20,000 nt of DNA, from contig NC_057749.1 in assembly GCF_004010195.1 (NCBI RefSeq), positions 9,573,443 to 9,593,442 of the forward strand. Reading direction: 5' to 3'. Source of the stretch: Chiloscyllium plagiosum (lineage: Eukaryota). Positions within the stretch are counted from its first letter, which is position 1. Each line of letters starts with the position of its first letter. Under the pieces are notes generated by a model. It had not been told where the DNA came from. It did no database searches and was given only the letters and a program-made list of their open reading frames with translations. The translations under genes and the position numbers were made by a program. Below are positions 1 to 20,000 of this stretch, piece by piece.

Positions 1-66
1 TCTGCCATTTCTGCCTGACCTGCTGCATTTGTATGTTTTTATTTCAGATCTCCAACAACTGCAGTG
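1..66 (+). mobile_element. Degenerate Penelope-like (PLE) terminal-repeat 3' fragment
   Basis: ctgcctgacctgctg...tttcagatctccaacaactgcagt resembles the 3' part of the repeat at 4343-4406. Confidence 0.55.
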
Positions 67-71
67 TTGTG

Positions 72-390
72 AAAACCAAAAGAACTGCGGATGCTGGAAA
101 TCAGAAACAAAAACAGAAGTTGCTGGAAAAGCTGAGCAGGTCTGACAGCATTGTTGGAGAGAAATCAATAGTTACATCCTCAGAACTGATGGGAGTGAGG
201 AAAATGTCGCTTAATATTCAGAAGATAGGGTGGGGGGAGGATGTAAGGAGTAAATGATAGGTGGTGATAGAGCCCAAAGAGAGAAAGGACAGTTGAACAG
301 ACAAAGGAGTGGATAACGATCTGGCTAGGAGGGTGAGTATCTATTAATGCGAACTATTAGTGGCTAACAATGGGTTTTGTGTAATAGCAG
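72..390 (-). mobile_element. PLE 3' UTR/terminal-repeat fragment, hammerhead stem II deleted
   Basis: Co-linear similarity to 5045-5313 (aaaacagaa.ttgctggaaaagct.agca.gtctg, agagcccaaagagaga, acaaaggagtg, attagtgg.t.acaa), which is attached to the GIY-YIG ORF remnant. Confidence 0.8.
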
Positions 391-678
391 TATTGAGCTG
401 GGATGTAAGTGTGCTGTTCAACCTCAATCATCTTCGTTCATCACTGGTATAATATCAGTCTCTGTTTTGGATGGGGACAAGGAGGTAGTGAGCCATAAGT
501 GATTAGTGAGTATCTATTAATGCGGACTATTAGTGGCTAACAATGGGTTTTGTGGAATAGCAGTATTGTGCTGGGATGTAAGTGTGCTGTTCAACCTCAA
601 TCATCTTCGTTCATCACTGGTATAATATCAGTCTCTGTTTTGGATGGGGACAAGGAGGTAGTGAGCCATAAGTGATTA
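333..678. repeat. Head-to-tail tandem duplication, 2 x 173 bp (333-505, 506-678)
   Basis: Direct comparison shows 3 substitutions and no indels. Confidence 0.95.
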
Positions 679-1069
679 AGGTGAATGCGGTGCTGCAAGA
701 AAGTCACATGCAAACTGGTGATGCCAATTCTTGCCAAGTCAATCTCAAAGTAGTCTCCACAAATCCCTGAATAGAGGGTGCAGCAAAACATACCAGCTGA
801 CCCAAGGTGCTTTTACCATAATATAAATCATTAACGTGCAAGCGCACTATTACCTTAGCTTGCAGACAATAACAGATGGTGCTAAAGCACTCAGTCAACA
901 AAGACTCTGGGAAAGTGGCTGCAGAACTAGGGATTGTCCAGAAGGTGGAGCAGTGGCTCTGCATTCATTAGAAAAATCCAGCATTGGGCTCCCTACCAGA
1001 GAAAGTTTGCAGCAACTTTATTCAATTTCATAGTAAATATTAAGTGTTAATGTTACACACAGTGACTGA

Positions 1070-1545
1070 ATGGATAGAGCAAATGTTGAAAACTGTTTAC
1101 TGTTGGCAGGAGAGTCAATAACCAGAGGACAATGTGGTTAAGGCAAAAATGAGGACTGCAGATGCTGGAGATCAGAGACTGGATTAGAGTGGTGCTGGAA
1201 AAGCACAGCAGGTCAGGCAGTATCCGAGGACCAGGAAAATCGATGTTTCAGGCAAAAGCCCTTCATCAACGTGGTTAAGGTTACTGGCAAAGAAACTAGT
1301 GGTGATGTGAGGCAAAGACCTATCTACGCAGCCCAGCTGTACTAGCCTGGAATTCGCTGCCTGGGATGGCAGTGCAAGCAGATTCAATACTACGTTTTCA
1401 AAAGGGAACTAAATATTTAACACTGACTCGTTTGTAGGGCTACAGAGAAAGAGCAGGGGAATGGGACTAATTAGATAGCTCTTGCAAAGTTGTGGCTCAA
1501 TGGGCTGAATGGCCACAGTCTGTGATATAAAGTTCTATGATTCTG
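1070..1545 (+). mobile_element. Degenerate CR1-type LINE 3' fragment interrupted by a PLE mini-insert
   Basis: ggagagtcaataaccagaggaca encodes the GES.TRG motif of the CR1 ORF2 C-terminus; tail atgggctgaatggcc...ttctatgattct. Confidence 0.7.
1144..1266 (-). mobile_element. Short PLE-terminal-repeat insert with hammerhead remnant; 14-bp TSD
   Basis: TSD caatgtggttaagg (1130-1143) / caacgtggttaagg (1267-1280). Minus strand 1268-1242 reads TGATGA-A-GGGC-TTTT-GCCT-GAAAC-ATC. Confidence 0.85.
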
Positions 1546-1714
1546 CACTGAGTTTAGGATGTGTGTCAATCTCTGAGATTTGCTTAGCTAGCCAATGTGA
1601 CTGCTCTTCTTCTTGTTGCAAGCTCAGTGTTTTGCATTGCTCCCAGTTTGGAAAGATTGAGAAACAAGGTGAGACAGGACAAGAAGTATCGGGGTTAGAC
1701 ACCTGGAAACATTG

Positions 1715-1960
1715 AAAAGGCATTCACCCCTTTGATTCTGCTCCCCAATTCAATATGATCATCCAACTCAGTCCCCTGGTCCCACTTTCCCTCTTTGATC
1801 CCTTTGGCCCTAAGAACTACATCAAACTCTTTCCTGAAAACTTTCAATGTTTTGTCTTCAGTCACTTTGTGTGACAGAAAGTTCCACAGGCTCATCGCTC
1901 TTGGGTGACAAAATTTCTCCTCATCTCAGTCCTAGGTGCCTTAACCCTGTGACCCCTGGT
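1715..1960 (-). mobile_element. CR1-type LINE 3' fragment
   Basis: ORF 1695-1895 (SLWNFLSHKVTEDKTLKVFRKEFD) resembles the CR1 ORF2 C-terminus, as in 15439-15753. Confidence 0.75.
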
Positions 1961-1964
1961 CCGG

Positions 1965-2130
1965 CCATGTTACTGTGGGTGTGGAGTTACAGATACGTCT
2001 GGTGATGGATTCCAGATTTCCTTCCCGAAAGGACTTTGGATGTGGGTATTGTCAGCAACTGGTGATAGTCCCAGTGTCACCGTCACTGGGATGAGCTTTA
2101 TATATTCATTTAAATTTAAACCAGCCTGGG
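1965..2130 (-). mobile_element. Degenerate SINE fragment, same family as 2945-3190 and 10615-10800
   Basis: Shares ctgtgggt.tggagt.aca and agatttccttccc.aaaggac with 3049-3110. Confidence 0.55.
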
Positions 2131-2213
2131 AAAGGTTTGCCCTCATCTGCCTGTATTAATTGACTCACTGAGCCATGGCTGTTTTAGAGCAGAGTGAAGG
2201 GAGAACGATGCTA

Positions 2214-2424
2214 GATGTATGGAATCAGCTACCAGAGGAAGTGGTGGAAACTGGTACAATTGCAACATTTAAGTGGCATCTGGATGGGTATATGATTAGG
2301 AAGGGTTTGGAGGGATATGGGCCGGTTGCTGGCAGGTGGGACTAGATTGAGTTGGGATATCTGGACGGCATGAACGGGTTGGACCAAAGGGTCAGTTTCC
2401 ATGCTGTACATCTCTATGACTCTA
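2214..2424 (+). mobile_element. HER1/CR1 LINE 3' end, 5'-truncated
   Basis: Close match to the reverse complement of 19172-19380; ends in ctctatgactctat. Confidence 0.9.
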
Positions 2425-2469
2425 TTCCAGCTCCAGGACCTGATTCACATGTCAACTCTTCACACACAT

Positions 2470-2550
2470 GATGTGGGAGCTTGCTGTGTGTAAATTAACT
2501 GCTGCATTTCCTTCAGACAACCGTGACTACACTTCAAAGTAATTTCACAA
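2470..2550 (+). mobile_element. Deu-domain SINE (SacSINE/AmnSINE-like) 3' fragment
   Basis: tgtgggagcttgctgtg...gtgactacacttcaaag, also at 9684-9727 and 16893-16950. Confidence 0.6.
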
Positions 2551-2862
2551 GTAAACGGCCTCTGTTGATCATCTTGGATCTCTGCCTGCACAGTTAAATG
2601 CTGGGTTATGTTTCTGTCAGACTTATAGTCACTTCTGACTTTTCACAACCTTAAAATGAAAGGGACCTCCGTCAGTGCTTCCAAAATCTAAGGTTGAAGC
2701 ACATTGTTCAGTAGCAGCCTTATACCGTGGCCTTCTGTTCACAGCACTGTTACACAGAAGTACTCTTACCAACATGATGGCTGCCGTGGTATCACATTGC
2801 AGTATTTTGCTGCATCAATTGGCTGCGTTCGCGAGAATCAGGCTCAGCAGCTAAGATGTTCT

Positions 2863-2877
2863 TCACAACAGAGCAGT
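2863..2877 (-). CDS. Candidate last coding exon (TALL*) of DRAM/PGAP2-like gene
   Basis: Acceptor ctccccctactcag at 2878; phase 0 gives ACT GCT CTG TTG TGA; possible donor TTG|GTAAGA at 2769. No homology support for this exon. Confidence 0.3.
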   Translation of the reverse strand, partial: TALL

Positions 2878-2944
2878 CTGAGTAGGGGGAGCTTGGCGAT
2901 TTGTGTTTGTCTTTTCTCCTTCGTGGGATAAGTGTGTTGTTGTG

Positions 2945-3190
2945 GAGGCCAGCGTTTGGTGCCCATCCCTAATTGTCCTTGAACTGAGTGGCTTGAACTG
3001 AACTGCTGCATCATTCCAGGGGCTTACCCTTGAGAGTTAGACACATTGCTGTGGGTCTGGAGTCACATGTAGGTCTGGACATGGATCTGAGATTTCCTTC
3101 CCTAAAGGACATCGGTGAGTCAGAGGGGGTGTTTACACAATCAGTGATAGTTTCATGGTCATCACTACTGAGGTTAGCTTTATAAAGTCC
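2945..3190 (-). mobile_element. SINE 3' part sharing its tail with the LINE at 17750-18280
   Basis: tgcccatccctaattg is approximately the reverse complement of caattagggatgg at 18216-18228; the body overlaps 10615-10670. Confidence 0.65.
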
Positions 3191-3385
3191 CATGGCATCA
3201 TGGAGGGTTTTACAACAGTGATCGTGTCAATGTGAGTGCCACTATGAAGGGTTGCTTTGAAGAGATGGACACAATACTAGGCTGCTATTTTAAAATATAC
3301 ATTTAATATATATTTATGTTATATTGGACCTTAGGTTCCATTTCCCAGATTGTTAGCTTGGACCTCAGAACTATTACTACTGAAA

Positions 3386-3849
3386 TATTTACCAGGATGT
3401 TACCGAAGATTGGAGAGTTTGAGTTAGAAGGAGAGATCGGATCCTATTCCCCTGGAGAGTAGGAACTGAGGGGTGACCTTATAGTGGCTTGTAAAATCAT
3501 GAGAGGCATAGATAGGGTAGATAGCCAACAGCTTTTCCCCAGGGTAGGGGAGTCTAAAACTAGATGTCATAGGCTTAACCTGAGAGGGGAGAGCTACCAA
3601 CAGGGTCCAGAAAGGCAATTTTTTTCTCACAGAAGGTGGTGAGAGGGTGTGTGGAATGGGCTGCCAGAGTAGTAAAGCGAGTAAAATTTGTCATATAAGA
3701 AACATTTGGACAGGTTTGTGGATGGGATGGGTATGAAGGGACATGGACCAAACCCAGGCAAATGGGACAAGATTAATTGTGAAAACTGGATGGCAAGGGC
3801 ATGTTGGGTGGAAGGGCCTGTTTCCATGTTGTAGGCTTCTATGAGTCTA
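3386..3849 (+). mobile_element. CR1/HER1-type LINE 3' fragment, frameshifted
   Basis: Encodes FTRMLP, LRGDLIVACKIMRGIDRVD and FFSQKVVR motifs matching ORF 19251-19979; tail ttctatgagtcta. Confidence 0.9.
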
Positions 3850-4257
3850 CTACACCTGCCACGACAGCAGGGAGAGCCCTGCTAAGATGATCAATGCCTC
3901 TGGGAGAGAGTAAAATGGGTGGGATGTGGAGAGTTGGAAGATGCGATTCCTCTCAAAACAGAATTGAGTTTTTTTTTGCAAAATGACTCACAAGTAACAA
4001 TCTGGGGGACAGAAATATATTTGATAAAAGTCATCAAACGATCGGTGCATAGACAGTTAAATAAAGTCATTGTCCATTGTTAAGGAGTAGAAAGGTCACT
4101 GAATGTGAGGCCATACAATTGGCACCTGTCTTCAAAAACAAGAGATCAAGCTGTTCCACATCTCCCAGGTCCTGGCCACTTACTTTCAAAGTGTAATTTA
4201 CCACAATACTCCACAATATCTCCTTCACATCACTTGGCCTGGGAAGGATGGAATGGG

Positions 4258-4420
4258 CTGAAAATGTGTTGCTGGAAAAGCGCAGCAGGATTCCTGAAGA
4301 AGGGCTTATGCCCGAAACGTCGATTCTCCTGCTCCTTGGATGCTGCCTGACCTGCTGCGCTTTTCCAGCAACACATTTTCAGCTCTGATCTCCAGCATCT
4401 GCAGTCCTCACTTTCTCTTC
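4258..4420 (+). mobile_element. Fold-back PLE mini-element with intact hammerhead core; 14-bp perfect TSD
   Basis: TSD aaggatggaatggg at 4244-4257 and 4421-4434; perfect 33-bp inverted repeat 4257-4289 / 4351-4383. Confidence 0.9.
4290..4326 (+). ncRNA. Minimal type I hammerhead ribozyme motif, core intact
   Basis: CTGAAGA (4294-4300)-A-GGGC-TTAT-GCCC-GAAA-C-GTC (4319-4321); palindromic ACGT at helix III, as known for PLE minimal hammerheads; predicted cut after C4321. Confidence 0.8.
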
Positions 4421-4990
4421 AAGGATGGAATGGGGCTTATTTGGCAGACATGAATGGAAGAGTTCCAATAATTTCTTCTGTAAATGACAGAGAGCCAGTG
4501 TTTTGTTTGGGGCGGGAAGGATTCTATTTAATGGGACTTAATCTGAGCAGGAACACTCGGAAAATATCTATAATACTTTAGCAATCCCTTAATAAGTTTT
4601 ATGATTTTCTTTTCCTGGAGATGACGACAGGCCTGAAATTTCCACTTGAGCAGCTTCCAAATTTTGCTCCCAATTCATTTGGCCCCTCCATGTCTGACAC
4701 AGCTACAATGATGTCAAATGAGGACATGAGCTGGAATCAGCTGTGGCTATCTACTCACCCACTATCATTCACTCTATGACATGGGGCTAGTTCCTCCTCC
4801 AATCTGGCCCTGAAAGCTCTGAATCATTGTCAGACAGGCCATCAGGAATTGCAGAAACTCTAATCCCCCTTTGCTCCAACTCTGATTTCACTTTGATTCA
4901 AGCAACACTTAGAAGACATCAAGTAAATCCTGCTTTAGGGAACCATTCAAACACTGACTAGAAAAGTGTGAGACCTTAACGAATTCTCAC

Positions 4991-5014
4991 CACACCCTGG
5001 CCTTCTGTCCCCCT
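4991..5014 (-). CDS. Candidate 24-nt micro-exon (RGTEGQGV, phase 0-0)
   Basis: Acceptor tgacgttttgtgtttccag, donor GTG|GTGAGA; frame-preserving. Confidence 0.35.
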
Positions 5015-5330
5015 CTGGAAACACAAAACGTCATCAATGCAGGAAGAAAAACAGAAATTGCTGGAAAAGCTCAGCAAGTCTGGCAGCATCCAGACCTGGG
5101 GAGAAAGCAGAGTTCATGTTTTGGGTGCAGTGACCCTTCCTCAGAGCTGATGGGGTGGTGGGAGGTAAGAGAGTAAACTGTGGGTGGAAATAGAGCCCAA
5201 AGAGAGAGAGAGAACAGTTGGACAAAGGAGTGATTAAAGGTCAGTCTGGGGGAATGAATAGTTGCTAATGGGGAGTATTAGTGGTTGACAACAGGATAGT
5301 GTGTAGTAGCAGACTATGTGATAACAAGGC

Positions 5331-5548
5331 GAAAGTGGGTCCTGCAGATGCTGGAGATTAGAGTGGTGCTGGAAAAGCACAGCAGGTCAGGCAACATCCA
5401 AGGAGCAGGAAAATCGACGTTTTGGGCAAAGGCCCTTCATCAGGAATGATGAAGCCATTCCCCGATGAAGGGCTTTAGCCCGAAACGTCAATTTTCCTAC
5501 TCCTCCACTGCTGCCTGCCTTGCTGTGCTTTTCCAGCGCCACTCTAAT
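5331..5548. mobile_element. Palindromic head-to-head double-hammerhead PLE mini-element; 17-bp perfect TSD
   Basis: TSD ctatgtgataacaaggc at 5314-5330 and 5549-5565; inverted arms 5355-5448 / 5456-5550; cores at 5443-5416 (-, CTGATGA...AAAACGTC) and 5462-5489 (+, CCGATGA...GAAACGTC). Confidence 0.9.
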
Positions 5549-6030
5549 CTATGTGATAACAAGGCCTGGTGTGTGGGGCTGGGGTAAGGACATGGGCGAA
5601 GGTGTCTCAGGTGAACATTGTTGAACTTGATATTGAGTCCAGAAGGCTGGAGAGTTCCCAAGTAGAAGATGAGGTGCTGTTTTTCCAGTTTGTTTTGAGC
5701 TTCAATGGAACACTGCAGTGAGTCTGAGACTGAGATATTGGACAGGGAGCAGGGTGGTGTGTTGAAGTGGCAGGCAATGGAAGCTCAGGGTCTTTTTTGC
5801 CAACAGAACGTGGGCGTTCTGCAACATGGTCGCACGGTCTACACTTTGTTTTCCCAATGTAGAGGAGACCACATTGTGAGCAGCAAATGCAGTAGACTAG
5901 ATTGTGGGAAGTGCAGATAAAGCGCTGTTTCAACTGGAAGGTGTGCCTGGGGCATAGATGCTGAGGAGGGAGGAAGTAAACAGACAAGTGTTACACCTTC
6001 TGCAATTGCAGGGGAAGGTGTCATGGGGTT

Positions 6031-6053
6031 GTGGTGGTGGTGGTGGTGGTGGT
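6031..6053 (+). repeat. (GTG)7 microsatellite inside the PLE
   Basis: Read directly; explains the poly-H/P/T/V runs in overlapping ORFs. Confidence 0.95.
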
Positions 6054-6228
6054 TGGGGAGGAAAGAGGGGGGTGTTGCTTGGGTGGTGAGGAGGTGTTTT
6101 GGAAGGGAAGGAGAAGTGGACCAAGGTGTCCCAGAGGGAACAATCCCTGTGCAAGGCTGACAAAGGAAGGGAAGGTGAATGTGTGTCTGGTGGTGGCATC
6201 CCACTGGAGGTGATGGAGATGATGGCTA

Positions 6229-6327
6229 AAAATGTGTTGGCAGGTCAGGCAGCATCCAAGGAGCAGGAGAATCGACGTTTCGGGCATGAGCCCTTCTTCA
6301 GGACTCATGACTCATCACAGGACTCCT
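6229..6327 (-). mobile_element. Short PLE-terminal-repeat insert with intact hammerhead; 19-bp TSD
   Basis: TSD gtgatggagatgatggcta (6210-6228) / gtgatggagatggtggcta (6328-6346). Confidence 0.85.
6269..6306 (-). ncRNA. Minimal type I hammerhead ribozyme motif, core intact, 5-bp helix I
   Basis: Minus strand GAGTC-CTGAAGA-A-GGGC-TCAT-GCCC-GAAA-C-GTC-GATTC; GAGUC/GAUUC pair with one G-U. Confidence 0.8.
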
Positions 6328-6798
6328 GTGATGGAGATGGTGGCTAGTGATCCTCTGGATGCTGGTGGGATGGTAGGTGAGGATAGGGGGACCCTATCAC
6401 TTGTCAGAGGAAAGAGAGGGGCTAAGGGCTGAAGAGCAGGAGATGGTTGGGACCGAGCTGAGGGTCCTGTCAATTATGTTACTGGGAAATCCTTGGTTGA
6501 GGAAGATCATCAATATAGAGTTGGAATCTCAATGGGAGGGTTTTCCAGTTGGAATGTCATTGGACATTGCTGGAAACAAAAAAAAAGTCCAAATAGTCAT
6601 TCATGACATTGCTTTGGGGATTTTGCCCAACTCCTATTGGTAATGGCTAAAACATTACCATCTGATTTCCTGCAATCAAACTCCATACCCACCAGAACTT
6701 AAAAGTAAGCTCTGTGCTTCAGTTCATTGAATAATGTCTTCCTGAAACAAACAGACCAGGAAGCTAAAGATGCATTAGAAGTATATTTCAAATTACAT

Positions 6799-7255
6799 TG
6801 GAGTCAGAAGTTTGTGGGTTCCGTCTCAGAGACCTGAATGCCAAATCAGATCCAATACTCCAGCACAGTACTGGAGGAGTGCTGCATTGTCAGAGCTGTC
6901 ATCATTTGGATAAGACATTAGACTAAAAACCCTGTCTGCCATTACAGGCTTAAAAAGGTCTTTCAGAGATGAGTAGAGGATTATTACTGGAGTCCTGCCT
7001 TATATTTAACCCTCAATCAACATCAATAAAAGCAAATTTCTGATCATTGTCATCTGGTTGATTATGTACATGAGCAATAAAGCGAACTGCAGATGCAGGA
7101 AATTTAACACAAACTGCAAGTTCAGGAGAAACTCAGCTGTTTGTATATAGATTGGTTTATCAGCCTCCTACATTACAGCAATGACTACATCTCAAAATGA
7201 CTTCAGGGCTTCGGAATGCGTTGAGGTCATGAACCAAGCAAATGGAAATGCTTTC
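6799..7255 (+). mobile_element. Deu-domain SINE (SacSINE-like), interrupted by a PLE terminal fragment at about 7075-7138
   Basis: cagtactggaggagtgctgcattgtcagag and ccctgtctgcc Deu-like block; similar to 9305-9785 and 16630-17030. Confidence 0.7.
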
Positions 7256-7342
7256 TTTGGAAATAGTTTCATAAACAAATGGAATACAAAATAATATTCA
7301 AGTTGGTGATAGCCACAAAGCTGTACTACTGCTGAACACAAC

Positions 7343-7408
7343 CTTTTGCCCCTCGTACGCAGCATGAAGACTCGATTGGAACACATCCGAGAGACATAAT
7401 GTTATAAA
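7343..7408 (-). CDS. Candidate exon, 66 nt, phase 0-0: FITLCLSDVFQSSLHAAYEGQK
   Basis: Acceptor gtcacgttcctag; donor AAG|GTTGTG (weak); CpG retained; completes the E-Y-x15-D last-TM pattern of Frag1/DRAM proteins. Confidence 0.6.
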
Positions 7409-7689
7409 CTAGGAACGTGACAATAATGTAGGAAGTGGAACACTGTTAGCCTACTGAGCAAACAGCTGGACCTGCCATAACCCCCCAAAGTCAAGAAGAC
7501 TATTGGCTTAGTGATATCTACTTCATCTATGTCAGAATCCTGGCCTCCACAAAGTTGGGTTGAAGTGTGGTGCAACTGTCAGTCCAAAATAGAATCATGG
7601 CCACACAACATTGTAAACTAAGTAACTCATGGCAAGAGCTGCTACAGCTTCATCTCGATATTCCCCATCCCATGGATGTCTTCATCTAC

Positions 7690-8150
7690 CTCCAATACTT
7701 TCCCTCAACCTGAAGTCCTCCCCCAGGCCTTTTACCTGCACTTGACTTGTTCATTGACAATTATCGACGCGACATTGGTCACGTTAATTTCTCTGCCTCT
7801 GCGCCCCTTACCTATTCAAATGTATCTCCCTCTGAACTGACTGCACTTTGCACTCCTCGATCCAACCCTGTGAACAAGGGTAGTGCTGTTGTAGTCCCCC
7901 GTACTGATCTCAACGTTGTGCAGGCTGAGCGTAGCTCTCAGATACCTCCTCCTATTCCCTCCTGGACCATGACCCCACCATCAAGCATCACGCCATTGCG
8001 TCCACAACGGTCACTAAACCCATCTCATTCTGCCTCCCAACTCATAGTCCCCCAACCCCATACATCCTGCTCTACCTTCTTCCCGGAATTCAGCACAGGA
8101 CTGCCCAGGAAGACCCAAAGTTTATACCTGTTCCTGCCACACCAAACCCA
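7690..8150 (+). mobile_element. Penelope-like element internal fragment (pre-RT region)
   Basis: ORF 7747-8175 SNVSPSELTAL...NKGSAVVVPRTDL resembles a degenerate PLE DKG motif; frameshifted afterwards. Confidence 0.8.
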
Positions 8151-8439
8151 TCTGAGTCAGCAACTCCAAGTTTGAGCCTTAGCCCAGGACTCGATGGCCA
8201 AGGATGGTGCACTTGGACCAAGGTCAAACAGCTTGAGGGTTAACCTGTAAATCCTTCCAATACACACAATAATGGCAGACAGGGAGAGAAGGGGAAATTC
8301 CTGCTCAGCTCTGAGATGGATAGTCGCAGCCTCTACCATCACTATCCCTAGCTTCAGAGTGCAGGACCGATGTAATAGACCATGCTGTCAGAGTGGTTTG
8401 GTCCCCCTATGTGAACGACAGGGCAGAATGGTGTACCCT

Positions 8440-8511
8440 GATTCATATCATATTAAATGGCAGCGCAGGCTCAAGAAGCTGAATTGCTTATTCCTGCTCC
8501 TAGTTCTTATG
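8440..8511 (+). mobile_element. CR1-type 3' tail
   Basis: aatggcagcgcaggctcaagaagctgaattg...cctgctcctagttcttatg, similar to 15725-15815. Confidence 0.6.
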
Positions 8512-8532
8512 CTGTCTGTCAACTAATGTACA

Positions 8533-8704
8533 AAGTCAGAAGTCACACAACACCAGGTTATGGTCCAAAAAGTTTACTTGGAATCACAGACTTTCGGAAT
8601 ATACCTTCGTCGCTTGACAAAGGAGCAGCGCTCCAAAAACTTGTGATTTCCTGTTCAACTTGTGATTTTGTCCACCCCAGTCCAACACCAGCACTTCCAC
8701 ATCA
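8533..8704 (+). mobile_element. Second-family fold-back PLE-type mini-element with decayed hammerheads; 13-bp TSD
   Basis: TSD caactaatgtaca (8520-8532) / caactaatatgca (8705-8717); + core TTGACAA-A-GGAGC-AGC-GCTCC-AAAA (8614-8638); - remnant CGACGAAGG...CCGAAAG (8611-8590); aatcaca/tgtgatt inverted. Confidence 0.65.
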
Positions 8705-9304
8705 CAACTAATATGCACACACATTTAAAATTATGTAAATACCTAGCTTTAAAAAAAAGCATTTTTATGGTCACTAACCATCATTTATTCAAGTAAGATT
8801 GACTAAAATGTGGAACATATACAAATGAGGACATGTAGAAAGTGCAAGTTAATAATTTACAAAAGGAATGCGTTCCCATGTTAATCAAATCCAGTTCCAT
8901 TGCAAGCACAGGGCCAGATTTGAACTCCGTGTGAGTGAATCAGTGTTTTGCATTACTTGAAGTCTAGCACAACATGCTCAACAGTGTGTTTCCTCCTGGA
9001 AACTGGCAGGAAGGGAGATTTTGCTGACTGGCACCATCAGTGGAATTGTATCCAATTCCATAAATAGCTCTACCTGTGGTCATCATAGTGCCTGCCAACA
9101 GATTGCTCATTCTGACGCACCTTGGTTGCAGATATGTCAATAGGTGTTCATGCAATGCTTGCTAACATTGGTTGATGTAACGGGAATGAGCTGCTTCTGT
9201 TTTTGCTGAATGGACCTAGAATAGTTTAGCTTGATTCATTTCATTTCTATCAGCCTCCCGCTCTCTCTCTTGCACTTGCCAACTGGGAAAACTGTCATTG
9301 TAAC

Positions 9305-9785
9305 TGTCGGCTCAACCAGTGGCACTCCCACCTCTCAGTCACAAGGCTCCAGGTTCAAGTCCTGCTCCTGGGCTTGAGTGCAAACATCAAGGCCAGTGCT
9401 CCAGTGCAGTTGCAAAGAGGGAGTGCCATATTGTTGGAGATGCTGCCCATAGGTGAGAGATTAAACTGAGGCTCTGTTGGACTGTTTAGGTGGTTGTAAA
9501 AGATTCCGTGACACTATTCTGAAGAAAAAGGTGGTAGTCTCCTCTGTGTCCTGGCCAATACATGACACACAATATACCTACAACTACCACAACCAGCACC
9601 TGAGCTACAAAATCTTTACGCATACTTTGGCCAATATATATCCCTGAATCACCATCGCAAACACAGATCTTCACATCACTGTTTGTGGGAGCTCACTGTG
9701 TGCAACAACAGTGATCTCACTTCAAAAGTACTGCATTGGCTACAAGTGCTTTAAGATGGTGGTGACCGTGTTAAATGCAAGAAGA
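9305..9785 (+). mobile_element. Deu-domain tRNA-headed SINE (SacSINE-like)
   Basis: B box ggttcaagtcc (9352-9362), Deu-like block ctccagtgcagt...gagggagtgcc, 3' tgtgggag...cacttcaaaagta. Confidence 0.75.
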
Positions 9786-9943
9786 TTAAGAAGGTTTTCT
9801 TTGGAAACAATATTCCCTTAAACATAACGAATATCTGCTCTTATTAAATTTTACCTCTTCATCCAAGGTTTCGGTCACCGGTCCTAATATCTCCTATTTT
9901 GACTCAATGTTAAATTTTGTACGATCGCACTCCCGTGAAGAGC

Positions 9944-10266
9944 GGGACGGTACGGTGGCTCAGTGGTTAGCACAGCTGCCTCACAGCACCAGGGACCTGA
10001 GTTCAATTCCCGCCTGTCTGTGTGGAGTTTGCACATTCTCCCCGTGTCTGCGTGGGTTTCCTCCGGGTGTTCCAGTTTCCTGCCACACTCCAAAGATGTG
10101 CAGATTAGGTGAATTGGCCCATGTTAAATTGCCCATGGTGTTAGGTGCGTTAGTCAGAGGTAAATATAGGGTAGGGGAATGAGTTTGGGTGGGTTACTCT
10201 TCAGAAAGGCGGTGTGGACTTGTTGGGCCGAAGGGCCTGTTTCTACACTGTAGAGAATCTAATCTA
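9944..10266 (+). mobile_element. HE1-type tRNA-derived SINE, full length
   Basis: A box tggctcagtgg, B box gagttcaattccc, core tgtgtggagtttgcacattctccccgtgtctgcgtgggtttcc, LINE-derived tail and (aatct)n. Confidence 0.92.
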
Positions 10267-10614
10267 ACCGAAAGGGCCTTTTTACTGGCTTTCAATATAA
10301 ATGCAAGTTGTTACTGTTGTTTAGTACTTCCTTATTAATGTCTTTTTTAAAAATCTGGACATTTATGTCCCTCTTCAAATCTGGAATAGATTATATGACG
10401 TGGTCGAGCAATGTGCCATTTTTCATTATCTGAGGAGATGTGGGAAGCATTCTGAATAGCACAGCATTCATCCTTATCCTCCTCTTAGCATTTGAGCTGG
10501 GCCTGGCTGGTCATGCAATTCTCCACAACCTCTCCTCTCAGTTCTGAGAACATGGGACTTTCTTCATCTGGTATTATTTCAACTAATCCAGACTCCAACA
10601 ACAAATGCTCTTCT

Positions 10615-10800
10615 TAGTGAATCAGCTGGGTTTTCCACCAACAATGGAGTCATGGTTATCATTCGACTCTTAATTCGGGATATTTATTGAATTCAAATTC
10701 CACCATCTGGCATGGTGAGATTTGAATCTGGCTCCCAAGACATTACCTGGGTTTCTGGATTAACAGACCAGTGATAATACCACCAGGCCATCACTTCCCC
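10615..10800 (-). mobile_element. tRNA-headed SINE 5' half
   Basis: Minus strand tggcctggtggtattatcactgg (A box) ... gattcaaatctc (B-box-like); body overlaps 3115-3165. Confidence 0.65.
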
Positions 10801-10867
10801 TTTACAGCTTATGTTCATTTAAGGGTGATCTCAATAATCAATTGAGATAGAAAGGAATTGGACCTAC

Positions 10868-10951
10868 TGAAAGATGCGTTGAAGTCGTGCAATACTCAAA
10901 CCAAGCCGTGACTATATAATCTCCTTTCTCTTCATTTTTGAGCCTCTCATA
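10868..10951 (-). CDS. Candidate exon, 84 nt, phase 0-0: YERLKNEEKGDYIVTAWFEYCTTSTHLS
   Basis: Strong acceptor tgttttcctttag, donor TCA|GTAGGT; only phase 0 is open; AxxEYxxxxTHxSF resembles PGAP2 AxxEYxxxxTNxAF (recalled). Confidence 0.65.
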
Positions 10952-11303
10952 CTAAAGGAAAACATGCTGAGTTCCTCTTCTGACTGATGTTTTGATATCA
11001 CTATACAAAGACTTCGGTGGTTCCTCTAGACAGTGGGGGCATGAAGTGTTTTATGAGTGGTTTAGTAACTGCAGCTTCCTTGGCTAAACTTTGACATGTT
11101 TGATGACAAAGAAACAAGAGCACTGTGTGTTAAAAACCCTTGTTCACCAGTTTGCCTGTATCCCACAAAGGGGCTGTGTCTGAGCAACTAGAACAATGTG
11201 CATTTCTGTCGTGATTTCGAAAGAATATATTGGCTTTGGAGGGAGTACAAATTAGGATGACCAAAATGATTCCTGGACTTCAGGAGTTATGTGAGGAGAT
11301 TGT

Positions 11304-11603
11304 GGGCGGCACGGTGGCACAGTGGTTAGCACTGCTGCCTCACAGTGCCAGAGACCCGGGTTCAATTCCCGCCTCAGGCGACTGACTGTGTGGAGTTTGC
11401 ATGTTCTCCCCGTGTCTGCGTGGGTTTCCTCCGGGTGCTCCGGTTTCCTCCCACAGTCACAAAGATGTGCAGGTCATGTTAAATTGCCCGTAGTGTTAGA
11501 TAAGGGGTAAATGTAGGAGTATGGGTGGGTTATGCTTCGGCGGGTCGGTGTGGACTTGTTGGGCCGAAGGGCCTGTTTCCACACTGTAATGTAATCTAAT
11601 CTA
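11304..11603 (+). mobile_element. HE1-type SINE, young, nested in CR1; TSD attgt
   Basis: gggcggcacggtggcacagtggttagc...ggttcaattccc; CpG-rich; attgt at 11299-11303 and 11604-11608. Confidence 0.92.
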
Positions 11604-11705
11604 ATTGTACAAATTAGGCCGGTTTTCTCTGGAAATTACACGGTTAAGGAGGTGATCTGATTGACATCTTCAAGATAGTAACAGGAAAAGACAGTGTAGA
11701 TAAAG

Positions 11706-11800
11706 TTACAAAAACAGAAATTACTGGAAAAACTCAGTACATCCAGCAGCATCTGTGTAGAGAAAGCAGAGTTAACATTTTGGGTTCAGTAAATCTTCAC
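11706..11800 (-). mobile_element. PLE terminal-repeat insert truncated within the hammerhead core
   Basis: Matches 5045-5140; flanked by ataaag (11700-11705 / 11801-11806); CR1 sequence resumes on both sides. Confidence 0.75.
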
Positions 11801-12609
11801 ATAAAGAAAAACTATTTCCACTGGTTCGAGATTCAAGAACTAGGGGCATAGTTTAAGAACGAGGGCCAGACCATTCAGGAGACATATTCAGAAGCTCAGA
11901 ACTGTCTTCCACAAACAGCAGTGGATGCAGGACTTTAAATCTGAGATAGGTAGCAAGCCTGAGGGGCTGAATGACCTGTACCTATGACTTTCACCGAATG
12001 GAAAAGCTCAAGCTATTTCACAGGAGATACATTGCATAGATATTTGACAGCCAGCTGTTCACTGCAATGTCAGGAGAGTTCATCTAAAGCACGTAACAGT
12101 TAATGTAAGATTTCGTGCAGTGGAGTATCTGATCTAAGCTCCCACAAATAACAATCTGGTAATTATTGCAAACAGTAAAGGTTCTAAAACAGAGGTTAAT
12201 GTTGAAGCTGCATTAAGTGCCACTTGCTCTAATGTCTCACAGTCCAGGGTGGAGAATTGAGCAGTCCAGTCAAGGAGGAGTCCCATAGGGTATCATGATG
12301 GAAACAGACAGATCTTTCTGGCTTGTCAGAGTAACAGGTACCTATATTTATCATATGTTACATGTTATGTATAGACTCATGAGTGGCCTATCACTGCTAA
12401 TTAAATAGGTCATCAGACAACATAAAAGTGGTAGCGATCCTACCTCTGTCAGGAGGTTTAAGTCTAATCTGTTCCAGAGGTGTGCCATATCTGAGCAAGT
12501 CGATTAAAAACAAAATCCAGAAAGGATTGATGTGCCCTTATGTGCAGTCACAATGTCCCTACCTTTGATGCAAAAGACCCAAGTTCAAGTCCCACCTGTT
12601 CCACATCTA

Positions 12610-12865
12610 GCATCACAGAATCCCTACAGTGCAGAAAGTGGTCATTTGGCCCATCGAGTCTGCACCAACCCTATGAAGAGCATCCCACCTCTGTAACCTT
12701 GCATTTCCCCTGGCTAACCCACCTAGGCCTGCACATCCTTGGATAAAATGGGCAATTTAGGTGGATAGGCTATGCTAAACTGCACATCTTTGGGTTGTGG
12801 GAGGAAACCAGAGCACCCAGAGGTAATCTGCACAAACACGAGGAAAACGTGCAAACTCCATACCC
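12610..12865 (-). mobile_element. HE1-like SINE, 5'-truncated
   Basis: Reverse complement resembles 14075-14335. Confidence 0.8.
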
Positions 12866-12974
12866 GAACAGGTTGATTAAAAGTTCCTAAAAAAGGAGGA
12901 TTGGTTGTGGTACTCAAACTTAATCACAAGCCACCAGGGGTTGGTGCCCCAACATACAATAAGAATAACTAGAC

Positions 12975-13305
12975 CGCCCATTTTTAGTGATGTTTAAGGG
13001 ATAGACATTGACCTACACAAGAGGGAGAATTCCCCTGTTCCTCTTTGAAATGATGCTATTGGATATTTTGCACCCATCTGAAAACAGAGGAACAGCAGTA
13101 GGCCATTCAGCCCCTCCAGCCTGTTCCACCATTCAATGAGATCATAGCCGATCTGTGGCCTAACTCCATGGCCTTTGGCTAATATCTCTTGCTTACCAAT
13201 AATTTGTCAATCTCAGGTTTAAAATCAAAATTAACAACATGAAAACTGAGGGGGTCTCAGTTCAACATCTGATCTGAGAGATGGCACCTACAACAGTGCA
13301 GCAAT
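12975..13305 (-). mobile_element. Deu-domain SINE fragment interrupted by a CR1 3' tail (about 13085-13230, - strand)
   Basis: tctcagttcaacatct...acaacagtgcagca Deu block; gtaggccattcagcccctccagcctgttccaccattcaat CR1 tail. Confidence 0.6.
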
Positions 13306-13874
13306 TACAGGTCTAAGAATGGGAACTCGGTTGATCATTCCTACTTCTTCATCAAGAAGAAGTGAAGCAAATTGAAGAGCACAGGATGAAATGCGTTCAA
13401 GGATACAGTTTCCTTCAGTTCAGCAAAAGCCCAGGACCACCCAACCAAGAGCAACGGCTGTCAAAACTACCCAAGGAGATGGATAACAGATGGTATTGAG
13501 GGATCACTGCAGCTGCTGTTGTTCAAATGAGTTTAATGTGGCCCACAAGACCTTCACAAAGAACAAATGTTGAGGATAAACTGTTTGGCCAAAATTGTAG
13601 AGAATTTTATCTGCAGTTGATTTTAATCCATTGCACAGCAGAAAACATAGGCAAGAATGTTCTAGGTTTGGAATGAATGAATCTTAATTCTTGATTATTA
13701 CCCGAACTCATTAGGGAAGTTTGTCAAACTCTAAGGAGGATTGTATCCTGTTAAAACCTGAATGGTGAAAGAATTGAATGTATTATGGAATGTTGTTTGT
13801 TCTCTAGTTTTCCTGCTGATTTGTGCCAGGGATTGGACTTATGGGCTTCAGCCAGTGTCTCATTTAAGAGATCA

Positions 13875-14003
13875 TCCATAGAGCCTTCGAGTGAAACAAC
13901 ATGGAAACAGACCCTTCTGTCCAAATAGTCCATGCCGACCATGTTCCCAAATGATACTAGTCCCAGTTGTCTGCGTTTGGCCCATATCCCTTCCAAATCC
14001 TCT
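13875..14003 (-). mobile_element. HER1/CR1 3' end
   Basis: Similar to 19175-19290. Confidence 0.8.
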
Positions 14004-14018
14004 GATGCTTCCCCCAAA

Positions 14019-14335
14019 GATGGCACAGTGGTTAGTGCTGCTGCTTCAGATTGCCAGGGTCCTGAGCAACTGACTGTGTGGAGTTTGCACATTCTCCCTG
14101 CGTCCATGTGGGTTTCCTCCGATTTTTCCAGTTTCCTCCCACTATCCAAAGATGTGTAGGTTAGGTGGATTGCCATGCTAAATTGCCCATAGTGTCCAGG
14201 ATTGTGCAGGCTAGGTGAATTAGCCATGGGAAATATGGAGTTACAGGGATTGTGTAGGGGTGGTGGGTCTGGGTGGTTCGGTGCGGACTCGATGGGCTGA
14301 ATGGTCTACTTCCACACTGTAGGGATTCTGATTCT
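14019..14335 (+). mobile_element. HE1-like SINE, B box deleted
   Basis: tggcacagtggttagtgctgctg, HE1 core, tail ccacactgtagggattctgattcta. Confidence 0.85.
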
Positions 14336-14493
14336 ACGAGACCAGCTTTCACTCATTAGGACAAGTGATGAATTTAAGCGGAGTATTTAACACATGAACT
14401 TCAGAGCCACACTTTCACGTCGTTCCAGAGGATTATCCCTCAGCAACAAGGTGCTCTGGATCATTTACTTTTAATCTCTCACCTGATTTACAC

Positions 14494-14597
14494 CAATTCC
14501 AGCCCGAACTGTTGAGGTCTGTCAAGTTGGCACCATCCACTCTCAAGAGCGGCAAAACACAGGACAGAGTAGGACATAAAAATCCAAAGCATAAAGG
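14494..14597 (-). CDS. Candidate exon, phase 1-0: (S)FMLWIFMSYSVLCFAALESGWCQLDRPQQFGLEL (TM segment)
   Basis: Strong acceptor gtatgttcctcttttag; needs the weak donor TTG|GTGTAA to join 10951 in frame; the joined FGLELYERL resembles DRAM2 FGTDLEQKL (recalled). The 3' boundary is uncertain (alternative donor at 14482). Confidence 0.55.
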
Positions 14598-15169
14598 CTA
14601 AAAGAGGAACATACACAAGCCTCGAGATTTCCCTGGATGATGTTAGTGGATGATTGCCTTGTGAATTTATACAGACCTCTTCACTTGGCAATATTAGTGA
14701 AGACAGCTGTTAATGGCATTGAGAAGCATGTCACAAGAGCGTACTAAATGTTTGCTCATATTGTCAACGGCTATTTCTGAACTATTTAGAGAAATCAATT
14801 GTGAATTTTGTCTTGATTCTCTGCACACACAATGTCCATCTACAAATCTGCTACCCAGTGCTAAGTGCTTTTGAGAAGCAAACGTTCAACAAATTCTTGG
14901 GATGCCATCGGAAATGAGTATCGCTGCTTCCATTATGAATTGGGCATGGCACATGCCACAGATGGAGACTATATTCCTGTTGTAGGAACCTGATGTTAAT
15001 CTACTGGTTGCTGGGTGATGGGAGCCTTATCTACAACCTGTAAAGAACTTGGTGTTCCAAAATGCTTTGTTGTGTCACTGATTTGTGCTGATGTGGAAAG
15101 CAAGGCAGTCAATACCTTCCCACACATAGCAAAGAAATAAAGGTCAGATCACCTATTATGTTACTTGAA

Positions 15170-15345
15170 GGCTAAATGTTAGTCAGAACACCAGGCAAAC
15201 TCTCCTGTACTTCTTGAACACAGACAGGGTCTCAGTTTAACATCTCAGCTGAGAGTCAGCATCTCTGGCAATAAGAAAGGTGCTATGTAAATGCAAATCT
15301 CTGGCAGTGCAGTGCTGCAGTGAAGGGTCAAGTTTCTGGAGCGGC
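15170..15345 (-). mobile_element. Deu-domain SINE fragments
   Basis: cagacagggtctcagtttaacatctcagctgagag similar to 13245-13285. Confidence 0.55.
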
Positions 15346-15519
15346 ATGAACAATGATATTATCTGAACAAACCAGCGCAGGCATGATGGGCCAAATGGCC
15401 TCTTTCTACATCATAACAATTCCACCATTCAGATCATTTTGAAATCAGAGGCTGACATCCAAATGACATACTTTTTAAACTTGATGTCTAATTCAGCTCA
15501 CACCTCAACTGTGAGTCAC

Positions 15520-15818
15520 TGCGTAAGGATAAAGGGTAAACCTTTTAGGAATGAGATGAGGAGAAATTTCTTCTCCCAGGGAGTGGTGAGCCTCTGGAAT
15601 TCACTCCCACAGAAAGCGGTCAAGGCCAAAACATTATATATTTTCAAGAAAGAGGTAGATATAGCTCTTGTGGCTCAATGGAGCAACAGATATGAGGGGG
15701 AGGGTGGTATTAGGCTATTGAGCTTGATGATCAGCCACGATTATATTGAATGACAGATTTGACGTGGGCCACATGGCCTACTCCTGCTCCTACCTTCAAT
15801 ATTTCTATGTTTCTATGA
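15520..15818 (+). mobile_element. CR1 LINE 3' fragment
   Basis: RIKGKPFRNEMRRNFFSQGVVSLWNSLPQKAV; tail (tttctatg)n. Confidence 0.9.
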
Positions 15819-15984
15819 TACAATTATGGAAATGAGAAAATCTGAAGACACCATTCCTTTTAAACAGATACCATTCAGTGAAAGCTGCATGAGAGTATCT
15901 GACAGGTTGCCTTTTAGCTCTTGTGTCTGTTTTCATGCTGTGTATCTCCACGACTCTATGACCCTTCTTCATCAGCAATCATAC

Positions 15985-16036
15985 ATTGTCCATTGTACAA
16001 TGAGGATAACAAAAGAATGGGAGAAATGCAAAGTAT
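15985..16036 (-). CDS. Candidate exon, 52 nt, phase 0-1: ILCISPILLLSSLYNGQ
   Basis: Acceptor tttctttctcggtgtgtctattttag, donor AAT|GTATGA; phase fits the next exon; all three frames are open. Confidence 0.45.
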
Positions 16037-16106
16037 CTAAAATAGACACACCGAGAAAGAAAAATAAGGTTATGGGACAAGGATATGAGACTTGATAAAT
16101 TCATAC

Positions 16107-16163
16107 GTAAAGTTTGAAAGAGGAAGAACACATTGAATGGAAAAAGAGGCAAGAATTGAAGAA
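16107..16163 (-). CDS. Candidate exon, 57 nt, phase 0-0: FFNSCLFFHSMCSSSFKLY
   Basis: Acceptor tgtctgcttccctccag, donor TAC|GTATGA; would supply the family's conserved His; implies a short 70-nt intron. Confidence 0.35.
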
Positions 16164-16629
16164 CTGGAGGGAAGCAGACAGTTAACAGAAAGGAGAATAG
16201 TTTCTTTGTTGTTCCCAGCACAGAAAGAGACATGTGTATTAAACGAGTATAAGACAAAACTGAAAAGGTGCAGGCTAAAGGGAAAGGTGCTGATCCTGAT
16301 TAGGCTGTAAAAAGGGCTAGGATTTATAAGATATAATGGCTCCAGAGGAATTAATGTTAGAGAAATATATTTGACATTCAGCCTGAAGGTTTTCACCCCT
16401 GCAAGTAATTATTATATAAGCAATAGCATTTTATAATGGTATATAATTACTTTAAAGCATATTGTATTATTCACTGGCCCGACGGCAAAGGAACAATCAA
16501 TAAATAACAAGTCATGAAAATTTTCCACTCATTTGGAATAATATTTGATTTCATGGTATTCTGATGAAATTACTAGATTGGTTTGTTGTATTAGGCTATT
16601 GGATCTTTCACGACTAATGACGATCATTG

Positions 16630-17030
16630 GCACTAGGTCCTTGATATTCAAGACTTACTCCAGAGACTTGAGGACATAATCCAAGCTGACCTGTTGCCCC
16701 ACTGAGGGAGGTTATTTTGGTGATGATAAACTAAGGCCCTGTCTGCTTTCTTAGATCAACGTAAAAAATCCCATGATGACATTTCTGAGAGGAACAAGGG
16801 AGCTCTCCCATTCTCCCTATCCCAATCAAAATTAATCCCTTGACCAAACACACAACAAAAAAATCCCAAGACTATTGTTGCTTTACTGTTTGTTGGGATC
16901 CTGCTGTTCACAAATTGCCATTGCTTTTCCTACACAACAGCAGTGGCCACCCTGCTAAGTTAATGAACTGATTGTAAAGTGCTGGGGATGCCCCGAAGTC
17001 AAGAAAGGTGCCATATAAATGACAATCTTT
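16630..17030 (+). mobile_element. Deu-domain SINE (SacSINE-like), degenerate
   Basis: ccagagacttgag...actgagggag...ggccctgtctgc...tgggatcctgctg...gtgccatataaatg. Confidence 0.7.
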
Positions 17031-17242
17031 TTCGACTGCCAAGGTTTTGATGAAAAATATGGATTAAGTCATGGAATGTAATTTCAGGAAATTTACATGT
17101 ATTCTCACGATTCTGTTCTGTGACAGAATATGATTTGTTTGGTCACCAAACCAAATGCCTGACTTGTTAATGGATGAAAACTTGAAGAGGAACTCCAAAA
17201 TCTCAGCAAGTATAATAGGAACCATTTGGTGAGTGCAGTGAT

Positions 17243-17459
17243 TGAAACCATGTGGACCTTGTTGAGTATAAGGTCATTGATTGGGGTTTTTAACCTCGGC
17301 TAACCAGAGAGGCCTGGCTGACCAATATTAACAGGGGCTTCAGAATCTCCCCAGATCAGGGGACTGACTCTGAACTGGCTGGCCACAGCCGATGGACTGT
17401 ACACAAGTAAATAAAGGATGGCTTGGTGATGGGATACTGGCCTCTGTACAGTTATTTCA
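17243..17459 (+). mobile_element. Probable solo LTR, 217 bp
   Basis: TGAAA...TTTCA inverted termini, flanks gtgat/gtgag, TATA-like aatattaa about 17324, AATAAA about 17410. Confidence 0.6.
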
Positions 17460-17749
17460 GTGAGCAAAGACTAAGCTCCGTCTAGCATCCTGCTGGCTGC
17501 ATAATAATGTGCACAATTGGCCTTGCATTAAATATTCTAATTTCTAACTCCTGGTTCAAACTTTGCATGTCCCAGGAAACAATCTTCAATCCAATTAATT
17601 CGCACGGTTGGTTATCTTGTTGTATGATTCTATGCAATACCCTGCACGGTAGATTTCAAAGCACTGCACCTGACATTGTAAAAGATAGCTGAAAGTAACT
17701 CGATGAGTGACTCACTCCCTCACTTTGTAAAATCTGACCACCATCTTCC

Positions 17750-18280
17750 AGACACAGGTCAGGAGTTTGTGGGATACTCTCCATTTACCTGAATGTGTGC
17801 AGCTCCAACATCAAGTAACTCAACACCATCCGAAACAAAGTAGCTTGCTTCATTGGTGCCATCCATCATCTTAAACATTCACTCTTTCCGCTTCTAATGC
17901 ACACTGTCTGCAGTGTGTACCATTTACAAGCTACGCTGCAGGAACTCAGCAAGCTTCCTTCATTAACATTCTCCAAACTTGCGACCTCTACCACCTAAAA
18001 GGACAAGGTGCATGGGAGCACCATCACCTGCATGTCCTTATCCAAGCCACACACCATCCTGGATCTAGGAGCTACATTATCGTTCCTTCACTGTCACTGG
18101 ATCAGAATCCTTGAATCCCTTCCTAATTGAACTGAATTGAATTGTATGTTGTTGGTCCTACATCTGATGGACAGCAGCAGTTCAAGAAAGCAACTCATTA
18201 CCGTCTTCTCCAGGGCAATTAGGGATGGAAAACAAATGTCACCAAGCCACTGATGCCCATATCTTATGAATAAATAAAAG
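17750..18280 (+). mobile_element. Old LINE (CR1/L2 group) ORF2 C-terminus and 3' tail, degenerate
   Basis: Degenerate QVRS..YSP...AAPT...LNTI.NK.A..IG reading; tail ggcaattagggatgg...atgaataaataaaa. Confidence 0.7.
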
Positions 18281-18973
18281 AAAAGCCATTGTAGGAAGTC
18301 TGGATAAATTTATTCATCACTAACTACAAAATCAGTGCTGTGATATTGAGAAGACTGAAATTCCTGGCACTAGTTATATCTTTGGCTAAGCTATTCCAAT
18401 GCTTAGATGTCTCAAACTGGGAGGATGCTCTTTAAATGAAAGAAAATGGCCCACACTACCACTATTGTTGAACACATTCCAGACATTCGCCTTGACCTTT
18501 CACCTTTGAGCATCTCAAATGGCAGTAAAATTCTGAGATATTGCCATCACATTTGCAAGTATTTACAATCGGCCCCACCCTTGCTTCACTCTGTCGTCCA
18601 TTTTCTGCATCTTTAAAAATCCGTTCTAACCTACAAGTAATTCAGGAAATTACTTTAGGATTTGTGGAGCTAGATTTGACAGGCATTCTTAATAAAATGT
18701 TAAAAAGTAAGTCATATTTCTGAAGCCAATCACCAACAATGGAACAATGAACTCCTGGTCTCCCGGGGAAAAAAAGTTCCTTGTAATTTACATCTGTTAC
18801 TTATTCATAAGATTTCAAAAGGAAGCCATCTATGGAACATTAACTTGCAAAGAATTATAATTAAAAATACCTTTATTTAGTTCTCAGAAGAATCTCTTCA
18901 ATATTTGCAACTCATTAAATAAAATGCTCCCTTTACTGCTTCCTGTATTTTTGTCCATTGAACTCAAGCCTCA

Positions 18974-19170
18974 GGTGGCTCAGTGGTTAGCACTGCCGCC
19001 TCACAGCACCAGGGTCCCAGGTTCGATTCCAGCCTCGGATGACTGTCTGTGTGGGGTTTGCATGTTCTCCCCGTGTCTGCGTGGGTTTGCTCCGGTTTCC
19101 TCCCACAGCACACAAAAATGTGCAGGCCAGGTGAATTGGCCACGCTAAATTGCCCACAGTGCTAGGTACA
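18974..19170 (+). mobile_element. HE1-type SINE 5' part, cut off by the LINE
   Basis: A box tggctcagtgg, B box ggttcgattcc, HE1 core. Confidence 0.88.
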
Positions 19171-19171
19171 T

Positions 19172-20000
19172 TAGAGTCATAGAGATGTACAGCATGGAAA
19201 CAGACACTTCGGTCCAACCCGTTCATGCCGACCAGATATCCCAACCCAATCTAGTCCCACCTGCCAGCACCCGGCCCATATCCCTCAAAACCCTTCCTAT
19301 TCATATACCCATCCAAATGCCTCTTAAATGTTGCAATTGTACCAACCTCCACCACATCCTCTGGCAGCTCATTCCATACACGTACCACCCTCTGCGTGAA
19401 AAAGTTGCCCCTGAGGTCTCTTTTATATCTTTGCCCTCTCACCCTAACCCTATGCCCTCTAGTTCTGGACACCCCGACCCCAAGACCTTGTCTATTTATC
19501 CTATCCATGCCCCTCATAATTTTGTAAACCTCTATAAGGTCACCCCTCAGCCTCCGACACTCCAGGGAAAACAGCCCCTGCCTGTTCAGCCTCTCCCTGT
19601 AGTTCAGATCCACCAACCGTGGCAACATCCTTGTAAATGTTTTCTGAACCCTTTCAAGTTTCACAACATCTTTCCGATAGGAAGGAGACCAGAATTGCGC
19701 ACAATATTCCAACAGTGGCTTAACCAATGTGCTGTACAGCCGCAACATGACCTCCCAACTTCTGTACTCAATACTCTGACCAATAAAGGAAAGCATACCA
19801 AACACCGCCTTCACTATCCTATCTACCTGCGACTCTACTTTCAAGATGCTATGAATCTGCACTCCAAGGTCTCTTTGTTCAGCAACACTCCCTAGGACCT
19901 TACCATTAAGTATATAAGTCCTGCTAAGATTTGCTTTCCCAAAATGCAGCACCTCGCATTTATCTGAATTAAACTCCATCTGCCACTTCTCAGCCCATTG
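19172..20000 (-). mobile_element. HER1/CR1 LINE 3' part, young; continues beyond the window
   Basis: Open ORF2 C-terminus; 3' tail ctctatgactcta. Confidence 0.95.
19251..20000 (-). CDS. CR1-clade LINE ORF2 (reverse transcriptase C-terminal region), partial
   Basis: QWAEKWQMEFNSDKCEVLHFG...RDLGV...LVKPLLEYCAQFWSP...LRGDLIEVYKIM...FFTQRVVRVWNELP with no stop over about 250 codons. Confidence 0.9.
   Translation of the reverse strand, partial: QWAEKWQMEFNSDKCEVLHFGKANLSRTYILNGKVLGSVAEQRDLGVQIHSILKVESQVDRIVKAVFGMLSFIGQSIEYRSWEVMLRLYSTLVKPLLEYCAQFWSPSYRKDVVKLERVQKTFTRMLPRLVDLNYRERLNRQGLFSLECRRLRGDLIEVYKIMRGMDRINRQGLGVGVSRTRGHRVRVRGQRYKRDLRGNFFTQRVVRVWNELPEDVVEVGTIATFKRHLDGYMNRKGFEGYGPGAGRWD

What the first reader, a model, noticed from the sequence alone, without database searches (positions are those of the whole stretch)
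1240..11800. Insert 5' ends cluster at the 5' edge of the hammerhead core, not at the cleavage site
Seen: similarity to the repeat stops within about 5 nt of CUGANGA in every short copy (1268, 4290, 5448 and 5456, about 6302, about 8612, about 11799). Only the longer copies (72-390, 5030-6505) run past it. A self-cleaved template should begin after GUC, about 28 nt further 3'. Inference: either reverse transcription stalls or template-switches at the folded (dimeric) ribozyme, or the terminal repeat/transcript itself starts there.
Basis: partly seen in the sequence, partly recalled or inferred. Interest (0 to 1): 0.7.

Follow-up and report, generated by a model that had tools for sequence, protein, structure and literature searches.

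The report
Penelope stubs begin at transcript start
The many 100-130-base fragments of Penelope-like jumping genes in this vertebrate genome begin a few bases before their hammerhead ribozyme motif, most likely because the element's RNA starts there, not because the ribozyme stops or cuts anything.

Summary
In the window and in 20 random 10-kb stretches of the same 3.56-Gb genome, 26 of 51 short copies end within a 12-nt zone around a point 4 nt upstream of CUGANGA, where about 4.5 are expected. Only 4 of 51 end near the GUC cut site.

The repeats are ends of Penelope-like elements (PLEs). They have two classes of 3' end, the known "tail" signature of internal initiation of reverse transcription. 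They also have target-site duplications, head-to-head fold-backs and a minimal hammerhead.

Copies that run past the boundary carry a conserved T/A-rich block at -29 to -32 and an initiator-like YYANWYY exactly at the boundary, in at least three diverged lineages.

Elements that keep the start of the coding region end in the same zone or carry a partial upstream repeat.

Best reading: the boundary is the transcription start. Short copies are run-off cDNAs from the internal start site at +97 or +131 to the RNA 5' end, often followed by a template switch. A stall at the ribozyme is not supported.

There is no direct RNA 5'-end evidence; the one RNA run that matched was uninformative. This is a known kind of element with a probably undescribed detail. 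Earlier notes of this scan saw the stubs but not this reading.

The parts
1144..1268 (-). R-only stub, lineage A (CTGATGA), long form with tail. The 5' end in hammerhead sense lies at 1266-1268, inside or at the box.
   Evidence: Sequence. TSD CCTTAACCAC(G/A)TTG of 14 nt with 1 mismatch. BLAST q6-125.
4260..4420 (+). Insert made of an inverted 30-nt piece (4260-4289, the reverse complement of about 4351-4383) joined to a complete stub of lineage B. The stub starts with ATTCC at 4290. The box is at 4294-4300, GTC ends at 4321, and the tail runs to 4420.
   Evidence: Inverted repeat I15, 33 nt and 100% complementary. 17-nt TSD at 4243-4259 and 4421-4437, read.
5330..5548 (.). Head-to-head fold-back nested in the long copy. 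The minus arm is 5330-5447 and reaches ATTCC. A 13-nt spacer follows. The plus arm is 5461-5548 and starts TTCCCCGATGA.
   Evidence: Inverted repeat I3, 90 nt and 84%. 16-nt TSD CTATGTGATAACAAGG at 5314-5329 and 5549-5564, read.
6228..6329 (-). Stub of lineage B, short form. AGTCC starts at 6305. 24 extra nt (6306-6329) lie at its 5' end and repeat AGTCCTG.
   Evidence: TSD GATGGAGATG(A/G)TGGCT at 6212-6227 and 6330-6345. One search finds its 12-nt exact core.
8525..8700 (.). Fold-back of lineage D (helix II AGGAGC..GCTCC). The two arms are joined at their boxes at 8612/8613.
11708..11799 (-). Stub of lineage C. Its 5' end lies inside the box (GAAGA..., about +8).
72..390 (-). Long copy of lineage C. 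R has a deleted core. The predicted +1 is at 187, the T/A-rich block TATTAAG is at about 212-218 (-29), and U sequence lies beyond.
5030..6505 (-). Long copy of lineage C. R is 5030-5148 with the box at 5138-5144 and predicted +1 at 5148. U runs from 5149 to about 5585 and is interrupted by the nested fold-back. The GIY-YIG-like coding remnant runs from about 5585 to 6200 and beyond, interrupted by the nested stub.
   Evidence: (ORF 5607..5990 minus holds ..NLVYCICCSQCGLLYIGKT..).
7086..7139 (-). Partial copy: the 3' half of an R module only.
   Evidence: nhmmer hit, model positions 30-83.

Best explanation
The repeats are terminal pieces of Penelope-like retroelements (PLEs). Each lineage has a promoter-bearing untranslated region (U) followed by a segment I call R.

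**Layout of R (lineage B numbering).**
- R begins 4 nt upstream of CUGANGA.
- It holds the minimal hammerhead at +1..+36. Helix I is formed by nt +1..+4 and +33..+36, and the cut falls after +32.
- It ends at one of two sites, about +97 or about +131. Both lie in the 5'UTR, about 45 nt or more before the ATG.

**Proposed mechanism.**
1. RNA polymerase II starts at the first base of R.
2. The PLE reverse transcriptase starts cDNA synthesis internally at +97 or +131, as shown in vitro for the Anolis element PAc.
3. It then runs to the 5' end of the RNA.
4. When it starts on the R at the 5' end of a transcript, the product is a 100-130-nt dead-on-arrival stub whose 5' end is the transcript start.
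5. When it starts on a downstream R, the product is a long, usually 5'-truncated copy, or a full-length copy that again ends at +1.
6. At the end of the template the enzyme often switches template. This gives head-to-head fold-backs, or, by jumping to another R, the partial upstream repeat (pLTR).

The templates are uncleaved RNAs, so hammerhead cutting does not define insert ends.

**Shown here:** the boundary peak, the TSDs, the two classes of 3' end, the read-through copies and the motif conservation.

**Inferred:** that the boundary is a transcription start, and the order of events.
For: **1. Peak of 5' ends.** 26 of 51 short copies end at -5..+6, P = 1e-14. In the independent 200 kb the count is 21 of 43.

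**2. The ends are true insert ends.** TSDs of 10-17 nt flank the inserts.

**3. The 3' ends are bimodal.** 29 HSPs end at q77-99, 27 at q114-131 and 0 at q100-113. This equals the optional 30-40-nt 'tail' that Frangieh et al. 2024 (PMC11167929, main text read) trace to two adjacent internal start sites of reverse transcription about 85-92 nt 3' of the hammerhead cut.

**4. Promoter-like sequence in read-through copies.**
- 13 of 14 U-bearing copies of lineages A/B have (T/A/C)TATCT starting at -29..-32.
- 3 of 3 lineage C copies have TATAAA, TATTAA or TTTACT at -29.
- YYANWYY with A at the boundary is exact in 10 of 14 A/B copies and 2 of 3 C copies.

**5. Copies that keep the ORF start end in the same zone.** Of 24 copies holding the N-terminal coiled-coil region:
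- 3 start at +1..+8 next to unrelated DNA (L036, L044, L056);
- 3 have fold-backs joined at -4..+22;
- 3 carry a 5'-cut U in front of R (L038, L039, L052).

**6. Inverted arms stop at the same point.** Inverted R arms glued to 5'-truncated elements end at +1 (L023) or at about +17 (L028).

**7. Fold-backs are asymmetric.** In 8 of the 10 A/B/E fold-back pairs, one arm reaches +1..+3 and the other starts further in. This is expected if run-off is followed by a switch.

**8. Rough copy-number step.** Summed contig word depth is 5-10 times higher over R than over U. The step lies between bins 5952-5990 and 5991-6029, where +1 (5982) lies. The tool warns that this depth is not a copy number.

**9. 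Agreement with published work.** Frangieh et al. found that hammerhead mutants do not change insertion and that no RNA-seq reads begin or end at the cut site. D. virilis Penelope and Chlamys-3 have their start site in the pLTR.
Against: - No RNA 5'-end evidence was obtained.
  - In the one RNA run that matched (single-cell polyA, X21), depth falls about 12-fold from R to U. The contig word depth of the two DNA-type runs falls 5.5- and 9.6-fold, so the RNA looks like passive transcription of copies.
  - The table of places where molecules begin listed none. X22 laid no reads.
- The T/A-rich block of lineages A/B (TTTATCT) is a weak TATA.
- The motif set was chosen after seeing the data.
- The 8 lineage B copies are close relatives, so only about 5 lineages are independent.
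- The D. virilis promoter is TATA-less and internal, so an upstream promoter is not the rule in PLEs.
- TSDs move several ends to +5..+9, and 7 more ends lie at +7..+12. The ends are therefore less sharp than a single start site would give.
- The class counts rest on my reading.
No undamaged full-length 5' end was seen.
Confidence: 0.6

Rival explanations
1. The 100-130-nt units are a self-propagating, SINE-like non-autonomous family. They carry their own internal promoter and are mobilised in trans by PLE proteins. Their 5' end is still a transcription start, but of the stubs themselves.
For: - Summed contig word depth is 5-10 times higher over R than over U.
- D. virilis Penelope uses an internal, TATA-less promoter with initiator and downstream element (PMC2377424, passages).
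- The preprint 10.64898/2026.07.22.740005 (abstract and section 14) argues that animal retrozymes are non-autonomous PLE derivatives.
Against: - Each of the lineages A, B, C and D has long copies and short or fold-back copies with the same boundary. That fits by-products of each autonomous lineage better than one SINE lineage.
- The conserved T/A-rich block lies upstream, outside the stub.
- No head-to-tail arrays were seen. There are 4 same-strand neighbour pairs against 17 opposite-strand pairs, and several of the same-strand pairs mix lineages.
- Not excluded.
Confidence: 0.15
2. Reverse transcription stops or is blocked at the hammerhead, because of its fold, its dimer or a protein bound there. 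The RNA continues further 5'.
For: - The boundary coincides with the edge of a structured motif.
- The PAc protein binds the first 172 nt of its ORF region.
- Fold-back joints also occur inside helix II (L011, L019).
Against: - The enzyme meets the motif from its 3' side and has copied all of it before the boundary.
- 13 of 64 classifiable copies continue through without a break.
- Lineages with different helix II sequences and lengths share the same boundary relative to the initiator-like motif, not relative to the stem.
- Copies that keep the ORF start end in the same zone after about 3 kb of synthesis.
Confidence: 0.1
3. The RNA 5' end at the boundary is made by RNA processing: another nuclease, or an unconventional cut by the paired hammerheads. 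It is not made by transcription initiation.
For: The 3 nt before the boundary read NUH in lineages B (CUC), A (UUU), C (AUC) and D (CUA). NUH is the hammerhead cleavage triplet; this rule is recalled, not from a call.
Against: - With only 4 nt between that site and C3 there is no room for helix I.
- In a trans geometry, nt 1.1 (A) would face 2.1 (C), which is not a pair. This is my reasoning on the sequences.
- One lineage has CAG there (L012).
- Pyrimidines at -2 and -1 are equally expected from an initiator.
Confidence: 0.08
4. Artefact: the upstream sequence is present but too diverged to recognise.
For: Many copies are 75-90% identical to each other.
Against: - TSDs abut the boundary.
- Young copies of 95-98% identity show the same boundary (L004:3187, L015).
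- The upstream flank is often the inverted arm or an identifiable other repeat.
Confidence: 0.02

Closest known systems
Minimal hammerheads (min-HHR) in pseudo-LTRs of metazoan Penelope-like elements (Cervera and de la Pena 2014, PMC4209133; first quarter of the text and passages read)
   Same: - Core CUGANGA...GAAA...UH.
- An unpaired base before helix II.
- A short helix I.
- No helix III loop, with a palindromic ACGU/AGCU.
- Massive numbers of single motifs, 'probably related to truncated PLEs'.
- Pairs on opposite strands.
   Different: In the parts I read, that paper does not say where the single motifs end, nor relate the motif to the transcript start. Here the copies end 4 nt before the core, at a promoter-like boundary.
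PAc (Poseidon of Anolis carolinensis): internal initiation of reverse transcription (Frangieh et al. 2024, PMC11167929; main text read)
   Same: - Two adjacent start sites of reverse transcription lie some 65-100 nt 3' of the hammerhead cut and give the optional 'tail'.
- Uncleaved RNA is the template.
- Both DNA strands are cut and extended, which can give inverted arms.
   Different: - In PAc the ORF begins inside the hammerhead and the start sites lie 111-118 nt into the ORF.
- Here the ATG lies about 45 nt after the tail, so R is 5'UTR.
- The 5' ends of genomic copies are not treated in the text I read.
Penelope of Drosophila virilis: start site in the pLTR (Schostak et al. 2008, PMC2377424, passages; Craig et al. 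2021, PMC8557442, passages)
   Same: The transcript starts inside the terminal repeat. An initiator is present.
   Different: The fly promoter is TATA-less and internal. A 75-nt intron begins 46 nt after the start. The hammerhead lies at the intron's 3' end, so it is not at the first transcribed base.
R region and minus-strand strong-stop DNA of LTR retroelements (textbook knowledge, recalled)
   Same: - A segment is present at both ends of the RNA, running from the start site to the priming or end point.
- A short run-off cDNA ends at the RNA 5' end.
- A jump to the other R rebuilds the upstream repeat.
   Different: - Priming is target-primed and internal, not by tRNA.
- The stubs are integrated into the genome.
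- The jump is optional and gives variable pLTRs.
- It is an analogy only.
HDV-like ribozymes at the 5' end of R2 and other non-LTR elements (Eickbush and Eickbush 2010; Ruminski et al. 2011; seen only as entries in the reference list of PMC4209133; content recalled)
   Same: A self-cleaving motif sits at the very 5' end of a retroelement RNA.
   Different: - HDV-like ribozymes cut at their own 5' edge and so define the element's 5' end.
- The hammerhead cuts 32 nt inside.
- Only 4 of 51 inserts start near that cut.
5' inversion of L1 by twin priming (recalled)
   Same: Inserts consist of an inverted 5' piece joined to a direct 3' piece, within one TSD (for example 4260-4420).
   Different: Here the inverted piece duplicates part of the direct piece, and most pairs meet at the template's 5' end.

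Membership tests
Penelope-like elements (canonical, endonuclease-bearing) | Reverse transcriptase domain of the PLE/telomerase-like type | tested here: inconclusive
   Pfam RVT_1 scored 24.4 bits, below the 29.6 cut-off, on a decayed ORF of L029. Assignment to a clade was not tested. Intact copies read N.
Penelope-like elements (canonical, endonuclease-bearing) | C-terminal GIY-YIG endonuclease | tested here: inconclusive
   Pfam GIY-YIG scored 20.1 bits, below the 22.6 cut-off, on L033. The motif ..LVYCI.C..CG.LYIG.. is read in window 5607-5990 minus. It lies upstream of U-R as expected.
Penelope-like elements (canonical, endonuclease-bearing) | Pseudo-LTR: a 5'-cut partial copy in front of a full-length unit | tested here: met
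   L038 (U from -105), L039 (-47) and L052 (at least -38). In each, U is followed by R, the 5'UTR and the start of the ORF.
Penelope-like elements (canonical, endonuclease-bearing) | Inverted 5'-truncated copy adjoining the 5' end | tested here: met
   L023, L028, L037, L042, L047 and L055. There are 17 opposite-strand neighbour pairs in 220 kb.
Penelope-like elements (canonical, endonuclease-bearing) | Optional 30-40-nt tail, that is, two alternative ends | tested here: met
   3' ends fall at q77-99 (29 HSPs) and q114-131 (27 HSPs), with none between. Loose ends lie at 5321 and 5364 and at 5886 and 5893.
Minimal hammerhead of PLEs (min-HHR) | Conserved core CUGANGA, GAAA and UH in order and spacing | tested here: met
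   39 copies were parsed and aligned. 13 further regex matches were dropped because they have no helix II and lie outside the repeat families.
Minimal hammerhead of PLEs (min-HHR) | Helix II kept through changes on both sides | tested here: met
   GGGC/GCCC in A/B, GGGTC/GACCC in C and GGAGC/GCTCC in D. The comparison was by eye between lineages. No formal count was made because MAFFT puts the lineages out of register.
Minimal hammerhead of PLEs (min-HHR) | Helix I of 4-5 bp | tested here: inconclusive
   3 of 4 pairs in A/B (ATTC/GATT), 4 of 4 with the lineage C consensus strands AGTT/AACT (mean 3.0 of 4 over 3 decayed copies) and 3 of 4 in D, with one compensatory pair (CCAC/GTGC against CTAC/GTAC). 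In A/B a register shifted by -1 scores almost as well (2.66 against 2.76).
Minimal hammerhead of PLEs (min-HHR) | Self-cleavage | not testable with these tools
   Needs transcription and cleavage assays. The published min-HHRs cleave poorly alone.
Rfam hammerhead families | Score above the gathering threshold | tested here: not met
   No hammerhead match, even at E up to 10. This is expected for motifs without helix III.
Non-LTR retrozymes (tandem hammerhead repeats) | Head-to-tail arrays with one hammerhead per unit | tested here: not met
   Copies are dispersed singles or inverted pairs with TSDs. There are 4 same-strand neighbour pairs in 220 kb; several mix lineages and none forms an array.

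The most novel reading that the evidence does not exclude
PLE transcripts of these vertebrate lineages begin with the first base of the hammerhead. The pseudo-LTR then works like U3-R of an LTR element. R runs from the cap site to the internal start site of reverse transcription. R-only stubs are integrated strong-stop-like cDNAs. The pLTR is rebuilt by a jump from the 5' R to another R. Hammerhead cleavage 32 nt from the cap would shed the cap. It could act as a switch that takes an RNA out of translation or templating, rather than as a processing step that defines the element's ends.
Probability: 0.2. Interest if true: 0.7.

Novelty: new member of a known kind. Interest (0 to 1): 0.4.

Why it matters
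What the hammerhead does in Penelope-like elements is an open question. It was first proposed to cut unit RNAs out of tandem transcripts. If that were so, inserts should begin at the cut.

Here inserts of four lineages begin 32 nt before the cut, at a promoter-like boundary. Only 4 of 51 begin near the cut. This agrees with the in vitro finding that cleavage is not needed for insertion.

The result places the ribozyme at the extreme 5' end of the RNA. It gives a simple origin for the very many solo hammerhead motifs in vertebrate genomes: run-off cDNAs from an internal start site close to the 5' end. It also gives a concrete, cheap test, 5'-end mapping at one predicted base.

Tried and rejected
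- **Rfam:** no hammerhead hit at the gathering score or at E up to 10.
- **DNA search of the own genome with the stub:** no match, because very common words are skipped. It could not serve as a count.
- **All-against-all extension of flanks:** too noisy, because fold-backs align with fold-backs. I replaced it with the listing and the reference panel.
  - mis-places six copies that have indels or palindromes: L001_3615, L005_3425, L010_3973, L011_1685, window_168 and window_5106.
- **RNA.**
  - No RNA holder was listed.
  - X22 laid no reads.
  - X21 reads mirror the contig word depth of the DNA-type runs, and no start places were listed.
  - This is no test of expression or of the start site.
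- **The loose-end table** shows only the best-supported rows (1639 more were not shown), so it is not a full histogram. Rows shown near the boundary are X2 at 5981 (84) and X1 at 5973 (40).
- **Pfam GIY-YIG search of the genome:** scored only 150 of 14403 candidates and gave one weak hit.
- **Undamaged full-length 5' ends.** The stretch upstream of a copy with a long open frame came back with 2109 of 3001 letters as N. I did not pursue withheld stretches.
- **Formal pair counting:** not done, because the MAFFT alignment A1 puts lineage D one column out of register. I counted helix I pairs by script instead.
- **Splice acceptor at the boundary:** rejected, because stubs include the AG in lineage C and carry no upstream exon.
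- **Extra G from a copied cap:** not seen. The base before +1 is mostly C, as in U.
- **Enrichment of ends at the cut site:** 4 of 51 against 4.5 expected. Among ends at +13 or beyond it is 4 of 18 against 1.8 expected, P = 0.10.
- **Literature.** Searches for a paper that links the PLE start site to the hammerhead found none that states it.
  - Terms used: Penelope-like + hammerhead + pLTR; Penelope + transcription start site + hammerhead; Penelope + internal promoter + transcription start + intron.
  - Supplements such as Fig. S2 of PMC11167929 were not seen and may bear on genomic 5' ends.

Full report
**What the window is.** The window lies in a 3.56-Gb, chromosome-scale vertebrate assembly (C40:9573443-9593442). 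Earlier notes of this scan call the organism a shark. The window is full of short repeats that share a module after the motif CUGANGA-stem-GAAAC-GUC.
- Rfam finds no hammerhead, at the gathering score or at E up to 10.
- The bare heptamer is at chance level, 15 found against 15.2 expected.
- The case therefore rests on the repeat context.

**The observation in the window.** I number positions from the A of ATTCC (+1). The box is then +5..+11 and GUC ends at +32.

| Insert | Strand | Content and 5' end | TSD |
|---|---|---|---|
| 1144-1268 | minus | stub ending at TGATGAAGGGC | 14 nt |
| 4260-4420 | plus | 30-nt inverted piece, then a complete unit from ATTCC at 4290 | 17 nt |
| 5330-5548 | both | head-to-head pair whose arms end at 5447 and 5461 | 16 nt; nested in a longer element |
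| 6228-6329 | minus | starts AGTCC at 6305 after 24 extra nt | 16 nt |
| 8525-8700 | both | fold-back of another lineage, joined box to box | not examined |
| 11708-11799 | minus | ends inside the box | none found |

Only 72-390 and 5030-6505 (both minus strand) continue upstream. The second encodes a GIY-YIG-like remnant.

**Is it more than chance?** I fetched 20 random 10-kb stretches, one from each of the 20 largest contigs. A profile of the module 3' of the cut finds 68 copies in these 200 kb plus the window, about one per 3.2 kb. From the sense-oriented listing of all 68 I classed them as follows:

| Class | Copies |
|---|---|
| Long (run past the boundary) | 13 |
| Ambiguous | 2 |
| Unusable (assembly gap, window edge) | 2 |
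| Ends at -5..+6 | 26 |
| Ends at +7..+12 | 7 |
| Ends at +13..+26 | 6 |
| Ends at +27..+38 | 4 |
| Ends further 3' | 8 |

- With ends spread evenly, 4.5 of 51 would fall in the 12-nt zone. The observed 26 gives P = 1e-14.
- Leaving out the window, where the idea arose, the count is 21 of 43, P = 1e-11.
- An automated call from the best BLAST HSP against a panel of long copies gives 24 of 65 in -7..+6. It mis-places six copies that have indels or palindromes.
- The zone around the cut site holds 4 of 51 against 4.5 expected. Among ends at +13 or beyond it holds 4 of 18 against 1.8 expected, P = 0.10.
- TSDs with short overlaps show that some ends I read as +1..+6 lie at +5..+9. The peak is a zone, not one base.
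- As a rough genome-wide check, contigs of two public DNA-type runs laid on a long copy give 5-10 times more summed word depth over R than over the upstream region. The step falls in the pair of bins that holds +1. The tool warns that this depth is not a copy number.

**What the elements are.** The features are those listed for Penelope-like elements (Craig et al. 2021, passages):
- heavy 5' truncation;
- partial upstream repeats (pLTRs);
- an inverted 5'-cut copy at the 5' end;
- an optional 30-40-nt tail;
- a hammerhead in the repeat.

The 3' ends are bimodal: 29 HSPs end at q77-99, 27 at q114-131 and none between. Frangieh et al. 2024 (main text) showed for the Anolis element PAc that reverse transcription starts at two adjacent internal sites of the RNA, 85-92 nt 3' of the hammerhead cut, and that the stretch between them is the tail. 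They also showed that hammerhead mutants do not affect insertion, that both DNA strands are cut and extended, and that no RNA-seq reads begin or end at the cut.

Decayed ORFs give sub-threshold Pfam hits to RVT_1 and GIY-YIG. The motif matches the min-HHR of Cervera and de la Pena 2014: an unpaired base before helix II, no helix III loop, and a palindromic ACGU or AGCU.

Helix I would be made of nt +1..+4 and the 4 nt after the cut.
- It has 3 of 4 pairs in lineages A/B.
- With the lineage C consensus strands AGTT/AACT it has 4 of 4 pairs (mean 3.0 of 4 over 3 decayed copies).
- It has 3 of 4 pairs in D, with one compensatory change.
- In A/B a register shifted by one scores nearly as well, so this is weak support.

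**What lies at the boundary.** In copies that run past it, the upstream sequence (U, about 230 nt between the end of the endonuclease ORF and +1) differs between lineages but keeps two things.
- A T/A-rich block starts at -29..-32 in 13 of 14 U-bearing copies of lineages A/B. In the fourteenth an insertion moves it to -54. In 3 of 3 lineage C copies it reads TATAAA, TATTAA or TTTACT at -29.
- The boundary itself reads YYANWYY, with the A as first base of the stubs. This is exact in 10 of 14 A/B copies and 2 of 3 C copies.

Lineage D has TATAAAT 34 nt before its CCAC. The TATA-box and initiator consensus sequences are recalled knowledge. The motif set was chosen after seeing the data. The eight lineage B copies are close relatives. 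This is suggestive evidence from about five lineages, not proof.

**Elements that keep the start of the ORF.** Two protein searches of the genome found hundreds of copies of the N-terminal region. Intact copies are withheld (N). Of 24 copies that hold the N-terminal coiled-coil region (4, 20 taken in list order):
- 3 begin at +1, +5 and +7 next to unrelated DNA;
- 3 have fold-backs joined at -4..+22;
- 1 has a long inverted copy;
- 3 have a 5'-cut U in front of R (a pLTR);
- 2 end inside R;
- 2 are masked;
- 10 are cut 3' of R.

In L036 and L038, R and the tail are followed by about 45 nt and then an ATG that opens the ORF. R is therefore the 5'UTR, and both start sites of reverse transcription lie in it. 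Inverted R arms joined to 5'-truncated elements end at +1 (L023) or at about +17 (L028).

**Mechanism.** Putting this together:
1. Transcription starts at +1, 4 nt before the box, so the hammerhead occupies the first 36 nt of the RNA.
2. The element's enzyme starts cDNA synthesis internally at about +97 or +131 and copies to the RNA 5' end.
3. On the R at the 5' end of an RNA, this yields a 100-130-nt stub without a promoter.
4. On a downstream R, it yields long copies.
5. At the end of the template the enzyme often switches.

In 8 of the 10 A/B/E fold-back pairs, one arm reaches +1..+3 while the other begins further in. This fits run-off followed by copying back, or joining of two cDNAs made from the two cut strands. 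A jump to another R would give the pLTR.

The boundary, the TSDs, the two 3' ends and the read-through copies are shown. The start site and the order of events are inferred. I put this at 0.6.

**Rivals.**
- *A stall at the fold (0.10).* It fits poorly. The enzyme has already copied the whole motif. 13 of 64 classifiable copies run through. The boundary follows the initiator-like motif rather than the stem.
- *A self-propagating SINE-like unit with an internal promoter (0.15).* It shares the start-site claim and is not excluded. However, each of four lineages has long copies and short or fold-back copies with the same boundary, and the conserved block lies outside the stub.
- *Processing by another cut at the boundary (0.08).* It has no workable hammerhead geometry.
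- *Undetected diverged homology (0.02).* It is excluded by the TSDs.

**What is missing.** I have no RNA 5'-end data. The only raw RNA run that matched (single-cell, polyA) shows a drop in depth across the boundary of about 12-fold. The contig word depth of the DNA-type runs drops 5.5- and 9.6-fold. No places where molecules begin were listed.

The D. virilis element has a TATA-less internal promoter and an intron between its start site and the hammerhead. The arrangement proposed here is therefore not general to PLEs.

I found no paper that states the relation between insert 5' ends, the start site and the hammerhead. I did not see supplements.

**Verdict.** The elements are a known kind. The added detail is modest but testable. 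Earlier notes of this scan on the same genome described the stubs and fold-backs. None holds the start-site reading.

Noticed in passing
window 333-678: A 173-nt unit is duplicated in tandem at 98% identity (family D4). It lies next to, and partly inside, the U region of the long copy at 72-390.
   Followed up: no
window 9954-10075, 11313-11434, 14021-14062, 18974-19095: Copies of a SINE-like repeat whose head resembles a tRNA (families D1 and D6). Several stubs in other loci are inserted next to this repeat.
   Followed up: no
window 2209-2424 and 19172-19387: A 216-nt inverted repeat, 91% complementary, with arms 16.7 kb apart (I1). It is probably two copies of another dispersed repeat.
   Followed up: no
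window 7714-8172 (+): An open frame of 153 aa that resembles the N-terminal region of PLE proteins seen in L029 and L030. It is a fragment of another PLE copy with no R upstream.
   Followed up: partly
L004:7258 and L038 (about 105 nt before +1): Two unrelated loci have their U cut at the same base (GGCCTATCACCC...). One is a bare U-R piece. The other is the pLTR of an element that keeps the start of its ORF. This could be a preferred jump or truncation point, or a second start site.
   Followed up: no
+25..+32 of R, e.g. window 4314-4321: The hammerhead's GAAACGTC lies at the distance from the initiator-like A at which a downstream promoter element is expected in TATA-less promoters, and it shares the ACGT core of that element. 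The consensus is recalled; quotes RGACGTGY for fly elements. This may be coincidence.
   Followed up: no
L008:4554, L009:8810, L014:1362, L014:2644: Four arms or stubs begin at +27..+35, close to the predicted cut after +32. There are too few to call a peak (P = 0.10), but they could come from cleaved RNA.
   Followed up: partly
L024 (sense coordinates about 640-840): The 5' end of a truncated PLE is a fold-back whose arms enclose a short piece resembling the reverse transcriptase region (..GRPIVSACSYPTELIS..).
   Followed up: no
L034, and N runs in L025-L032, L045, L052, L057: Stretches over the better-preserved PLE copies are withheld. The long 'open frames' reported partly reflect N read as X, so they cannot be taken as intact genes.
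   Followed up: no
L012:8000-8063: A (CTAAT)n microsatellite is inserted at the end of the endonuclease ORF of a PLE copy.
   Followed up: no

Follow-up and report, generated by a model that had tools for sequence, protein, structure and literature searches.

Hammerhead-bearing short inserts in the genome of a shark, Chiloscyllium plagiosum, as probable 3'-terminal insertion units of Penelope-like elements

Short inserts in the window and their hammerhead motifs

What are the short non-coding inserts that carry hammerhead ribozyme motifs at this locus, and do they form a mobile family of their own or represent the ends of larger elements? The window analysed here is a stretch of 20,000 nucleotides from contig NC_057749.1. 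We consider it very likely that the inserts derive from endonuclease-positive (EN+) Penelope-like elements (PLEs) of at least three families (A, B and C), as 3'-terminal insertion units that were dead on arrival. The initial annotation had described six inserts, five of them with target-site duplications (TSDs); all six were confirmed in the window sequence (1144-1266, 4258-4420, 5331-5548, 6229-6327, 8533-8704 and 11706-11800), and five TSDs could be read directly. Additional copies overlooked there lie at 11-65, 81-240, 5020-5330 and 7071-7108. The features of the window are as follows.

11..65, plus strand: decayed family-B-like PLE terminal fragment ending in the tail (BLAST to the L029 3' reference, d43..-20, 70% identity)
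81..240, minus strand: decayed family-B-like PLE 3' end with part of the 3'UTR, arm and tail (d141..-23, 66% identity)
1141..1268, minus strand: family A simple unit with tail and without inverted arm; hammerhead remnant; TSD aa[t/c]gtggttaagg, 12/13 match
4257..4289, minus strand: short inverted arm (d2..35) of a 163-bp fold-back copy (inverted repeat I15)
4290..4420, plus strand: family A direct arm (d96) and 35-nt tail, complete minimal hammerhead at 4294-4321; TSD aaggatggaatggg, 14/14 match, both sides
5020..5330, minus strand: family B PLE 3'UTR, hammerhead remnant and arm (repeats D8, D9, D19, D20)
5331..5548, minus strand: family A fold-back copy nested in the family B 3'UTR (inverted repeat I3); TSD ctatgtgataacaaggc, 17/17 match
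5497..6244, minus strand: frameshifted remnant of the C-terminal CCHH/GIY-YIG endonuclease part of a PLE ORF (ORF pieces)
6229..6327, minus strand: family A unit without tail, ending at the proximal start site, complete minimal hammerhead at 6301-6274; TSD gtgatggagat[g/a]gtggcta, 18/19 match
7071..7108, minus strand: short tail-like fragment, a severely 5'-truncated copy (repeat D10; tail motif at 7101)
7675..8152, plus strand: separate PLE ORF fragment, N-terminal/early reverse transcriptase (RT) region (tblastn)
8533..8704, plus strand: family C fold-back copy with its own tail (TTTGTCCACCCCAGTCC..CACATCA); imperfect TSD, caactaat exact, ~13 bp allowing one indel or mismatch
11706..11800, minus strand: heavily decayed family-B-like arm with a hammerhead relic (repeats D9, D20); no convincing TSD on direct reading, 6 bp only

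A strict descriptor of the minimal hammerhead (CUGANGA, an optional bulge, helix II of at least 4 bp, GAAA, a self-complementary ANNU and then H) found the two complete motifs listed above in the window and none in any of 200 dinucleotide shuffles of it. The six inserts comprise these two complete motifs, three near-complete remnants and one badly decayed copy. A window scan tolerating up to 6 edits yielded remnants with 4 substitutions at 5460 (plus), 5445 (minus), 1271 (minus), 5146 (minus) and 8612 (plus). The remnant at 1271 is additionally cut within CUGA; that at 5146 belongs to family B and lies just beyond the six inserts, and that at 8612 (8612-8642) belongs to family C. The copy at 11706-11800 is too decayed to pass the same 6-edit test. 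The initial annotation had proposed a check with hammerhead covariance models, and no copy scored against the Rfam hammerhead models, either at the gathering threshold or at E<=10, as is expected for a motif without helix III.

Genome-wide, the three helix II variants described earlier proved real: exact motifs number 87,506 for GGGC/GCCC (family A), 355 for GGGUC/GACCC and 701 for GGAGC/GCUCC, and at least 169,052 matches to the tail were found. The reversed patterns gave 0 for every motif and for the tail, so that, with the empty shuffles, the abundance is not due to chance and the claim of high copy number holds. All three variants follow CUGANGA-A, with pairing kept by compensatory changes and the 5' base unpaired. 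The conserved core CUGANGA ... GAAA with H at the cleavage position makes the motif a minimal hammerhead. Helix III is absent and is replaced by a self-complementary tetramer, ACGU in families A and B and AGCU in family C; the motif is thus of the dimer type, as had been proposed, any role for it being putative. In the polyA single-cell library, a weak test, no RNA-read ends lie at the predicted cleavage site. A dimeric double-hammerhead skeleton can be folded, but lies 6.6 kcal/mol above the predicted dimer ground state, and in fold-back copies the core would be buried in a long hairpin.

Individual copies differ in their state of preservation. The simple unit at 1141..1268 has its 5' end inside the CUGAUGA box (d91) and both hammerhead CpGs mutated, and the unit at 6229..6327 has 24 extra nucleotides on its 5' side. 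The nested copy at 5331..5548 consists of a direct arm and tail (5453->5327, d102..-34) and an inverted arm (5456-5542, d97..12) with one core mutation per arm; its predicted hairpin of -149 kcal/mol would bury the hammerhead core. For the family C fold-back copy there are 1,503 candidates at 70-82% identity, with matches on both strands. The fragment at 11..65 and the copy at 81..240 face each other tail to tail, with a hairpin at 20-125, and the latter has repeats D9, D10 and D19 in common with 5045-5210.

Insertion architecture and the link to Penelope-like elements

The architecture was measured in 70 independent tail-anchored insertions. Each unit consists of the minimal hammerhead, ~65 nt and an optional 35-nt tail; in 42 of the 70 insertions (~60%) an inverted, 5'-truncated arm lies next to it, and in 32 of these 42 that arm has its outer end at d -12..+11, without tail. 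TSDs measure 12-20 bp (median 16, n=39). Junctions vary between copies, and that of the 163-bp copy recurs in exact form only 32 times among the at least 169,052 tails. Arms run on into PLE 3'UTR and ORF sequence at five loci (L012, L029, L030, L038 and L088), and three of the 70 insertions extend up into the endonuclease C-terminus. The insertions therefore bear the signature of EN+ PLEs, namely 5' truncation, an inverted 5' copy, a one-sided tail and a variable TSD. The hairpin-plus-tail shapes represent the standard PLE insertion architecture and no family design of their own.

The origin from a hammerhead-bearing PLE terminus, proposed in the initial annotation, is borne out by a physical link to PLE ORFs. 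On the minus strand of the window the endonuclease remnant (6244-5497) is followed by the 3'UTR, the family B hammerhead remnant (GGGUC/GACCC type; from 5146, CUGAGGA-A-GGGUC..CACCC-AAAA) and the arm, the segment 5020..5330 being contiguous with the endonuclease remnant once the nested insert 5331..5548 is removed. Among 29 other endonuclease loci, a hammerhead in sense orientation follows downstream in ten, at a distance of 234-545 nt in nine of these, and the ten cover both the A type (L042, L063) and the B type; another 9 of the 29 carry none of three marks downstream. At L110 and L111, the loci with the best-preserved ORFs, an A-type hammerhead lies on the 3' side of the ORF. Because stretches of both loci read N, full-length elements cannot be followed to their 5' end there. 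The hammerhead thus lies in the terminal repeat, in sense orientation and 3' of the ORF, as in EN+ PLEs.

The protein evidence points the same way. In tblastn, P0068 residues 825-930 align to 5942-5626 of the endonuclease remnant, for which 150 of 150 scored genome matches have E<=2e-23, and the separate ORF fragment at 7675..8152 is matched by P0002 residues 137-306 and P0068 residues 276-435. Homologues of one RT piece (L051) number 105 at E<=1e-5 and belong to sharks, rays and invertebrates; both RVT_1 and GIY-YIG occur in at least 12 of them. At L013, L014, L029 and L038 the RT and endonuclease regions lie collinear, and the atlas neighbours are eukaryotic GIY-YIG clusters. The decayed local ORF pieces give Pfam E values of 0.03-0.22 for GIY-YIG (0.22 for the remnant at 5497..6244) and 0.053 for RVT_1, all under the curated cut-offs, and searching the genome directly with a GIY-YIG profile gave one weak match only. 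The predicted coding capacity is that of an EN+ PLE, a single ORF with RT followed by a GIY-YIG endonuclease.

These observations are compatible with the following mechanism. The PLE RNA would end in a module of a minimal type-I hammerhead, ~65 nt and a 35-nt tail, the hammerhead being made up of CUGANGA, one bulged A, helix II, GAAA, the self-complementary ACGU or AGCU, and H. By analogy with the Anolis PLE, which was studied in vitro (PMC11167929), the RT/GIY-YIG protein would nick both DNA strands 12-20 bp apart; reverse transcription would begin inside the RNA, at one of two sites ~35 nt apart, so that a copy ends with or without the tail, and would proceed toward the RNA 5' end. Most cDNAs would stop at the hammerhead 5' edge, giving a unit of ~130 bp. 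In ~60% of insertions a second cDNA would be primed from the other strand to form the inverted arm, and the two arms would be joined mid-insert, often at self-complementary tetramers. The priming steps, both-strand priming and internal initiation included, are carried over from the lizard element.

The sharp 5' boundary and alternative readings

Copy ends pile up at d 90-103, the 5' edge of the hammerhead. Direct-arm 5' ends lie at d 90-102 in 35 of 68 cases (25 shorter, 8 longer) and inverted-arm inner ends at d 90-103 in 25 of 42 (1 longer); a by-catch set gave 20 of 38 at the same boundary. This is not the smooth truncation series lacking a short-copy peak that the initial annotation had named as evidence against its reading. 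The pile-up raises the possibility, in our view a doubtful one, that the ~130-nt hammerhead-to-tail module is a non-autonomous, PLE-dependent 'SINE' or a retrozyme relative, a self-standing unit that would have source copies of its own, would yield a discrete RNA starting where hammerhead helix I has its 5' edge, and would be mobilized by the PLE protein in trans. Consistent with such a unit, three simple copies (L073, L077, L089) have their TSD right at the boundary, read/contig depth rises from ~65/77 (both orientations) to ~580/890, roughly 9-12 fold, from d97, and loose ends with varied flanks accumulate at d96. As read from the sequence, the 5' boundary has no self-complementary tetramer and therefore cannot be explained by the arm-joining artefact seen at d64/d67 (see below).

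The same boundary is, however, expected if PLE mRNAs begin there or if the RT stops there. At the low resolution of the comparison, 36 unit-length and 9 long copies have identical variable sites, with no variant specific to the short ones; of the discrete short mobile unit claimed earlier, the 5'-end pile-up thus stands and the diagnostic variants do not. RNA reads also speak against it: 94% of polyA reads extend into flanking sequence that is unrelated, coverage comes from both orientations, and at no position in these single-cell reads do many molecules start or end. The label 'retrozyme' fits poorly, given that tandem arrays were absent from the window and the 70 loci (L018/L019 being a local duplication). 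The polyA single-cell library gave no sign of a discrete or circular RNA. The label 'SINE-like' fares no better, since two internal T4 tracts, at which polymerase III would stop, and no polymerase III boxes were read from the sequence; tRNA, 7SL and 5S gave no match over the units. The 5' boundary of the units is nonetheless sharp.

It is improbable that some copies were templated by RNA cut by the hammerhead in vivo, which would place their arm ends at d64, the predicted cleavage site. The interval d 61-67 does contain 9 of the 41 short arm ends (binomial p 0.004 relative to a uniform spread), and d64 is the centre of symmetric head-to-head junctions at 29 sites, compared with 2 for d61 and 3 for d58. 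The cleavage site is, however, the middle of the palindrome TCGA, and under one CpG-tolerant rule the palindrome ACGT (centre d67) has 47 symmetric junction sites against 15 at d64. Because ACGT exceeds d64, the apparent footprint is explained by arm joining at self-complementary tetramers. The by-catch set has 1 of 11 short ends in the interval (~0.9 expected). The least tenable reading, hairpin MITEs or miRNA-type genes with an incidental hammerhead-like motif, can draw on the long, near-perfect inverted-repeat arms (I3, I15) and on permissive Rfam matches to miRNA precursors (MIR2646 at 4254-4386, E 5e-4, 33.6 bits against a gathering score of 245; another at 5421-5484), but is contradicted by TSDs varying from 12 to 20 bp, the one-sided tail, unequal arms with junctions that vary among copies, the arms extending into PLE 3'UTR and ORF sequence, and Rfam scores that are all far under gathering.

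Comparison with known systems

Cervera and de la Pena reportedly described animal non-LTR retrozymes in 2020 (cited in PMC8557442), a kind of element also treated by Li, Clavereau and Pollet (2026). Like these, the PLE-derived units described here are non-coding, hammerhead-bearing derivatives of a PLE terminus; retrozymes are defined by tandem repeats and circular RNAs, whereas our copies are dispersed single or fold-back units with TSDs.

Published EN+ PLE insertions are truncated at the 5' side, lie next to an inverted copy that is itself 5'-truncated, and have a tail of 30-40 bp on one end (PMC8557442, PMC11167929). The measured architecture matches this published design and that in PMC4209133. 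Canonical EN+ PLEs (Craig et al. 2021; Frangieh et al. 2024) have in common with the shark copies the heavy 5' truncation, the 5'-side inverted arm, a ~35 nt tail mostly at one end, two alternative 3' ends separated by ~35 nt, a start site roughly 65-90 nt downstream of the hammerhead and variable TSDs. In contrast to them, most shark copies retain no more than the terminal ~130 nt and have a sharp 5' limit, which coincides with the hammerhead edge; the sections of PMC8557442 and PMC11167929 consulted hold no description of such a limit. The Anolis ORF begins within helix II (PMC11167929), whereas in the shark copies the module is closed by stop codons.

The general idea has already been published for other vertebrates (PMC4209133; bioRxiv 10.64898/2026.07.22.740005); the latter (Li, Clavereau and Pollet 2026) sampled one cartilaginous fish, which was positive. 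According to Cervera and de la Pena 2014 (PMC4209133), metazoan PLE pseudo-LTRs carry minimal hammerheads with an unpaired base at the helix II 5' end and no helix III. Most of the motifs are scattered one by one, 'probably related to truncated PLEs', and pairs occur on opposite strands. Our copies resemble these in the CUGANGA and GAAA cores, the 5' unpaired helix II base, the missing helix III, the self-complementary dimer tetramer, the short helix I, the dispersed singles and opposite-strand pairs, and families with differing helix II. They differ in their shark-type host ('shark' and 'Callorhinchus' have 0 occurrences in PMC4209133) and in number, the counts given there being about 4,000 in coelacanth and about 9,000 in Xenopus against the 87,506 exact family A motifs found here. 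PLE end-pieces with a minimal hammerhead, a known kind in other vertebrates, are thus present in very large numbers in a shark-type genome.

Hammerhead motifs of the six inserts

The assembly is eukaryotic and spans 3.56 Gb. GC content of the window is 0.44 and its CpG observed/expected ratio is 0.27; among named proteins, those most closely related to its retroelement ORFs belong to carpet sharks and rays. All six inserts described in the initial annotation were found at their coordinates (6/6). The target-site duplications (TSDs) read from the sequence are as follows.

1144-1266, insert, TSD with 12 of 13 positions matching
4258-4420, insert, TSD with 14 of 14 positions matching
5331-5548, insert, TSD with 17 of 17 positions matching
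6229-6327, insert, TSD with 18 of 19 positions matching
8533-8704, insert, TSD of ~8 exact positions, ~13 with an indel
11706-11800, insert, no convincing TSD

A strict minimal-hammerhead descriptor identified two motifs in the window and none in 200 dinucleotide shuffles of it. Remnants were collected by a scan tolerating at most six edits.

4294-4321, plus strand, complete minimal hammerhead
6301-6274, minus strand, complete minimal hammerhead
1271, minus strand, hammerhead remnant with four substitutions
5146, minus strand, hammerhead remnant with four substitutions
5445, minus strand, hammerhead remnant with four substitutions
5460, plus strand, hammerhead remnant with four substitutions
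8612, plus strand, hammerhead remnant with four substitutions

These complete motifs and remnants bear out the claim that each insert carries a hammerhead or its vestige, except for the overly decayed copy at 11706-11800, which fails the remnant test at ≤6 edits. Rfam hammerhead models detected none of the window copies, either at the gathering threshold or at E ≤ 10.

Copies were oriented with the constant 35-nt tail placed 3′ (in family A, CTCTGATCTCCAGCATCTGCAGTCCTCACTTTCTCC), and positions are given as d, the number of nucleotides upstream of CTGATC. The family A hammerhead, CUGAAGA-A-GGGC-UUAU-GCCC-GAAA-CGUC, occupies d92-65, with the predicted cut between d65 and d64, and is followed 3′ by an arm of ~65 nt and then the tail. 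The anatomy of family C was taken from the window copy and the match table. Two features, a bulged A after CUGANGA and ACGU replacing helix III, are exactly those published for the minimal hammerheads of Penelope-like elements (PLEs; PMC4209133). Helix II was present in all fold predictions; in the predicted fold of the dimer, the double-hammerhead skeleton lay 6.6 kcal/mol above the ground state, and the full-length copy at 5331-5548, in which a direct arm adjoins an inverted one (a fold-back copy), is predicted to form a hairpin of -149 kcal/mol with the core buried. The modelled folds are in keeping with the low activity published for such motifs and are not decisive on function.

Fold-back copies also gave sub-threshold matches to Rfam miRNA-precursor models at 4254-4386 and 5421-5484 (MIR2646, E 5e-4; mir-980, E 0.1). 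Hairpins of this sort might be taken for miRNA genes, or might supply small-RNA pathways. For annotation, the units account for many small hairpin repeats and miRNA-precursor-like hairpins of shark genomes.

Penelope-like ORFs and genome-wide abundance

On the minus strand, 5497-6244 contains frameshifted ORF pieces with the C-terminus of a CCHH/GIY-YIG-type endonuclease. Pfam matched this remnant to GIY-YIG at E 0.22 only; in tblastn, residues 825-930 of a 931-residue RVT_1 + GIY-YIG protein align to it. Downstream in the same sense lie the 3′UTR (5330-5140), a family B hammerhead and the arm, the 3′UTR being broken by a nested family A copy that bears its own TSD. A (GGT)n microsatellite is located at 6035-6062 within the decayed endonuclease/linker remnant.

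With the window endonuclease piece as query, the genome yielded 63,585 first-look candidates, and all 150 that were scored matched (E ≤ 2e-23). A sense hammerhead of type A or B lies downstream in 10 of 29 other endonuclease loci, at a distance of 234-545 nt in nine of the ten; ten further loci have arm or tail marks only, and the remaining nine have no hammerhead, arm or tail marks downstream. Searches with the reverse transcriptase (RT) piece of one locus recovered 105 homologues at E ≤ 1e-5; RVT_1 and GIY-YIG occur together in at least 12 of these. An A-type hammerhead is situated 3′ of the ORF in the two best ORF loci, L110 and L111; the ORF N-terminus is absent from all sampled loci, the upstream parts of these two consisting of N. 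A GIY-YIG profile search of the genome gave one weak match in 150 scored of 14,403 candidates, Pfam searches with the decayed RT and endonuclease pieces gave sub-threshold matches only, and a PDB sequence search found nothing relevant. At another locus (L014, 1500-3025), a PLE ORF lies downstream of a hammerhead-to-tail unit in the same orientation, 17 nt beyond the point where the tail match begins; the ORF is 5′-truncated, its first residue corresponding to about position 486 of a relative of 1097 residues. The arrangement amounts to a partial pseudo-LTR-type tandem.

The 27-nt tail, allowing ≤2 mismatches, has 84,593 + 84,459 matches in the genome, as against none for the reversed pattern in the whole genome. 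With the loop left free, the exact hammerhead motif of family A has 43,730 + 43,776 occurrences, that of family B 178 + 177 and that of family C 357 + 344; the reversed patterns of all three gave zero matches each genome-wide. In PMC4209133, ~4,000 motifs in coelacanth and ~9,000 in Xenopus are termed remarkable; intact minimal hammerheads are about tenfold more numerous in this genome than in those vertebrates. The family A motif includes two CpGs; in a genome as depleted of CpG as this one, the many intact copies point to a probable recent amplification of this family. On one contig (C1, first 12.7 Mb), 93 of the 100 exact tail matches that head the listing lie on the plus strand, although the two strands have equal counts genome-wide; the excess may reflect the order of listing or a local orientation bias.

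Such elements have been known since 2014 from fishes, coelacanth, amphibians and reptiles (PMC4209133), and a preprint (bioRxiv 10.64898/2026.07.22.740005), which includes one cartilaginous fish, makes the case that the retrozymes of vertebrates derive from PLEs. We found no description in the literature of hammerhead-bearing PLE termini of sharks specifically; in whale-shark papers, Penelope figures solely as a class of repeats that has expanded in introns.

Insertion architecture and the 5′ boundary

A discrete 160-bp family was rejected, because the 40 near-full-length matches to a 163-bp copy reflect query bias: the exact junction of that copy occurs 32 times genome-wide, and random tail-anchored copies have other junctions. 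We therefore sampled 72 copies, anchored solely on the exact tail and taken in positional order from one contig. They represent 70 independent insertions, after removal of a local duplicate (L019, of L018) and of the second reading of a two-tailed locus (L022); two copies cut by N runs were excluded from the direct-arm tally (n = 68).

TSDs of 12-20 bp (median 16) flank 39 of the 70 insertions, and in 42 of the 70 an inverted arm lies next to the direct one. On its outer side this arm ends at d -12 to +11 in 32 of 42, just short of the tail, which is included in only three of 42. The 5′ ends of the direct arms cluster at d 90-102 (35 of 68), with 25 shorter and eight longer; three long copies extend up to the endonuclease C-terminus. 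The inverted arms have 25 of their 42 inner ends within d 90-103, with only one longer, and in a by-catch set from other loci 20 of 38 ends lie within the same d interval. Arm junctions vary between copies, and at two loci (L012 and L030) the arms run on into 3′UTR sequence. The arms are thus independent truncated copies, and an origin as deletion derivatives of a single hairpin master was rejected on the same two grounds.

This geometry reproduces that of canonical PLE insertions and of the Anolis PLE. The former, according to PMC8557442, are heavily 5′-truncated, often have an inverted 5′-truncated copy at the 5′ end and carry at one end a tail of 30-40 bp. The Anolis protein cleaves and extends both strands and starts reverse transcription internally at two sites, the tail being the stretch between them; a hammerhead beside these sites is dispensable for insertion in vitro (PMC11167929). 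By analogy, we infer that the shark copies would be made by the same mechanism.

Among 41 short ends, nine fall at d 61-67 (p 0.004), and 29 sites have a symmetric junction centred on the predicted cut, versus 2 with a centre three bases away and 3 with a centre six bases away. A footprint of hammerhead cleavage at d64 was nevertheless rejected. The predicted cut is the middle of the palindrome TCGA, which adjoins a second palindrome, ACGT, and under a CpG-tolerant rule the ACGT-centred control is richer genome-wide (47 sites versus 15 for TCGA); head-to-head junctions at non-palindromic centres occur at 2-3 sites. The d 61-67 cluster is therefore attributable to arm joining at self-complementary tetramers, which suggests that two cDNAs are joined by microhomology.

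The 5′ boundary at the edge of the hammerhead is genuine, being present in both arms of fold-back copies and in simple copies, which have no inverted arm, where the TSD immediately adjoins it (L073, L077 and L089). In reads and contigs, depth in the two orientations rises from ~65/77 to ~230/312 at d97 and to ~580/890 further in, and loose ends with varied flanks pile up at d96. The module holds two T4 tracts. No unit-specific variants were seen, 36 unit-length and nine long copies having the same variable sites at low resolution, and neither the window nor the 70 sampled loci contain tandem arrays. In polyA single-cell RNA reads, which cover both orientations, 94% continue into unrelated flanks. 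No preferred RNA ends appear in this library, which is a weak test for discrete or circular RNA. The initial annotation had taken the ribozyme-bearing PLE terminus alone for an abundant non-autonomous mobile unit. Its observation is confirmed and its interpretation upheld in part: the sharp boundary speaks for a discrete short unit, whereas the two T4 tracts and the lack of unit-specific sites, of tandem arrays and, more weakly, of preferred RNA ends speak against it.

The boundary may derive from a self-standing module RNA, from PLE transcripts starting there or from a reverse-transcriptase stop. A tentative reading, to which we give rather less than even credence, is that most insertions would be templated by a discrete RNA of ~130 nt, running from the 5′ edge of helix I to the PLE reverse-transcription start sites. 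This RNA would then be the minimal cis-acting PLE module, amplified to ~10^5 copies, either as a new, smallest-known PLE-dependent retroposon or as run-off cDNA initiated at a 5′-proximal module copy on the PLE mRNA. Under both variants of the ~130-nt RNA reading, if true, the shark genome would record, to the single base, which RNA end the PLE reverse transcriptase meets in vivo.

The tens of thousands of young insertions form a natural record of PLE integration, comprising two 3′ start sites, putative priming on both strands, arm joining at palindromic tetramers and an abrupt 5′ limit where the hammerhead begins. The record is consistent with the single in vitro study, made on the lizard element, and can be mined for an in vivo test of that model.

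Other repeats in the window

A 173-bp unit occurs twice in tandem at 333-678 (98% identity), adjoining the decayed 3′ end of a family B PLE with which the window opens. The segments 2209-2424 and 19172-19387 form an inverted pair (216 nt, 91% complementary, 16.7 kb apart) and represent two copies of another dispersed repeat. A short repeat with a tRNA-like head is present in four copies, at 9954-10252, 11313-11588, 14021-14321 and 18974-19290; its sequence reads GGCACGGTGGC.CAGTGGTTAGCAC..GGGTTCAATTCCCGCC, and the common 3′ block ends ..GGGCCGAAGGGCCTGTTTCCACACTGTA. The repeat resembles a SINE family and has no apparent kinship to the hammerhead units.
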